DNA from: Sphingopyxis sp.
Lineage (GTDB): Bacteria > Pseudomonadota > Alphaproteobacteria > Sphingomonadales > Sphingomonadaceae
Assembly: GCF_035686825.1 (NCBI RefSeq)
Contig: NZ_DASRYZ010000006.1
Coordinates: 246,126 to 310,125 of the forward strand
DNA length: 64,000 nucleotides
Direction: 5' to 3'
Shown: piece after piece, positions 1 to 64,000 of the stretch
How the letters are laid out: the number at the start of each line of letters is the position of its first letter
How positions within the stretch are numbered: the first letter of the stretch is position 1
Translations under genes and position numbers: made by a program
Notes under the pieces: generated by a model
Told to the model about the DNA's origin: nothing
Seen by the model: only the letters and a program-made list of their open reading frames with translations
Databases searched by the model: none

Positions 1-788
1 TTGATGAACACCGCGAGCGCGAGCAGGCCGAAGATGATCGAGGGCACCGCGGCCAGGTTGTTGATCGACACTTCGATGAGGTCGGTCCAGCGGTTCTTCG
101 GTGCATATTCTTCCAGATAGAGCGCCGCGAGCACGCCGGTCGGAAAGGCGATCAGAAAGGCGATGAAGATCGTCAGCACCGATCCCTTCAATGCACCCCA
201 GATCCCCGCGACCGCGGGGTCGGTGGCGTCAGCATTCTTGAAGAAGGCCCAGTGGATGCCGGTCGACAGCTTGCCGTCCTTCTCCAGCGCATCGACCCGC
301 GCGCCGAGCGCGCCCTTGCCGCCATCCTTCGCGGCCATATCGACTTCGCTCGACGCGGGCAGTTCGAACAGCGTCTCGCCGTCGAGCAATTCGGGATCGG
401 CCTTGATCGCGCTGCGCACTTCCTTCCACGCATTTTCGCTGATCAGCGCCGACCCGCCGTCGCCCAGCGCCTCGTCGGCGGCAAAGGCGACGATGTCGGC
501 CAGCCCCGCGTTCGCGATCACCTGATCGGCGTCGGCATCGCCCAGCCGCGCTTTGTCGATCGTCAGCGGCATCGCCTTGAAATCAACCGGCACCGCGACA
601 TGCGTATAGGTAAAGCCGCGCGCGCCGTTGCCGACCATCACGAACAGCAGGAAGGCGAGGAACGCCCCCGATAGCAGCACCGCGCCCAGCCCCATCAGCT
701 TGAAGCGGCGCTCGGCGGCGTAGCGGCCCGCGATGCGCTTCTGCATCGCCGCGCCCTTCCAGTCGGTGGGGGAAGTTTCCCTATTCAT
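1..788 (-). CDS. pstA: Phosphate ABC transporter permease PstA (3' end cut by window edge)
   Basis: Absent from the ORF track because it runs off the edge. My minus-strand translation from the ATG at 788 reads MNRETSPTDWKGAAMQKRIAGRYAAERRFKLMGLGAVLLS...LEEYAPKNRWTDLIEVSINNLAAVPSIIFGLLALAVFI. This contains the conserved PstA permease core. The ATG overlaps the pstC stop (ATGAATAG). Confidence 0.9.
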   Translation of the reverse strand, partial: MNRETSPTDWKGAAMQKRIAGRYAAERRFKLMGLGAVLLSGAFLAFLLFVMVGNGARGFTYTHVAVPVDFKAMPLTIDKARLGDADADQVIANAGLADIVAFAADEALGDGGSALISENAWKEVRSAIKADPELLDGETLFELPASSEVDMAAKDGGKGALGARVDALEKDGKLSTGIHWAFFKNADATDPAVAGIWGALKGSVLTIFIAFLIAFPTGVLAALYLEEYAPKNRWTDLIEVSINNLAAVPSIIFGLLALAVFI

Positions 789-2157
789 ATGCTTCCCGAT
801 ATTTCTTGACGATGCGCAGCGCGACGATGTTGAGCAGCAGCGTGACGAGGAAGAGCACGAGCCCGAGCGCGAAGGCTGCGAGCGTCTTGGCGCTGTCGAA
901 CTCCTGATCGCCGGTGAGCAATTTCACGATCTGCGCGGTTACGGTGGTGACGCTGGCAAAGGGGTTGGCGGTCATATTCGCCGACAGGCCCGCCGCCATC
1001 ACCACGATCATCGTCTCGCCGATCGCGCGGCTGACCGCGAGCAATATGCCACCCATCACGCCCGGAAGCGCGGCGGGGATCAGCACCTGACGGATCGTCT
1101 CGTTCGGCGTTGCCCCCAAGGCAAGGCTGCCGTCGCGCATCGCCTGCGGCACCGCGTTGATGCTGTCGTCGGCCATCGAGGAGACGAAGGGGATGATCAT
1201 CACCCCCATCACGATCCCCGCGGCGAGCGCGCTTTCGGTCGAGGCGTTGGGAATGCCCAGCATCACCGCGAACTCGCGCAGCGCCGGCGCCACCGTCAGC
1301 GCGGCGAAATAGCCGTAAACGACCGTCGGTACGCCCGCGAGGATCTCGAGCAAGGGCTTCACCCATTTGCGCACCGCGGGCGCGGCATATTGGGTGAGGT
1401 AGACCGCGGTCATCATCCCGATCGGGATCGCGACGATCATCGCGATGATCGCGCCGATCAGCACGGTGCCCCAGAACAGCGGAATGCCGCCGAAGGTGTC
1501 GGGCTGCGGCGCGCCGCTCGTCGGCGCCCACGTCGTCCCGACCAGCAATTCGGCGGGCGAGACGAGGCGGAAGAAACGGATCGATTCAAAGAGCAGCGAC
1601 AGCACGATGCCGAAGGTCGTCAGGATCGCGACGAGCGATGCGAGCAGCAACAGCATCATCACGATCTTTTCGACGCGGCTCCGCGCGCGGAAATCGGGGC
1701 GGATGCGCGTGAAGGCATAAAGCCCGCCCGCGAGCGCCAGCGCCAGCATCGCCGCGATGCCGATCCACGCATATTTGTGGCTCGCTTGCGAATAGGGCTT
1801 CACCAGCGGCGCCGCGGCGGGCAGCCGCACCTCGGCCTGCCGCCCTTGCGCGACATTGCGCGCGTCGGACAATATCGCGCCGCGCTCGAACCCGAATTCG
1901 GGCAGGCTCTGCGCCGCTTCGGTCGTCAGCACCTGATTGGTGATCAGCGCGGGCGACACCGACGACCAGACGGCAAGGAACAGCGCCGCGGGCGCGAACA
2001 GCCACAGCGCGACATACCAGCCATGATATTGCGGGCGCGAGTGCAGCTTCGCCTGCGCGCGCCCGGCGAGCAGGTTCGACCGCGCCCGGCCGGCGAGCCA
2101 GCCGATCAGGGCAAGGCCTGCGATCAAAAGCAAAAGGGCGGCGGCGTTGAAGGTCAC
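781..2157 (-). CDS. pstC: Phosphate ABC transporter permease PstC (long form)
   Basis: 458-aa polytopic ORF with an ABC-permease loop (AVSRAIGETMIVVMAAG). It lies between pstS and pstA on the same strand. Confidence 0.9.
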   Translation of the reverse strand: MTFNAAALLLLIAGLALIGWLAGRARSNLLAGRAQAKLHSRPQYHGWYVALWLFAPAALFLAVWSSVSPALITNQVLTTEAAQSLPEFGFERGAILSDARNVAQGRQAEVRLPAAAPLVKPYSQASHKYAWIGIAAMLALALAGGLYAFTRIRPDFRARSRVEKIVMMLLLLASLVAILTTFGIVLSLLFESIRFFRLVSPAELLVGTTWAPTSGAPQPDTFGGIPLFWGTVLIGAIIAMIVAIPIGMMTAVYLTQYAAPAVRKWVKPLLEILAGVPTVVYGYFAALTVAPALREFAVMLGIPNASTESALAAGIVMGVMIIPFVSSMADDSINAVPQAMRDGSLALGATPNETIRQVLIPAALPGVMGGILLAVSRAIGETMIVVMAAGLSANMTANPFASVTTVTAQIVKLLTGDQEFDSAKTLAAFALGLVLFLVTLLLNIVALRIVKKYREAYE

Positions 2158-2183
2158 ATGCGTCTCTTAACCTGTCCCCAATT

Positions 2184-2305
2184 CCATTCGCCCTGAGCTT
2201 GTCGAAGCCTGTCCTGAGCGACTGACAAGTCAGTCGAAGGGGGCCGTTCTTGTCTTCAACCGAAGAGGAAAAAGGACGGTGCTTCGACAAGCTCAGCACG
2301 AACGG
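2184..2305. repeat. MITE-like palindromic element, family 2 (about 25-bp terminal inverted repeats)
   Basis: The left arm CCATTCGCCCTGAGCTTGTCGAAGC (2184-2208) is an imperfect inverted repeat of GCTTCGACAAGCTCAGCACGAACGG (2281-2305). There is an inner hairpin CGACTGAC-AA-GTCAGTCG. A related copy lies at 15258-15340. Confidence 0.7.
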
Positions 2306-2326
2306 GGAAGGGGAGTCCAACGTCAG

Positions 2327-2363
2327 AAAAAACGGCGGCCGGACAGGGCGAACCCGCCCGGCC
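2327..2363 (-). terminator. Intrinsic terminator/attenuator just after pstS
   Basis: On the minus strand a GC-rich hairpin (GGCCGG..GGGCG/CGCCC..CCGGCC, 2337-2363) is followed by GCCG and a T6 run (plus-strand A-run 2327-2332). It begins 17 nt after the pstS stop. Confidence 0.6.
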
Positions 2364-2379
2364 ACCAGCGGGAGGAAAC

Positions 2380-3441
2380 TTACTTCAGTTCCGCACCATC
2401 CAGCGCGGTCATATTCTTGCCGTTCGCCGCCGCGGTGTCGGCGATCGCTTTCGGCGACACGATCAGCCCCTTGGCGTTGAGGTAACCGCCGTCGGCCGCG
2501 CCCTTCAGGAACTCGGCGACATATTCGGCGAGCCCGGGGACGACACCGACATGCGCCTTCTTCACATAGATGTAGAGCGGGCGCGAACCGGGATAGCTGC
2601 CGTCGGCGATCGCCGCATAGGTCGGCGCGACGCCCTGCACCGGAACCGCCTTGATCTTGTCCTTGTTCGCATCGAGATAGCTGAAGCCAAAGATGCCGAG
2701 GCTGGTCGGGTTCTTGTCGAGCTTCGAGATGATGAGGTTATCATTCTCGCCCTGCTCGACATAATAGGGCGAACCGCGCAGCGTCGTGCACACCGCCTCA
2801 TGCTTGTCCTTGTCGCTGTCCTTCAGCGCCTTCATTTCGGCATTGGCGTCGCAGCCGGTGCCGAGGATCAGCTCCTTGAACGCGTCATAAGTGCCGCTCG
2901 TCGACGGCGGACCAAAGACCGAGATCGCGACCGCGGGCAGCGCCGGGTTCACGTCCTTCCACGTCTTCGCGGTGTTGGGCTTGCCATAGGGGTTCGCCGC
3001 GAGCGCCTTATAGACGTCTTCCTCGGTCAGCTCGAAACCCGGACCGCGCGCCGCCTCACCCAGCGCGATGCCATCGATGCCGATCTGGACTTCGACGATG
3101 TCCTTCACGCCGTTCGCGACGCAGCTGTCATATTCCTTCTTCTTCATGCGGCGCGATGCGTTCGCGATGTCGGGCGTGTCGCCGCCAACGCCGGCGCAAA
3201 AGCGCTCGAAGCCGCCGCCGGTGCCTGTGCTGTCGATCTTCGGCGTCTTGTTGCCCGTCGCCTCGGCGAACTTCTCGCCAACCGTGGTGGCAAAGGGGTA
3301 GACGGTCGAGGACCCGACCGCGCTGATATAAGCGCGCGCACCGCCGCCCGAAGACGCCTGATCCTGACACGCGGACAGCGCCAGCGCGCATGTGGCGGCG
3401 CCAGCGACGCCGAGCATCTTGGTAGCGAATTTCTGCAGCAT
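2380..3441 (-). CDS. pstS: Phosphate-binding periplasmic protein PstS (lipoprotein-type signal)
   Basis: The track ORF is 2380-3510. I place the start at Met24 (ATG at 3441), which gives MLQKFATKMLGVAGAATCALALSAC, a lipobox signal. PstS-family body (SAVGSSTVYPF, STGTGGG). Pho box about 80 nt upstream. Confidence 0.9.
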   Translation of the reverse strand: MLQKFATKMLGVAGAATCALALSACQDQASSGGGARAYISAVGSSTVYPFATTVGEKFAEATGNKTPKIDSTGTGGGFERFCAGVGGDTPDIANASRRMKKKEYDSCVANGVKDIVEVQIGIDGIALGEAARGPGFELTEEDVYKALAANPYGKPNTAKTWKDVNPALPAVAISVFGPPSTSGTYDAFKELILGTGCDANAEMKALKDSDKDKHEAVCTTLRGSPYYVEQGENDNLIISKLDKNPTSLGIFGFSYLDANKDKIKAVPVQGVAPTYAAIADGSYPGSRPLYIYVKKAHVGVVPGLAEYVAEFLKGAADGGYLNAKGLIVSPKAIADTAAANGKNMTALDGAELK

Positions 3442-3522
3442 CGAAAAATCCTGTCGAGGGTCGTTACCGAACCAAGCCGCCACCCCCGCGGCGACTCGCT
3501 GGGTGCCCAATGGGGGTTTTGT

Positions 3523-3540
3523 GTGACGTGTTTGTGACAG
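3523..3540 (-). promoter_or_regulatory. Pho box (PhoB site) of the pstS promoter
   Basis: The minus strand reads CTGTCAC-AAAC-ACGTCAC. This is two 7-bp repeats with a 4-bp spacer (11-bp period), matching the E. coli-type CTGTCAT-N4-CTGTCAT architecture. It lies 82-99 nt upstream of the pstS ATG. Confidence 0.6.
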
Positions 3541-3543
3541 GGG

Positions 3544-3561
3544 GTGTCATGGAAGTGTCAT
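3544..3561 (+). promoter_or_regulatory. Second Pho box, opposite orientation
   Basis: The plus strand reads GTGTCAT-GGAA-GTGTCAT, two identical 7-mers with a 4-bp spacer. It lies 3 bp from the first box and is head-to-head with it. Confidence 0.5.
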
Positions 3562-3592
3562 GATCCGGCCGTGTCGAATGCCCTAGCATCTT

Positions 3593-4078
3593 TTACGGGT
3601 GGACGATGTCTTCCAAGAGCGAATTGACGAAGGTGTTTCTTGATACTTTCGCGTTCTTGCCGAGTATCCCTGCTCTATACCAACGCTCCACATTGGCTAC
3701 CGGGACTACGTAGATCGGCACACTTGGAAATAAAGTAATGTCGGAAAGAATGTAGCCTCGAATGTTCTGGAGCTTAGCGAGGAATCCTGCTTCCTCAAAA
3801 TAGCGGCCTTTCCCAACCTGGGCCGATGGATTGAAATAGACACCACCCCTTGTGATCGAACGCACCTCCCAAAGTCCTCCGTCCGGCGCGCGCAAATCAT
3901 ATCCAGCGCCCTCGGTCGGTGCCAGATCCCAACCTTCATGTGCCCATTTCAATCTACGTTCTATGATGAATGACGCACGACGACCATCGGTCATGAATTC
4001 ATGGACATCTTCTGGCTGCACGCCAAACGCCTGCGCGAGTTGTGCGCAGTCAAATTCGATTTCAAACATATTGTCCAT
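3593..4078 (-). CDS. Putative type II restriction endonuclease (PD-(D/E)XK-like, PvuII-like spacing)
   Basis: 161-aa ORF 64 nt downstream of the methyltransferase on the same strand. GGAGGG lies 5 nt before its ATG. The motif GAGYDLRAPDGGLWEVRSI gives D-X9-E-V-R. The function is inferred, not demonstrated. Confidence 0.5.
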   Translation of the reverse strand: MDNMFEIEFDCAQLAQAFGVQPEDVHEFMTDGRRASFIIERRLKWAHEGWDLAPTEGAGYDLRAPDGGLWEVRSITRGGVYFNPSAQVGKGRYFEEAGFLAKLQNIRGYILSDITLFPSVPIYVVPVANVERWYRAGILGKNAKVSRNTFVNSLLEDIVHP

Positions 4079-4142
4079 ATAGCCCTCCGCTCAGAAGGGC
4101 GGATTAGGACTGATCACGGGAAGAGTCGAATCACCTTTGTCT

Positions 4143-5459
4143 TTAATGACGCTGCAAAAGGACAATTCGGTTTGTGTTAGTCCCCTTATTGTTGTTTCCG
4201 ACGCCCCAGCAATTCGCTGTCTTCGTAAACTCTTGCTGGTTGATCATCACGCCGAGCCGCTTAAATGGCAGCCCTTCGGCAGCCTCCCAAACGAGGCGCT
4301 CCAAGAGGACCTTTCCGTTTCGGACCTCACCAACCTCAAACGCGACCAAGCCTTTCGACTTCAAAACGCGCGCCTGTTCGATCAAAACGGATCGCACCAT
4401 GTTGCGCCATGCCAATTCGCCTTTGTGCATCGAAATCGAAATAGCTTCGACGTCAATTCCCGCGAACCAGCACCGCAACCAGTTGTCATCAGCATATTGG
4501 ACGACGTCAAGGAAAGGCGGTGACGTGACGGTCAGGGCGACCGACGCATCGGCGATGGTAGGCAAATATTCCGCTTGGCCACATAACAGATCAAAGTCGC
4601 AAATTGGGGATGGCGGGCAATCTCGTAGCAGCGATCGCGACTTTTTGAGAATCAACGCCGTAATGTCACGCACAACAGGCGTTTGGTTCCGTTTTTCATT
4701 GATCTTCAGTTGCGATGATATGCTGACCGCCTGATTAGGTGGCAACGAGTAAACAGAGAAAAATCCGTTGGAGTGACCGGTCAACCGATTGATCGCGACC
4801 ATTCGAATCCAATCCCAAACTGGATCAGGGCAATGATTATCCAACGGAGCAACCTGCAATAAATGTTCCCTGAGAACGCAGATGTGCCGGAGAGTCTGGG
4901 GATGATAAAAGGCCAACAGATCGTCGCGAACTTCACAAGGGACGGACCAGTTGATTGATCGAAGCGCGGCCGCCACTTCGGAAAGCGGCGGCACTCGCAA
5001 TCTGGGACGGGTCAGCAGCCTTGACAACGGATTCACATCGTTGCCGAGAGGTCGGCGGCCCATCAACGCGGCTTGAACCGGGGTGGTTCCGCGACCCATG
5101 AACGGATCTAGAACATGATCGCCGGCTGCCGTAGCGCGACTAATGAAGAATTCTGGTAGTTGGGGCTTGAAGCAGGCTCGATAGCTTACCTCATGGATCG
5201 AATGAGCCTTTCGTTGACCCGACGTCCAGAACTCGTTGATCAGATACGGGATGCCCGCTTCATCGATCCGCTCGGTTCGTGCACCAAAGTCGGCGAACGA
5301 CGAAATCTGGTCGATGATATTGCCCGATCGTTGCGGTTCCTGAACGTCGATAGGAAACAGATCGTCAAAATGTGCGAGTGCTCTCAATGCGAGGGGATGC
5401 TCCATAGGCTCTCTCCATAACTGCTCCATGTCTAGAACATTGAGAGAACGAAACTTCAA
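4143..5459 (-). CDS. Site-specific DNA methyltransferase (N4/N6 amino-MTase family, SPPF catalytic motif)
   Basis: The AdoMet motif VLDPFMGRGTTPVQAALMG is preceded by FKPQLPEFFI, and the catalytic motif LTVTSPPFLDVV follows later. The start is uncertain: TTG at 5459 per the track, or ATG at 5429 (Met11). Confidence 0.8.
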   Translation of the reverse strand: MKFRSLNVLDMEQLWREPMEHPLALRALAHFDDLFPIDVQEPQRSGNIIDQISSFADFGARTERIDEAGIPYLINEFWTSGQRKAHSIHEVSYRACFKPQLPEFFISRATAAGDHVLDPFMGRGTTPVQAALMGRRPLGNDVNPLSRLLTRPRLRVPPLSEVAAALRSINWSVPCEVRDDLLAFYHPQTLRHICVLREHLLQVAPLDNHCPDPVWDWIRMVAINRLTGHSNGFFSVYSLPPNQAVSISSQLKINEKRNQTPVVRDITALILKKSRSLLRDCPPSPICDFDLLCGQAEYLPTIADASVALTVTSPPFLDVVQYADDNWLRCWFAGIDVEAISISMHKGELAWRNMVRSVLIEQARVLKSKGLVAFEVGEVRNGKVLLERLVWEAAEGLPFKRLGVMINQQEFTKTANCWGVGNNNKGTNTNRIVLLQRH

Positions 5460-5553
5460 TCATTTTGAATGATATGCCATCCAAACTGGATGAATAAAAC
5501 TAACATGCGACATCCGTTTACGTCCACCAACTTGTGAAAGAAAAGGCAAGACG

Positions 5554-5862
5554 ATGATCCTCATCACCGGCCACGCCATCCTCACCCCCGAGCATCGCGA
5601 GCGCATGATCGCGCTCGGCGCCGAGCATAGCGCGCGGTCCCGCATCGAACCGGGGTGTCTGACGCATCATTGCCATGTCGATGTCGAAAACGACCTGCGC
5701 CTCGTCTTCGTCGAGGAATAGGAGAGTGTCGATGCGGTCCGCGCCCATTTCGCGCTGCCCGCATCGCGCGCCTTCGTCGCGGAGATGCGTGCGCTCTCGC
5801 CCGAGCCGCCCGCGATCCGCATCCATGCCGCCGAGGATATCACCGCGACGCTGATGGGGTAA
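5554..5862 (+). pseudogene. ABM-domain (antibiotic biosynthesis monooxygenase-like) gene with an internal TAG
   Basis: My translation reads MILITGHAILTPEHRERMIALGAEHSARSRIEPGCLTHHCHVDVENDLRLVFVEE*ESVDAVRAHFALPASRAFVAEMRALSPEPPAIRIHAAEDITATLMG. The in-frame TAG at 5719-5721 sits where this family has Trp (..EEW.S..A..AH). Both halves are under 60 aa, so neither appears in the track. Confidence 0.65.
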
Positions 5863-5864
5863 AT

Positions 5865-5968
5865 CTCCCCTCCCATTTATGGGAGGGGTCGGGGGAGGGC
5901 ATGTCCCAATCGCGCGTGGGCGGAATGCTCTACAGCCCCTCCCCAAACCCCTCCCGCAAGCGGGAGGG
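5865..5968. repeat. CCCTCCC/GGGAGGG hairpin repeats (family 3)
   Basis: Hairpins CCCCTCCCA-TTTA-TGGGAGGGG (5867-5888) and CCCTCCCGC-AA-GCGGGAGGG (5948-5968). The same motif class occurs at 24232-24331. Confidence 0.5.
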
Positions 5969-6260
5969 CTTCGAGAAAAAAGCGCTGTCCTACATTATCG
6001 CGCCGTGCCAGCGTGCCCGCCGCTCTTTCGCATCGTCGGCAACCGCAAGTCCGTGCCAGCGTCCCTCGCGCACACACGGTCGGGGGCATCAACCTCGTCG
6101 ATTTCCGCTCGGCGGGTATCATTATACCGGAGGGGAATGACAAGTTTGACAACTTTGGAATGATATTGCGTGCGCGCGCCATCGCGGGATGGAGCCGACC
6201 CGGCGAATGTTGATCGCGATCGACCCGCCGTCGGCGGTGTCGCGCCCGGTCCGGCGGGGA

Positions 6261-6686
6261 TCACTGGACCGCGGTGGTCTTGGCGACGACGCGCCACCCG
6301 GCATCGGTGCGATAGAGCAGCAGCTGGTCGATATAGAGATCGCCGCCGAAATGCAGTTCATAGGTGACCGCGCTCATCGACGGCGTCGCGTCGTGGCGGT
6401 CGAGGATGCGCCCGGTGGCGGCCGGATCGGGCCGCGCCGCCCAGTCGCCGAGCACCTCGGCGAAGCGCCGGCACCCGATCGGTGCCGCGCCGTCGCGCGC
6501 CAGCGTGCAAAACTGCCCGTCGGGCAGGAACAGCGCCTCCAGCACCTCGACGCGCCCGCTGCGCAGTCCGCCGACATAAGCCTCAAGCGCCGCTTCGGGC
6601 GAAGCCGGTGCGGCGGGGGGCGGGGGCTCCGCCGCGGCCAGCGCCGCGAGGATGGGAAGGGCAAGGTGCACAGGATCGAGGGGCAT
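6261..6686 (-). CDS. Secreted NTF2-like/SnoaL-like fold protein (hypothetical)
   Basis: 141-aa ORF with an N-terminal signal-like segment (LALPILAALAAA). Its size and pattern resemble NTF2-like proteins. This is the best coding candidate among the overlapping frames here. Confidence 0.5.
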   Translation of the reverse strand: MPLDPVHLALPILAALAAAEPPPPAAPASPEAALEAYVGGLRSGRVEVLEALFLPDGQFCTLARDGAAPIGCRRFAEVLGDWAARPDPAATGRILDRHDATPSMSAVTYELHFGGDLYIDQLLLYRTDAGWRVVAKTTAVQ

Positions 6687-6732
6687 CGCATGAAACTCCC
6701 GCTGTCGTGCGCCGTCTGTAACCTGCCGCGCG

Positions 6733-9627
<2,895 letters not shown>

Positions 9628-9638
9628 GGGAGAGGTTT

Positions 9639-9653
9639 GTTCCAGATTTGTTC
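9639..9653. promoter_or_regulatory. Alphaproteobacterial SOS (LexA) box upstream of uvrA
   Basis: GTTC-CAGATTT-GTTC is an exact GTTC-N7-GTTC direct repeat (GAAC-N7-GAAC on the uvrA strand). It lies 12-26 nt upstream of the uvrA start codon. Confidence 0.65.
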
Positions 9654-9856
9654 TGATGGCGCAAGAGCGGTTTACGCCCGTTCACCGCATAGATAGGGGG
9701 CCGGATGCGAGGCCGCAATGCGGTCGTTTCCACCAACCCCACAAAGGCTTCGACCAGCGTCGGGCCGCTCGCTTGACCCTCCGGCGTGGCGGGCGGACAA
9801 GGATGGCCATGCGCGCCGCGTCCACACGCGGCGCCGGGGAACGGGAGACTGGGGAT

Positions 9857-11938
9857 ATGAAGAATTTCACTTCGAGCGTCGCGGGACTGGCGATGGCGGT
9901 AGCGTTGATTACAACACCGGCGTTGGCGAACGATAGCAATGCGAGCGACGCACTCAAGGCGCCGGCTGACGTTGGCGAGGCAGGTTCGTCGGCGGAAAGC
10001 GCGCTGACGGCGCTGACGTTCGGTAAGTGGGGCGTCGATCTGGGCGCGCGCGACACCTCGGTGAAGCCGGGTGACGATTTCGATAAATATGCGAACGGCG
10101 GCTGGTTCGCTCGCACCGAAATCCCGGCCGACCAGGCCTCGGCGGGGGTCGATTATGACGTCTATAACCTTACCCAGCGCCAGCTTCGCCAGCTTGTCAC
10201 GAGCGCGCCGGCCACGAGTCAGGTCGGCGGCCTTTACCAGAGCTTCATGGACGAGGCGCGGGTCGAGGCGCTGGGGACAAAGCCGCTGATGGCGGACATC
10301 GCCGCGGTCGCCGCGATCAAGGACAAGCACGCTATGGCGCGTTTCATGGGCGAAACGCAGGGCACCTTCGGCTCGACGATCGTCAGCGGCGGTCCTTACG
10401 CGGACACCGCCGACCCGACCGTCAACGTCCTGTGGCTGGGCCAAGCGGGGATCGGCCTGCCCGAGCGCGACTATTATCTCAATGACAGCTTCAAGCCGCA
10501 GCGCGACGCCTATCGCGCCTATATCGCGCGGACGATGAAGATGGCGGGCAATGCCGATCCCGAAAAGGCGGCCGACGCGATCATGGCGTTCGAGACCGAG
10601 ATCGCGAAGGTCAGCTGGGCGATCGCCGATCGCCGCGACATCGGCAAGATCAACAACCCGATGTCGTCGGACGAGCTCGCCGCTTATGCGCCGGGGCTCG
10701 ACTGGAAGGCGTGGTTCGATGGCGCCGGCATCGCGCCGCAGAAACGCATCATCGTTAATGAGAAGACCGCGATACGCGATATCGCGGCGCTCTATGCCAA
10801 GACGCCGCTCGACACCATCAAGCTGTGGCAGCAGTTCCACGTCGCCGACAATGCGGCGCCCTATCTCGACAAGGCGTTCGTCGACAGCCGCTTCGAATAT
10901 ACCAAGGCGCTGAGCGGGGTCGGCGAGCTGCGTCCGCGCTGGAAACGCGGGCTGACGATCGTCGACGGCGGCCTCGGCGAGTTGGTCGGCGAAACCTATT
11001 CGAAGCAATATTTTCCGGCGAGCGCCAAAGCCAAGATGGAGAGGCTCGTCGCGAACCTGAAGCTCGCGATGGGCGATCGTATCCGGGCCAATAGCTGGAT
11101 GGCGCCCGCCACGAAGGATGCGGCGCTCGCGAAGCTCGCGAAGATGGACGTGATGGTCGGCTATCCCGACAAATGGCGTGACTATTCGGGGCTGAAGATC
11201 GACCCCGCCGACCTTTACGGCAATGTGAAGCGGAGCTCGGCCTTCGAATATGCCTATGCGCTGTCGGACCTGAACAAGCCGGTCGATCGCAAGAAATGGG
11301 CGATGAACCCGCAGACGGTGAACGCCTATAATGGCGGGCTCGAGAACAAGATCGTGTTTCCGGCTGGCATCCTGCAGGCGCCCTATTTCAGCGAGAGCGT
11401 CGATGATGCGGTCAATTACGGCGCGATCGGCGCGGTGATCGGCCATGAGATCACGCACGGCTTTGACGATCAGGGCCGCAAGATCGATGCCGAGGGCGCG
11501 GTGCGCGACTGGTGGACGGCGGAGGACGCCGCGCGCTTCGATGCGCAGGCGAAGGCGTTCGGCGCGCAATATGCGACTTATGAGGCGGCGCCCGGCGCCT
11601 TCATCAATCCCGAGCTGACGATGGGCGAGAATATCGCCGATCTGGCGGGGCTGGAGGTCGCCTATGACGCCTATCACCGCTCGCTGAACGGTAAGGAGGC
11701 CCCGGTGATCGATGGCCTGACCGGCGATCAGCGCTTCTTCCTCGCCTTTGCGCAGGCCTGGCGCGACAAGGCGCGCGAGGATGCGATCAAGCAACAGGTG
11801 GCGAGCGACCCGCACAGCCCCGCGCGCTGGCGCATCATCGGTCCCGTGCGCAACGTCGATGCGTGGTACAAGGCGTTCGGGGTCGACGCGGGCGCCAAAT
11901 ATTATCTGACGCCCGAGGCGCGCACGAAAATCTGGTAG
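9857..11938 (+). CDS. M13 family metallopeptidase (PepO/endothelin-converting-enzyme-like), secreted
   Basis: The track ORF is 9488-11938. I place the start at Met124 (ATG 9857), giving the signal peptide [24 protein letters not shown]. Zinc motif [11 protein letters not shown] plus the downstream [10 protein letters not shown]. Confidence 0.9.
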
Positions 11939-11954
11939 TCCTGAGGCCCCTTTC

Positions 11955-13502
11955 TCAGGACCGGGCGGGGGCGGCTTCGTGCCGTCCCCGTACCGCCATC
12001 ACAGTCAGCGAGAGCGCCGCGCCGGCGATGACGAACAGCGCGGGAAAGCCGCCGAGCACCGACATCATGCGGATGCCGTCGATGCCGCCGCCCGCGACGA
12101 GCACGAGCGCGACGAGCCCGACGGTAACGCCCCACACCGCCTGAACCCACAAGGGCGCCTCGGGGCGCTCGGGCGAGATGCCGTGCGTCGACAGCGCGCT
12201 CATCGCCGAGACATTGGCATCGGCGCCCGCGACATAGGAGAGGAAGATCGCGAACAGCACGATTCCCGCGACGACGGGGCCGCCGCCGAGCGCGCTGAAC
12301 AGGCGGAACAGCACGGGATCGGGGCCCTGCGCGGTCAGGATCGCATAGAGGCCGGCGCCGCTTTGCTGGTCGAGTGCGATCGTCGCCCCGGCGATCGCGG
12401 TCATCCAGACTGCGCCGAACAGCGAGGGCAGGATCAGATTATAGAGGATGAAGGCGCGGACGCTGTATCCGACCGCGAGGCGGCCGAGGAAGAGCGCGGT
12501 GACCGGCGCCCAGGCGAACCAGTTGGCCCAGTTGAAGATCGTCCATTGGCGGTGCCAGCCGGTGTCGACGTCGAGGCCGAGGTTGCGGGGGAGGAAGGTC
12601 TGAAAGTAGTCGAAGGTGCCGCGTAGCGCGAGGTCGAGCATCGAGGCGGTCGGGCCGGCGAGGAGGACGAAGGCGATAATTGCGAAGAAAATCCAGGTAT
12701 TTAGCACCGAAAGGCCGGCGATGCCCTTTTGCAGGCCGGTCGCCGCCGAGATGAGGAAGCTCGCGACGATCGCCGTCGCGATCGCCCAGCGCAGCGCGGT
12801 GCCGCCGTCGAAACCGCCGATCCCCTCGACCCCGCCCGCGAGCGCGAGCAGGCCGGCGCCGAGCGAGGCGGCCATTCCCGCGACGAGCGCGTAGAGGCAG
12901 ACGATGTCGATGCCGGTGCCGACGGGCCCGTGCGCGCGCTGGCCGAGCAGCGGGACGAACAGCGACGACAGGCTGAACGGTTCGCGGCGGTTGTAATAGA
13001 CGAGCGCGAAGGCGAGCCCGGCGACGGTGTAGATCGCGTAGGGCGTCAGCGTCCAGTGGAGGAACATCGTCGACATCGCGAAGGTCGCCGCGGCGTTGCT
13101 GCCGGGCGCGAGCCCCAGCATCGCGGGCGGATCGTTGAGATGGAACAAGGGCTCGGCCGCGCCCCAGAAGAGGATGCCCGTCGCGATCGTGGTGCAGAGC
13201 GTCACCGCGAACCAGCGCCAGCGCGAGAGAATGGGTGTCGCGCCCGGCCCGCCGATGATCCGTCCGCCGAGCGGCGAGAGCGCAATGGCGGCGAGCAGCG
13301 CCAGAAAGCCGATCCCCGCCCAAGCGAAGAGCGGCGAGAAGTTGCGGAGGATCCAGTCGTTGATCGCCGTTTCCGCCGCGACGACGGCGGCGCCTTGCCA
13401 CAGGCTGAGGACGACGGCGGCGAGCAGCACGGCGAGCGGCGTGAAAAACACCGGACGATTGAGCGGATGTTTCGGGAGGGCGTGTTTCGGGGGTGCTGGC
13501 AA
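11955..13502 (-). CDS. BCCT family (betaine/carnitine/choline-type) transporter
   Basis: Polytopic protein with the BCCT-like signature CTTIATGILFWGAAEPLFH. The N-terminal third of track ORF 11955-13985 is Arg/Gly-rich and not protein-like. Candidate starts are TTG at 13502 or GTG at 13451. Confidence 0.8.
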   Translation of the reverse strand: MPAPPKHALPKHPLNRPVFFTPLAVLLAAVVLSLWQGAAVVAAETAINDWILRNFSPLFAWAGIGFLALLAAIALSPLGGRIIGGPGATPILSRWRWFAVTLCTTIATGILFWGAAEPLFHLNDPPAMLGLAPGSNAAATFAMSTMFLHWTLTPYAIYTVAGLAFALVYYNRREPFSLSSLFVPLLGQRAHGPVGTGIDIVCLYALVAGMAASLGAGLLALAGGVEGIGGFDGGTALRWAIATAIVASFLISAATGLQKGIAGLSVLNTWIFFAIIAFVLLAGPTASMLDLALRGTFDYFQTFLPRNLGLDVDTGWHRQWTIFNWANWFAWAPVTALFLGRLAVGYSVRAFILYNLILPSLFGAVWMTAIAGATIALDQQSGAGLYAILTAQGPDPVLFRLFSALGGGPVVAGIVLFAIFLSYVAGADANVSAMSALSTHGISPERPEAPLWVQAVWGVTVGLVALVLVAGGGIDGIRMMSVLGGFPALFVIAGAALSLTVMAVRGRHEAAPARS

Positions 13503-13622
13503 AGGGGCGGCCGATCGGACAGGGTGAACCCCAGCATGACGACTGCTCCGCCCGAGGTCAAATCGGCGGGAACGGTCCACCGGACCAAGCGTTCGACCGC
13601 CGGACAGGAATGATTTGAAGGA

Positions 13623-14063
13623 GTGACTTCGATGACCAGGATGATTTGGACGGCAACCGCCGCCTTCGCACTGCTCGCTTCGGGGCAGGCGATGGCCTGG
13701 CAGACGCCCGAGGCGGCCCCCGCCACCGAACCCGCAGCGACGCCCGCGCCCGCCGCCGAAGAGAAGGCGCCCGACGGCACGACGCCGGAGGAGCGCGCGA
13801 ATACGGCGCGGCTCAACGCCGAACAGGCCGCGCGCGCGCGCTCCGACAACACGACCTATGCACAGGAAGTGTCGGCGGCGCAGCAGCAGGTGGCGCACGA
13901 CCAGCAGGTCTATACCGATGAAACCGCGGCCTATGAGGCCGAAAAGGCGCGCGTCGCCGCCATGTCGGCCGAGGAACGGATCCAATGGGAAGCCGATGTC
14001 GCGGCGTGCAAGGCGGGCGATACGACGCGCTGCGCGCCGCCGGCGCCCGTGCCGCCGCGCTGA
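13623..14063 (+). CDS. Secreted Ala/Pro/Glu-rich hypothetical protein
   Basis: 146-aa ORF with the signal peptide MIWTATAAFALLASGQAMA. No family recognised. Confidence 0.45.
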   Translation: MTSMTRMIWTATAAFALLASGQAMAWQTPEAAPATEPAATPAPAAEEKAPDGTTPEERANTARLNAEQAARARSDNTTYAQEVSAAQQQVAHDQQVYTDETAAYEAEKARVAAMSAEERIQWEADVAACKAGDTTRCAPPAPVPPR

Positions 14064-14067
14064 GTCG

Positions 14068-14580
14068 TCAATATTCCGCCGTCGGCGCGCCGGGTCTTTC
14101 GATCGGCGGTGCGTCGGCGGCGATCGCGGGCCCGATCATGTCGCCGCCTTCGGGTGCGAGCGTTTCGAATCGCGGGCCGGGGTCGGGAAAGCGGCCGCCA
14201 TATTGGTAGCCGTCGTCGAGCGGTTCGGGGGCCGGTTCGTCCGGCAGCGGCGCGTCCATGTCGACCGCCCCCAGGTCGCGGAAAGCGTCCGCCATCCTCG
14301 CCTCGCGTTTGGCGCGAAGCCGGGCCGCGACGCCATAGCTGTCGGGGCACGCGAAGCACGGGGCGGCGGTTTCGCCCTGCGGGACGCGCGCGTCGGGATT
14401 GGCGCTGTACTGCGCATAGGAGGCGGGATCATCGCCGCCACGCGCACGCGCTGCGACGAGCGGTTCGGCACTCTCTTCGCCCAGCAGCACCCCGGCGAGC
14501 GTTCCGGCGAGCGCGAGCAGCAGGAAGCGGACCAGCAGTTCGCCGCGTCGACTCGCCGCGAAAGATAATTTCCTCGCCAC
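14068..14580 (-). CDS. Hypothetical single-pass membrane protein
   Basis: Only the 3' part of track ORF 14068-15135 is plausible. A GTG at 14580 gives VARKLSFAASRRGELLVRFLLLALAGTLAGVLLG (a TM segment). A longer version would overlap the UrcA gene on the other strand. Confidence 0.4.
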   Translation of the reverse strand: MARKLSFAASRRGELLVRFLLLALAGTLAGVLLGEESAEPLVAARARGGDDPASYAQYSANPDARVPQGETAAPCFACPDSYGVAARLRAKREARMADAFRDLGAVDMDAPLPDEPAPEPLDDGYQYGGRFPDPGPRFETLAPEGGDMIGPAIAADAPPIERPGAPTAEY

Positions 14581-14823
14581 CGGCCGATTTGGCCCCAAGC
14601 GTATGTTCAATGCAACCCCAGCGCCATGATATTGCCCCGCCGCCGGCCATTCGTCGACGGATGGACGCACTTCGTCCGTAAATCGAGCGGCCGTTCGCCC
14701 CGATCGATCCAAAGATGAATCCCATGACGTCCAGGGGGTATCACCCGTGTTGCGGGATATCGGAAGACGGTCTCCCCGGTCCGCGATCCGGTATCCCGCA
14801 TCCCTTGTAGAGAGGACTCCCCC

Positions 14824-15162
14824 ATGGCGAATTTTTCCCTGATGCTGCTGGCAGTGCCGCTGGCGACGGCCGGCCTCGCTGCCCCCGCTTTCGCGCAAGA
14901 CGACACGCGGAGCGTGACCGTGTCGTATGACGATCTTAACCTGTCGAGCGAACGCGGGCGCGAACGGTTGACGACCCGCGTCAAGATGGCCGTTCAGAAG
15001 GTTTGCGGATTGCCCGGCCGCGTGACGCTGCGCGAACGCGTCGCCGAGCGCGAGTGCAAGGCGCACGCGACGCGCGATGCCGAAACGAAGCTTGCCGCGC
15101 TGTTCAATGGCGGCGGCACGCGGCTGGCCGGCCAAGGGCCGGTGGTCGTCGCCGCTCCCTGA
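14824..15162 (+). CDS. UrcA family protein (small secreted)
   Basis: 112 aa. Signal peptide ending PAFAQ, then the typical UrcA pattern VSYDDLNLSSERGRERLTTRVKMAVQKVCG. Confidence 0.7.
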   Translation: MANFSLMLLAVPLATAGLAAPAFAQDDTRSVTVSYDDLNLSSERGRERLTTRVKMAVQKVCGLPGRVTLRERVAERECKAHATRDAETKLAALFNGGGTRLAGQGPVVVAAP

Positions 15163-15193
15163 CCCTTAACGGCCGTATGTTGTCCCAAGAGGC

Positions 15194-15226
15194 GGCCATG
15201 CCCCGGCGGCATGGCCGTCTTTTTTT
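15194..15226 (+). terminator. Rho-independent terminator after the UrcA gene
   Basis: The GGCCATGCC-CCGGC-GGCATGGCC hairpin is followed by GTCTTTTTTT. Confidence 0.8.
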
Positions 15227-15257
15227 GGGCGGAAGCGTACATTGCGCCTTAAAATAT

Positions 15258-15340
15258 CCGTTCGCATCGAGCGAAGTCGAGATGCCCCTCGGGCTAAGTG
15301 TTCTTTCGATGGGTGTCTCGACGTCGCTCGACACGAACGG
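15258..15340. repeat. MITE-like palindromic element, family 2 (second copy)
   Basis: CCGTTCGCATCGAGCGAAGTCGAGA (15258-15282) is an inverted repeat of TCTCGACGTCGCTCGACACGAACGG (15316-15340). The arms resemble those of 2184-2305 (CCGTTCG....AGC..GTCGA). Confidence 0.65.
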
Positions 15341-15386
15341 AACATGGGAATATCCGCTGCCGACCGATTGCCGCCATGATGGCTCT

Positions 15387-15475
15387 CGTCACCCCGGGCT
15401 TGACCCGGGGCCTGCCTTGTCCTTTTCGACGTTGTGCAGGAGGAAGGCGGGTCCCGGGTCAAGCCCGGGATGACG
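15387..15475. repeat. Palindromic intergenic repeat, family 1 (copy 1)
   Basis: Arms CGTCACCCCGGGCTTGACCCGGGG and TCCCGGGTCAAGCCCGGGATGACG. The same arms occur at 21877, 24129 and 25295. Confidence 0.75.
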
Positions 15476-15547
15476 AAGGTAGGAGACGTCCGCTTCCTAC
15501 CCCAAAGCCGACCTTTTCCGGCAAGCTGGCGGCATGACGTCTTTTCG

Positions 15548-16291
15548 TCAGGCGTGCATGATCGCTTTTACGTCGTGCAGATAGGTGCGGCCGATGCGGT
15601 GGACGCCGCCTTCGCCCAGATCGACGCTCCACGCGCCGTCGCCATGATGTTTCAATCCGACGATCCCTTCGCGGCGGATCATCTTCGACCGGTGGATGCG
15701 CATGAACTGGTCGGGATTCATGCGGGCTTCGAGTGACTTGATCGTCTGGTGGATCAGCCAGCTGCGGCCGCCGACGTGCAGGCGCATATAGTCGCGCTCG
15801 GCCTCGATCAGGTCGACTTGGCCCACGTCGATGCGCAGCATCTCGCCGCGGTTCTGCACCCAGAATTCGTTGATCCACTTGCTCTTTTGTGCGGGCATGC
15901 GTTCGGTCGCGCGCCATTCGCGGACGCGCGACAGCGCGCGCGCGAGCCGATCGGGCGACACGGGTTTGAGCAGATAGTCGACCGCGGCCACGTCGAACGC
16001 CGCGACGGCATAGCGATCGAAGGCGGTGACGAAGACGACCGCGGGTGGATTGTCCATTCGCTCGATCGCCGCAGCGACCTCCAGCCCGTTGAGATCGGGC
16101 ATCGCGATGTCGCACAGCACGAGGTCGGGCGCGAGCGCGTCGACCATGCGCAGCGCCGAGGCGCCGTCGCTGGCGGTGCCGACGAGCGCGATGCCGTCCT
16201 GCTGCCCGGTCAATATCTGGAGCCGCTCGATCGCGAGCGGTTCGTCGTCGACGATCAGGGTGCGAAGCGTCTGTATCATGAGGGTCAGCAA
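15548..16291 (-). CDS. LytTR-family response regulator
   Basis: 247 aa. Receiver domain (LIVDDEPLA...DIAMPDLNG) plus a C-terminal LytTR DNA-binding domain. It overlaps the upstream kinase gene by 7 nt. Confidence 0.9.
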   Translation of the reverse strand: MLTLMIQTLRTLIVDDEPLAIERLQILTGQQDGIALVGTASDGASALRMVDALAPDLVLCDIAMPDLNGLEVAAAIERMDNPPAVVFVTAFDRYAVAAFDVAAVDYLLKPVSPDRLARALSRVREWRATERMPAQKSKWINEFWVQNRGEMLRIDVGQVDLIEAERDYMRLHVGGRSWLIHQTIKSLEARMNPDQFMRIHRSKMIRREGIVGLKHHGDGAWSVDLGEGGVHRIGRTYLHDVKAIMHA

Positions 16292-17457
16292 GCCTCCCTA
16301 GCCAGCGGCAGCCACAGCGATACCACAAAACCGCCATCGTCCGACGGGCCCCATTCGCAGCCGGCGGTGGGGCCATAGCGCGTCAGCAGGCGCTCGCGGA
16401 CATTGCCGAGGCCGAGGCCGGTGCCCGAGGCGGGAACCGGCGCCCTGGGGTCGATGTCGTTTTCGATGCGCAGGATGAGCAGCCCATATTCGGCGCTGGC
16501 GGCGAGGCGGATCGCGATTTTTCCCTTGCTGGGCGCGACGCCATATTTGATCGCATTTTCGATGATCGGTTGCAGGATCAGCACCGGGACGCACGCGTTC
16601 TTCAGCTCGTCGGGCATCGTCACTTCGACCTGGAGCCGGTCGGGGAAGCGCGTCTGTTCGATGTCGAGATAGAGGCGCTGGAGCGCGATTTCCTCGTCGA
16701 GGCTGACGAGCTGTTCGGGATCGACCGCCAGGCTCGAGCGCAGGAAGGAAGAGAGGTTCATGATCATCGTCTCGGCCTCGCTCTTCGACCCCTTGAGCAC
16801 GAGCGTCGACAGCGAGTTGAGCGTGTTGAACAGGAAGTGCGGATTGACCTGATAATGGAGCGCGCGCAGCTGCGCGGTCTGCGCTTCCATCCGGAAATGG
16901 TTGGCGCGCCGCTCGACCGCGCGCATTTCATTGGCATAGCCGAAAGCGACATAGAGCGCGGCCCAGACGGCGAAGAAGAAATACCAGCGGATCGAGCTGT
17001 CGAGGATCAGCATCATTTCCCACGCGACGGGGAATTTCGACTGCACTTCCTCGATGATCTTTGCGGTATCGGGCGCGGGAAACCAGTAGAAGAAGACCAA
17101 CAGGTTGATCGTCGCATAGACGACGACGAGCGGGACCGCGGCGCCCATCGCGGCGGCGAGGCGCGCGCCGAAGCTTTGCGGCTGCGCGCGCTGGAGCAGC
17201 TGATAGAGGACGAAGGTGCACAATATGCCCGCGATGACGACGATCGCGCGGCGGCCGGCATAGGACCATTGTTCGGGCGCGCCGGTGAGCAGGGCGAGCC
17301 CCGTCGTGATCAGGAAATAGATCACCCACATCGCGATGATCGACCCGATCGCGACGCGCGGATTGACGCGGGCGTCGGAGGCACGCCAGTCGGGCGCCGC
17401 CGCCAGCATTTTCGCGCGCTGGTCGCGCAGCGCGTCTTTGCGGTTTGTCACATTCAT
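16285..17457 (-). CDS. Sensor histidine kinase (LytS/His_kinase family)
   Basis: 390 aa. N-terminal TM segments, the H-box region LHYQVNPHFLFNTLNSL, and a C-terminal ATPase domain. Confidence 0.88.
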   Translation of the reverse strand: MNVTNRKDALRDQRAKMLAAAPDWRASDARVNPRVAIGSIIAMWVIYFLITTGLALLTGAPEQWSYAGRRAIVVIAGILCTFVLYQLLQRAQPQSFGARLAAAMGAAVPLVVVYATINLLVFFYWFPAPDTAKIIEEVQSKFPVAWEMMLILDSSIRWYFFFAVWAALYVAFGYANEMRAVERRANHFRMEAQTAQLRALHYQVNPHFLFNTLNSLSTLVLKGSKSEAETMIMNLSSFLRSSLAVDPEQLVSLDEEIALQRLYLDIEQTRFPDRLQVEVTMPDELKNACVPVLILQPIIENAIKYGVAPSKGKIAIRLAASAEYGLLILRIENDIDPRAPVPASGTGLGLGNVRERLLTRYGPTAGCEWGPSDDGGFVVSLWLPLAREAC

Positions 17458-17551
17458 TGACGTTGCTTTAGCGGCAAAAGCCGGTCGATGGCTAGCGGGC
17501 GCCGGGCCGCCAGTCGAAGCTGCGCGGGCCTTGGTCGAAAGCGGCCGCCGA

Positions 17552-18910
17552 TCAGCCGGCGGGTTGCGGGAGCGTGCGGCGCCAGCCCCCGCGCCGGTAG
17601 ATCGCCCACGCCATCGCGAGCGAGGCGAGCGACGACAAGGGAAAGCTCCACCAGAGGATGTCGCTGCCCACCATCGGGTAACCGAAATAATAGATGCCGA
17701 GGCGGATCGGGAACATCGACAGGAAAAGGATGACGAGTGGCGGGACGACCGAGCCGTTGGCGCGCAAGGTGCTGATCAGCACGATCGTCGTGCCGAAGGG
17801 CAGGAAGGTCCAGGTCGCGATCAGCTGGATATTGCGCGCGACGTCGATCGCCGGGCTTTCGCTGCCGAGGAAGAGCGCGAGCGCGGCGCGGTCGAAGATC
17901 AGGAGGAGGACGATCAGCACCCCGGTCATCGCGAGGTTGATCATGATCCCGCTGTTCGTCACCGACGCGACGCGGTCCCAGCGGTTCGCGCCGATATTCT
18001 GCGCCGCCATCGAGCTGACAGCGGCGCCGACCGCGAGCGCGGGCATCTGGATATAGTTCCAGAGCTGAAGCGTCGCGCCATAGGCGGCGGCGGTGACGAG
18101 CCCCTCGCGGTTTACGAGGCCGACCATCACGAGCCCGGCGCCCGAAATGACGAGCATCTGCGCGCCCATCGGCAGGCCGCGGCCGATGATGAAGCGCAGT
18201 TCGGACCATTTGGGATAGAGATAGGCGAGTTCGTGGCCGCGCAGGCGGAGGACGTGATTCTTCGCATAAAACCAGCCGATCATGCCCGCGAGGCTGATCG
18301 TGCCGGCGGCGGCGGTGGCGAGCGCGCTGCCCGCGATGCCGAGGCGCGGGAAGGGGCCGAGGCCGAGGATGAGCACCGGGTTGAAGACGATGTCGAGCAC
18401 CACCGCGAGGATCATGAAGCGCAGGGGCGTCATCGCGTCGCCGGCGCCGCGCGACGCCATCATCAGCGTGACCGACAGCATCGAGGCGGGGACGGCGAGG
18501 AAGGTGACGCGCAGATAATCATGCGCGAGCGCGAAGGCTTCGGGCGGGGTTTCGAGCCAGCCGAGGATGCGGTCCGACGCGAACCAGCCGACCACCGCGA
18601 TCACGACCGAGAAGATCAGCGCGAGGCCGATGACGCCGCCGGTCGCGCGGCGCGCCGCGTCGATATCGCCGCGGCCCATCGACTGACCGATGAGCACCGT
18701 CGCCGCCATGCCGAAGCCGAAAAAGGCACCGAACATCAGGAACATGATGATGTTCGCATTGGCGGTCGCGGCGAGCGCGCCCTCGCCGAGGAACTGGCCG
18801 ACCCAGATCGCATTGACCGAGCCCGACAGCGTCTGGAGGATGTTCGACGCGAGCGTCGGCAGCGCGAAAAGGACCAGCGTCTTGGTGATCGGGCCTTGCG
18901 TCAGGTCCAT
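17552..18910 (-). CDS. MATE family efflux transporter
   Basis: The track ORF is 17552-19417. I place the start at Met170 (ATG 18910), giving MDLTQGPITKTLVLFALPTLASNILQTLSGSVNAIWVGQFLG, a typical MATE N-terminus. 12-TM-like body. Confidence 0.88.
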   Translation of the reverse strand: MDLTQGPITKTLVLFALPTLASNILQTLSGSVNAIWVGQFLGEGALAATANANIIMFLMFGAFFGFGMAATVLIGQSMGRGDIDAARRATGGVIGLALIFSVVIAVVGWFASDRILGWLETPPEAFALAHDYLRVTFLAVPASMLSVTLMMASRGAGDAMTPLRFMILAVVLDIVFNPVLILGLGPFPRLGIAGSALATAAAGTISLAGMIGWFYAKNHVLRLRGHELAYLYPKWSELRFIIGRGLPMGAQMLVISGAGLVMVGLVNREGLVTAAAYGATLQLWNYIQMPALAVGAAVSSMAAQNIGANRWDRVASVTNSGIMINLAMTGVLIVLLLIFDRAALALFLGSESPAIDVARNIQLIATWTFLPFGTTIVLISTLRANGSVVPPLVILFLSMFPIRLGIYYFGYPMVGSDILWWSFPLSSLASLAMAWAIYRRGGWRRTLPQPAG

Positions 18911-19011
18911 CCGCCCGCCGCCGCGCGCGGTCTGGCGCGGCGGGACCGGGCTCGCGGCGGGGTCGGCCGCCGCCGCGACGGGCGTCGGCGTGACGGGCGC
19001 CTCGCCGTCCG

Positions 19012-21807
19012 TCACCCCAGGCGGGCCAGTGCGGCGGTCAGGCGGTCGGCCTCGGCCTCCTTGGCGGCATGGTCGGCGCGCGCCTTTTCGACCGCTTCGG
19101 GCTTGGCGCGTTCGACGAAGGAGGGATTGTTCAGGCGGCCGGCGAGGCCGTCGCGCTCTTTCGTCGCGGCGGCGAGCGCCTTGGTCAGCCGGTCGCGTTC
19201 GGCGGCGATGTCGATGACGCCTTCGAGGGGAATCAATAGTGATCCACCCATCAATGGCATTGCGATGCTGGGCCCGTCCGGGCTGGCTGGATGGTTCGGA
19301 AGGCCGAACTTTCCATGTAGTGGACGGTTGATTGTTTCCAGGCGGCCAAGGCGCCTCAGCAGCCCCTCGATGTGCGAAAGAGTTTCTTCGCCGAAGTCCG
19401 TCTCCGCCAAGAACCACGCCGTAAGCTTCTGGCCCGGTGGGATCGACAATTCTGTCTTGGCCGACCGAATTCTACTCACAGCGTCGATGAGCCATCCGAT
19501 CTGTCGGCTCGCAGTTTCGTCGATCTTTGCGTTCGGCGCGGGCCATTTCGCGGTGATCAGCGGATAGTCCGCGCGGTCGCCGAGCCCCGTCCACAGCTCC
19601 TCGGTGATGAAGGGCATGAAGGGGTGGAGCATGACGAGGATCTGGTCGAGCACCCAGCCGGCGACGGCCTTGGTTTCGTCGTCGATCGCGCCTTTAATGA
19701 GTTCGAGATACCAGTCGCAGAAGCGGTCCCACGCGAAGCTGTAGATCGCGTTCGCGGCTTCGTCGAAGCGGTAGGCGGCGAAGGCGGTTTCCATCGCGGC
19801 GACGGTGGCGGCGACCTCGCCGATGATCCAGCGGTTGACGGGGAGCTTCGCGGCGGGCGCTTCGACGCTGGTCGAGGCCGAAATGCCATTGGCTTCGCAG
19901 AAGCGCGCGGCATTCCACAGCTTCGTCGCGAAGTTGCGGTAGCCCGCAAGGCGCGCGTCATCCATTTTGATGTCGCGGCCCTGGCTTTCCATCGCCGACA
20001 TGAAGAAGCGGAGGGCATCGGCGCCGTACTGGTCGATCAGGCCGAGCGGGTCGACGACATTGCCCTTCGACTTCGACATCTTCGCGCCGTCGGGCGCGCG
20101 GACGAGGCCGTGGAGATAGAGCGTCTTCCACGGAACCTCGCCCATGAACTCCATCCCCTGCATCGCCATGCGCGCATCCCAGAAGAAGAGGATGTCGAAG
20201 CCCGAGATGAGGACGTCATTGGGGTAGTGGCGCTTGAGGAGCTCGGTGTTCTCGGGCCAGCCGAGCGTGGCGAAGGGCCAGAGGGCCGAGGAGAACCAGG
20301 TGTCGAGGACGTCCTCGTCGCGGGTGAGGACAACGCCCGCGCCTGCTTCGGCCCGCGCTTCCTCTTCGGTCTCGGCGACGAAGATGCGGCCGTCGTCGGC
20401 GTACCAGGCCGGGATGCGGTGGCCCCACCAGAGCTGGCGCGAGACGCACCAGGGCTGGATATTCTCCATCCAGTTGAAGAAGGTCTTTTCCCACGTTTTG
20501 GGCACGATGTTGATGCGGCCGTCGCGCACCGCCTGGATCGGCGGCTGCGCGAGCGTCTTGGCATCGACATACCATTGGTCGGTGAGCATCGGTTCGATCA
20601 CCACGCCGCCGCGGTCGCCAAACGGCTGCATGATGAGCTTGTCCTCGACCTTGACCATCAGGCCCTCGGCGTCGATGTCGGCGACGACGCGCTTGCGTGC
20701 TTCGTAACGGTCGAGCCCGCGATATTCCTCGGGAACGAGGTTGAGCGCGTCGATCTCGGCCGGGGTCGCGGTCGCGCCCTTCGCGATCTCGACCGCGCGC
20801 GCCGCGGCTTCTGCATAGGGCGCACCGTCGGCGCGCATCGCCGCGACCTCATCCATCAGGCGGTACATCGGAATGTTGTTCCGCTGCGCGACGCCATAGT
20901 CATTCTCGTCGTGCGCGCCGGTGATCTTGACCGCGCCCGACCCGAAATGCGGATCGGGATATTCGTCGGTGATGATCGGGATCAGGCGGCGATGTTCCTT
21001 CGGCCCGACCGGAATTTCGCAATATTTGCCGACGATCGGGCGGTAGCGCTCGTCATCGGGGTGCACCGCGACCGCGCCATCGCCGAGCATCGTTTCGGGG
21101 CGCGTCGTCGCGATCGCGATATAGTCGCGCTCTTCCTGCAGCACGACGTTGCCGTCGGCGTCGCGTTCGACATAGGTGTAGGTTTCGCCGCCCGCGAGCG
21201 GATATTTGAAATGCCACATATGGCCCGGCACTTCGCGCGATTCGACTTCGAGGTCCGAGATCGCGGTCTTGAGCGCGGGGTCCCAGTTCACGAGGCGCTT
21301 GTCGCGGTAGATCAGGCCCTTTTTGTGCAGGTCGACGAAGACTTTGACCACGGCCTCGGTGAAATGCGGGTCCATCGTGAACTGCTCGCGCGACCAGTCC
21401 ATCGAACAGCCGAGGCGGCGGAGCTGGCCGGTGATCTGGCCGCCGCTTTCGGCTTTCCACTGCCAGACCTTGTCGACGAATTCGTCGCGCGTGAAATCGG
21501 TGCGCTTTTGCTGGCGCTCGTTCAATTGACGCTCGACCACCATCTGCGTCGCGATGCCGGCATGGTCCATGCCGACGACCCACAAAGCATCCTTGCCGCG
21601 CAGCCGCTCGTAGCGGACGAGCACGTCCTGCAGAGTGTTGTCGAGCGCATGGCCGATGTGCAGCGCGCCGGTGACGTTCGGCGGCGGGTTGACGATCGTG
21701 AACGGCGTCGCGTCGGGGCGCGCGGGACGGAAGAGTCCACGGCTTTCCCACTCATGGGCCCATTTCGCCTCGATAGCGGCGGGATCGAATGTTTTTTCCA
21801 TCGGCAT
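19012..21807 (-). CDS. valS: Valine--tRNA ligase
   Basis: 931 aa. HIGH motif ([15 protein letters not shown]), KMSKS motif ([10 protein letters not shown]) and a C-terminal coiled coil. Confidence 0.97.
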
Positions 21808-21876
21808 AGCCGGGCGCCTTTGCCAGCCGGGGCGCGGGGCGGCAAGGGGGGATAGCTGGAACAGACCTATCTACCT

Positions 21877-21953
21877 CGTCATGCCGGGCTTGACCCGGCA
21901 CCCGCCTTTCTTTTCGTCAAGAAGGCAGGCCCCGGATCAAGTCCGGGGTGGCG
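21877..21953. repeat. Palindromic intergenic repeat, family 1 (copy 2)
   Basis: Arms CGTCATGCCGGGCTTGACCCGG and CCGGATCAAGTCCGGGGTGGCG. Confidence 0.75.
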
Positions 21954-21969
21954 ATGCAGAAAAGTCCGC

Positions 21970-24036
21970 CTATTTCTTTAGATGCTCACCCAGCCAATTG
22001 AACACCGTCTGGTGCCACTGGACGCTGTTCGCGCCCTTCAGGACCCAGTGATTCTCGTCGGGGAAGACGAGCAGCTGCGACGGAACATTCCGGCGCTGGA
22101 GCGCGGTGAAGGCGGCGAGGCCTTGGCTATAGGGGATGCGGAAATCCTTTTCGCCGGTGATCACCAGCATCGGGGTCTTCCACTTGTCGACATGATTGAC
22201 CGGGTTCCATTTTTCGGGGTCGGTGCGTTCCCACCACGGGCCGCCATGATCCCATTCGTCGAACCAGAGTTCCTCGGTCTCGAACGCCATCGCGCGGAGA
22301 TCAAAGACACCGTCGTGCTGGACGAGGCATTTGAAGCCGTCGGTCCACTGGCCCGCGATCCAGTTCATCATATAGCCGCCATAGGAGGCGCCGAGCGCGC
22401 AGGCGTTGTTGATGTCGAGCTGCGCATCCTGCTGGCCCGCCGCGGCGAGACCGAGCTTCAGATCCTCAAGCGGCTTGCCGCCCCAATCCTTGTTGATGCT
22501 GTCGGTGAAGGCCTGGCCGTAACCGGTCGAGCCGTGGAAATCGACGGTGACGACGCCATAACCCTGCTGCGCGAAGAGGCGCGGGTTCCAGCGGGTCGAC
22601 CAGCTGTTGCCGAAGCTGCCCTGCGGCCCGCCATGGACGATGAAAGCGACCGGCAGCTTCTGCACCGGGCTGACGGGCTTCAGGATCATGCCCCACACCT
22701 TGTCGCCGTTCGCGCCCGCGAACTGGATGCGCTCGAGCTCGACCGGGTCGAATTCGGCGAGGCGGTCGGCGTTGACCGCGGTGAGTTGGCCGACCTTGCC
22801 CTTGGCATCGCGGACGAAGAGGTCGGTCGGCGCAAGCGCGCTGTTGCGCGAATAGAGGAGAGCGCCGCCGGGGAGCGGGGTGACATCGCCGATATTGCCC
22901 GCATATTCATCGGGCGACGCCTTCAATTTCTCGACCTTGCCCGTCGCGGCGTCGATGCGGAACACGGGATGTTCGAGCGTGTCCTGCGCGGTGACGTAAA
23001 GCGACTTGCCGTCGGGCGCCCAGGCGATCGAACCGACCGAGCGATCCCACGCGTCGGTGAGCTTCTTCGTCTCGCCGCTTTCGAGGTTGCGCAGCATCAG
23101 CACGAGCCGGTCGGCCTCATAGCCCGGACGCGCCATCGCGACGTAAGCGAGCCATTTGCCGTCGGGCGACGGCGTCGGCAGCGTGTCGGTCGCCTGATTG
23201 TCCTGCGTCAGATTGACCGGCGCCATCCGGCTGTCGACGAGCCAGCTGTAGATATCGAGGTTGGTCGACATCGGCTCGTTCCGGTCGGCCTTGCGCAAAG
23301 TGAAGAAGACCGTGCGGCTGTCGGCGCCCCACGCGAGTTCCTCGCCGCCGCCAAAGGGTTTGGAGGGGGTGTCGCCGATCAGCCCCGCGTCGGCCGGGCG
23401 CGCCGCGGTCGCCTTGCCGCCTTCAAGGTTGAAGACGAAGGGGCGGCTGTAGGTGCCGGGGGTTTCCCAATGATCCCAGTGACGCACGAAGCCCGCGCCA
23501 TCCTTGTAGAGCCGGCCGGTGCCGGGACCGGGAAGCGCGCCCTTGTCCTTCGCCTCGCAGCCGAAATCGGTGCATTCCTTCGCGATGTCGCCCCAGGCGA
23601 GCAGCCTGGTCGCGTCGGGCGAGATTTTGAAACCCGCGACGTCGGCGTGGGTGTCGGTGACCTGCGTCGCGGCGCCGCCCGCCTTGGGATCGATCCGCCA
23701 GACCTGATCCTTGCCCGAGGCGTTCGAGAGGAAATAGAGGAAGCCGTCCTTGTCGAAGGCGGGCGAGGTTTCATTCTTGCCCGCGGTGTCGGCGATCGGG
23801 GCGGGCTTTGCGTCCTTGGCATTGCGATCGACGAGCCAGAGGCCGGTCGAGCGTTTGTAGGTCTCCGCCTCGGTCTCGGTCATCTGGAACACGACCCAGC
23901 GGCCATCGGGCGATGCCGTCGGCGCGGCGACGCGTTTCAGTGTCGCGAGGTCGACTTCGGTCATCGGACGGGCGAGGGCGGGGGTGGAAAGGGCGGCGGT
24001 GAGCGCGATCGCGCTGGTGAGGAGATGGTTTCGCAT
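21970..24036 (-). CDS. S9 family serine peptidase (prolyl oligopeptidase/dipeptidyl-peptidase-like), secreted
   Basis: 688 aa. Signal peptide MRNHLLTSAIALTAALSTPALA, a beta-propeller-like N-terminal half, and a catalytic Ser motif GASYGGYM. Confidence 0.9.
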   Translation of the reverse strand: MRNHLLTSAIALTAALSTPALARPMTEVDLATLKRVAAPTASPDGRWVVFQMTETEAETYKRSTGLWLVDRNAKDAKPAPIADTAGKNETSPAFDKDGFLYFLSNASGKDQVWRIDPKAGGAATQVTDTHADVAGFKISPDATRLLAWGDIAKECTDFGCEAKDKGALPGPGTGRLYKDGAGFVRHWDHWETPGTYSRPFVFNLEGGKATAARPADAGLIGDTPSKPFGGGEELAWGADSRTVFFTLRKADRNEPMSTNLDIYSWLVDSRMAPVNLTQDNQATDTLPTPSPDGKWLAYVAMARPGYEADRLVLMLRNLESGETKKLTDAWDRSVGSIAWAPDGKSLYVTAQDTLEHPVFRIDAATGKVEKLKASPDEYAGNIGDVTPLPGGALLYSRNSALAPTDLFVRDAKGKVGQLTAVNADRLAEFDPVELERIQFAGANGDKVWGMILKPVSPVQKLPVAFIVHGGPQGSFGNSWSTRWNPRLFAQQGYGVVTVDFHGSTGYGQAFTDSINKDWGGKPLEDLKLGLAAAGQQDAQLDINNACALGASYGGYMMNWIAGQWTDGFKCLVQHDGVFDLRAMAFETEELWFDEWDHGGPWWERTDPEKWNPVNHVDKWKTPMLVITGEKDFRIPYSQGLAAFTALQRRNVPSQLLVFPDENHWVLKGANSVQWHQTVFNWLGEHLKK

Positions 24037-24128
24037 GAAAGCGGTTTAGCCGCGCGGCGTATGTGATCAAGTCGTTACGTCGCCAAGCTGTGGCCGCGAT
24101 GTCTGTTTTGGGGTGGTTTCCAGTCGTT

Positions 24129-24201
24129 CGTCATCTCGGACTTGATCCGGGATCCACCGCAGCGTTGAAGTCATGGACCCCGGATCAAGTCCGGGGTGAC
24201 G
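24129..24201. repeat. Palindromic intergenic repeat, family 1 (copy 3)
   Basis: Arms CGTCATCTCGGACTTGATCCGGG and CCCGGATCAAGTCCGGGGTGACG. The loop (GATCCACC...ATGGACCC) closely resembles that of copy 4. Confidence 0.75.
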
Positions 24202-24231
24202 ATGAAAGAAACATCCTCCCTGTGCCGAAGG

Positions 24232-24331
24232 CATGGGGAGGTGGCAGCGCGAAGTGCTGACGGAGGGGCCTATGGCGCACCCGTCGCGGCCCCTCCACCA
24301 CCGCCTGCGGCGGCGGCCCCCCTCCCCATGG
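24232..24331. repeat. Nested GGGGAGG/CCTCCCC palindromic repeat (family 3)
   Basis: Outer arms CATGGGGAGG (24232-24241) and CCTCCCCATG (24321-24330). Inner arms GGAGGGGCC (24262-24270) and GGCCCCTCC (24288-24296). Confidence 0.5.
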
Positions 24332-24527
24332 CCTGCGGCCACAGGGAGGATTAATAGCAGCTTTCGGTCGCTCGCAGTCTTTCGTGATCGAAGAGGGAGG
24401 GTGTTTCGATCCAAGATGATTGGTTTCCCGCAATTGCTCTCAATCGAGCTTCGCGCGGTCCAATCAAAGCTGTCTGGATCGCAGCGCCTTTCTGGTCCAT
24501 CGGCGCGGCCCGAAAGAGGAGAATCGC

Positions 24528-25292
24528 TTGTTCCGCGCGCTGTCGACCACCACCATCCTTCTGTTCGTGCCGCTGCTGGCGGGCGCGAGCCTGCGCGACC
24601 GCGCGATCGGCAGCGTCGGCGCGCTGATCGGGATCGCGGTCGTCGGCGTGTTTTGCATATTGTTCTTCCCCGCGGCGACGCCGTGGATCGTCGCGCCCGT
24701 CGGAGCGTCGGCGGTGCTGCTGTTCGCGGTTCCCGCGAGCCCGCTCGCGCAGCCCTGGTCGATCGTCGGCGGCAATGTCCTGTCGGCGGCGTTCGGGGTG
24801 ATCGTTATGGGGATGGTGCCGGAGCCGGCAGTCGCGGCGGCGCTGGCGGTCGGTGGCGCGATCCTGATCATGTCGCTGCTGCGCTGCCTGCATCCGCCGG
24901 GCGGCGCCGCGGCGCTGAGCGCGGTGATCGGCGGCCATACGCTGCAGTCGGGGCACGCCGCGCATTTGCTGCTGCCGATGCTCGTCAATTCGCTGCTCCT
25001 CGTCGCGGCGGGCTGGGCCTTTCACCGCTTTTCGGGCCACAGCTATCCGCACCGCGCGGCGCCGGTCGAAGGCAAGCCGGTGGTCGCGGCGGCGTCGGCG
25101 GGGGTGTTGATGGACGACATCGACGCGGCGCTCGCCGATCTGGGCGAGACGTTCGACATCGGCCGCGAGGATTTGGCGCTGCTGCTCGCGCGGGCGGAGG
25201 TCCATGCTGCGTCGCGGATCGGGCGGGCGCAGATTGCTGCGGTCAAAAAGGTGCGCGGCAAGAAGGCGGTGCGCGAGGTCGAGCATTCCTAA
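24528..25292 (+). CDS. HPP family membrane protein
   Basis: The body contains the family motif CLHPPGGAAAL and several TM segments. I prefer TTG 24528, preceded by GAGGAG 7 nt upstream, over the track start at 24420. Confidence 0.8.
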   Translation: MFRALSTTTILLFVPLLAGASLRDRAIGSVGALIGIAVVGVFCILFFPAATPWIVAPVGASAVLLFAVPASPLAQPWSIVGGNVLSAAFGVIVMGMVPEPAVAAALAVGGAILIMSLLRCLHPPGGAAALSAVIGGHTLQSGHAAHLLLPMLVNSLLLVAAGWAFHRFSGHSYPHRAAPVEGKPVVAAASAGVLMDDIDAALADLGETFDIGREDLALLLARAEVHAASRIGRAQIAAVKKVRGKKAVREVEHS

Positions 25293-25294
25293 AA

Positions 25295-25369
25295 GTCGCC
25301 ATCCCGGACTTGACCCGGGATCCACCCCGGCGTCGCGTGAATGGACCCCGGGTCAAGCCCGGGGTGACG
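25295..25369. repeat. Palindromic intergenic repeat, family 1 (copy 4)
   Basis: Arms GTCGCCATCCCGGACTTGACCCGGG and CCCCGGGTCAAGCCCGGGGTGACG. Confidence 0.75.
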
Positions 25370-25410
25370 ATGTCGAAGAGGGGTGACGACTGGAAGGCGG
25401 CAACTGGCAG

Positions 25411-26697
25411 TCAGCGCACCAACACGCCGCCCTTCATCACATGGTCGATCTCTTCGAGCACGCCGATGTCGGCGAGCGGGTCGGCCTTGACCGCGACGAA
25501 ATCGGCGTAGCGGCCCGGGACGATCGCGCCGATGTCGTCGCGGCCCATTTCCCCGGCGGCGCGGCCGGTCGCCGACTGGATCGCCTGCATCGGCGTCATC
25601 CCGTACTTGACCATATTGCGGAACTGGCGCGCGTTGAGCCCGTGCGGATAGACGCCGGCGTCGGTCGCATAGCCGATGTTGACGCCAAGCTCGACCGCTC
25701 GGCGGAAGGCGGCGCGCTGCGCGTCGGTCGTCTCGCGGTTCTTGCGCAGATATTCCTCGGGCCAGCCCTCTTTCGTGCCGACCTCGTCGATCCAGGTGCC
25801 GTTGTAGATGTCCATCGCGAGCCAGGTGCCGTGCTTTTTCGCAAGCTGCAGCGTCGCCTCGTCGGCGAGGCTGGCGTGTTCGATGCTGTCGACCCCGGCG
25901 TTGATCGCGTTCTGAATGCCGATCGCGCCGTGCGCGTGCGCGGTGACCCTTTTGCCGCGCGCATGCGCGACCTTCACGATCGCGCGGAGTTGTTCGGGCG
26001 TCAGTTCGGGCGCGCCGGGTTCGGTGCCGATCGCGAGCACCGCGCCGGTGGCGATCGTCTTGATGAAATCGGCGCCATGATCGAGCAGATATGTCGTCTT
26101 CGCCGCCGCTTCCTCGGGCGTTGCGGCGACGCCGAGGCGCATGTCGGGCGGCAATTGCTCGTTCGGGACGACGCCGTTGAGTTCGCCGCCGCCCTTGGGG
26201 ATGGTGAGATAGGCGCCCGCGACCCACATGCGCGGGCCGGGAACGTCGCCGCGATCGATCGCATTGCGCAAAGCGACGTCGGTGAGGCCGCGATAGGTGC
26301 CGACGTCGCGGACGCTGGTGAAGCCCGCTTCGAGCGTGACGCGCGCGTTGCGCGCGCCGACGAGCGCGGTTTCGGCGGGCGAGGCCTTCATCGGCGCGGC
26401 GTGATCGGCGCTCTGGCCGAGGTCGGCGAGGTGGGTGTGAAGGTCGATCAGGCCGGGGAGGACGGTGAAGGCCGACCAGTCTAGCCGAGTTGCGCCGGCA
26501 GGCGCGTTTCCGCACGGCCCTACCGCCTTGATCCGCTCGGCCTCGACCGTGATGCACTGGCCGGTGCGGACGTCGTTCGAGACGCCGTCGATCAGCCGCC
26601 CCGCCGCGATATAGAGGGTTTCGGCCGACGCCGGCGATGCCGCCAGAAGGGACGCCGCGAGCGCGGCGGTCAGATGGCGGTATCGAAGGCGTTGCAC
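25411..26697 (-). CDS. Amidohydrolase family protein (secreted, metal-dependent hydrolase)
   Basis: The upstream third of track ORF 25411-27282 overlaps the next gene. A GTG at 26697 gives VQRLRYRHLTAALAASLLAASPASA (signal) followed by LPGLIDLHTHL (HxH motif). This start overlaps the upstream gene's 3' end by 28 nt, so it is uncertain. Confidence 0.85.
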   Translation of the reverse strand: MQRLRYRHLTAALAASLLAASPASAETLYIAAGRLIDGVSNDVRTGQCITVEAERIKAVGPCGNAPAGATRLDWSAFTVLPGLIDLHTHLADLGQSADHAAPMKASPAETALVGARNARVTLEAGFTSVRDVGTYRGLTDVALRNAIDRGDVPGPRMWVAGAYLTIPKGGGELNGVVPNEQLPPDMRLGVAATPEEAAAKTTYLLDHGADFIKTIATGAVLAIGTEPGAPELTPEQLRAIVKVAHARGKRVTAHAHGAIGIQNAINAGVDSIEHASLADEATLQLAKKHGTWLAMDIYNGTWIDEVGTKEGWPEEYLRKNRETTDAQRAAFRRAVELGVNIGYATDAGVYPHGLNARQFRNMVKYGMTPMQAIQSATGRAAGEMGRDDIGAIVPGRYADFVAVKADPLADIGVLEEIDHVMKGGVLVR

Positions 26698-27575
26698 TGG
26701 CGCGGGTCCCCCGATTGCAGGCCGCGGCGCAGCCAGCTCATGCGTTGTTCGCTCGTTCCGTGGGTGAAGCTTTCGGGGACGGGGCGCTGGCCCGCCGAGC
26801 GCATCAGCGTGTCGTCGCCGATCGCGTTGGCGGCGCGCATCGCTTCCTCCATGTCGCCCGCCTCCATCACCGGCTGGCCGGCGCTGTTGCGTGCGCGCGA
26901 TGCCCAGACGCCGGCATAGCAGTCGGCCTGCAACTCCATGCGGACCTGCAACTGGTTGCCCTCGGCCTGCGAGCTTTGCCCCTGCGCGCGGCGGACCTGA
27001 TCCGAAATGCCGCTGATCGTCTGGATATGATGTCCGACCTCGTGCGCGACGACATAGGCCTGCGCGGCGTCGCCCGCGGCGCCGAAACGCTGTTCGAGTT
27101 CGCGGAAGAAGGCGGTGTCGAGATAGACGCCCTGATCGGCGGGGCAATAGAACGGCCCCATCGCCGCTTGCGCCGCGCCGCATTCCGACCGGTTCTGGTC
27201 GGTGAAGAAGTTGAGCGTCGGCTTCTGATAGCCGCTGATCAGCTCGCCCCAGACCTGATGCGTCGAGCCGAAGACGTTGCACGCGAAGCGTTCGGCCTGG
27301 GTGTCGCAGGCGACATTGGCGCCGCTGCGGCTGTCGGCCATCGGGTCGCTGGTGCCGCCGCCCAGGCTCAGCATGTTGGCGCCGGGGCCGAGCACGAAGA
27401 ACGCCACCGCGCCGAGCAGCAGGATCGTCCCGCAGCCCATCTTGCGCCCGAGCAGCATCGGCAGGAAGCCGATCAGCAGCCCGCCGAGGCCGCCGCCTCC
27501 GCCGCCGCCGAAACCGCCGCCGCCCCGGCCCAGATCGCGAATATCGTCTCCGGGATCATAATCGTCGAGGCGCAT
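26670..27575 (-). CDS. Neutral zinc metallopeptidase (YpfJ-like)
   Basis: 301 aa. Gly-rich N-terminus plus a TM segment, HEXXH motif (VAHEVGHHIQ), and the conserved C-terminal HGTSEQR. Confidence 0.85.
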   Translation of the reverse strand: MRLDDYDPGDDIRDLGRGGGGFGGGGGGGLGGLLIGFLPMLLGRKMGCGTILLLGAVAFFVLGPGANMLSLGGGTSDPMADSRSGANVACDTQAERFACNVFGSTHQVWGELISGYQKPTLNFFTDQNRSECGAAQAAMGPFYCPADQGVYLDTAFFRELEQRFGAAGDAAQAYVVAHEVGHHIQTISGISDQVRRAQGQSSQAEGNQLQVRMELQADCYAGVWASRARNSAGQPVMEAGDMEEAMRAANAIGDDTLMRSAGQRPVPESFTHGTSEQRMSWLRRGLQSGDPRQCNAFDTAI

Positions 27576-27728
27576 CGGGCTTCTCCACCATCAAGGTCGT
27601 TCCGGCGCGAGTGTTACAGCAGCGCCGGACAATTGGAAGGGGGTTCGCAGCCGACAAGCCATTGCAATGGCGCGTGCTGCGGTGCAACATGGGCGCCGCT
27701 CCAAGTCAGAGGATTGTCCCCCGAGTCC

Positions 27729-28886
27729 ATGTCCCGCCGAGCCGCCCGCGCCGCCTTGCCGCTTCCCGACCTCGTCGTGCTCGTCCTGCAGGGCGGCGGC
27801 GCGCTTGGGGCGTTTCAGGCGGGGGTGTATGAGGCGCTGATCGACCTCGGCATCGAGCTCGACTGGGTCGCGGGGATTTCGATCGGCGCGGTCAACGCCG
27901 CGATCATCGCGGGGAACGAGCGCGATCAGGCGGTGGGCAAGATGCGCGAGTTCTGGGAGGGCGTGTCGTCGGCGCTCCCCTCGCTGCCGACCCCCGACAA
28001 TGACTGGGCGCGCGAATGGTCGCATATGGCGGCGGCGGGGCAGGTGATGGCGTTAGGCGTGCCGGGCTTTTTCACCCCGCGCTTTCCGCCGCCGGCGCTC
28101 GCCGAGCGGCAGACGCCCGAGGCGGTGAGCTTCTATGACACCGCGCCGCTCGCGGCGACGCTCGACCGGCTGGTCGACTGGGACCGGGTGAATAAGGGCA
28201 AGGTGCGGCTGTCGGTCGGCGCGGTGGCGGTCGAGACCGGAAACTTCCGCTATTTCGACACGACATGCGACACGATCGACGCGCGGCACATCCTCGCCTC
28301 GGGCGCGCTGCCGCCGGGGCTGCCGCCGGTCGAGATCGACGGGACCTGGTATTGGGACGGCGGGCTGGTGTCGAACACCCCGCTCGAACATGTCGTTGCG
28401 GCGGCGAACGAGGATATGCTGGTGTTTCAGGTCGATCTGTTCCCCGCGCGCGGGGTGCGGCCGCACGATCTTGAGGAAGCCTGGTCGCGCGAGAAGGATA
28501 TCCGCTTTTCGAGCCGGACGCGGCGGATTTCGGACGGGCTGGTGCGCCGCCGCAAGGAGCATAGGCTGATCGACCGGATGCTCGCGAAGCTGCCCGAGGA
28601 GTTCGCCGACCTTGCCGAAGTCAAGGCGGTCCGGCGCATGGTCGAGTGCAAGGCGCTCAACCTCGTGCAACTCATCCACGAGCCGCCTGCATGGCAGACC
28701 GGCGCGCGCGATTTCGAATTTTCGCGTTCGACGATGGAGGTCAACTGGGCGCTCGGCCGCGACGCGGTCGAGGCGGCGATGAAGGATGGCCATCTGCTCG
28801 CCGACAGCATCGCCGAAGGCCGGTCGGACAGCTTCGCCGTGCAATCGGACGGACTGAAACCCAAGTCCGGCACCGGCCCCGGCTGA
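27729..28886 (+). CDS. Patatin-like phospholipase family protein
   Basis: The track ORF is 26637-28886. An ATG at 27729 gives MSRRAARAALPLPDLVVLVLQGGGALGAFQAG (oxyanion GGGxxG). Nucleophile motif GISIGA. The Asp of the dyad lies in WYWDGG. Confidence 0.88.
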   Translation: MSRRAARAALPLPDLVVLVLQGGGALGAFQAGVYEALIDLGIELDWVAGISIGAVNAAIIAGNERDQAVGKMREFWEGVSSALPSLPTPDNDWAREWSHMAAAGQVMALGVPGFFTPRFPPPALAERQTPEAVSFYDTAPLAATLDRLVDWDRVNKGKVRLSVGAVAVETGNFRYFDTTCDTIDARHILASGALPPGLPPVEIDGTWYWDGGLVSNTPLEHVVAAANEDMLVFQVDLFPARGVRPHDLEEAWSREKDIRFSSRTRRISDGLVRRRKEHRLIDRMLAKLPEEFADLAEVKAVRRMVECKALNLVQLIHEPPAWQTGARDFEFSRSTMEVNWALGRDAVEAAMKDGHLLADSIAEGRSDSFAVQSDGLKPKSGTGPG

Positions 28887-28918
28887 TTTCTCTCCCCCAA
28901 AGAAAAGGACCCCGCACC

Positions 28919-29704
28919 ATGCGCCTCAAAGGAAAGACCGCCCTCGTCACCGGATCGACCTCGGGCATCGGGCTCGGCATCGCGAAAGCCTTCGCCGCCG
29001 ACGGCGCCGACATCATCATCAACGGTTTCGGCGACGCCGATGCGGTCGAGGCCGAGCGCAAGGGGCTGGAGGCGATCAGCGGGGGCAAGGCGGGCTATGA
29101 CGGCGCCGACCTGACCAAGCCCGAAGAGATCGAGGCGATGTTCGCGCGCGCGGACAAGGATTTCGGCGGGGTCGACATCCTCGTCAACAATGCGGGCATG
29201 CAGTTCGTCTCGCCGGTCGAGGACTTCCCGGTCGAGAAGTGGGACATGATCATCGCGCTCAACCTGACCGCGGCGTTCCACACGATCCGTCACGCCGTGC
29301 CGGGGATGCGCAGGAAGAAATGGGGGCGGATCATCGGCACCGCCTCTGCGCACTCGCTCGTCGCCTCGCCGTTCAAATCGGCCTATGTCACGGCAAAGCA
29401 CGGGCTCGCGGGGCTCACCAAGACCGTCGCGCTCGAAGTCGCCGACGCCGGGATCACGGTCAATTGCATCAGCCCGGGCTATGTCTGGACGCCGCTCGTC
29501 GAGAACCAGATCCCCGACACGATGAAGGCGCGGGGTATGACGCGCGAGCAGGTGATCAACGACGTGCTGCTCGCGGGGCAGCCGACGAAACAGTTCGTCA
29601 CGGTCGAACAGGTCGCGGCGCTCGCGAGCTTCCTCACGCGCGACGAGGCGGCGAACATCACGGGCGCGAACCTCAGCGTCGATGGCGGCTGGACCGCGGC
29701 TTGA
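28919..29704 (+). CDS. bdhA: 3-hydroxybutyrate dehydrogenase (SDR family)
   Basis: Met92 of track ORF 28646-29704. TGSTSGIGLGIA cofactor motif, NNAG, and the YVTAKHG catalytic YxxxK. The end-to-end pattern is typical of D-beta-hydroxybutyrate dehydrogenases. Confidence 0.85.
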   Translation: MRLKGKTALVTGSTSGIGLGIAKAFAADGADIIINGFGDADAVEAERKGLEAISGGKAGYDGADLTKPEEIEAMFARADKDFGGVDILVNNAGMQFVSPVEDFPVEKWDMIIALNLTAAFHTIRHAVPGMRRKKWGRIIGTASAHSLVASPFKSAYVTAKHGLAGLTKTVALEVADAGITVNCISPGYVWTPLVENQIPDTMKARGMTREQVINDVLLAGQPTKQFVTVEQVAALASFLTRDEAANITGANLSVDGGWTAA

Positions 29705-29777
29705 TCCGCTCCGCCCTTGAGCAATCTCCTTTGCGCTCCTAAGGTTAACCACAAGGGGTCGGGGAGAGAAGAGAATC

Positions 29778-30425
29778 ATGGGTCGCTCCATTTGGGTTTT
29801 AACCGCGGCGCTCGGCATAGCCCTCAGCGCCTGCCGTACCGTGCCATCCGTTCCGCCGTCGTCGGCCGATGCGCCGCCGTCCGAGGCGACGGGCACCTGG
29901 CGCGCGACCGCGACCGATGCCGACAAGCAGCGGATCCGCGGCTGGTACAGCAGCTGGCAGGCGGCGCTCGCCGACGCGCGCGCCAAGGGCTTCGGCGCCG
30001 ACATCGACCGCGAGGGTGCGCTGCTCCAGCCGATGGCGGCTTTGCCCAACCCGCATCTGCCCGCGGGCGAATATCGTTGCCGGACCATCAAGATCGGCGC
30101 GCAGGGACGCGGGGCGCTCGGCTATATCGCCTATGGCTGGTTCCGCTGCCGCGTCGCGCCCGAGCAGGGATTGTCGAGCCTGACCAAGCTGTCGGGGTCG
30201 CAGCGCCCGGTGGGCCTTATCTTTCCCGACAATCTGAAGCGCCAGGTCTTCCTCGGCACGCTCGAACTCGGCGACGAGGAGATGGCGATCAATTACGGCA
30301 GCGACCGGATGCGCGACATGGCGGGGCTGATCGAACGGATCGGCGACAATCGCTGGCGGCTCGTGCTGCCCGCGCCGGCGTATGAATCGCTGCTCGACGT
30401 GATCGAACTGGTCCCGGCGGGCTGA
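29778..30425 (+). CDS. Hypothetical lipoprotein
   Basis: 215 aa with the lipobox LGIALSAC. No catalytic motif recognised. It may belong to a DUF family, which I cannot verify. Confidence 0.55.
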   Translation: MGRSIWVLTAALGIALSACRTVPSVPPSSADAPPSEATGTWRATATDADKQRIRGWYSSWQAALADARAKGFGADIDREGALLQPMAALPNPHLPAGEYRCRTIKIGAQGRGALGYIAYGWFRCRVAPEQGLSSLTKLSGSQRPVGLIFPDNLKRQVFLGTLELGDEEMAINYGSDRMRDMAGLIERIGDNRWRLVLPAPAYESLLDVIELVPAG

Positions 30426-30467
30426 CCGGCCGTCCGAACGGAAAAACCGACAAACAGGGGAAAGACG

Positions 30468-31793
30468 ATGCGGAATTTGTGGACGGGCGCGGCGGCGCTG
30501 GCCTTGACGGTATCGGGCGCGATGCCCGCGGCGGCGCAGGCGCTGCGCGGCGAGGTCGAGCAGCAGATGCCGTCGCTGATGGCGATCTACAAGGATCTGC
30601 ACGCCCACCCCGAACTCAGCTTCATGGAGGTCCGCTCGGCGGGCATCCTCGCCGCCGAGGCGCGCAAGCTGGGCTTCAAGGTCACCGAGAAGGTCGGCGG
30701 CACCGGCATCGTCGCGGTGATGGAGAACGGCCCCGGCCCGGTCGTGATGGTCCGTGCCGACATGGACGGCCTGCCCGTGACCGAGCAGACGGGCCTGCCC
30801 GGCGCGTCGAAGGTGCGTGTCACCACCAAGGAAGGCGTCGAAACCGGTGTGATGCACGCGTGCGGCCACGACACGCATATGACCGCGTGGATCGGTGTCG
30901 CGCGGCTGATGGCGGCGAACAAGGATAAGTGGTCGGGAACGCTGGTGATGATCGGCCAGCCCGCCGAAGAACGCGGCGCGGGCGCGCGGATGATGCTCGA
31001 GGACGGGCTTTATACGCGCTTCCCGAAACCCGAATATGTGCTCGCCTTCCACGACGCGGCGCAGTTTCCCGCGGGCAAGATCGGCTATACGCCGGGCTAT
31101 GCGCTCGCCAATGTCGATAGCGTCGACATTTTGGTGAAGGGCGTCGGCGGCCACGGCGCCTATCCGCAGGCGACGAAGGACCCGATCGTGCTTGGGAGCC
31201 GCATCGTCGGCGCGCTCCAGACCTTGGTGTCGCGCGAAGTCAGCCCGCTCGACAGCGCGGTGGTGACGGTCGGCAGCTTTCACGCCGGCGCCAAGCATAA
31301 TATCATTTCCGACGAAGCGCGGCTGCAGCTGACGGTGCGCAGCTATACCGATGCGGTGCGTGACCATCTGCTGGACGGTATCGCGCGAATCGCGAAGGGC
31401 GAGGCGATCGCGGCGGGCGTGCCCGAGGACCGGATGCCGGTGGTGACGGTGCAGCGCGACGAATATACGCCCGCGACCTTCAACACCCCCGAATTCACCG
31501 AGGAAATGGCGGCGTTCCTGACGACGAGCTTCGGCGAGGAACGCGTGGTCAAGATGCCGCCGGTGATGGGCGGCGAGGATTTCGGCCGCTTCGGGCGCGA
31601 GGACAAGAGCATCAAGAGCCTGATCGTGTGGGTCGGCGGGGTGCCGCAGGCCGAATATGACGCGGCGAAGAAGGAAGGCCGCACGCTGCCGAGCCTCCAC
31701 TCGCCCTTCTGGGCGCCCGACGCGCCCGCGGTGATCTCGACCGCGACCGAGGCGCTGACCGCGATGACGATGAAACTGATGACGAAGGGGTAG
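30468..31793 (+). CDS. M20 family amidohydrolase (hippurate hydrolase / N-acyl-amino acid amidohydrolase-like), secreted
   Basis: 441 aa. Signal peptide, metal-binding HACGHDTH, and GQPAEE. Confidence 0.9.
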   Translation: MRNLWTGAAALALTVSGAMPAAAQALRGEVEQQMPSLMAIYKDLHAHPELSFMEVRSAGILAAEARKLGFKVTEKVGGTGIVAVMENGPGPVVMVRADMDGLPVTEQTGLPGASKVRVTTKEGVETGVMHACGHDTHMTAWIGVARLMAANKDKWSGTLVMIGQPAEERGAGARMMLEDGLYTRFPKPEYVLAFHDAAQFPAGKIGYTPGYALANVDSVDILVKGVGGHGAYPQATKDPIVLGSRIVGALQTLVSREVSPLDSAVVTVGSFHAGAKHNIISDEARLQLTVRSYTDAVRDHLLDGIARIAKGEAIAAGVPEDRMPVVTVQRDEYTPATFNTPEFTEEMAAFLTTSFGEERVVKMPPVMGGEDFGRFGREDKSIKSLIVWVGGVPQAEYDAAKKEGRTLPSLHSPFWAPDAPAVISTATEALTAMTMKLMTKG

Positions 31794-31837
31794 GCGGAGA
31801 CGCTTCTCTCCACGCTCGGTCTGGTCGCGCTGCCCTT

Positions 31838-31854
31838 TCCCAATTAAATTGGGA
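31838..31854. promoter_or_regulatory. 17-bp perfect palindrome, candidate operator
   Basis: TCCCAATT-A-AATTGGGA is AT-rich and lies 36 nt upstream of the LuxR-type gene start. Confidence 0.35.
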
Positions 31855-31889
31855 TGGACCTGTTCGTGAGGCTGTGGTGAGCGAAAGAC

Positions 31890-32714
31890 ATGTCTGCCAA
31901 TGAACCCGCTCCCGGCTTGTCCGCATGCCTCACCGACCGGGAAATGGAAATTTTGCGCCTGTTGGTCGCCGGGCACACCGTCAAGACCATCGCGGCGCGC
32001 CTGGGACGTTCGGAAACCTCGATTAACGAGCGTTTGCGCTCCGCCCGCCGGAAAACGGGCGTCGGCAGCAGCCGCGAATTGGCGCGGCTTCTGGACCGCC
32101 AAAAAACTTGTGACGAAAATATCGATCTTTCGAGCCGCCGCTCCACCGGGAAAGACTTGGCGCACACCGCGACCGTTGGGGTTCGTGGTTCGAAAGGAAT
32201 GATCGCCATGCTCATTGCAATTCCCCTCGCCGCCGCCGGATTAATGTTCGCGGCCGCCCCTTCCGCCGATCAGGCGGGAACAGCCGACGCCGTCCACAGC
32301 GCGGCATCGCAGCAGCTCCCGCTGGCCGGAAGCTGGTCGCTGGACGCATCCGCCATGCCCGAGAATGAAAGGCCGCAACGGGTGACGATGACGTTTCGCG
32401 CATCGCAAGACGGCAAATGGACAACGCGGGTCGACATCGTCGCGCCCGACGGCTCCAGCAAGCATGCGGAATCGACCGCCGCGCTCGATGGCGTCGCCGT
32501 ACCGGTCACCGGCAATATGGATTTCATCGACAGCGTTGCCTTGCGCCAGCCGGCACCGGACACATTGGTGATGACGCTGGGAAAGGCGGGCGCGCGAGTG
32601 TCGACGCGCGTTTACACCGTCGCCAAGGATCTGAAATCCATGACCGAAACGATCGTCTGGTCCAGCGACAAGCTTCAAAAACTGGAAACGACGCATTTTA
32701 ATCGCGTTTCCTGA
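31890..32714 (+). CDS. Membrane-anchored LuxR/GerE-type HTH protein with an extracytoplasmic domain
   Basis: N-terminal GerE HTH (LTDREMEILRLLVAGHTVKTIAARLGRSETSINERL), one TM segment (MIAMLIAIPLAAAGLMFAAA), and a C-terminal domain of about 140 aa. Confidence 0.7.
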   Translation: MSANEPAPGLSACLTDREMEILRLLVAGHTVKTIAARLGRSETSINERLRSARRKTGVGSSRELARLLDRQKTCDENIDLSSRRSTGKDLAHTATVGVRGSKGMIAMLIAIPLAAAGLMFAAAPSADQAGTADAVHSAASQQLPLAGSWSLDASAMPENERPQRVTMTFRASQDGKWTTRVDIVAPDGSSKHAESTAALDGVAVPVTGNMDFIDSVALRQPAPDTLVMTLGKAGARVSTRVYTVAKDLKSMTETIVWSSDKLQKLETTHFNRVS

Positions 32715-32869
32715 TCGCTTACACCGGCATCGAGCGGGGCTTCGAAGAAATGCCGGACCTCACGCGTTCGCGGCCTGCGAAGTTGCAGACGCCGCGCGCG
32801 AAACGCCCCCCTCCCAACCTTCGGCACCTCGGGCTTGCCCCCGGGGGGCCGCCTTGTATGGCTTCTCCG

Positions 32870-33640
32870 TCATTCCCCCGTGAAAGCGGCGAAGCTGCCG
32901 CCGCGGCCTGCCCCTTCGGTAAAGCGTTTTGCGCCCATCGCGGCGCCTTCGCGCAAGGGGGCGACGCCGGCATGGGCTTCGTGCGCGAGCGCGCCCGTGA
33001 TGTCGAAATCCCATTGGCGGTACGCGCTCAGCCGGTCGCTGTTCATGCAGATTTGCGGGAAGGCGGCGACCTGTTTGGCGAGCTCGACCGCGGCGGTGAG
33101 CGCGGTCCCGTCGGCGACGACGCGGTCGGCGAGGCCGATGCGGTGGGCTTCGTCGGCGGCAACGGGGCGGCCGGTCAGGATCATGTCGAGCGCGCGGCCC
33201 TGGCCGACGATACGTGGCAGGCGGACGGTGCCGCCGTCGATCAGTGGCACGCCCCAGCGGCGGCAATAGACGCCGAAGACCGCGCTTTGGGCGGCGACGC
33301 GCAGATCGCACCAGAGCGCGAGTTCGAGCCCGCCGGCGACGGCGTGGCCCTCGATCGCGGCGATCACCGGCTTTTCGAGCAGCATCCGCGTCGGACCCAT
33401 CGGCCCGGGGCCGTCGGGGTCGTAGCGACTGGCGCCGACCGCGCCGAGGTCGAAGCCCGCACAGAAATGGCCGTCGCTGCCGGTGAGGATCGCGACCTTC
33501 GCATCCTTGTCGGCCGCGAAGGCGGTGAAGGCGTCGCGCAGGGCGTCGGCGGTCGCGGGATCGACCGCGTTGCGCTTCGCCGGGCGATCGATCGTGACGA
33601 TCGTGACGGATCCGTCCTTTGCGATTTCGACGCTCATCAT
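32870..33640 (-). CDS. Enoyl-CoA hydratase/isomerase (crotonase) family protein
   Basis: 256 aa with the typical crotonase pattern (NAVD, FCAGFDL, AAIEGHAVAGGLELALWCD). Confidence 0.9.
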   Translation of the reverse strand: MMSVEIAKDGSVTIVTIDRPAKRNAVDPATADALRDAFTAFAADKDAKVAILTGSDGHFCAGFDLGAVGASRYDPDGPGPMGPTRMLLEKPVIAAIEGHAVAGGLELALWCDLRVAAQSAVFGVYCRRWGVPLIDGGTVRLPRIVGQGRALDMILTGRPVAADEAHRIGLADRVVADGTALTAAVELAKQVAAFPQICMNSDRLSAYRQWDFDITGALAHEAHAGVAPLREGAAMGAKRFTEGAGRGGSFAAFTGE

Positions 33641-33684
33641 GCTTGCTCCTTCATCGGATAGAGCGTGGCGCGGCGCGGGGGGAC

Positions 33685-33713
33685 TTGCAAGCGGCGGGCG
33701 GGCTTCCTAAATA
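33685..33713 (+). promoter_or_regulatory. Sigma-70-like promoter candidate
   Basis: TTGCAA-N17-TAAATA, with the spacing counted by hand. It lies about 165 nt upstream of the small ORF at 33879. Confidence 0.4.
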
Positions 33714-33878
33714 TAAGTCATGCGGGCCGGGCCCCTCTGGCGTCGGCGGGACATATCCCGCCACGTGATGTCGGACCGCATCGGGTGACACCGATGCTCT
33801 GGCCCTTTCTCCCCCCTGTTTTGAGGGTTTCGGCATCGGCGTCACCTGCTTGATTTTTCAATCAGGAGGCCCTTTTCG

Positions 33879-34073
33879 ATGACATTTTCTCCCAATTTCT
33901 ATCGCCTGACTTTGCTCCATCGCCAGCTCGACGATGCCGAGCGGCGCGAGACGCGCCGGCGCGGCGCCGACCCGTTTCGCCTGCTGCGGCTGAAGACGCT
34001 GAAGCTCGCGGTCAAGGAGCGGCTGGCGGCACTGACGCTCCGGCCATCGCTGCGCCCGGCGCTCGTCCGCTAA
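33879..34073 (+). CDS. Small YdcH/DUF465-like protein (hypothetical)
   Basis: 64 aa. AGGAGG lies 9 nt upstream of the ATG. The coiled-coil-like LHRQLDDAE...LRLKTLKLAVKERL resembles the DUF465 pattern as I recall it. Confidence 0.5.
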   Translation: MTFSPNFYRLTLLHRQLDDAERRETRRRGADPFRLLRLKTLKLAVKERLAALTLRPSLRPALVR

Positions 34074-34142
34074 TCCCCCAGAAATGACGATCGGGAGCGC
34101 TGCCGAAAGGCGGCGCGCTCGGCATATCCAGGGAATATCATC

Positions 34143-35129
34143 ATGGAATTTTTGTTCGCCGACTGGCTGGGGACCCCGGCCTGGTTCTGGCTGTCGTTCA
34201 TCGCGCTCGTCGTCGCGCTCACCGCCTTCGACCTCGGCATCCTCAACAAAGAGAATAAGGAGATGGGGATCGGCGAGAGTTTGAAGCTCTCGGCGCTCTA
34301 TATCGGCATCGCGATGGCGTTCGGCGCGTGGGTCTGGGCCGCGAAGGGCGGCGAGGCGGGGCTGCAATATTACACCGGCTTCTTTATCGAGAAGGCGCTG
34401 TCGATCGACAATATCTTCGTCATTTCGCTGATCTTCGCGACCTTCGCGATCCCGCCGCGCTACCAGTATCGCGCGCTTTTGTGGGGTATCGTCGCGGTGA
34501 TCATACTGCGCGGGATTATGATCGCGGGCGGTGCGGCGCTGGTCACCGAATATGGCTGGCTGCTCTATGTGTTTGCGGCCTTCCTCGTCTTCACCGGCGT
34601 CAAGATGCTGTTCGCGGGCGAAAAGCCGATGGATGTCGCGGGCAATCCGGTCGTCAGATGGCTGTCGCGGCACATCCCGATCACCAACGAGCTGCACGGC
34701 GAAAAATTCTTCGTGCGCGTGCCCGATACGAAGACGGGCAGGGCCGTGCTCGCGGCGACGCCTTTGTTCCTCGCGCTCGTCGTGATCAACCTCGCCGATC
34801 TGGTGTTCGCGGTCGACAGCGTGCCGGCGATCTTCGCGATCACCACCGACACCTTCATCGTCTATACCTCGAACATCATGGCGATCCTCGGCCTGCGCGC
34901 GCTCTATTTCGCGCTGTCGGCGATGCTGCACCGTTTCCATTACCTCAAATATGCGTTGGCGCTGGTGCTGGTGTTCATCGGGTCGAAAATCTTCGTCGCC
35001 GACTTCATCCTCGGCGGCGACAAATTCCCGCCGCTGGTCAGCCTGGGCGTGACCGTGGCGCTGATCGCGGGCGGGGTGATCTGGTCGCTGGTCAAGACGC
35101 GCGACGAAGAAGCGGCGCTCCCGCAATAA
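34143..35129 (+). CDS. TerC family integral membrane protein
   Basis: 328 aa, polytopic. TerC signatures EKALSIDNIFV and AVDSVPAIFAIT. Confidence 0.92.
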   Translation: MEFLFADWLGTPAWFWLSFIALVVALTAFDLGILNKENKEMGIGESLKLSALYIGIAMAFGAWVWAAKGGEAGLQYYTGFFIEKALSIDNIFVISLIFATFAIPPRYQYRALLWGIVAVIILRGIMIAGGAALVTEYGWLLYVFAAFLVFTGVKMLFAGEKPMDVAGNPVVRWLSRHIPITNELHGEKFFVRVPDTKTGRAVLAATPLFLALVVINLADLVFAVDSVPAIFAITTDTFIVYTSNIMAILGLRALYFALSAMLHRFHYLKYALALVLVFIGSKIFVADFILGGDKFPPLVSLGVTVALIAGGVIWSLVKTRDEEAALPQ

Positions 35130-35132
35130 AAA

Positions 35133-35185
35133 TGTCCGCCGGAAGCGCAAGGCTTCCGACGGACAGGCTTTCCTCCCCAGGAAAG
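35133..35185. terminator. Two hairpins between the convergent terC-like gene and aceA
   Basis: GTCCGCCGGAAGC-GCAAG-GCTTCCGACGGAC (35133-35163) and GCTTTCCT-CCCC-AGGAAAGC (35166-35185). Neither has a strong T-run. Confidence 0.5.
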
Positions 35186-35276
35186 CTCGGTAGGCGCGGG
35201 ACGTTTGTGCACGGCGTTCCGCGCCGAGAGGGTTGGCGCGAGGGGTTGCAACGGGGCCCCTCGCGCCGAACTCGGA

Positions 35277-36869
35277 TCAGGCGGCGAACTGGTTCATCGT
35301 GTTGTCCTTGCCCGCCGCTTTGAGGGCGGCTTCGCCGGCGAAATATTCCTTATGGTCGTCGCCGATGTCGCTACCCGACATATTCTGATGCTTCACGCAG
35401 GCGATGCCCTGGCGGATCTCGGCGCGCTGGACGCCCTTGACGTAGCCGAGCATCGCTTCGTCGCCGAAATATTCCTTGGCGAGATTGTCGGTGCTGAGCG
35501 CCGCGGTGTGATAGGTCGGCAGGGTGATGAGGTGGTGGAAGATGCCCGCCCGCTTCGCCGCGTCGCGCTGGAAAGTGCGGATGCGGTTGTCGGCTTCTTC
35601 GCCGAGCGGGGTCGCGTCGTAATCGGCGCTCATCAGCTTGGCGCGGTCATAGGCGCTGACGTCCTTGCCCTCGGCCTGCCAGCTGTCGAACACCTGCTGG
35701 CGGAAGTTGAGCGTCCAGTTGAAGCTCGGCGAATTATTATAGGCGAGCTTCGCATTGGGGACGACTTCGCGGATACGGTCGACCATGGAGGCGATCTGTT
35801 CGATGTGCGGCTTTTCGGTTTCGATCCAGAGCAGGTCGGCGCCGTTCTGCAGGCTCGCGATGCAGTCCATTACGCAGCGATCCTCGCCGGTTCCGGGGCG
35901 GAACTGATAGAGGTTCGAGGGCAGGCGCTTCGGGCGCATCAGCTTGCCGTCGCGGTTGATCAGGACGTCGCCGGGGTTGCCCGCGCCGTCGACCTCTTCG
36001 CAGTCGAGGAAGCTGTTATAGCGGTCGCCGAGGTCGCCGGGCTCCTTCGAGAAGGCGATCTGCTTGGTGAGGCCCGCGCCGAGGCTGTCGGTGCGCGTCA
36101 CGATGATGCCGTCCTCGACGCCGAGTTCCATGAAGGCGTAGCGACAGGCGCGGATCTTGGCGATGAAGTCCTCGTGCGGCACGGTGACCTTGCCATCCTG
36201 GTGACCGCACTGCTTTTCGTCCGAGACCTGATTTTCGATCTGCAGCGCGCAGGCGCCGGCCTCGATCATCTTCTTGGCGAGCAGATAGGTCGCCTCGGCA
36301 TTGCCGAAGCCCGCGTCGATGTCGGCGATGATCGGCACGACGTGCGTTTCGTGATTGTCGATCGCGGCCTGAACCTGCTTCGCCTTGAGCTCGTCGCCCT
36401 CGGCGCGCGCGGCGTCGAGATCGCGGAACAGCATGCCGAGTTCGCGGGCGTCGGCTTGGCGGAGGAAGGTGTAGATTTCCTCGATCAGCGCCGGAACGCT
36501 GGTTTTTTCGTGCATCGACTGGTCGGGCAGCGGACCGAATTCGCTGCGCAGCGCGGCGATCATCCAGCCCGAGAGATAGATGTAGCGGCCCTTGACGGTG
36601 CCGAAATGCTTCTTGATCGAGATTATCTTCTGCTGCGCGATGAAGCCGTGCCAGCAGCCGAGCGACTGGGTGTAGTTCGCGGGATCGGCGTCATAGGCGG
36701 CCATGTCGGCGCGCATGATGCGCGCGGTGTAGCGGGCGACGTCGAGGCCGGTGCGGAACTTGTTCTGGGCGCGCATGCGGGCGATGCTTTCGCCGCTGAT
36801 GCCGTCCCACGTGCCGTCGTAATCGCGGATGAGGCGGCCGGCCTGTGCCATGTCTTCTTGGTAGCCCAT
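35277..36869 (-). CDS. aceA: Isocitrate lyase
   Basis: 530 aa. Catalytic loop motif EKQCGHQDGK (KxCGH) and a typical ICL N-terminus. Confidence 0.95.
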   Translation of the reverse strand: MGYQEDMAQAGRLIRDYDGTWDGISGESIARMRAQNKFRTGLDVARYTARIMRADMAAYDADPANYTQSLGCWHGFIAQQKIISIKKHFGTVKGRYIYLSGWMIAALRSEFGPLPDQSMHEKTSVPALIEEIYTFLRQADARELGMLFRDLDAARAEGDELKAKQVQAAIDNHETHVVPIIADIDAGFGNAEATYLLAKKMIEAGACALQIENQVSDEKQCGHQDGKVTVPHEDFIAKIRACRYAFMELGVEDGIIVTRTDSLGAGLTKQIAFSKEPGDLGDRYNSFLDCEEVDGAGNPGDVLINRDGKLMRPKRLPSNLYQFRPGTGEDRCVMDCIASLQNGADLLWIETEKPHIEQIASMVDRIREVVPNAKLAYNNSPSFNWTLNFRQQVFDSWQAEGKDVSAYDRAKLMSADYDATPLGEEADNRIRTFQRDAAKRAGIFHHLITLPTYHTAALSTDNLAKEYFGDEAMLGYVKGVQRAEIRQGIACVKHQNMSGSDIGDDHKEYFAGEAALKAAGKDNTMNQFAA

Positions 36870-36950
36870 CGTCTTGTCCTTCGCTCTGCCCCGTCGGGGG
36901 CGTGAAGAGGTGATGGGGTCAAACTGGCGTCTGAGGCGCCGAAAGTGAAA

Positions 36951-37029
36951 AGCTTTGTCAATAATATTTGTGAAATATAGCGTTTCGGTGTAAAAATGCG
37001 TGTAAATTAGTAAAGAAAGTTACAAAGCT
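36951..37029. promoter_or_regulatory. AT-rich divergent control region with inverted AGCTTTGT(C/A)A motifs
   Basis: AGCTTTGTCAA (36951-36961) and TTACAAAGCT (37020-37029, abutting the regulator ATG) are inverted copies. A GTGTAAA direct repeat occurs at 36988 and 37000. The region is very AT-rich compared with its surroundings. Confidence 0.45.
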
Positions 37030-38418
37030 ATGGCGGAGCGGCGGGTGTTTGCGGGGCCGGCGGTGCGCAAGGCGCGGCGCGAGGCGGGGATGACCCAAGC
37101 CGCCATGGCCGAGGCGCTCGACATTTCGCCGAGCTATCTCAACCTGATCGAGCATGGGCAGCGGCCGCTCAGCGCGACGGTGATCGTGCGGCTGGCCGAG
37201 CGGTTCGGGTTCGATGCGGCAAAGTTGGGGGCGGAAGAACTGCCGGGCGGGCTCGCGGGGCTGCGGCGGCGGCTTGCCGATCCGCGCTTTGCCGATCTCG
37301 GCATCGGGGCGCACGAGGTCGAGGAATGGTTGCAGACCGCGCCGGCGACCGCGGCCGCGTTCGCGCGATTGTTCGATGCGGCGCCCGAGGGGCGCTCGGA
37401 AGGCGAAGGCGACGCGCCCGAAGTCGCCGCGGTGCGCCGCGCGATCGAGAAATGGCGCAACCATTTCCCCGACCTCGACGCGCGCGCCGAGGAGCTGGCC
37501 GACGAGCTGCGGCTCGCGGGCGGCGATCTTTACGGCACGATTTCGGAGCGGTTGCGCACGCGCCACCAACTCGGCATCCGCATCCTGCCGTCGGACGTGA
37601 TGCCCGACCGGCTGCGCTGGCTCGACTGGCACGCGCGGCAGCTGATGCTCAACGAACTGCTCCGCCCCGCGTCGCGCACCTTTCAGGCGGCGGCGACGCT
37701 CGCGCAGATCGAGGCGAAGGGCGAGATCGATGCGCTCGTCGCGGGCGCCGAATTCGCCGAGACCGCGGCGGCGCGGCTGTTCGAGCGGCATTTGATCCAA
37801 TATTTCGCCGCGGCGCTGATGATGCCCTATGGTCGCTTCCTGCGCGCGTGCGATGCGACGGGATATGATCTGCTGCTGCTCCAGCGGCGCTTCGGCGCGG
37901 GATATGAACAGGTCGCGCACCGGCTGACGACCTTGCAGCGCGTCGGCGCGCGCGGGCTGCCCTTCTTCATGCTGCGCATCGACCGCGCGGGGCAGGGGAG
38001 CAAACGCTATGCCGGGGCGAGCCAGTCGCCGCTCGTCGATGGCGACGCGCGCTGCCCGCTGTGGGGGGTGCATGAGGCGTTCGCGCGGCCGGGCGAGGTG
38101 GTCGCCGACCTCGTCGAGCTGGAGGACGGGTCGCGCTGGTTCACCCAGTCGCGCTCGGTCGCCGCGCCGGGCGCCACCGGGAGCGGGACGCCCGCGCGGT
38201 TCGCCGTGAGCATCGGCGTCGACGCCAAGGTCGCCGCGCCGCTCATCGCCGCGCGCGGGATCGACCTGATGCGCACGCCCGCGACACCGATCGGGCTCGG
38301 GTGCCGGCGCTGCACGCGCACCGGCTGCGTCCAGCGGTCGATGCCCCCCTTGGGACGTCCGCTGCGGTTCAGGGAGGGCGAGCGCGGGGTGAGCGCGTTC
38401 GATTTCGCGGGGGACTAG
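37030..38418 (+). CDS. XRE-family HTH regulator with a C-terminal ImmA/IrrE-like domain plus DUF2083-type domain (RamB/short-chain fatty acyl-CoA regulator-like)
   Basis: 462 aa. N-terminal HTH (LRKARREAGMTQAAMAEALDISPSYLNLIEHGQRP). It is divergent from aceA, as with RamB next to icl in actinobacteria. Confidence 0.85.
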   Translation: MAERRVFAGPAVRKARREAGMTQAAMAEALDISPSYLNLIEHGQRPLSATVIVRLAERFGFDAAKLGAEELPGGLAGLRRRLADPRFADLGIGAHEVEEWLQTAPATAAAFARLFDAAPEGRSEGEGDAPEVAAVRRAIEKWRNHFPDLDARAEELADELRLAGGDLYGTISERLRTRHQLGIRILPSDVMPDRLRWLDWHARQLMLNELLRPASRTFQAAATLAQIEAKGEIDALVAGAEFAETAAARLFERHLIQYFAAALMMPYGRFLRACDATGYDLLLLQRRFGAGYEQVAHRLTTLQRVGARGLPFFMLRIDRAGQGSKRYAGASQSPLVDGDARCPLWGVHEAFARPGEVVADLVELEDGSRWFTQSRSVAAPGATGSGTPARFAVSIGVDAKVAAPLIAARGIDLMRTPATPIGLGCRRCTRTGCVQRSMPPLGRPLRFREGERGVSAFDFAGD

Positions 38419-38526
38419 GGCCCAGACCCAAGGTTAACCGCTCGTTACGGGCGCGCTTAAAGTGCCCCATTGACTGCCGTATTGGGAAAGGTGCGTGTCT
38501 GTCAGGCGGCCGCAACGGGACCCGAA

Positions 38527-39831
38527 ATGCTTGTAAGAATTCAGCCACAGGATGTCGAAATCGGAATGTTCGTCCGCGCCTTTGAAGGGTCGTGGTTCGA
38601 TCACCCCTTCTGGCGGAGCAATTTCCGGATCGAAACCGCCGAGCAGCTGGAGCGCATTCGCAATTCGGGTATCGAGGCGCTGATGATCGATGCCGAGCGC
38701 GGGGCCGTTCCGCCGCCCGAGCGCCACGCGGGCGAGCGCGTCGAGATGCCGCGCCGAACCTCTTTGCGATCGCGGGCGAGGCCGCTGGCCACTGTTTTGA
38801 AATCCCGGTCCAGAACGACTTTCGCGGCGTCCGATTCGGGGGATCGCGCCGCCCCGCGGCCCCGCCGCGGCTATGCCGGCGAATGCCGCCGCGCGGCGCA
38901 GGTGATCGACCGGACGCGCGGGGCCGTCACCAACATGTTCGAGGCCGCGCGCCTCGGCCGGGCGGTCGAGGTCAAGAAGATGGTGCGCCTCGCAAGCGCG
39001 ATCGGCGCGTCGATCGAGCGCGACGCCAAGGCGCTGATCAACCTCGTCCGCCTCAAGGAAAAGGACGAATATACCTATCTTCATTCGGTCGCGGTCTGCG
39101 CGCTGATGATCAATTTCGCCCGCCACCTCGAGCTCGATGCGCAGCAGGTCGAGGATTTGGGGGTCGCTGGACTGCTCCACGACGTCGGCAAGGTTGCGGT
39201 CTCGGATGAGATACTGAACAAGCCCGGCGGGCTTTCGAAAGGCGAAATGCGGTCGGTCCGGGGACATCCGGCGGCGGGGCATCGGCTGCTCGAAAGCTCG
39301 CCCGGGACGCCGACGCTGGCGCTCGAACTCTGTCTGCGGCACCATGAGAAGATCGACGGCAGCGGCTATCCCGGCGGGTTGAAAGGCGAAGAGCTGTCGC
39401 TCGCCGCGCGCATGGGTGCGATCTGCGACGTGTATGACGCGGTGACGTCGAACCGCCCGTACAAGCGGGCGTGGACGCCGTGCGAAGCACTGACCGAGAT
39501 GCGGAAATGGGAGGGGCATTTCGATCCCGTTCTGCTCGACCGTTTCGCCGACAGCTTGGGAATCTATGCCAGCGGAACGCTGGTGCGGCTGTCGACCGGC
39601 GAGTTGGCGATTGTCGTCGGCAGCGCCGGTGCGGCGGGCGAGGATATCGTCGTGCGCGCCTTTTTCGACTGCGGCGCGCTCGCCGAAATCGAGCCCGTCG
39701 ACCGCGCGATCGCGCCGTCGGCCGAACATCCCCGGATCATCGGCCGCGACAGCCCGACCTTCTGGCGCTTCGCCGACTGGGACGTTTTGCGCCACCGGAT
39801 ACTCGCGGCAAACGTCGCGCCGGCGCTCTAG
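38527..39831 (+). CDS. HD-GYP domain protein (putative c-di-GMP phosphodiesterase) with a DUF3391-like N-terminus
   Basis: Met20 of track ORF 38470-39831 gives MLVRIQPQDVEIGMFV. HD motif LLHDVGK and GYP motif HHEKIDGSGYPGG. Confidence 0.85.
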   Translation: MLVRIQPQDVEIGMFVRAFEGSWFDHPFWRSNFRIETAEQLERIRNSGIEALMIDAERGAVPPPERHAGERVEMPRRTSLRSRARPLATVLKSRSRTTFAASDSGDRAAPRPRRGYAGECRRAAQVIDRTRGAVTNMFEAARLGRAVEVKKMVRLASAIGASIERDAKALINLVRLKEKDEYTYLHSVAVCALMINFARHLELDAQQVEDLGVAGLLHDVGKVAVSDEILNKPGGLSKGEMRSVRGHPAAGHRLLESSPGTPTLALELCLRHHEKIDGSGYPGGLKGEELSLAARMGAICDVYDAVTSNRPYKRAWTPCEALTEMRKWEGHFDPVLLDRFADSLGIYASGTLVRLSTGELAIVVGSAGAAGEDIVVRAFFDCGALAEIEPVDRAIAPSAEHPRIIGRDSPTFWRFADWDVLRHRILAANVAPAL

Positions 39832-39917
39832 GATCGCCGGGCACTCGGCGGTCCGCCGCCCCCGCATCCTTTCACGCGCCGGATCGTTGATCCTTCTCGA
39901 ACCCGGGAGGACAATTT

Positions 39918-40982
39918 TTGAAACGCCTATCCATTCTGCCGTGCCTGCTGTTGATCGCCGGCTGCAATTCCGCCCCCCAAGATACGGATTCCAAACAGAA
40001 AACGGCGGTCGCGCCCGACGCCGACAGTTTGCGCTTCGAGGATGCGAAGACCGAGGCGGCGCCCTTCGCCGCGCCGCCGACGTTCCGCGCGCAGGTCCTG
40101 CTCGACCATCTCGGCTTCTCGCCCGGCGTGATCGACGGGAAGGAAGGGCAGTCCTATGTCGCCGCGCTGCGCGGTTTCCAGAAAGCGCGCGGGCTCGACG
40201 AAAGCGGCAAGCTCGACGCGGCGACCGAACAGGCCTTGCTGCAAGGGCGCGATATTCCCGCGACCCGGATGGTCATCATCCCCGCGGGCTTTGCGAAGGG
40301 GCCGTTCGTCCCGGCCTTTCCGAAAGACGCCGCCGATCAGGCCAAATTGCCCGCGCTCGGCTATCGCAATCTCACCGAAGCGCTTGCCGAGCGTTTCCAC
40401 ACGACCCCCGAAACGCTGGTCGCGCTCAACAGCCCGTCGACGCTGGTCGGCGCGGGGCGCCCTTTTCGCGTTCCCAACATCCCCGACGTCGATGTCCCGA
40501 AAACGGGCGATGATCCGCGCGGCTGGAACGGCACGCTCGAACGGCTGGGCGTCGCGCCGGAGCAGCTTGCCGCCGCGAAGATCGTCGTCGACAAATCGGA
40601 GGGCGTGCTGAAAGTCTATGACGACGCCGACCGGCTCGTCGGGCAATTCCCCGCGACGATGGGCAGCCGCCACGACCCGCTGCCGATCGGAAAATGGGAG
40701 ATAAAGGGCGTCAGCCGCAACCCCGACTTTCACTATAATCCCAAGCTGTTCTGGGACGTGAGCGACAATAAGGAGGCGAAGTTGCTGCAGCCCGGGCCGA
40801 ACAGCCCGGTGGGCGTCGTGTGGATCGATCTCAGCAAGCCGCATTACGGCATTCACGGAACGAGCGAACCGCACACGATCGGGCGTGCGGAGAGCCATGG
40901 CTGCGTCCGGCTGACCAATTGGGACGCCGCGCGCGTCGCACAGATGGTCAAACCCGGCACGCCGGCGATCTTCCAGAATTAG
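39918..40982 (+). CDS. L,D-transpeptidase (YkuD) lipoprotein with a peptidoglycan-binding domain
   Basis: Lipobox LLLIAGC, PG-binding-like repeat (ALRGFQKARGLDESGKLD), and catalytic motif SHGCVRL. Confidence 0.88.
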   Translation: MKRLSILPCLLLIAGCNSAPQDTDSKQKTAVAPDADSLRFEDAKTEAAPFAAPPTFRAQVLLDHLGFSPGVIDGKEGQSYVAALRGFQKARGLDESGKLDAATEQALLQGRDIPATRMVIIPAGFAKGPFVPAFPKDAADQAKLPALGYRNLTEALAERFHTTPETLVALNSPSTLVGAGRPFRVPNIPDVDVPKTGDDPRGWNGTLERLGVAPEQLAAAKIVVDKSEGVLKVYDDADRLVGQFPATMGSRHDPLPIGKWEIKGVSRNPDFHYNPKLFWDVSDNKEAKLLQPGPNSPVGVVWIDLSKPHYGIHGTSEPHTIGRAESHGCVRLTNWDAARVAQMVKPGTPAIFQN

Positions 40983-41042
40983 AGCGAGCGCGATCGGCGG
41001 CGGGAAGCCCTTCGCCTGTTCGAGCAGGCGAAGGGCTCAGGA

Positions 41043-42884
41043 TCAGGCCTTTTGCGCGGCGGTCCAGCGGGTGATCACCGATTCGAGCACCTCGATCGGC
41101 ATCGCGCCCGCCGCGAGCGCGGTGTCGTGGAAACCGCGCAGGTCGAACTTGTCGCCGAGGACGGCCTTCGCCTGTTCGCGGATGCGGACCCAGCTCGTTT
41201 GGCCGACCATGTAGCTCGTCGCCTGGCCGGGCCACACGCAATAACGCTCGATCTCGGTAATGTTCGACGGTTCGGGGGTGCCGAGCGTCTCGTTATAATA
41301 TTGGATCGCCTTCTCGCGCGTCCATTTATAGTGGTGGAGGCCGGTGTCGGCGACGAGACGGGCGGCGCGGAACATATAGGATTGCAGATAGCCGAGGCGG
41401 CCCCACGGGTCATTTTCATAGACCCCCATCTCGTCGGCGAGCTGTTCGGCGTAGAGGCCCCAGCCTTCGGTATAGACCGAATAAGCGGGAAGGCGGCGGA
41501 GACGCGGGATGCCCTCGGCCTCCTGCGCGAGCGCGATCTGGTGGTGATGGCCGGGCGAGGCTTCGTGATAGGTGAGCGTCGGCAGCGTCCAGCTCGGATT
41601 TTCGGCGGTATCGCGCAGGTTGATATAATAGGCGCCGGGGCGCGAGCCGTCGAGCGCGGGGATCTGGTAATAGCCCCCGGTCGCGCCATCCTCGATATCG
41701 GCGGGGACGCGGCGGATCTCGACCTTCGCCTTCGGCAGGCGGCCGAACGCTTCGGGGAGGCGCGCCTGAATCGCCTGCATCTGGGCATTGAGTTCGGCGA
41801 TCAGCTTCGCCTTGCCCTCGTCGGTGTTGGGGTAGAGGAAGCGCGGGTCCTTGCCGAGTGCGCGCATCCGTTCGGCGACCGTGCCCTTGGTCATGCCCTG
41901 CGCCTTGAAGATCGCGTCGGCGCGCGCGCTCAAATCAGCGACGCGGTCGAGCCCGAGCTTGTGCACCTCCTCGGCCGACATGCCCGTCGTCGTCGCATAG
42001 CGCAGCGCATAGGCATAATATTCGTCGCCCTTCGGCAGGCGCCACACGCCCGCGTCGTGGGTCGCGCGCGGGCGGGCGGCGCGGAGTTCGTCGGCCTGGC
42101 GGCGCATCGCGGGATAGATTTTGCCTTCGACGATCGCGGCGCAGCGTTTCGTCCAGTCGCCGGGGATGTCCTTCGTCTTCGCAGCGAGATTCTTCGTCAG
42201 CCCGTTGGCGTCGGCGGCGGGCGCCCAGATGCGGTCGAACTGGCCGAGTGTGCGGTCGATGACGAAGTCGGGAGGGATGATGCCGCCCGCATGATCGGCC
42301 TTGATGCGCCCCGTCTCGTTATCGAGCTGGACCGCGAAATCGGCGCAGCGCGCGAGATACGCCTCGGCATCGGCGGCGTTCGCGATGCTGTGCTGGTTGA
42401 TCAGGAAGTCGGGGATCGAGCGGTACGTGCCGCTCAATTGGGTCACCGGATGCGGTTCGGGCCAGCTGTGGAGGCCGTAATCGAACGTGTCATACGCCTT
42501 GACGAAATGCTCCCACGGCCCGCGGAAGGTGTCGTAGTTGACGAGGTCCATGCCCGAAAGCTTTGACGTATCAATCTTTTTGAGTTCGGCGAGGCCGTCA
42601 CGATAAAGCTGGTGGCTTTGCTTGATGCCCGCGGGCGAGCGGTCGTCGAGTTTCGCCTTGAGCGGCAGGCGGGCGTCCTTGTCTAGCCCGAGCGCGGTCG
42701 CGAATTCGGGGCTTTCATCGACCATCCTGTCGTAGAAGCGATCGTAGATGGCGGTGAGCTTCGCGCCTTCGCCGCTCGCCGCCTGGCCGGTATGCGCGGC
42801 GGCGGGGGTGCGGATGCCCGCGAGCGCGGAGGTCGCGGCGAGGGTGGCGATGAGAGTGCGGCGGTCGAGCATGGTCGTCTCCAA
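41043..42884 (-). CDS. DUF885 family protein with a Tat-type signal
   Basis: 613 aa. Twin-arginine-like N-terminus MLDRRTLIATLAATSALAG and the conserved HEASPGHHHQ region typical of DUF885. Confidence 0.85.
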   Translation of the reverse strand: METTMLDRRTLIATLAATSALAGIRTPAAAHTGQAASGEGAKLTAIYDRFYDRMVDESPEFATALGLDKDARLPLKAKLDDRSPAGIKQSHQLYRDGLAELKKIDTSKLSGMDLVNYDTFRGPWEHFVKAYDTFDYGLHSWPEPHPVTQLSGTYRSIPDFLINQHSIANAADAEAYLARCADFAVQLDNETGRIKADHAGGIIPPDFVIDRTLGQFDRIWAPAADANGLTKNLAAKTKDIPGDWTKRCAAIVEGKIYPAMRRQADELRAARPRATHDAGVWRLPKGDEYYAYALRYATTTGMSAEEVHKLGLDRVADLSARADAIFKAQGMTKGTVAERMRALGKDPRFLYPNTDEGKAKLIAELNAQMQAIQARLPEAFGRLPKAKVEIRRVPADIEDGATGGYYQIPALDGSRPGAYYINLRDTAENPSWTLPTLTYHEASPGHHHQIALAQEAEGIPRLRRLPAYSVYTEGWGLYAEQLADEMGVYENDPWGRLGYLQSYMFRAARLVADTGLHHYKWTREKAIQYYNETLGTPEPSNITEIERYCVWPGQATSYMVGQTSWVRIREQAKAVLGDKFDLRGFHDTALAAGAMPIEVLESVITRWTAAQKA

Positions 42885-42904
42885 TGAGGTGTGTTGCCCG
42901 GTTG

Positions 42905-43636
42905 CTACACGTAGAGTTCAGCCTTGTCTTGTATCGATTTGACGTCGGGCACCATGCGGCGCCACGCGCCCGGCGTCGCGCCGCTGAGCCGCGCGACGGC
43001 GTGCGTCATATGCGCCTGGTCGGTGAAATGGAGTCGGTGCGCGATGTCGGAGAGCGGCTCGGCGCCCGCGCGGATCGCCGCCAGCGCGGCGCGGACGCGG
43101 GCGTCGGCGCGATAGGCCTTGGGGGTGCAGCCATAGGCCAGGCGAAAGCCGCGGCTCAATGTTTCGGCGCGCACGCCGGTGCGCTCGGCCCATTCGCCGA
43201 GCCGGACGGGCATGCCGCCGCGCAGGTCGCGCGCGAGGAGATCGGGCCAGTCGAGCGCGGCGTCGGGCGCCGGGACGAACTGTTCGGCGAAGGCGGCCGC
43301 GGCGGCGCGCGGGTCGCGCGCGGCGAGGCGGACGAGCGCGTCGGGATCGCCGACGCGGCCGCGGACATGCGCGCTCGCCGCGAGTTCGGCGGGCAGGCCG
43401 AGCACGAGGACGCGCGCGCCCTTTGCCTCGACGCGGTCGAGATGCGATTCGAACGGATGGTGGATCAGCGCGTCGCCGGGTCTGACATCGAAACGCCCTT
43501 CGTCGCCCGCTTCCTGATAGCCCCCTTCGAGCACCACGGCGACGAAGGCATCGTCGTGGCAGTGGCGCGCGCGCAGCTCGTTCGGATGATGGTCGAGCAG
43601 CCCGAGCGGAGCGTCAGCGAAATGGGGCGACCCCAT
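42905..43636 (-). CDS. AraC family transcriptional regulator
   Basis: 243 aa. N-terminal cupin-like half and a C-terminal double HTH (IAHRLHFTDQAHMTHAVARLSGATPGAWRR). Confidence 0.8.
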   Translation of the reverse strand: MGSPHFADAPLGLLDHHPNELRARHCHDDAFVAVVLEGGYQEAGDEGRFDVRPGDALIHHPFESHLDRVEAKGARVLVLGLPAELAASAHVRGRVGDPDALVRLAARDPRAAAAAFAEQFVPAPDAALDWPDLLARDLRGGMPVRLGEWAERTGVRAETLSRGFRLAYGCTPKAYRADARVRAALAAIRAGAEPLSDIAHRLHFTDQAHMTHAVARLSGATPGAWRRMVPDVKSIQDKAELYV

Positions 43637-43640
43637 CGAT

Positions 43641-44687
43641 CTATTCGCGCGCCTTGGCGGCGGCGCGGACTTCCTGCGAGCGTTCGAGCGGGATGACCAA
43701 TATGTCGTCGCCGTCGACGATTACGGCAATATTGTCCATGCCGAGGATCGACACGCGCTTGTCGCCGGCGCGGATAAGATTGCCGCGGCTGTCGTGCAGA
43801 AAGGTGTCGCCGGTCACCGCATTGTCGGCCGCGTCCTTTTCGGCGAGGGCGTGGATCGTGTGCCAGCAGCCGAGGTCGGACCAGCCCATCGCGACGGGGA
43901 CGACCGCGACGCGATCATCCTTTTCCATCACGGCATAATCGATCGAGTCCGACGGCGCCCTGGCGAACTCGATGGCGTCGGCATAGAGCGCGTCGCCGTC
44001 GCGCATTCCGGCGGCAACGGCCTTGTCGGCCGCCTCGAAGATCGCGCGGCAATGGGTGAGCATCGCATCGCGCATCCGCGCGGCGCGGAACAGGAAGATG
44101 CCGGCATTCCAGCTGTAGCCGCCCGCCGCCAACATCGCCTCGGCATCGGCGAGCGGGGGCTTTTCGACGAAGCGGTCGACCGCGAAGCCCCAATTTTCGT
44201 CGGCGCCGCCGAGCGCCTCGCCGGCGGCAATATAGCCGAAGCCGGTTTCGGGGCTGTCGGGGGTGATGCCGAAGGTGACGATCCAGTCCTGCTGCGCGAG
44301 GCGCACCCCCTTGGCGATCGCGGTATGGAAGGCGGGGACGTCGGCGATGACATGGTCGCTCGGCATCACGAGCAATAGCGTGTCGGCGTCGGCCTGCGCG
44401 ACCGCGAGGGCGATCGCGGCGGCGGTGTTGCGCGGCATCGGCTCGACGAGCAGCATTTCCTCGCGGTCGTTCATCTGTTCGCGCACCATCGCGACATGGC
44501 CGTCGCCGCACAGCACGACAGGCGGCAGGAAAGCGGGGCCCGCCGGGGTGCGCTCGACGGTCTGGCGGAACAGGCTGCGCTGCCCGTGGAGCAGCAGGAA
44601 CTGCTTGGCGCGGGTGCCGCGCGATTCGGGCCACAGGCGCGTGCCCGCGCCGCCGCACAATATGACAGGCTGGATCATGGTGGTCAT
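43641..44687 (-). CDS. Mannose-1-phosphate guanylyltransferase (nucleotidyltransferase-only form)
   Basis: 348 aa with the N-terminal PVILCGGAGTRLWPESR nucleotidyltransferase motif. Confidence 0.85.
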   Translation of the reverse strand: MTTMIQPVILCGGAGTRLWPESRGTRAKQFLLLHGQRSLFRQTVERTPAGPAFLPPVVLCGDGHVAMVREQMNDREEMLLVEPMPRNTAAAIALAVAQADADTLLLVMPSDHVIADVPAFHTAIAKGVRLAQQDWIVTFGITPDSPETGFGYIAAGEALGGADENWGFAVDRFVEKPPLADAEAMLAAGGYSWNAGIFLFRAARMRDAMLTHCRAIFEAADKAVAAGMRDGDALYADAIEFARAPSDSIDYAVMEKDDRVAVVPVAMGWSDLGCWHTIHALAEKDAADNAVTGDTFLHDSRGNLIRAGDKRVSILGMDNIAVIVDGDDILVIPLERSQEVRAAAKARE

Positions 44688-44812
44688 GCGATCAGCCTAT
44701 CGCACGATATGAAGGAAAAGACACAAGATGATGCAATGGGTGAGTGTAAAATTAACCGACAGTTGACGCCTCGGATGTAGTATTGCGCCGGCGAAAGGTT
44801 TGCGATTTTTCC

Positions 44813-46201
44813 ATGTTCCGGCTGTTCAAACATTATGTTCCGCACGCCGTCGTCTGGCTGGCGCTGATCGAATTTTTCGCGCTGCTCGGTTCGGCCGAGG
44901 GGGCGTGGCACCTTTACGCGCATCAGGCGGGGTTCGATGCCGGGCCGCTGGCGAGCCGCTGGCTGCCGCTCCTGACCTTCGGCGTGTCCAATTCGCTCGC
45001 GATGATGGCGACCGGAATGTACGGGAACGAGGGGCTGCGCTCGATGCGCTTTGCGACCGCGCGCCTGCTCGCGGCGATTTCGCTCGGGGTGATCTTTTTG
45101 TCGGTGCTGGGGTTCCTGTTGCCGACGGCGACGCTGTGGCGCGCGAACAGCCTCTATGCGATGGTCTTCGCCATCGGCGCGCTGTTCGTGATCCGGCTCG
45201 CGCTGACGCAGTCGGCGGGAACCGAAGCCTTTCGTCGGCGAATTTTGGTGCTGGGCGCGGGACCGCGTGCGGCGCGGCTCGCGGCGCTCGCCGACGCGCC
45301 GGGGAGCGGGCTCGAGATGGTCGGTTTCGTCGCGATGAGCGCCAATGAAAAGGCGGTAGCCGGCGCGATCCCTCGCGAGGCGATCGCCAATCTGTCGGAG
45401 CATGTCGTGATGCTGCGCGCCGGCGAAGTCGTGCTCGCGCTCGAGGAACGGCGCAACGCGCTGCCGCTTAACGACCTGCTCCGCGTCAAGACGACGGGGG
45501 TGCATGTCAACGACATCGCGAGCTTCATCGAACGTGAGACGGGACGCGTCGACCTGGCAACGACGAACCCGAGCGGCCTCATCTTTTCGGACGGCTTTTC
45601 GGCGGGGCAGCGGATTTCGAAGGTGGGCAAACGCCTGTTCGACATCCTTGCCAGCCTGATCGTGCTCATCGTCGGGCTACCGCTGATCATCGTCGCGGGA
45701 ATCGCGGTGGTTCTCGATAGCCGCGGGCCGGTTTTCTATCGTCAGCCGCGCGTCGGACTGTTCGGCGAGACTTATGACATCTTCAAGATCCGTTCGATGC
45801 GTATCGATGCCGAAGCGTCGGGCAAGGCGGTGTGGGCAAGCGAAAACGACCCGCGCGTTACCCGCGTCGGCCGGATCATCCGCAAGCTGCGCATCGACGA
45901 GCTACCGCAGACCTGGTGCGTGCTGAAGGGCGACATGAGCTTTGTCGGGCCGCGCCCCGAACGGCCGAGCTTCGTCGGAGAGCTCGAGAAAAAGCTGCCC
46001 TATTATGCCGAGCGCCACATGGTGAAGCCCGGCCTGACCGGCTGGGCCCAGATCAACTATCCCTATGGTGCGTCGGTCGAAGATTCGCGCGTGAAGCTGG
46101 AATATGACCTCTATTACGCCAAAAATTATTCGCCTTTCCTCGACCTGTTGATCCTGCTCCAGACGGTGCGCGTCGTGCTGTGGCCGGAGGGCGCAAGGTA
46201 G
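44813..46201 (+). CDS. PEP-CTERM/exosortase-system-associated bacterial sugar transferase (undecaprenyl-phosphate glycosyl-1-phosphate transferase type)
   Basis: I place the start at Met11 of the track ORF (MFRLFKHYVP). N-terminal TM block, a Rossmann-like middle, and a C-terminal Bac_transf domain (KRLFDILASL...LPQTWCVLKGDMSFVGPRPE). It lies immediately upstream of prsK/R/T. Confidence 0.85.
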   Translation: MFRLFKHYVPHAVVWLALIEFFALLGSAEGAWHLYAHQAGFDAGPLASRWLPLLTFGVSNSLAMMATGMYGNEGLRSMRFATARLLAAISLGVIFLSVLGFLLPTATLWRANSLYAMVFAIGALFVIRLALTQSAGTEAFRRRILVLGAGPRAARLAALADAPGSGLEMVGFVAMSANEKAVAGAIPREAIANLSEHVVMLRAGEVVLALEERRNALPLNDLLRVKTTGVHVNDIASFIERETGRVDLATTNPSGLIFSDGFSAGQRISKVGKRLFDILASLIVLIVGLPLIIVAGIAVVLDSRGPVFYRQPRVGLFGETYDIFKIRSMRIDAEASGKAVWASENDPRVTRVGRIIRKLRIDELPQTWCVLKGDMSFVGPRPERPSFVGELEKKLPYYAERHMVKPGLTGWAQINYPYGASVEDSRVKLEYDLYYAKNYSPFLDLLILLQTVRVVLWPEGAR

Positions 46202-48327
46202 CCGTGAACGCGCTCGCGACCCTGTCGCCTATCCTGTCGGTCGTCGCGCTGGCGGGCTTTGCCGGCGTCACGCTGTGGCTGCTGATGCGGCCGCGCGCGC
46301 GCATGGCGGCGCTGATGCCCGCGCCGCGCTGGCAGGTAGCGGCGGCGGCGGCGACCACGCTGTGGTGCGCGGCGCTGACGATCTTTTCTCCCGGAACGTC
46401 GGAGGCGCTGGTCGTGCAGATGATCCGCGACGGCGCGATGCTCGGCTGGCTGGGCGCGACCTTCTGGTCGCCGCGCGCGCCGATGCCGCGGCCGCTGCGC
46501 CTGATCCTGCGGATGCTCGCGACGATCTGCCTGCTCGCCTTCCTGCTCGGCGCGGCCGCGCATTTGCGCGCCGGGGCGGGGGCCGCGCCGTGGATGAAGC
46601 CGACGCTGACCTTTACCGCGATGATCGTCGCGATCGGCGGGCTGTTGATCATCGACGGCGCCGTCCGCCGCGCGAGCGGCGGGCTGCGGATGCCGGTGCT
46701 GGCGGTCGCGGGCGGTTTCGCCATGCTGTGGGCCTATGAACTCAACGTTCAACTGATCGGCGCGCTGACCGGAGCGAAGGCGTCGACGCTGATCGCGCTG
46801 TTGCCCGCGGTCGCGCTGCTCACCGCGCCGACCCATGTCGTCGCGGCGATGGACATCGGCCGCGAACGGATGCGGCTGTCGCGCACGGCCGCGACGCGGT
46901 CGCTGATCCTGCTCGGCGCCGCCGCCTATCTGATCCTGATCGCGCTGACCGGCGCGGTCGCGCGCGCGGTCGGGAGCGATTATGCCGAGCTGGCGCAGGC
47001 GATCTCGCTGGCGGTCGCGCTGGGCGCAGGGGGGCTGATGCTGGCCTCTGCGCGGTCGCGCGCGTGGGCGGCCGTGATGATCTCCAAGCATTTCTTCGAG
47101 CATCGTTACGACTATCGCGCCGAATGGATGCGCTTCACCGCGACGCTGGCGCAGGGAGACGGCGACGACGACCGCAACCTGTACCGGCGCGTCGCCAAGG
47201 CGCTCGCCCAATTGACCGGCAGCCCGGGCGCCTTGCTGATGCTGCCCGGCGCGTCGGGCGGCTTTCGCGTCGCCGAGCAGTGGCATTGGCCGGGCGGGTT
47301 GGGTGAGGAGACCGGCCTGTCGCTGCGTTCGGCCTTCATGCTGCAGGAAACGCGGCATATCGTCGACCTCGACGCCGAGCGCCGCGGCGCGTCCGGCGAA
47401 AATCGGGTGGGCGAGGATCTGGCGATCCCCGAGTGGCTGATCGCCGACACGCGCGCGTGGGTGGTCGTGCCGGTCCTGCATTTCCAGCGGATGATCGCGA
47501 TCGTCGTGCTGCACCGCCCGGCGGTGTCGCGCGCGCTCGACTGGGAAGATCTCGACGTGCTGCGCATCGCGGGGCAGCAGGCGGCGAGCTATCTCGCCGA
47601 ATCGCAGAGCCAGCAGGCGCTGTCCGAGGCGCGGCGCTTCGACGAGTTCAATCGCCGCTTCGCCTTCATCATGCATGATATCAAGAATCTGGCGAGCCAA
47701 TTGTCGCTGCTCGCGCGCAATGCCGAGCGCCATGCCGACAAGCCCGAGTTTCGCGCCGACATGACGCAGACGCTGAAGATTTCGGCGGGGCGGCTGAGCG
47801 ACCTGCTCGTCCGCCTGTCGCCGCGCGAGCGCGGGCGCGCGGCGGAGCCCGGCCGCACGCTGGTCGAACCGGTGCTGAACGAGGTCGCGGCGGAAATGCG
47901 GCCGCGCCGCGCGCTGTTCGTCGGATGTCAGGCCGGCCTGTCGGCGTGGGCCGAGGCGGGCGCGGTCCGCCAGATCGTCCAGCATCTGGTGGCCAACGCG
48001 ATCGACGCGTCGGCGCCCGACACGCCGGTGCAGGTCGTCGCGGTCGCCGAGCAGGGGCGCGTGCGCATCGATGTGATCGACCAAGGCTGCGGTATGACGC
48101 GCGCGTTCATCCGCGACGAACTGTTCAAACCCTTCGTGTCGACGAAGGAATCGGGGTTCGGGCTCGGCGCGTTCGAGGCGCTGCAAATCGCGCAGGCGAT
48201 GGGCGGCGCGATCGAGGTGGCGAGCGAGCCGGGCAAGGGCAGCAATTTCACGCTGTGGCTGCCGCTCGCCGATGCGCGCGGCGCGGCGGCAAGCGATGCG
48301 CGGGTGACGAAAGCGGGAATGACATGA
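46180..48327 (+). CDS. prsK: PEP-CTERM system sensor histidine kinase PrsK-like
   Basis: About 300-aa polytopic N-terminus, H-box FAFIMHDIKNLASQL, and ATPase G-box GFGLGAFE. The start is either ATG 46180 (overlapping the previous gene) or GTG 46204. Confidence 0.8.
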   Translation: MAGGRKVAVNALATLSPILSVVALAGFAGVTLWLLMRPRARMAALMPAPRWQVAAAAATTLWCAALTIFSPGTSEALVVQMIRDGAMLGWLGATFWSPRAPMPRPLRLILRMLATICLLAFLLGAAAHLRAGAGAAPWMKPTLTFTAMIVAIGGLLIIDGAVRRASGGLRMPVLAVAGGFAMLWAYELNVQLIGALTGAKASTLIALLPAVALLTAPTHVVAAMDIGRERMRLSRTAATRSLILLGAAAYLILIALTGAVARAVGSDYAELAQAISLAVALGAGGLMLASARSRAWAAVMISKHFFEHRYDYRAEWMRFTATLAQGDGDDDRNLYRRVAKALAQLTGSPGALLMLPGASGGFRVAEQWHWPGGLGEETGLSLRSAFMLQETRHIVDLDAERRGASGENRVGEDLAIPEWLIADTRAWVVVPVLHFQRMIAIVVLHRPAVSRALDWEDLDVLRIAGQQAASYLAESQSQQALSEARRFDEFNRRFAFIMHDIKNLASQLSLLARNAERHADKPEFRADMTQTLKISAGRLSDLLVRLSPRERGRAAEPGRTLVEPVLNEVAAEMRPRRALFVGCQAGLSAWAEAGAVRQIVQHLVANAIDASAPDTPVQVVAVAEQGRVRIDVIDQGCGMTRAFIRDELFKPFVSTKESGFGLGAFEALQIAQAMGGAIEVASEPGKGSNFTLWLPLADARGAAASDARVTKAGMT

Positions 48328-49700
48328 GCGAGGGTGGGACCGGTTTGCGCACATTGCTGGTGGTCGAGGACGACGCCGGGCTGCAGGCGCAGCTCAAATG
48401 GGCCTATGAGGATTATCGCGTGCTCGTCGCGGGCGACCATGATGCCGCGATCGAGCTGCTGCGTGCCGAGGAACCCGAAGTGGTGACGCTCGATCTCGGC
48501 CTGCCGCCCGATCCCGACGGGACGCGCGAGGGGTTCCGCACGCTGAGGGCGATCCTCGAGGCCAAGCCCGACACCAAGGTCATCGTCGTGTCGGGGCACG
48601 GCGAGCGGGCGAGCGCGCTGACCGCGATCGCGAGCGGGGCGTGGGATTTTTATCAGAAGCCGATCGACATCGACGAACTGGGGCTGATCGTCGCCCGCGC
48701 CTTTCACGTCCGCGAACTCGAAGTCGAAAATGCGCGGCTGGCGAGCCAGGGCGCGGGCGAAAATCGCGTACTCGGCGGGATGATCACCGGGGCTCCCGAG
48801 ATGCTGAAAGTCGCGCGCACGATCGAGCGTGTCGCGAACCTCGACGTGTCGGTCATGCTGCTCGGCGCGAGCGGGACGGGCAAGGAATTGCTCGCGCGCG
48901 GGCTGCACGAGGCGAGCGGACGGCGCGACGGCGCGTTCGTCGCGATCAACTGCGCCGCGATCCCCGAAAATCTGCTCGAAAGCGAATTGTTCGGGCACGA
49001 GAAGGGCGCGTTCACCGGCGCGGTGAAGATGACCGAAGGCAAGATCGAGCTGGCGCACGGCGGCACGCTGTTTCTCGACGAGGTCGGCGACATTCCGCTG
49101 CCGCTTCAGGTCAAGCTGCTGCGTTTTTTGCAGGAACGCACGATCGAGCGGATTGGCGGGCGCAAGGCGATTGCGGTCGACACAAGGATCGTTTGCGCAA
49201 CGCACCGCGACCTCGACGCGATGATCGCCGAGCAGAGCTTTCGCGACGATCTTTATTACCGGCTCGCCGAGATGGTGGTGAAGATCCCGCCGCTCGCCGA
49301 GCGGCCGGGCGATGCGGTGCTGCTCGCGCGGCATTTCCTCCACCAATATGCGCCCGAGATGAACCCGGGGGTGCGCGGCTTTGCGCCCGACGCTTTGCAG
49401 GCGATCGACGAGGCGCGCTGGCCGGGCAATGTCCGCGAGCTTGAAAACCGCATCAAGCGCGCCGTTATCATGGCCGACGGCAAGCTGGTGATGCGCGAGG
49501 ACCTCGATATGGCGGGCGGCGGCGAAGAGGGCGAAGAGGCGTGGCTCAACCTGCGCAGCGCGCGCGAAGCGGCCGACCGCGTCGCGATCCGCCGCGCGAT
49601 GACGCAGAGCGAGGGCAATATCTCGCTGGCGGCGAAATTGCTCGGGATCAGCCGGCCGACGCTCTACGACCTGCTCAAACAATATCGGATGCAAGGCTGA
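48324..49700 (+). CDS. prsR: Sigma-54-dependent response regulator PrsR-like
   Basis: ATG 48324 overlaps the prsK stop (ATGA). Receiver domain ([10 protein letters not shown]), AAA+ with [15 protein letters not shown], and a C-terminal Fis-type HTH ([15 protein letters not shown]). Confidence 0.88.
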
Positions 49701-51548
49701 ATGACCTTGCGCCGCGTCTGGACGGCCGCGCCGCTGGTGGCGGCGCTGCTGCTCGCGGCGTGCGGCGGAGGCGGACCGGAGGCGCCGCGCGAGGCCGATG
49801 AGCAGCGCCGTGCGGCACTGCAGGCGGCGATCGCCGACAATCCGGGCGACATCGCACGGCGCGTCGCGCTGGCGCGCGTCGCGATCCGGCTCGGCGACGG
49901 GGTCGGGGCCGAGGCGGCGGTCAAGGGCGCGCTCGGTGCTGGCGCCAACGACGCGGCGCTGCGACCGTTGCTCGCGCGCGCCTATGCGATGCAGGGCGAG
50001 GGCGCGCGCGCTCTCGAGACGCTGGAAGGCGGGCCGGTCATCCCCGAAATGATGGGCGAGGCGGCGTGGGTCGCGGGAGACGTCCATCTGGCGAACGGCG
50101 ATCTGGCCGCGGCGCGCGAAGCCTATGACCGGGCGGTGCACGAACTGCCGCGCAGGTCGGCCCTATGGGTCGATGTCGCCCGCTTTCGCGAGGCCAATGC
50201 CGACACGCTCGGTGCGCGCGACGCGGTCGATTATGCGATCGAACTCGACGCCGCGAACAGCGCGGCGCTGGCATTCAAGGCCAATCTTGTCCGCACCGAA
50301 GCGGGGCTGAACGCGTCGCTAGGCTGGTATGCGAAGGCGCTTGCCGCCGACCCCGACAATGCGGAGGCGCTGATCGAGCAGGCGGCGACGCTCGGCGACC
50401 TCGGGCGATACCGCGACATGCTGGCGGCGCTGCGCCATGCGGCGACGATCGTGCCGCGCGATCCGCGTCTCTTTTATCTGCAGGCGGTGGTCGCGGCGCG
50501 CGCGGGCAACTTCAGCCTCGCGCGCAGCCTGCTCCAGCGCACACGCGGCGAGCTCGATGCGCAGCCGTCCTTCATGCTGTTGAGCGCGGTCGTCGAGCTC
50601 GAACTCGGGGGCGAGGCGGTCGCGGCGACGTGGGCGGACCGATTGCTCGCCGAACAACCGCATAATTTCACCGCGCGGCGCGTCCTGGCCGCAGCCGAAT
50701 GGGCCGATGGCGACCCCGGCGCCGCGCGCGAGGCGTTGCTGCCGCTCGTCCGCCGCCCCGACGCCGACAGCTGGTCGCTGATCCTCGCGGCGCGCGCGGC
50801 GGCCGCGCTGGGGCGCGACATGGAATCGGCGGATTATTTCGGCCGCGCGGCGGCGCTGAGCCCCGGCGAAGCCGTACCCTTCGCGGTCGAAGACGATTAC
50901 GGGCTGGTGGCGATGGCGGCCGATGCCGCGCCGCTCGATCCCGCAACGGTCATTCCGGCGATCGCCGCCGACCTTGCGAGTGGCAACAGCGCGCGCGCGA
51001 TCGAGCGCGCGGCGTGGCTGCGCGACGCAAACCGCGGCGTCGCCGATGCGCATATCCTGCTCGGTGACGCGGCGCTGGCGGGCGGGCGGTTCGGCCTCGC
51101 GGTCGAGGCCTATCGCGCCGCGCGCGCGATCGACGCGGGCGAGCGCACGACGCTGCGCCTCGCCAACGCGCTCTACCGCGCGGGTGATGCCGCCGGATCG
51201 GGCGCGGCGATCCTCGCCCTGCGCGACGGACAGCCGTCGAGCGTCGCCGCCGACCGGCTCGCCGGGCACCTCGCGATGGACCTTGAGCATTGGGACCAGG
51301 CGATCGGGTATTTCGAACGCGTACGCCGGCGGATCGGCGACCGCGACGTCGTGATTCTGCGCGAACTGGCGCGGGCGTGGGCGGCGAAAGGCGACGATGC
51401 GCGCGCGCTGGTGCTGATCGACCGCGCCTATCGGCTGCAGCCGCTCAACGCGGGAATCATGGAATTTTACGCCGGGTTGCTGGAAAAACGCGGGAAAGCG
51501 CAGGCCGCAGCGGATCTGCGCGACAAGGCGGCGCAGATCGGGCGGTAG
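49701..51548 (+). CDS. prsT: TPR-repeat lipoprotein PrsT-like
   Basis: It starts immediately after the prsR stop. Lipobox LLLAACGGG and Ala-rich TPR-like repeats throughout. At 615 aa it is shorter than the roughly 900-aa PrsT proteins I recall. Confidence 0.65.
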   Translation: MTLRRVWTAAPLVAALLLAACGGGGPEAPREADEQRRAALQAAIADNPGDIARRVALARVAIRLGDGVGAEAAVKGALGAGANDAALRPLLARAYAMQGEGARALETLEGGPVIPEMMGEAAWVAGDVHLANGDLAAAREAYDRAVHELPRRSALWVDVARFREANADTLGARDAVDYAIELDAANSAALAFKANLVRTEAGLNASLGWYAKALAADPDNAEALIEQAATLGDLGRYRDMLAALRHAATIVPRDPRLFYLQAVVAARAGNFSLARSLLQRTRGELDAQPSFMLLSAVVELELGGEAVAATWADRLLAEQPHNFTARRVLAAAEWADGDPGAAREALLPLVRRPDADSWSLILAARAAAALGRDMESADYFGRAAALSPGEAVPFAVEDDYGLVAMAADAAPLDPATVIPAIAADLASGNSARAIERAAWLRDANRGVADAHILLGDAALAGGRFGLAVEAYRAARAIDAGERTTLRLANALYRAGDAAGSGAAILALRDGQPSSVAADRLAGHLAMDLEHWDQAIGYFERVRRRIGDRDVVILRELARAWAAKGDDARALVLIDRAYRLQPLNAGIMEFYAGLLEKRGKAQAAADLRDKAAQIGR

Positions 51549-51551
51549 CTG

Positions 51552-51899
51552 TCAGGCCTCGGTCAAATCGAGCAGGGTCCGCGCGTCGAGGCCGATGCGG
51601 CGCATCTGCTGCGCGACCGGGGGCCAGACGTTCGCCAAGAAATCCGCGCGCATCAGGTCGCGCAGCCGCTCGGTCGCGCCTTGGGCGACGAACATGCCGA
51701 CCCCGCGTTTGACCGTGACCAGTCCTTCGTCCTGGAAGGTCTGATACGCCTTGGCGACCGTCAGCGGATTCGCGCCTTCCTCCGCGGCGAGCGAACGCAC
51801 CGAGGGAAGCATATCGCCGTCGCGATAGCTGCCGTCGAGAATGGCGTTGGCGATGACGTCGCGCAGACGCTGGTACACGGGTTTGGACTGATCGAGCAT
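51552..51899 (-). CDS. GntR family transcriptional regulator (short, YhcF-like)
   Basis: 115 aa with the winged HTH LPSVRSLAAEEGANPLTVAKAYQTFQDEGLV. Confidence 0.85.
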   Translation of the reverse strand: MLDQSKPVYQRLRDVIANAILDGSYRDGDMLPSVRSLAAEEGANPLTVAKAYQTFQDEGLVTVKRGVGMFVAQGATERLRDLMRADFLANVWPPVAQQMRRIGLDARTLLDLTEA

Positions 51900-51970
51900 G
51901 CCGCCTTAATGCCATAAGACAGCAGCACAGTCAAATTCGGCTAATTACAGTTTCAGTCCAGCATTTGAAA

Positions 51971-52552
51971 TTAAATTTCCCAAGCGCGAACGACCTCGTC
52001 ATATTCGGGGCGCGGGCGCTCGTCGAGTTCGCGCGAGGGCGTGCCGAAGAAGAAATAGCCGACAATCTTGTCGCTTTCGCCGGCACCGAACGCCGCTGCG
52101 ACCTCTGCGCTATACGCCGCCCAGCCGGTGAGCCAGCTGCCGACGAAGCCGTGCGCATGCGCGGCATGAAGCAGGTTCATGCCGACCGCGCCGGCCGACA
52201 TCTGTTGCTCCCACAGCGGGATCTTGGCGCCGGGCACCGGGGCCGAGATGAGCACGAGCGCGGTCGGCGCTTGATGCGCGAACTGATCGAGCGCCGAGAG
52301 ATCCATGCCCGCTGCGCCGGGGTTTTCGGCCACCCACGCCTGTTTGAGCAGCGCCGCGAAGGCGCCGCGCTGATCGTCCGCGATCGTGACGATGCGCCAG
52401 GGCGCGAGCTTGCCATGGTCGGGGGTGCGCAGCGCGAGCGCGACGATATCACGCAAGGCCGCGGCATCGGGGCCCGGCGCGACCATGTCGCGCGCCTTGC
52501 CCGAGCGACGGGTGGCGAGGTGGGCGAGGAGCGAGGAGGTGTCGTTGAACAT
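51971..52552 (-). CDS. Nitroreductase family protein
   Basis: Met46 of track ORF 51971-52687 gives MFNDTSSLLAHLATRRSGKA. Typical nitroreductase pattern (RTPDHGKLAPWR). Confidence 0.85.
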   Translation of the reverse strand: MFNDTSSLLAHLATRRSGKARDMVAPGPDAAALRDIVALALRTPDHGKLAPWRIVTIADDQRGAFAALLKQAWVAENPGAAGMDLSALDQFAHQAPTALVLISAPVPGAKIPLWEQQMSAGAVGMNLLHAAHAHGFVGSWLTGWAAYSAEVAAAFGAGESDKIVGYFFFGTPSRELDERPRPEYDEVVRAWEI

Positions 52553-52716
52553 GGGGCGCCATGTGGGCTTTTCCGCGCCCCGGTGCAAGTGTTGCGAGCG
52601 ATTCGCAACAGATTTTGGCCCGGCCGAACCGGTTTCAGGCGCAATTAGATTCTTCCCATACGCAATTTTCGCGCTAGGTTGCCCCATTCGCGCGGCGGGA
52701 GGCCGCGCCCACGATA

Positions 52717-54357
52717 ATGGGTAAAAGGGACGCTTTGATGAAAGATATAGGCCTTTGGGACGAAGGCGACTGGATCGCGGTTATCGCGCTGGTCATTCTG
52801 GGGGTATTTCTGACCGTCGGCGGATTGATCGCCGGGAGCAAGAAGCCCGAATTCGCCGGCCACCCCAAGGGCCTCTATATGCTCTTCTTCGCCGAGATGT
52901 GGGAGCGTTTCTCCTATTACGGCATGCGCGCGCTGCTGATCTTCTACCTGACGCAGCACTGGCTGTTTTCGGACGGCAAATCGAACCTGATCTACGGCGC
53001 CTACACCAGCCTCGTCTATATCACCCCGGTACTCGGCGGCTATCTGGCCGACCGCTATCTGGGGCAGCGCAAGGCGGTGCTGTTCGGCGGCGTGCTGCTC
53101 GCGCTCGGCCATCTGTTCATGGCGTTCGAGGGCGTCGGCGGGCAGGAAGACCCGACGATCAACGTTTTCTGGCTCGCGCTCGCGCTGATCATCGTCGGCT
53201 CGGGTTTCCTCAAAGCCAATATCTCGGTGATGGTCGGCCAGCTTTACCGCCTGACCGACATGCGCCGCGACGCCGCCTATACCATCTTCTATATGGGGAT
53301 TAACGTCGGTGCCGCGCTCGGCACGATCCTCGTCGGCTATCTGGGGCAGAAGATCGGCTGGGCCTATGGCTTCGGCCTTGCGGGCATCGGCATGGTCGCC
53401 GGCCTGATCGTCTTCGTTCTCGGCAAGAATGTGCTGCTCGGCGCGGGCGAAGCGCCGGCGCCGCTCGCGCGCAACAAGGAAATGACGATCTATGCGGTCG
53501 GCGTTGGCGCCGTCGCGGTGATGTGGGCGCTGGTCCAGTATCAGGACATCATTCAGAACCTGCTGATCGTCTCGGGCCTCGCGCTGCTCGGCTATGTGCT
53601 TTACGAAAGCTTCAAGCTCGACAAGGAGCCGCGCGAGCGCATGTTCGCGATCCTGTTCCTGATCGCATTGAATCCGCTGTTCTGGGGCCTGTTCGAACAG
53701 GCTGGCGGCAGCTTCAACCTCTACACCGACCGCTACGTCGACAAGGGCGGGGTGCCCGCGTCGGTGTTCCAGTCGATCAACCCCATCTATATCATCCTGT
53801 TCGCGCCGGTCTTCGCCGCGCTGTGGCAATGGCTGGGCAAAAAGGGTCTCGAGCCGTCGGCGCCCGCGAAATTCGCGCTGGCGCTGGCGCAGGTCGGGCT
53901 CGGCTTCCTCGTCTTCGTGTGGGGCGCGAGCAGCGTCGGGCCCGAAGTGGCGACGCCGGTCCTCTTCGTCTTCCTGCTCTATCTCCTCCACACGACCGGC
54001 GAACTTTGCCTGTCGCCGGTGGGGCTGAGCGCGATGAACCGCCTTGCGCCGAGCTTCCTCGCCTCGCTCATCATGGGCGCCTGGTTCTACATGACCGCGG
54101 TCGGAAATTTCGTTGCCGGCAAGATCGGCGAGGCGACCGGCGGGCATGACGGCGCGATGACCAAGGAGGCCACGCTCGGCATCTATTGGGAAATCGGCCT
54201 GATCACCATCGGGGTCAGCATCGTCGTGCTGGCGCTGTCGCCGATCGTGCGGAAGTGGATGCACCTCGACACGCTCGCCGACCGCGAACCCGCCATTCCG
54301 GGCAGCGGCGAACTGGGCGAGCCGCAGGCCGCCGGTACCCATCCCAAAGGGGCGTAA
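52717..54357 (+). CDS. POT/PTR2 family di-/tripeptide:proton symporter
   Basis: 546 aa with the PTR2 signature FFAEMWERFSYYGMRALLIFYL. The exact start among the first three Met codons is uncertain. Confidence 0.9.
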   Translation: MGKRDALMKDIGLWDEGDWIAVIALVILGVFLTVGGLIAGSKKPEFAGHPKGLYMLFFAEMWERFSYYGMRALLIFYLTQHWLFSDGKSNLIYGAYTSLVYITPVLGGYLADRYLGQRKAVLFGGVLLALGHLFMAFEGVGGQEDPTINVFWLALALIIVGSGFLKANISVMVGQLYRLTDMRRDAAYTIFYMGINVGAALGTILVGYLGQKIGWAYGFGLAGIGMVAGLIVFVLGKNVLLGAGEAPAPLARNKEMTIYAVGVGAVAVMWALVQYQDIIQNLLIVSGLALLGYVLYESFKLDKEPRERMFAILFLIALNPLFWGLFEQAGGSFNLYTDRYVDKGGVPASVFQSINPIYIILFAPVFAALWQWLGKKGLEPSAPAKFALALAQVGLGFLVFVWGASSVGPEVATPVLFVFLLYLLHTTGELCLSPVGLSAMNRLAPSFLASLIMGAWFYMTAVGNFVAGKIGEATGGHDGAMTKEATLGIYWEIGLITIGVSIVVLALSPIVRKWMHLDTLADREPAIPGSGELGEPQAAGTHPKGA

Positions 54358-54360
54358 TCG

Positions 54361-55767
54361 ATGATCAAGGGTGTGAAGGGCAGCCTGCTGGCTGCGGTGT
54401 CGCTGGCGCTCGTCGGTTGCGCGGCAAGCGGTGGGGGCGAAACGGCTTCGGCGAGCGACAAGCCCGCCGAAAAGCCGGCGAAGTTCAACAAGGATCCTTA
54501 TCCGTCGACCTATAAGGCCTATCCGGGGCAGGTCACCGCGGTGCGCAATGTCACGATCTTTGACGGCGAGGGCGGGCGGATCGAAAATGGCACCGTGCTG
54601 CTGGCGGAGGGCAAGGTCGAGGCGATCGGCGGCCCCGAAACGCCGATCCCCGCGGACATCGCGGTCTATGACGGCACCGGCAAGTTCCTCACCCCCGGCG
54701 TTATCGACATCCACAGCCACCTTGGGGACTATCCCTCGCCGTCGGTCGACGCGCATTCGGACGGCAACGAGATGACGTCGCCGACGACGCCCGAGGTATG
54801 GTCCGAACATAGCGTGTGGCCGCAGGACCCCGGGTTCAGCCGCGCGCTGGCGAACGGCGGCGTCACCAGCCTGCAGATCCTGCCGGGCAGCGCGAACCTG
54901 ATGGGCGGGCGCTCGATCACGCTCAAGAATGTCCCGTCGCGCACGGTGCAGGGAATGAAATTCCCCGGCGCGCCCTATGGCCTGAAAATGGCGTGCGGCG
55001 AAAATCCGAAGCGCGTTTACGGCGGCAAGGGGCGCGCTCCCTCGACCCGCATGGGCAATTTCGCGGTGAACCGCGCGACCTGGGCGAAGGCGGCGGCGTA
55101 CAAGAAGAAGATGGACGACGGCAAGGCGGTCGACCGCGACCTTGCGATGGAAACGCTCGCGGGCGTGCTGGCGGGCGAGATCCTCGTCCACAATCATTGC
55201 TACCGCGCCGACGAAATGGCGCTCGTCATCGATATGTCCAAGGAATTCGGTTACAAGGTTTCGACCTTTCACCATGCGGTCGAGGCGTACAAGATCGCCG
55301 ACATCCTTGCGAAGGAAGGCATCTGTTCGGCGATGTGGGCCGACTGGTGGGGCTTCAAGATGGAAGCCTATGACTCGGTCAACGAGAATATTCCGCTCGT
55401 CTACAAGGCCGGCGCGTGCACGATCGTCCATTCGGATGACGCGAATCAGATCCAGCGGTTGAATCAGGAAGCGGCGAAGGCGCGCGCCGCGGGGCGCCGC
55501 ATCGGCATCGACGTCAGCGACGAGGTGGCGTGGACCTGGCTGTCGTATAATCCGGCGAAGGCGCTGGGGATCGCCGACCGGACCGGCAGCCTGAAGCCCG
55601 GCAAGATGGCCGACGTCGTGCTGTGGAACGGCAATCCGTTCAGCGCCTATACCCGCCCCGAAAAAGTGTGGATCGACGGCGCGCTGATGTTCGACGCGAC
55701 GAACCCCGAGCGGCGGCCGGTGAGCGATTTCGAACTCGGCCAGCCGGGCGAAGGAGATGTGAAATGA
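54361..55767 (+). CDS. Amidohydrolase family lipoprotein (intact metal site)
   Basis: Lipobox LALVGCA, HxH motif GVIDIHSHLG, and further His/Asp ligand candidates (HNHCY, FHHAVE, VHSDD). Confidence 0.88.
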   Translation: MIKGVKGSLLAAVSLALVGCAASGGGETASASDKPAEKPAKFNKDPYPSTYKAYPGQVTAVRNVTIFDGEGGRIENGTVLLAEGKVEAIGGPETPIPADIAVYDGTGKFLTPGVIDIHSHLGDYPSPSVDAHSDGNEMTSPTTPEVWSEHSVWPQDPGFSRALANGGVTSLQILPGSANLMGGRSITLKNVPSRTVQGMKFPGAPYGLKMACGENPKRVYGGKGRAPSTRMGNFAVNRATWAKAAAYKKKMDDGKAVDRDLAMETLAGVLAGEILVHNHCYRADEMALVIDMSKEFGYKVSTFHHAVEAYKIADILAKEGICSAMWADWWGFKMEAYDSVNENIPLVYKAGACTIVHSDDANQIQRLNQEAAKARAAGRRIGIDVSDEVAWTWLSYNPAKALGIADRTGSLKPGKMADVVLWNGNPFSAYTRPEKVWIDGALMFDATNPERRPVSDFELGQPGEGDVK

Positions 55768-57065
55768 TGCGCGCGCTCCTTCTTTCCGCCGCCGCGCTGA
55801 TCGCGGTTCCGGCCGCGGCGCAGGACGTCGCGATCGTCAATGCGAAGCTCGTTATCGGCGACGGCAGCGCGCCGATCGAGGGCGGCACCGTCGTCGTGCG
55901 CGGCGGCAAGGTCGTCGCGGCGGGCGCGGGCGTTGCGGTGCCCGCGGGGATCGAGCGCGTCGATGCGCAGGGCAAATATGTGACCCCGGGGATCGTCGCG
56001 GCGTTCAGCCGCGTCGGGCTGACCGAGGTCGATGCCGTCAGCGGCACCAACGACCGCTCGGCGCCGCGCACGCGCTTTTCGGCGGGGCTCGACATCGCGC
56101 CGGCGCTCAATCCGATGGGCTCGCCGGTCGCGGTCAACCGCGCGTCGGGCGTGACGCGCGCGATCGTCGCACCGAGCGGCAGCAGCAATTTGTTCGCGGG
56201 GCAGGGCGCGGTGGTCGACCTGGCCGACGACATGGACATGGTCACCAAGCCGCGCGCGCTGCAGTTTGTGGCGTTCGGCGAGGATGGCGCGTCGAAGGCG
56301 GGGGGCAGCCGCGCGGCGACCTTCCTCCTCTTCCGCGAGCAATTGCTCGCGGCGCGCAGCTATGCCCGCAATCCGGCGGTGCTCGCCGAATGGGGCAATG
56401 ACGCGATGATCCAGCGCGCCGACGCCGACGCGCTCGTCCGCGTGATCGACGGCACGACGCCGCTGTTCGTGCGCGTCGACCGCGCGGTCGATATCGTCAA
56501 TGTGCTGAAGCTGAAGGGCGAGTTCCCCGCGATGAAGCTCGTGCTCGTCGGCGCCACCGAAGGCTGGATCGTCGCGCGCGAGATCGCCGCGGCGAAGGTG
56601 CCGGTGCTCGTTTCGCCGCTCACCGACCTGCCGTCGAGCTTCGAACAATTGGGCGCGACGCAGTCGAACGCCGGACGGCTCAAGGCCGCGGGCGTCGACG
56701 TGTCGGTCGGCGTGTTCGACGACGATGACGCGCACAAGATGGGCTATGCGACGCAATATGCCGGCAACCTCGTCGGGCTGACGCGGGTGCCCGGCGCGAG
56801 CGGGCTGAGCTGGGATCAGGCTTTCGCCGCGATCAGCAGCGTGCCCGCGCGCGCGGTCGGCATGGAGGGCAGCATCGGATCGCTGCGCCCGGGCCGCGCC
56901 GGCGACGTCGTGATCTGGGACAATGATCCGCTCGAACTGGGCAGCCGGCCCACCGCCGTGTGGATCGACGGCAAGGCGCAGTCGCTGACGACGCGGCAGG
57001 ACCGTCTGCGCGAACGTTACGAAACCCCGCAGGAAGGGGCGCTGCCCAAGGCTTACGACTGGTAA
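55764..57065 (+). CDS. Amidohydrolase-like paralog lacking metal ligands (probably non-catalytic)
   Basis: ATG 55764 overlaps the upstream stop (ATGA). Signal peptide ALIAVPAAAQ. The overall layout parallels the amidohydrolase fold (N-terminal VVVRGGKVVAAG, C-terminal GSLRPGRAGDVVIWD). The HxH position reads GIVAAFSRVG, and I count one His in 433 aa. Confidence 0.8.
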   Translation: MMRALLLSAAALIAVPAAAQDVAIVNAKLVIGDGSAPIEGGTVVVRGGKVVAAGAGVAVPAGIERVDAQGKYVTPGIVAAFSRVGLTEVDAVSGTNDRSAPRTRFSAGLDIAPALNPMGSPVAVNRASGVTRAIVAPSGSSNLFAGQGAVVDLADDMDMVTKPRALQFVAFGEDGASKAGGSRAATFLLFREQLLAARSYARNPAVLAEWGNDAMIQRADADALVRVIDGTTPLFVRVDRAVDIVNVLKLKGEFPAMKLVLVGATEGWIVAREIAAAKVPVLVSPLTDLPSSFEQLGATQSNAGRLKAAGVDVSVGVFDDDDAHKMGYATQYAGNLVGLTRVPGASGLSWDQAFAAISSVPARAVGMEGSIGSLRPGRAGDVVIWDNDPLELGSRPTAVWIDGKAQSLTTRQDRLRERYETPQEGALPKAYDW

Positions 57066-57193
57066 GGCGCGGCGCGGAGGTCTGTCCTTCGCGTCGCCCC
57101 GCATCGTCCATGTTGACACTGTTAGCTTTGTCGCGGATGGTGGCGGCGACGCCGTTGCGAGTCGCCCGCTGACGGGAGCTCGGTGCGGCAACC

Positions 57194-57916
57194 TTGCTCG
57201 ATGAGGGATTGGCCATGCAGCCCATGTCGCTTCTGATCGTCACCTGCATTTTGTTCGTCGGATCGCATCTTGTCCTGTCGCACCCGCTGCGGGACGGGCT
57301 CGCGGGGCGGCTCGGCGAGCGGGGGTTCCAGATCGTCTATTCGATCGTCGCGATCGCGACGCTGATCATGGTGGTGCAGGCCTGGCGCGGTATGCCGCCC
57401 GAGCCGCCGCTGTGGGCGGTGGGCGATACGCTGTGGATGCTCGCCTCGCTGATCGTGCTGTTCGCGAGCATCTTGTTCATGGGATCGCTGATCGGCAATC
57501 CGGCGCTGCCCGCGCCGCACGCCGCGCGGGATGCGGCCGCGGCCGCGCGTGGGGTGTTCGCGATCACGCGGCATCCGATGATGTGGGGTTTCGCGCTATG
57601 GGCGATCGCGCATATCATGGTGATGCCGACGCCGGGCCAGATCATCCTGTCGGTAACGATCGTCGTCCTCGCGCTCGTCGGTTCGGCGGGGCAGGATGCG
57701 AAGAAGGCGCGGCTGATGGGCGAGGCGTGGCGCGGGTGGGCGGCGCGGACGAGCTTTATCCCCTATGCGCGGCAGGTCGCGGGCCAAGCGCCATGGATCG
57801 ATACGATCCCGCGCGGGCATGCGCTGTTCGGCGGGATTGTCTTGTGGATCGTTGCGACCTGGGCGCATGGCGCGCTCGGGTATATGGTGGCGGGCATCTG
57901 GCGCTGGGTTGGATAG
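57194..57916 (+). CDS. NnrU family membrane protein
   Basis: 240 aa, polytopic, with the NnrU-like pattern (GVFAITRHPMMWGFALWA). The start may be Met11 (57224). Confidence 0.8.
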   Translation: MLDEGLAMQPMSLLIVTCILFVGSHLVLSHPLRDGLAGRLGERGFQIVYSIVAIATLIMVVQAWRGMPPEPPLWAVGDTLWMLASLIVLFASILFMGSLIGNPALPAPHAARDAAAAARGVFAITRHPMMWGFALWAIAHIMVMPTPGQIILSVTIVVLALVGSAGQDAKKARLMGEAWRGWAARTSFIPYARQVAGQAPWIDTIPRGHALFGGIVLWIVATWAHGALGYMVAGIWRWVG

Positions 57917-57923
57917 GAGTGAG

Positions 57924-58463
57924 ATGAACGCCGACACGCACCTCAACGACCTGTCGCTGCGGCTGCTCGGGCGCGCCTTCGACGAACTTGACCCCGAGGA
58001 AAGCCGCGTGGTGCAGGCCGTCGCGCGGCGTGCGCCGAGCAGCCGCGATGCCGCCGACCTTGGCGATGCGCAGGCGAGCACGGGCGACAGGCTCGCCGAC
58101 CGCGTCGCGGCGGTGGGCGGCTCATGGGCCTTCATCATCGCCTTCACGCTGATCCTGCTCGGCTGGATGCTGCTCAATTCGGAGGTGCTTCAGCATTTCG
58201 GGCTGGCGTTCGACCCCTATCCCTTCATCTTCCTGAATCTGATGCTCTCGACGCTCGCCGCGGTGCAGGCGCCGATCATCATGATGAGCCAGAACCGGCA
58301 GGCGGCGAAGGACCGGCTGACCGCGAGCGTCGATTACGAGATTAACCTGCGCGCCGAATTGGAGATCATGCGGCTGCACGAAAAGCTCGACCAGCTGCGG
58401 ATCGCCGAGCTGGCGGCGAAGGTCGATGCGCTATGCGCGCGGCTGGATGGGGAGAGCGGGTAG
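57924..58463 (+). CDS. DUF1003 domain membrane protein
   Basis: Met54 of track ORF 57765-58463 (ATG 57924). Conserved block FDPYPFIFLNLMLSTLAAVQAPIIMMSQNRQ. Confidence 0.8.
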   Translation: MNADTHLNDLSLRLLGRAFDELDPEESRVVQAVARRAPSSRDAADLGDAQASTGDRLADRVAAVGGSWAFIIAFTLILLGWMLLNSEVLQHFGLAFDPYPFIFLNLMLSTLAAVQAPIIMMSQNRQAAKDRLTASVDYEINLRAELEIMRLHEKLDQLRIAELAAKVDALCARLDGESG

Positions 58464-58474
58464 GGGCGTTTGCC

Positions 58475-58506
58475 AAAAAAAGGGACCGCGGCGCGGTCCC
58501 TTTTTT
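58475..58506. terminator. Bidirectional rho-independent terminator
   Basis: A7-GGGACCGCG-G-CGCGGTCCC-T6 lies between the convergent DUF1003 gene and gltA. Confidence 0.85.
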
Positions 58507-58529
58507 GTTTGGCGTTCAAGTTGGTCGGC

Positions 58530-59813
58530 TTAGCGCTTGTCGACGGGCACGAACGGGCGATGCGTCGGACCGGTGTAGAGCTGGCGCGGGCGGCCGATCT
58601 TCTGCGCGGGGTCCGAGATCATCTCGTTCCACTGCGCGACCCAGCCGACGGTGCGCGCGAGCGCGAAGAGCGCGGTGAACATCGTCGTCGGGAAACCGAT
58701 CGCCGAGAGGATCACGCCCGAATAGAAGTCGACGTTCGGGAACAGCTTCTTTTCGATGAAATAGGGATCGTTGAGCGCCATTTCCTCGAGCTGCAGCGCG
58801 ACCTCGAACACCGGGTCGTTGACCTTGAGTGCGTCGAACACCTCGCGCACCGTCTTCTGCATCACGGTCGCGCGCGGGTCGTAATTCTTGTAGACGCGGT
58901 GGCCGAAGCCCATCAGGCGGAACGGATCGTCCTTGTCCTTGGCACGCGCGATATATTCGGGGATGCGCTCGGGGCGGCCGATTTCGCGCAGCATGTTGAG
59001 CGCGGCCTCGTTCGCGCCGCCATGCGCGGGCCCCCAGAGGCAGGCGATGCCCGCCGCGATGCACGCGAAAGGATTGGCACCCGACGAACCCGCGAGGCGG
59101 ACGGTCGAGGTCGACGCGTTCTGTTCGTGGTCGGCGTGGAGGATGAAGATGCGGTCGAGCGCGCGCTCGACGGCGGGAACGACTTCATATTCCTCGGCGG
59201 GAACGCCGAAGGTCATGCGCAGGAAATTGCCGGTGTAGCTCAGCTTGTTGTCGGGATAGACGAAGGGCTGGCCGACCGAATATTTATACGCCATCGCGGC
59301 GATCGTCGGCATTTTTGCGATCAGCCGATGGCTGGCGATCATGCGCTGGTGCGGATCGTGGATCTCGGTCGAGTCGTGATAGAAGGCGCTGAGCGCGCCG
59401 ACGACGCCGCACATCACCGCCATCGGGTGCGCATCGCGGCGGAAGCCGCGGTAGAAGGTCGCGAGCTGCTCGTGCAGCATCGTGTGGCGGGTGATCGTGT
59501 TGTCGAATTTTTCGAGTTCGCCGGCATTCGGCAGCTCGCCGTTGAGGAGGAGGTAGCAGACCTCCATGAAGCTCGAGTTTTCGGCGAGGTCGCCGATCGC
59601 ATAACCGCGGTGGAGGAGGACGCCTTCGTCGCCGTCGATATAGGTGATCTGCGATTCGCAGCTCGCGGTCGAGGTGAAGCCGGGGTCGTAGGTGAAGGCG
59701 CCGGTCTGGGCGTAGAATTTGCGGATATCGACGACGTCGGGGCCGACGGTGCCCGACAGGACAGGGCTGTCGACGGTCTTGTCGCCCAGCGTGATTTTCG
59801 CGGTGTCGGTCAT
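58530..59813 (-). CDS. gltA: Citrate synthase
   Basis: 427 aa. Signature [14 protein letters not shown] and [11 protein letters not shown]. Confidence 0.96.
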
Positions 59814-59851
59814 ATTTTTTTCCCTGTTCTGACGGCGGGGAGAGAGAGTCG

Positions 59852-61333
59852 CTACGCCCCTGCCGGATAATGTTGCGCTGCGTCAAGTCGGGCGAGACTG
59901 ACATCGCGTCCGAGCAAGAGCAGCACGTCGAAAATTCCCGGGGAAACGGTTCGGCCGGTTAATGCGGCGCGTAGGGGTTGCGCGAGTTTTCCGAGCCCCA
60001 GTTCGGCGGCTTCGGCTTCGGCGCGCACGGCCGCGTCCAGCTCTTCTGTCGTCCAGTCGTTCAGCCCGCGCAGCCGTTCGGTCACGGCAGTCAGCAGGCC
60101 TTCGGGCGCGGCCTTTAGCACCTCGACCGCCTTTTCGTCCACCGGCAACGGGTCCGGTTGGAAGAGGAAGGTCGCGCCGTCGGCGATTTCGTCGAGCGTC
60201 TTCGCACGCGGTTTGAGTGCATCCATCGCGCGCGTCAGCAGATCGCGATCGAGACCGTCGAGCGCGCGGCCGACGAGCTTTTCGACGCGTGGGGCGACGA
60301 GGTCCGCAAGGCGCGCGTCGTCGGCTTCGCGGAGATAATGGCCGTTGAGATTTTCGAGCTTTTTGAAGTCGAAGCGCGACGGCGAGCGGCCGACATGGTC
60401 GAGATCGAACCACTCGGTCGCCTGCGCGCGGCTGATGATCTCGTCGTCGCCGTGTCCCCAGCCGAGGCGGAGGAGATAATTGTTCACCGCTTCGGGCAGG
60501 TAGCCCATCTCGTCGCGATAGGCATCGACGCCGAGCGCGCCGTGGCGTTTCGACAGCTTGGCGCCGTCGGCGCCGTGGATCAGCGGAACATGCGCGTAAA
60601 CGGGCTCGTGCCAGTTCATCGCGCGCAGCAGCGCCAGCTGGCGGAAGGCGTTGTTGAGATGGTCGTCGCCGCGGATCACGTGCGTCACGCCCATATCGTT
60701 ATCGTCGACGACGACGCTGAGCATATAGGTCGGCGTGCCGTCGCTCCTGAGCAGGATGAAATCGTCGAGCTCGGCGTTCTGCACCGTGACGTCGCCCTGC
60801 ACCTTGTCGGCGATCGTCACCGCGCCCTCCTGCGGCGCGCGCAGGCGAAGGACGTGCGGCGCCGCGGGATCGCCGTCGTCGCGATCGCGCCACGGGCTGC
60901 GCACGCGGAAGGGCTGGCGCTTTTCCTGCGCTTCGGCGCGCATCGCGGCGAGCTCGTCCTGCGTCAGATAGCAGCGATAGGCCTCGCCCTTCGCGAGCAG
61001 TTCGTGCGCGACCTCGGCGTGGCGCGGCGCGCGCGCGAACTGGAACACCGTCTCGCCGTCCCAATCGAGGTCGAGCCACTGCATCCCGTCGAGAATCGCG
61101 TCGATCGCCGCGTCGGTCGAGCGCGCGCGGTCGGTGTCTTCGATCCGCAGCAGGAATTTACCGCCATGGTGGCGTGCGAACAGCCAGTTGAACAGCGCGG
61201 TGCGCGCGCCGCCGATATGCAGATAGCCGGTCGGCGAGGGGGCGAAGCGGGTCACGACGTCGGCGCCGGTCGCCTCGGGGGTCACTCCGGCCGTTCTGGT
61301 TTGGTTTTCGGTTGCCACTACGGCCTCTTTCAC
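59852..61333 (-). CDS. gltX: Glutamate--tRNA ligase
   Basis: HIGH motif ([21 protein letters not shown]) and KMSKS-like LSKRHG. The start could lie a few codons downstream of 61333. Confidence 0.95.
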
Positions 61334-61377
61334 TCACTTTGCCGCCCTGTTGGACGGGGATCGGGGGTGCCCCTAGC

Positions 61378-63537
61378 ATGGCGACAAGTCCGCTTCAAAC
61401 GCCCATTTCGACGCGTCGGGCGGCTGTCTTGCAACGGACGGGCGAAGCGCTCGAAGCGCGGCTCGAAGCCGAGCGCGAGCGGATCGGGCTTTGGCTCCCC
61501 GTCGCATTGGGCGCGGGGATCGCCGCCTGGTTCGCCTTGCCCGCGCATGCGCATTGGATCGGGCTGCTGCTAGCGCTGGCGGCGGGCCTGTTGTTCGGGT
61601 TGCTGATCGGCTGGCACAGCCGGTTCGGCCGCGCACTTGTCGTCGGGAGCGGGGCCGCGGCGGCTGGAATCCTGCTGATCTGGGCCCGCGCGCTGTGGGT
61701 CGCGGCGCCCGTGCTCGCGGCGCCGGTAACGACGAGCTTTTCCGCCATAGTCGAGCGCGTCGAGCCGCTTCCGGCAAAGGGGCAGATCCGCATCCTCGCG
61801 CTGCCGCAGCGGCGGAGCGACCTGCCGCCACGTGTGCGCCTGACGCTGCGCACCGAACAGGCGGTGGGGCTTGCCGACGGCGAAACGATCGGCGTCCGCG
61901 CGCGGTTGATGCCGCCGCCGACCGCGAGCCTGCCGGGCGGCTATGATTTTGCCCAGCGCGCCTGGTTCGACGGAATCGGTGCGGTCGGGACGATATTGGG
62001 CGAGGTGTCCGGCGTGCCGGGGAAGGAAGCCGCCGCGCCGCGGCTGCGCGCTCGGCTGAGCGCGCATATCCAGGGCGAGGTCGAAGGTTCGGCGGGCGGC
62101 ATCGCGGCGGCGCTGGTGACCGGCGACCGCGGCGCGATTTCCGAGGCCGACGAGGAGGCGATGCGCCGCAGCGGCCTCGCGCATCTGCTATCGATCAGCG
62201 GGCTGCATGTGACCGCGGTGGTCGGTTTTGCCATGCTGCTGGCGATGCGCCTGCTGGCGCTAAACCGGCGGCTGGCGCTCGCGGGCCTCGTCCTGCCGCT
62301 CGCAGCAGCGGCGGGGGCGCTCGCGGGCGGAGGCTATACGCTGCTCGCCGGCGCCGAGGTGCCGACGCTGCGGTCGTTCATCGCGGCGCTGCTCGTGCTC
62401 GTCGCCTTTCTGATAGGGCGCGAGGCGCTGACACTGCGGCTTGTTGCCGCGGGCGCGCTGATCGTGTTGATCTGGCGGCCCGAAGCGCTTGCGGGGCCAA
62501 GCTTTCAGCTGAGTTTTGCCGCGGTCACGGCGATCATCGCGCTGCACGAAAGCCGGGCGATGCAAGCGTTCATGGCCCGCCGCGACGAGCCGTGGCTATT
62601 CCGGCTGGGGCGCGGAATTGCCGGATTGTTGATCACCGGCTTGGTCGTCGAAGTCGCATTGGCGCCGATCGCGCTGTTCCATTTCCACAAGGCGGGCCTT
62701 TACGGCGCGCTCGCCAATGTCGTCGCGATCCCGCTGACGACCTTTGTCATCATGCCGGCGGAGGCGCTCGCGCTGTTGTTCGACAGCGTCGGCTTGGGCG
62801 CGCCCTTCTGGTGGGTGGCCGAACAGGCGCTGCTGGCGCTGATCGCGCTGGCGCACGGCGTCGCCGATGCGCCGGGGGCGGTCGCGACGATGCCGAGCTT
62901 TCCGCCTTGGGGTTTCGCTCTCGCGGTCTTCGGCGGACTGTGGCTGCTGCTGTGGCAGACGCGCTGGCGCCGCGCCGGGGCGGTGCCGCTGATCATCGGA
63001 ATGGCGGCGCTGCTCGCCGCGCCGCGCCCCGACCTGCTCGTTACGAGCGACGGGCGGCATATCGCCGCCGCGCTGCCCGGCGGCGGCTATGCGCTGCTGC
63101 GCGACCGGGCGGGCGACTATGTGCGCGATACCGTAGCCGAAGCCGCCGGCGTCGACGCGCCGCTTTTGGCATTGGCCGAGCTGGGCCATGTCGAATGCAA
63201 TCGCGATTTCTGCCGCTGGGCGCAGGGTGAGGGGCGGGCGCGGCGCATCATCCTGGCGTCGCACGGCCGCGACCGGATCGAGGGTGCCGACATGGCGGCT
63301 GCCTGCGCCGCCGCCGACGTCGTGATCAGCGACCGCTGGCTACCGCGCGAATGTACGGCACGCTGGATGACGATCGATCGCGACAGCCTCGCCGAATCCG
63401 GCGGGCTGGCGCTCTATCTGGGCGATGCGCCAAGCGCCGTCGCCGCGCTTCGCGCGGGCGACGCGCATCCGTGGCGCCGTCCGCAGCAGCTTAGTGGTAA
63501 CGACGAAGCAGTCCCGACAAACGCCCTTGCACGATGA
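61378..63537 (+). CDS. comEC: ComEC/Rec2 family competence-type membrane channel protein
   Basis: Met23 of track ORF 61312-63537. Polytopic core with the [11 protein letters not shown] motif. Its 3' end overlaps the lexA 3' end by 47 nt (convergent). Confidence 0.85.
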
Positions 63538-64000
63538 CGCGCTCGGCGGGGTAGCGTTGCGGCTCATAGGCGCTGTTCGCCGGGTCGAGCCGGATCATCT
63601 GCCCTTCGCGGCGGAAATATTTGAGCGTCGCGTCCTGTCCGTCGACGAGCGCGACGACGATGTCGCCCTCGCGCGCGGTGCTCGCCTTCTGGATCAGCGC
63701 ATAGTCGCCGTCGAAGATTCCCGCCTCGACCATCGAGTCGCCCGATACTTCGAGCGCATAATGTTCGCCCGACCCGAGCAGCGCGGCGGGAACCGCGAGA
63801 TTGTTGTGATCCTCGAACGCCTCGATCGGTACGCCCGCGGCGATCTTGCCGTGCAGCGGCACCTCGACGATGTCGTTCGCCGCGATCGGCCGCATCGCGG
63901 CCGGGCTCTTGCGCAGCGGCACGACATTTTCGCGCGCCGGTTCGCGTGCCACCGACGCCGATTTCGCCGCTTCGGGCACCTTGAGCACTTCGAGCGCGCG
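63491..64000 (-). CDS. lexA: LexA repressor (C-terminal part; N-terminus beyond the window)
   Basis: S24 peptidase domain with the cleavage-site region ([10 protein letters not shown]), GDSM (catalytic Ser) and the K in LKYFRR. The reading frame stays open to position 64000. Confidence 0.9.

Follow-up and report, generated by a model that had tools for sequence, protein, structure and literature searches.

A predicted Type II restriction-modification cassette in an apparent defence-cargo slot of Sphingopyxis

Within the 64,000-nt stretch of Sphingopyxis DNA analysed here (the window), a segment of low GC content, referred to as the islet, separates the putative Pho boxes ahead of pstS from an ABM-domain gene. 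Its presence raises the questions of where this DNA came from, what its two genes do, and how it came to occupy so narrow a place. The favoured reading, to which a probability of roughly 0.85 is given, is that of a Type IIP restriction-modification cassette whose two genes, both intact, encode an m4C methylase (M) and a PvuII-like nuclease (R), with GTAC as the likely recognition site. The features concerned are as follows.

3521-3562, minus strand: four putative Pho-box half-sites at 11-nt spacing, CATGACAC TTC CATGACAC CCC CTGTCAC AAAC ACGTCAC, read from the sequence
3562-5553, no strand: low-GC variable cargo segment (the islet), from GC content and comparison of sister loci
3593-4078, minus strand: R, predicted Type II restriction endonuclease of 161 aa with a PvuII-like PD-(D/E)XK fold, from PADLOC, AlphaFold, and Foldseek
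4082-4100, minus strand: predicted hairpin GCCCUUC-UGAGC-GGAGGGC in the M-R spacer, with a 7-bp stem in both the MFE and centroid folds
4143-5405, minus strand: M, predicted Type II DNA methyltransferase of 420 aa, from PADLOC, Pfam, motifs, and homologue starts
5406-5553, minus strand: M leader/promoter region, part of the cargo, which also serves the ABM gene as its divergent upstream region
5554-5859, plus strand: ABM-domain gene with a premature in-frame TAG, from translation

The GC content of the islet is 51.9% against 66.6% in the remainder of the window, and all 1-kb segments lying more than 2 sd under the mean GC (0.661, sd 0.035) start within 3001-5001; the islet is the sole compositional outlier in the 64 kb. 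Hand counts given in the original prediction are closely reproduced, 4141-4440 computing to 52.3% (53% by hand) and 2401-2520 to 67.5%, exactly as given. Its remark that codon third positions are A/T-rich is likewise borne out, GC3 being 0.60 in M and 0.53 in R as against 0.84-0.88 in pstS, pstC, and uvrA. The ABM-pstS interval was then compared across 80 Sphingopyxis species loci, a search for empty sites in sister genomes having been proposed from the outset. Far from being present at this position in all relatives, the pair is absent in 79 of the 80 species and is found, as the same pair in the same place, in 1; three loci (L048, L055, and L063) are empty. Given the low GC and GC3, the absence of the pair from these species, and the empty sites in relatives, the islet is horizontally acquired foreign DNA, and its description as the only clearly foreign DNA in the window stands.

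The borders of the islet are the outward side of the outer Pho-box half-site and the last base ahead of the ABM start codon. Across 60 sister loci, conservation reaches the ABM start codon and resumes at the CATGACAC Pho half-site, with an unrelated interior. The conserved ABM gene thus forms the left-hand anchor of a slot and the half-sites, conserved in 60 of the 60 loci listed, form the right-hand one, both outside the cargo. We take the half-sites to be a Pho box by resemblance to the E. coli consensus. The ABM gene had been called dead, which agrees with the TAG found in frame at 5719-5721; relatives have Trp here (EEWES), in open reading frames that are intact at 101-102 aa. At the other end the outer half-site starts at 3562 and the R stop codon (3595-3593) is 30 nt away, as tight as predicted but 2 nt closer than the 32 nt claimed.

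Nothing in the islet suggests a means of its own mobility. The ORF list holds no integrase, transposase, or HTH frames in the islet, and none of at least 60 aa in 3562-5553 apart from M, R, and the shadow ORFs inside them. A C-protein gene is absent from the islet, and the M-R spacer is just 64 nt; no tRNA was found by tRNA scan anywhere in the 64-kb window, and no direct repeats flanking the islet were found by repeat scan. The original prediction had likewise noted the lack of an integrase, transposase, tRNA, or C gene. Cargo ends have no motif in common across the 60 loci, and the tRNA, repeat, promoter, and terminator scans gave nothing that accounts for insertion. An island, IS, or transposon was considered and ruled out, since the marks of such integrative elements (integrase or transposase genes, a tRNA or att target, flanking repeats) are missing.

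Most sister species have other low-GC cargo in the slot, including PARIS, retron, AbiL, pAgo-like, NACHT, and unknown proteins. Among the systems and proteins matched are AriA/AriB, a retron I-C RT-Toprim, AbiLi/AbiLii, an NsnB-like protein, NACHT, Beta_protein with M78, a pAgo-like protein, PD-T4-10_B, and an RT; more than half of the slot cargo proteins have no match to known defence families, examples of unclassified cargo genes being those in L003, L005, L015, L021, L029, L039, and L041. The ABM-pstS interval measures 177-2671 nt at a GC of 0.41-0.60, with cargo of 0.3-2.6 kb and one to three genes. In the empty sites the ABM start codon lies 177-190 nt from the pstS start codon and 77-90 nt from the Pho boxes. 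Judged from the sequences compared, the slot is a recurrent defence-cargo hotspot. The insertion, originally described as very tight, has sharp borders but is not a one-off event. Defence hotspots flanked by core genes have been described for the Pseudomonas aeruginosa and E. coli pan-genomes. The Sphingopyxis slot is like these in being a fixed intergenic position with lineage-varying defence systems, low GC, and no dedicated integrase, and unlike them in consisting of a single intergenic region, 77-90 nt when empty, with exact edges and small cargo.

Between the window and locus L080, nucleotide identity is 90.5% for R, 85.5% for M, 84.5% for pstS, and 86.9% for uvrA; cassette and flanks are about equally diverged, so the cassette has persisted. 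Closer relatives of the window, e.g. L001, have other cargo in the slot. Both observations bear on the proposal that the pair is mainly a selfish addiction module, kept for post-segregational killing rather than for phage defence. Type II restriction-modification pairs can behave as addiction modules, as documented in Kobayashi's work where it is cited in PMC2588503, and a cassette whose divergence from L080 resembles that of its flanks would suit such a role. Slot turnover is free, with L001 and others carrying other cargo, which argues against strong addiction, and addiction would in any case be compatible with defence; as the main reason for retention it is considered very improbable.

The favoured reading, a restriction-modification cassette, draws its first support from M. 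The original prediction placed M at 4143-5459 and R at 3593-4078, two co-oriented genes 64 nt apart, and both open reading frames are present and intact on the minus strand. The M frame is indeed open to a TTG at 5459 (438 aa), but the ATG at 5405 is the more likely start, in view of a GGAGAG 5 nt upstream and of where homologues start and what they cover. Among the matches listed, the closest homologue has 423 aa at 91% identity and begins with the equivalent MEHPL; homologues span 96% of the 438-aa ORF. M matches PADLOC MTase_II PDLC03325 over its full length (E=9.5e-187, residues 39-438) and Pfam N6_N4_Mtase (E=4e-12). Its motif I (DPFMGRGTT) precedes motif IV (TSPPF), both being invariant in 16 homologues. 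Motif IV in the form SPPF is typical of m4C enzymes, and with motif I ahead of it M is predicted to be an N4-cytosine enzyme. No homologues of M were found in the phage collection and only distant ones, at most 43% identical, in the plasmid collection. Relatives of M and R returned by protein searches and cluster look-up are annotated only as 'hypothetical protein' or 'DNA methyltransferase'.

R had been thought to fall outside any family that could be named, a view that must be abandoned, as it belongs to PADLOC REase_II PDLC03550 (E=1.5e-64, 160/160 positions). It has no sequence match in Pfam, NCBIfam, or the PDB, was not found in the plasmid collection, and every member of its family is labelled 'hypothetical' by NCBI. 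The AlphaFold model of R (pLDDT 88.9, pTM 0.85) was compared with the PDB by Foldseek. The best nine matches are all PvuII, at modest E-values (7e-3 to 5e-2), with probabilities of 0.92-0.96 for the top six and 0.54-0.72 for the next three and TM scores of 0.37-0.47 on the query; N-terminal domains of NhoI/Eco15I (ranks 10-19) come next, then RecU and Hjc. The likeness to PvuII is thus modest (E 7e-3, TM 0.42-0.48). From this model the fold of R is predicted to be PvuII-like PD-(D/E)XK. PvuII is a PD-(D/E)XK homodimer of 157 aa that cuts to blunt ends, with catalytic residues D58/E68/K70. R, at 161 aa, has PvuII as its best structural match, and its D61, E71, and R73, invariant in 40 homologues, are candidate catalytic residues with the same spacing of acidic pair and basic residue in a weak hhalign register. 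The third position of the D...(D/E)-x-K motif is an invariant Arg (R73) in R where the canonical residue, found in PvuII, is Lys.

Sequence similarity to PvuII is not significant: hhalign of R against a PvuII sequence gave the expected catalytic-motif alignment at a probability of only 1.4%, and phmmer and hmmsearch of R against the PDB did not find PvuII, just spurious SH3 matches rising above threshold. Homology of R and PvuII at the sequence level was dropped on these grounds. The partner methylases also differ, M having 420 aa with motif I before motif IV and M.PvuII having 336 aa with the reverse order, and a C.PvuII-type controller gene is without counterpart in the islet.

In approximately 70 metagenomic loci R adjoins the M family, in four arrangements (tandem M>R, R>M, convergent, and divergent), and nearly all of the 83 loci with room for R have it beside the M family. 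On the strength of the full-length PADLOC matches, this linkage, and the PvuII-like model of R, the pair is classed as a Type II restriction-modification system. The suggestion that the islet is a restriction-modification and defence candidate is upheld, both proteins matching PADLOC Type II models along their whole lengths. The NhoI and Eco15I domains among the Foldseek matches would also suit R as a modification-dependent PvuII-like nuclease that is not the partner of M. These domains rank below all nine PvuII matches with lower TM scores, PADLOC classes R with Type II REases, and a methyl-dependent nuclease beside a methylase in four orders would be self-destructive unless their sites differed; this is the least probable of the readings considered.

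The recognition site of the predicted system is likely GTAC, as for RsaI. GTAC has 0 sites in the 2-kb islet and is the sole tetranucleotide palindrome missing there; 2.1% of synonymous shuffles of M and R reach zero. In 77 family cassettes 56 sites are observed where 141 are expected (ratio 0.40), and for carrier flanks (225 kb) the ratio is 0.48, with GTAC in both sets ranking first for depletion among the 256 tetramers; in Sphingopyxis loci without the system the ratio is 1.16. GTAC is also the most depleted tetramer in all three identity tiers. Residual sites occur in all 16 flanking contexts, so the 60% loss does not come from avoidance of a longer 6-mer. Word avoidance is indirect evidence, 36 of the 77 cassettes keep at least one GTAC, and the window's own host DNA displays no avoidance (29 observed vs 31.5 expected), a result that fits recent arrival of the cassette without adding positive evidence for GTAC. 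A Type II system with a specificity other than GTAC, unrelated to RsaI, is therefore conceivable; set against the first-rank depletion in cassettes and carrier flanks through all three tiers, the exclusion of 6-mer avoidance, and the agreement of SPPF motif and M length with M.RsaI, it is considered rather unlikely.

The RsaI system of Rhodobacter blasticus 28/5 (CP020470), which recognizes GTAC, is likewise a two-gene Type IIP system of an alphaproteobacterium, and the family of the present pair is common in Rhodobacteraceae (Paracoccus, Stagnihabitans, Maritimibacter, and Gemmobacter). M.RsaI is an m4C enzyme with the product GTA(m4C) (PMC3287169, PMC6256690), as SPPF predicts for M of the window. 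Its length of approximately 409 aa, derived from plasmid sizes in Table 1 of PMC3287169, compares with 411-427 aa for members of the window's M family. PMC2441816 assigns the RsaI REase family to PD-(D/E)XK, as a prediction of the lowest reliability level. The match of the window's system to RsaI draws only on word statistics, on size, and on the type of motif.

A system in decay has also to be weighed, in which M would be an orphan methylase, perhaps with a regulatory role, and the 161-aa protein would lack activity or be no nuclease at all. Homologues of M number more than 8000, a lower bound, against 410-519 for R, so many copies of M may be solitary; Arg replaces the catalytic Lys in R, and the evidence for activity comes from sequence only. 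Yet both open reading frames are intact with every family-invariant residue, R73 is itself invariant and hence no private change, and R is kept beside M in all four arrangements. Homologues of R are 60-93% identical over hundreds of members, which implies purifying selection, and the avoidance of GTAC in carrier genomes would imply an active nuclease. Decay is thus judged improbable, and an intact restriction-modification cassette is preferred.

With respect to expression, the original prediction suggested one M-to-R transcript. A single transcript is plausible, a scan of the 64-nt spacer giving no terminator-like or promoter-like site. Upstream, 5406-5553 is shared only with L080 (77% nucleotide identity) and is absent from L001; a simple scan of this region gave no sigma-70 consensus, and the M promoter was not found. 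The GGAGGG noted ahead of the R ATG (4078) is present at 4088-4083, at 4 nt rather than the 5 nt first given. This Shine-Dalgarno sequence forms the 3' arm of the predicted spacer hairpin, for which the fold z-score is only -1.4. Hairpins of different sequences cover the Shine-Dalgarno sequence in L080, L081, L083-L087, L100, L105, L108, and L113. Family-wide, mean pairing probability is 0.61 vs 0.59 in shuffled upstream sequence, which is not significant, and MAFFT with RNAalifold over the R upstream regions returned no consensus structure since the hairpins are out of register. An RNA structure conserved over the R Shine-Dalgarno sequence throughout the family was rejected on both counts; damping of R translation by a hairpin is suggested for the closest clade. 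In related loci, the third genes that lie between M and R match nothing in Pfam or PADLOC.

From these data we infer a working scheme that covers catalysis, dimerisation, m4C modification, specificity for GTAC, co-transcription, the role of the hairpin, and the exchange of cargo. M would place N4-methylcytosine on the host copies of a short palindrome, and R, as a small homodimeric Mg-dependent enzyme using D61, E71, and R73, would cut the same palindrome when unmethylated, and with it the DNA of incoming phages or plasmids. With GTAC as the most likely palindrome, the system would be of RsaI type. M and R are probably transcribed together, M first and with no controller protein, and the hairpin, by burying the ribosome-binding site of R, may limit its translation. 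Sphingopyxis species would swap defence cargo in the slot, presumably by homologous recombination via the conserved flanks.

The type of system is already known and the R family is catalogued in PADLOC; the cassette is an ordinary restriction-modification one. What may be new is put forward tentatively: an integrase-free exchange site whose base-sharp edges are the ABM start codon and the Pho box, as a possible compact source of new defence genes, together with an R timed by a ribosome-binding-site hairpin without a controller, an unusual D/E-x-R triad, and related cassettes whose M and R can be separated by a third gene, nuclease-like and unclassified. For annotation, a widespread 'hypothetical' family of hundreds of members, with no Pfam or NCBIfam model, is predicted to consist of Type II restriction enzymes of PvuII-like fold. 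Of wider value is the site, a tiny, sharply bounded defence slot beside a putative phosphate-regulated promoter, in which many of the proteins carried by sister species are uncharacterised. In the strain itself, a methylated motif is to be expected from the cassette, probably GTA(m4C), as is a barrier to transformation and phage infection, which would be relevant to the engineering of Sphingopyxis.

The islet at 3562-5553 has a GC content of 51.9%, against 66.1% for the whole window and 66.6% for the remainder. All 1-kb windows more than 2 standard deviations under the mean start within 3001-5001, and the islet is therefore the window's sole compositional outlier, as expected from the original prediction that it is the only foreign-looking DNA here. 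The hand counts behind that claim (53% at 4141-4440; 67.5% at 2401-2520) were reproduced as 52.3% and 67.5%. Third-position GC is 0.60 in the methyltransferase gene M and 0.53 in the small ORF R, compared with 0.84-0.88 in pstS, pstC and uvrA. The features of the region are:

3593-4078, minus strand: R, 161 aa, candidate nuclease
4143-5459, minus strand: M, longest ORF form; likely gene 4143-5405
5554-5859, plus strand: ABM-domain gene, TAG at 5719-5721 where relatives have Trp
6733-9627: uvrA

Both ORFs were confirmed as co-oriented and 64 nt apart. GGAGGG is present ahead of the second ATG, at 4 nt rather than the predicted 5 nt. The M ORF stands as described but its start does not: the closest homologue (91% identical) begins at the position equivalent to ATG 5405, GGAGAG lies 5 nt upstream of it, and these together with homologue lengths of 419-427 aa make 4143-5405 the most likely gene. 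A 12-nt inverted repeat (5378-5389/5438-5449, 92% complementary, 48 nt apart) flanks this start codon and could be an operator or leader structure. ORF and tRNA scans agreed with the predicted absence of mobility and controller genes, there being no integrase-, transposase- or controller-sized ORF within the islet and no tRNA anywhere in the 64-kb window. No flanking repeats of the islet were found.

The M-R pair, or cassette, is a Type IIP restriction-modification system already catalogued by PADLOC, probably of the RsaI type. M matches MTase_II model PDLC03325 end to end (E=9.5e-187), and R matches REase_II model PDLC03550 over 160/160 positions (E=1.5e-64). Pfam covers M only in its AdoMet-binding part (N6_N4_Mtase, residues 74-143) and has no hit in R; no NCBIfam model scores above its cut-off for either. 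Scans with the R alignment yielded 80 metagenome and 8 viral loci, and wherever flanking DNA suffices R adjoins the same M family in nearly all. The arrangements comprise M>R separated by 5-108 nt, M>R interrupted by a third gene, R>M, convergent and divergent. Linkage that outlasts rearrangement is a classic mark of a cognate restriction-modification pair. Composition, PADLOC matches, this linkage and the distribution among relatives thus uphold both the observation and the restriction-modification interpretation of the original prediction.

About one third of related M>R cassettes carry a third small gene between M and R (L082:5347-5937(-), L093:2435-3115(-), L104:1950-2471(+), L089:3273-3824(-), L107:2124-2468(-), L121:3680-3931(-)), which is absent from the window. 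Three unrelated types occur, none with a Pfam or PADLOC match; two show PD...E-x-K-like motifs by eye (GKGYPD...EVK; GKAD...IEVKTS) and the other is a GGWQSLL protein of 83-146 aa.

R homologues number in the hundreds (46-93% identity), every one labelled 'hypothetical protein'; the family, including P0001-P0329, spans Sphingomonadales, Rhodobacteraceae, many metagenomes and 8 IMG/VR contigs. A PDB sequence search with R gave no match. For an AlphaFold model derived from 40 homologues (pLDDT 88.9, pTM 0.85), PvuII accounts for each of the nine best PDB structural matches (E 7e-3 to 5e-2; probability 0.92-0.96 in the six highest-ranking and 0.54-0.72 in the other three; TM 0.37-0.47 on the query), after which come the PvuII-like NhoI and Eco15I domains, RecU and Hjc. 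Residues D61, E71 and R73, invariant among homologues, lie on the model's first two core strands. Hhalign, run with a PvuII sequence, places them gaplessly opposite D58/E68/K70, at a probability of 1.4% that is not significant alone. We read R as a predicted small PD-(D/E)XK enzyme of PvuII-like architecture, in which the third catalytic position is Arg instead of the usual Lys.

GTAC is the sole absentee among the 16 tetranucleotide palindromes in the 2-kb islet; synonymous-codon shuffles of M and R average 3.1 sites, with zero in only 2.1% of trials. Across 77 non-redundant cassettes it is the most depleted of 256 tetramers (56 observed versus 141 expected under a second-order Markov model and 390 from base composition), and 41/77 have none. 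Host DNA flanking the cassettes (225 kb) again has GTAC as its most depleted tetramer (ratio 0.48; CTAG 0.58), versus a ratio of 1.16 (rank 217/256) in 79 Sphingopyxis loci without the system. In cassettes and flanks alike, the depletion persists in each of the three R-identity tiers. Among the sites that remain, every one of the 16 possible flanking contexts is represented; what is avoided is therefore the tetramer itself, rather than some hexamer around it. No such avoidance is seen in the host DNA of the window (29 GTAC sites observed versus 31.5 expected), which fits a recent arrival of the cassette.

Among amino-methyltransferases, N4-cytosine enzymes are recognised by Ser in motif IV and adenine enzymes by Asp or Asn. 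Alignment of 16 M homologues shows both motif I (DPFMGRGTT) and motif IV (TSPPF) to be invariant, with motif I about 190 residues ahead. R.RsaI is probably about 160 aa long. GTAC recognition together with an m4C methylase is known from RsaI, the system of the alphaproteobacterium Rhodobacter blasticus (PMC6256690, PMC3287169). Plasmid sizes in Table 1 of PMC3287169 give about 409 aa for M.RsaI, against 411-427 aa for the M family; the calculation was checked on Dam, Dcm, M.HpaII and M.Sau3AI. Orlowski and Bujnicki assigned the RsaI family, with 11 REases, to PD-(D/E)XK at the lowest of their reliability levels (PMC2441816). Word statistics, M length and motif type thus point to GTAC/RsaI-type specificity, with a probability of roughly 0.6.

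M would methylate host sites and R would cut unmethylated incoming DNA, in a system operating without a controller gene. A simple scan found nothing resembling a terminator or promoter in the 64-nt spacer, so co-transcription of M and R is plausible; nor did it find a terminator from R to the Pho boxes, and transcription may continue toward pstS. The R ribosome-binding site is the 3' arm of a predicted 7-bp hairpin (4100-4082, one G-U pair included). Hairpins of differing sequence cover this element in the closest dozen cassettes; no common structure is alignable across cassettes, and testing against shuffles over the whole family gave a negative result. The hairpin might damp R translation, a suggestion we hold tentatively.

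The ABM gene is, as predicted, dead: its Trp-to-stop change is private. Most relatives have it intact (101-102 aa), and it is frameshifted in L017, L032, L041, L044, L046, L047 and L077. Just 3' lies a G+C-rich imperfect palindrome and repeat (5868-5968, CCCCTCCC...GGGAGGGG, 37-nt arms, 78% complementary) resembling a REP-type element. L080 also retains 72 nt of this intergenic stretch.

The slot, bounded by the ABM start codon and the Pho boxes of pstS, was surveyed through a scan anchored on pstS, with one genome per species, giving 80 Sphingopyxis-group loci. The same pair occurs at the same place in just one of these, L080, a Sphingomonadaceae MAG (amino-acid identity 91% for M and 93% for R); both genes are missing from the remaining 79/80 and are thus not a host-like fixture of all relatives. 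Empty sites were found in L048, L055 and L063, where the ABM start codon lies 77-90 nt from the Pho boxes and 177-190 nt from the start codon of pstS. In most other species different low-GC cargo (0.3-2.6 kb, GC 0.41-0.59) is present, without an integrase.

Slot cargo in sister species
L004, L011 (7598-9842), L016, L054: PARIS, AriA with DUF4435 AriB
L028 (7978-9669), L079: retron type I-C RT-Toprim, E about 1e-162
L051 (1225-3199): AbiLi with RloB-like AbiLii
L037, L007: NsnB-like ATPase
L050 (7936-9804): NACHT protein
L014, L027, L043: Beta_protein with M78 peptidase
L019 (8199-9770): short pAgo-like protein
L033: PD-T4-10_B
L042: reverse transcriptase
L003:8557-9306, L005:8896-9801, L015:1607-2896, L021:3456-4769, L029:8793-9782, L039:2357-3292, L041:8396-9844: large ORFs (249-482 aa), no PADLOC match at E<=1e-5

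Conservation has precise limits on both sides, the ABM start codon and the outer CATGACAC Pho half-site, and no motif is shared at cargo ends across loci. The current cargo supplies the entire upstream region of the ABM gene. The cassette and its flanks have diverged to a similar degree between the window and L080 (nucleotide identity R 90.5%, M 85.5%, pstS 84.5%, uvrA 86.9%), and the closer relative L001 (pstS 91.9%) holds other cargo. The simplest reading is that cargo has been replaced repeatedly by recombination through the conserved flanks. In L081 (1327-6483; GCA_947499975.1) the M-R family lies directly 3' of uvrA, in the order uvrA, 83-aa ORF, M, R; uvrA is a near neighbour in the window too, and its neighbourhood may be a favoured landing area more broadly.

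The slot is a recurrent defence hotspot in Sphingopyxis, and its PADLOC-unmatched ORFs are candidate uncharacterised defence genes. Added here are the recognition of the insertion site as such a slot, the GTAC signal, and a predicted PvuII-like fold for a nuclease family otherwise without a Pfam or NCBIfam model.
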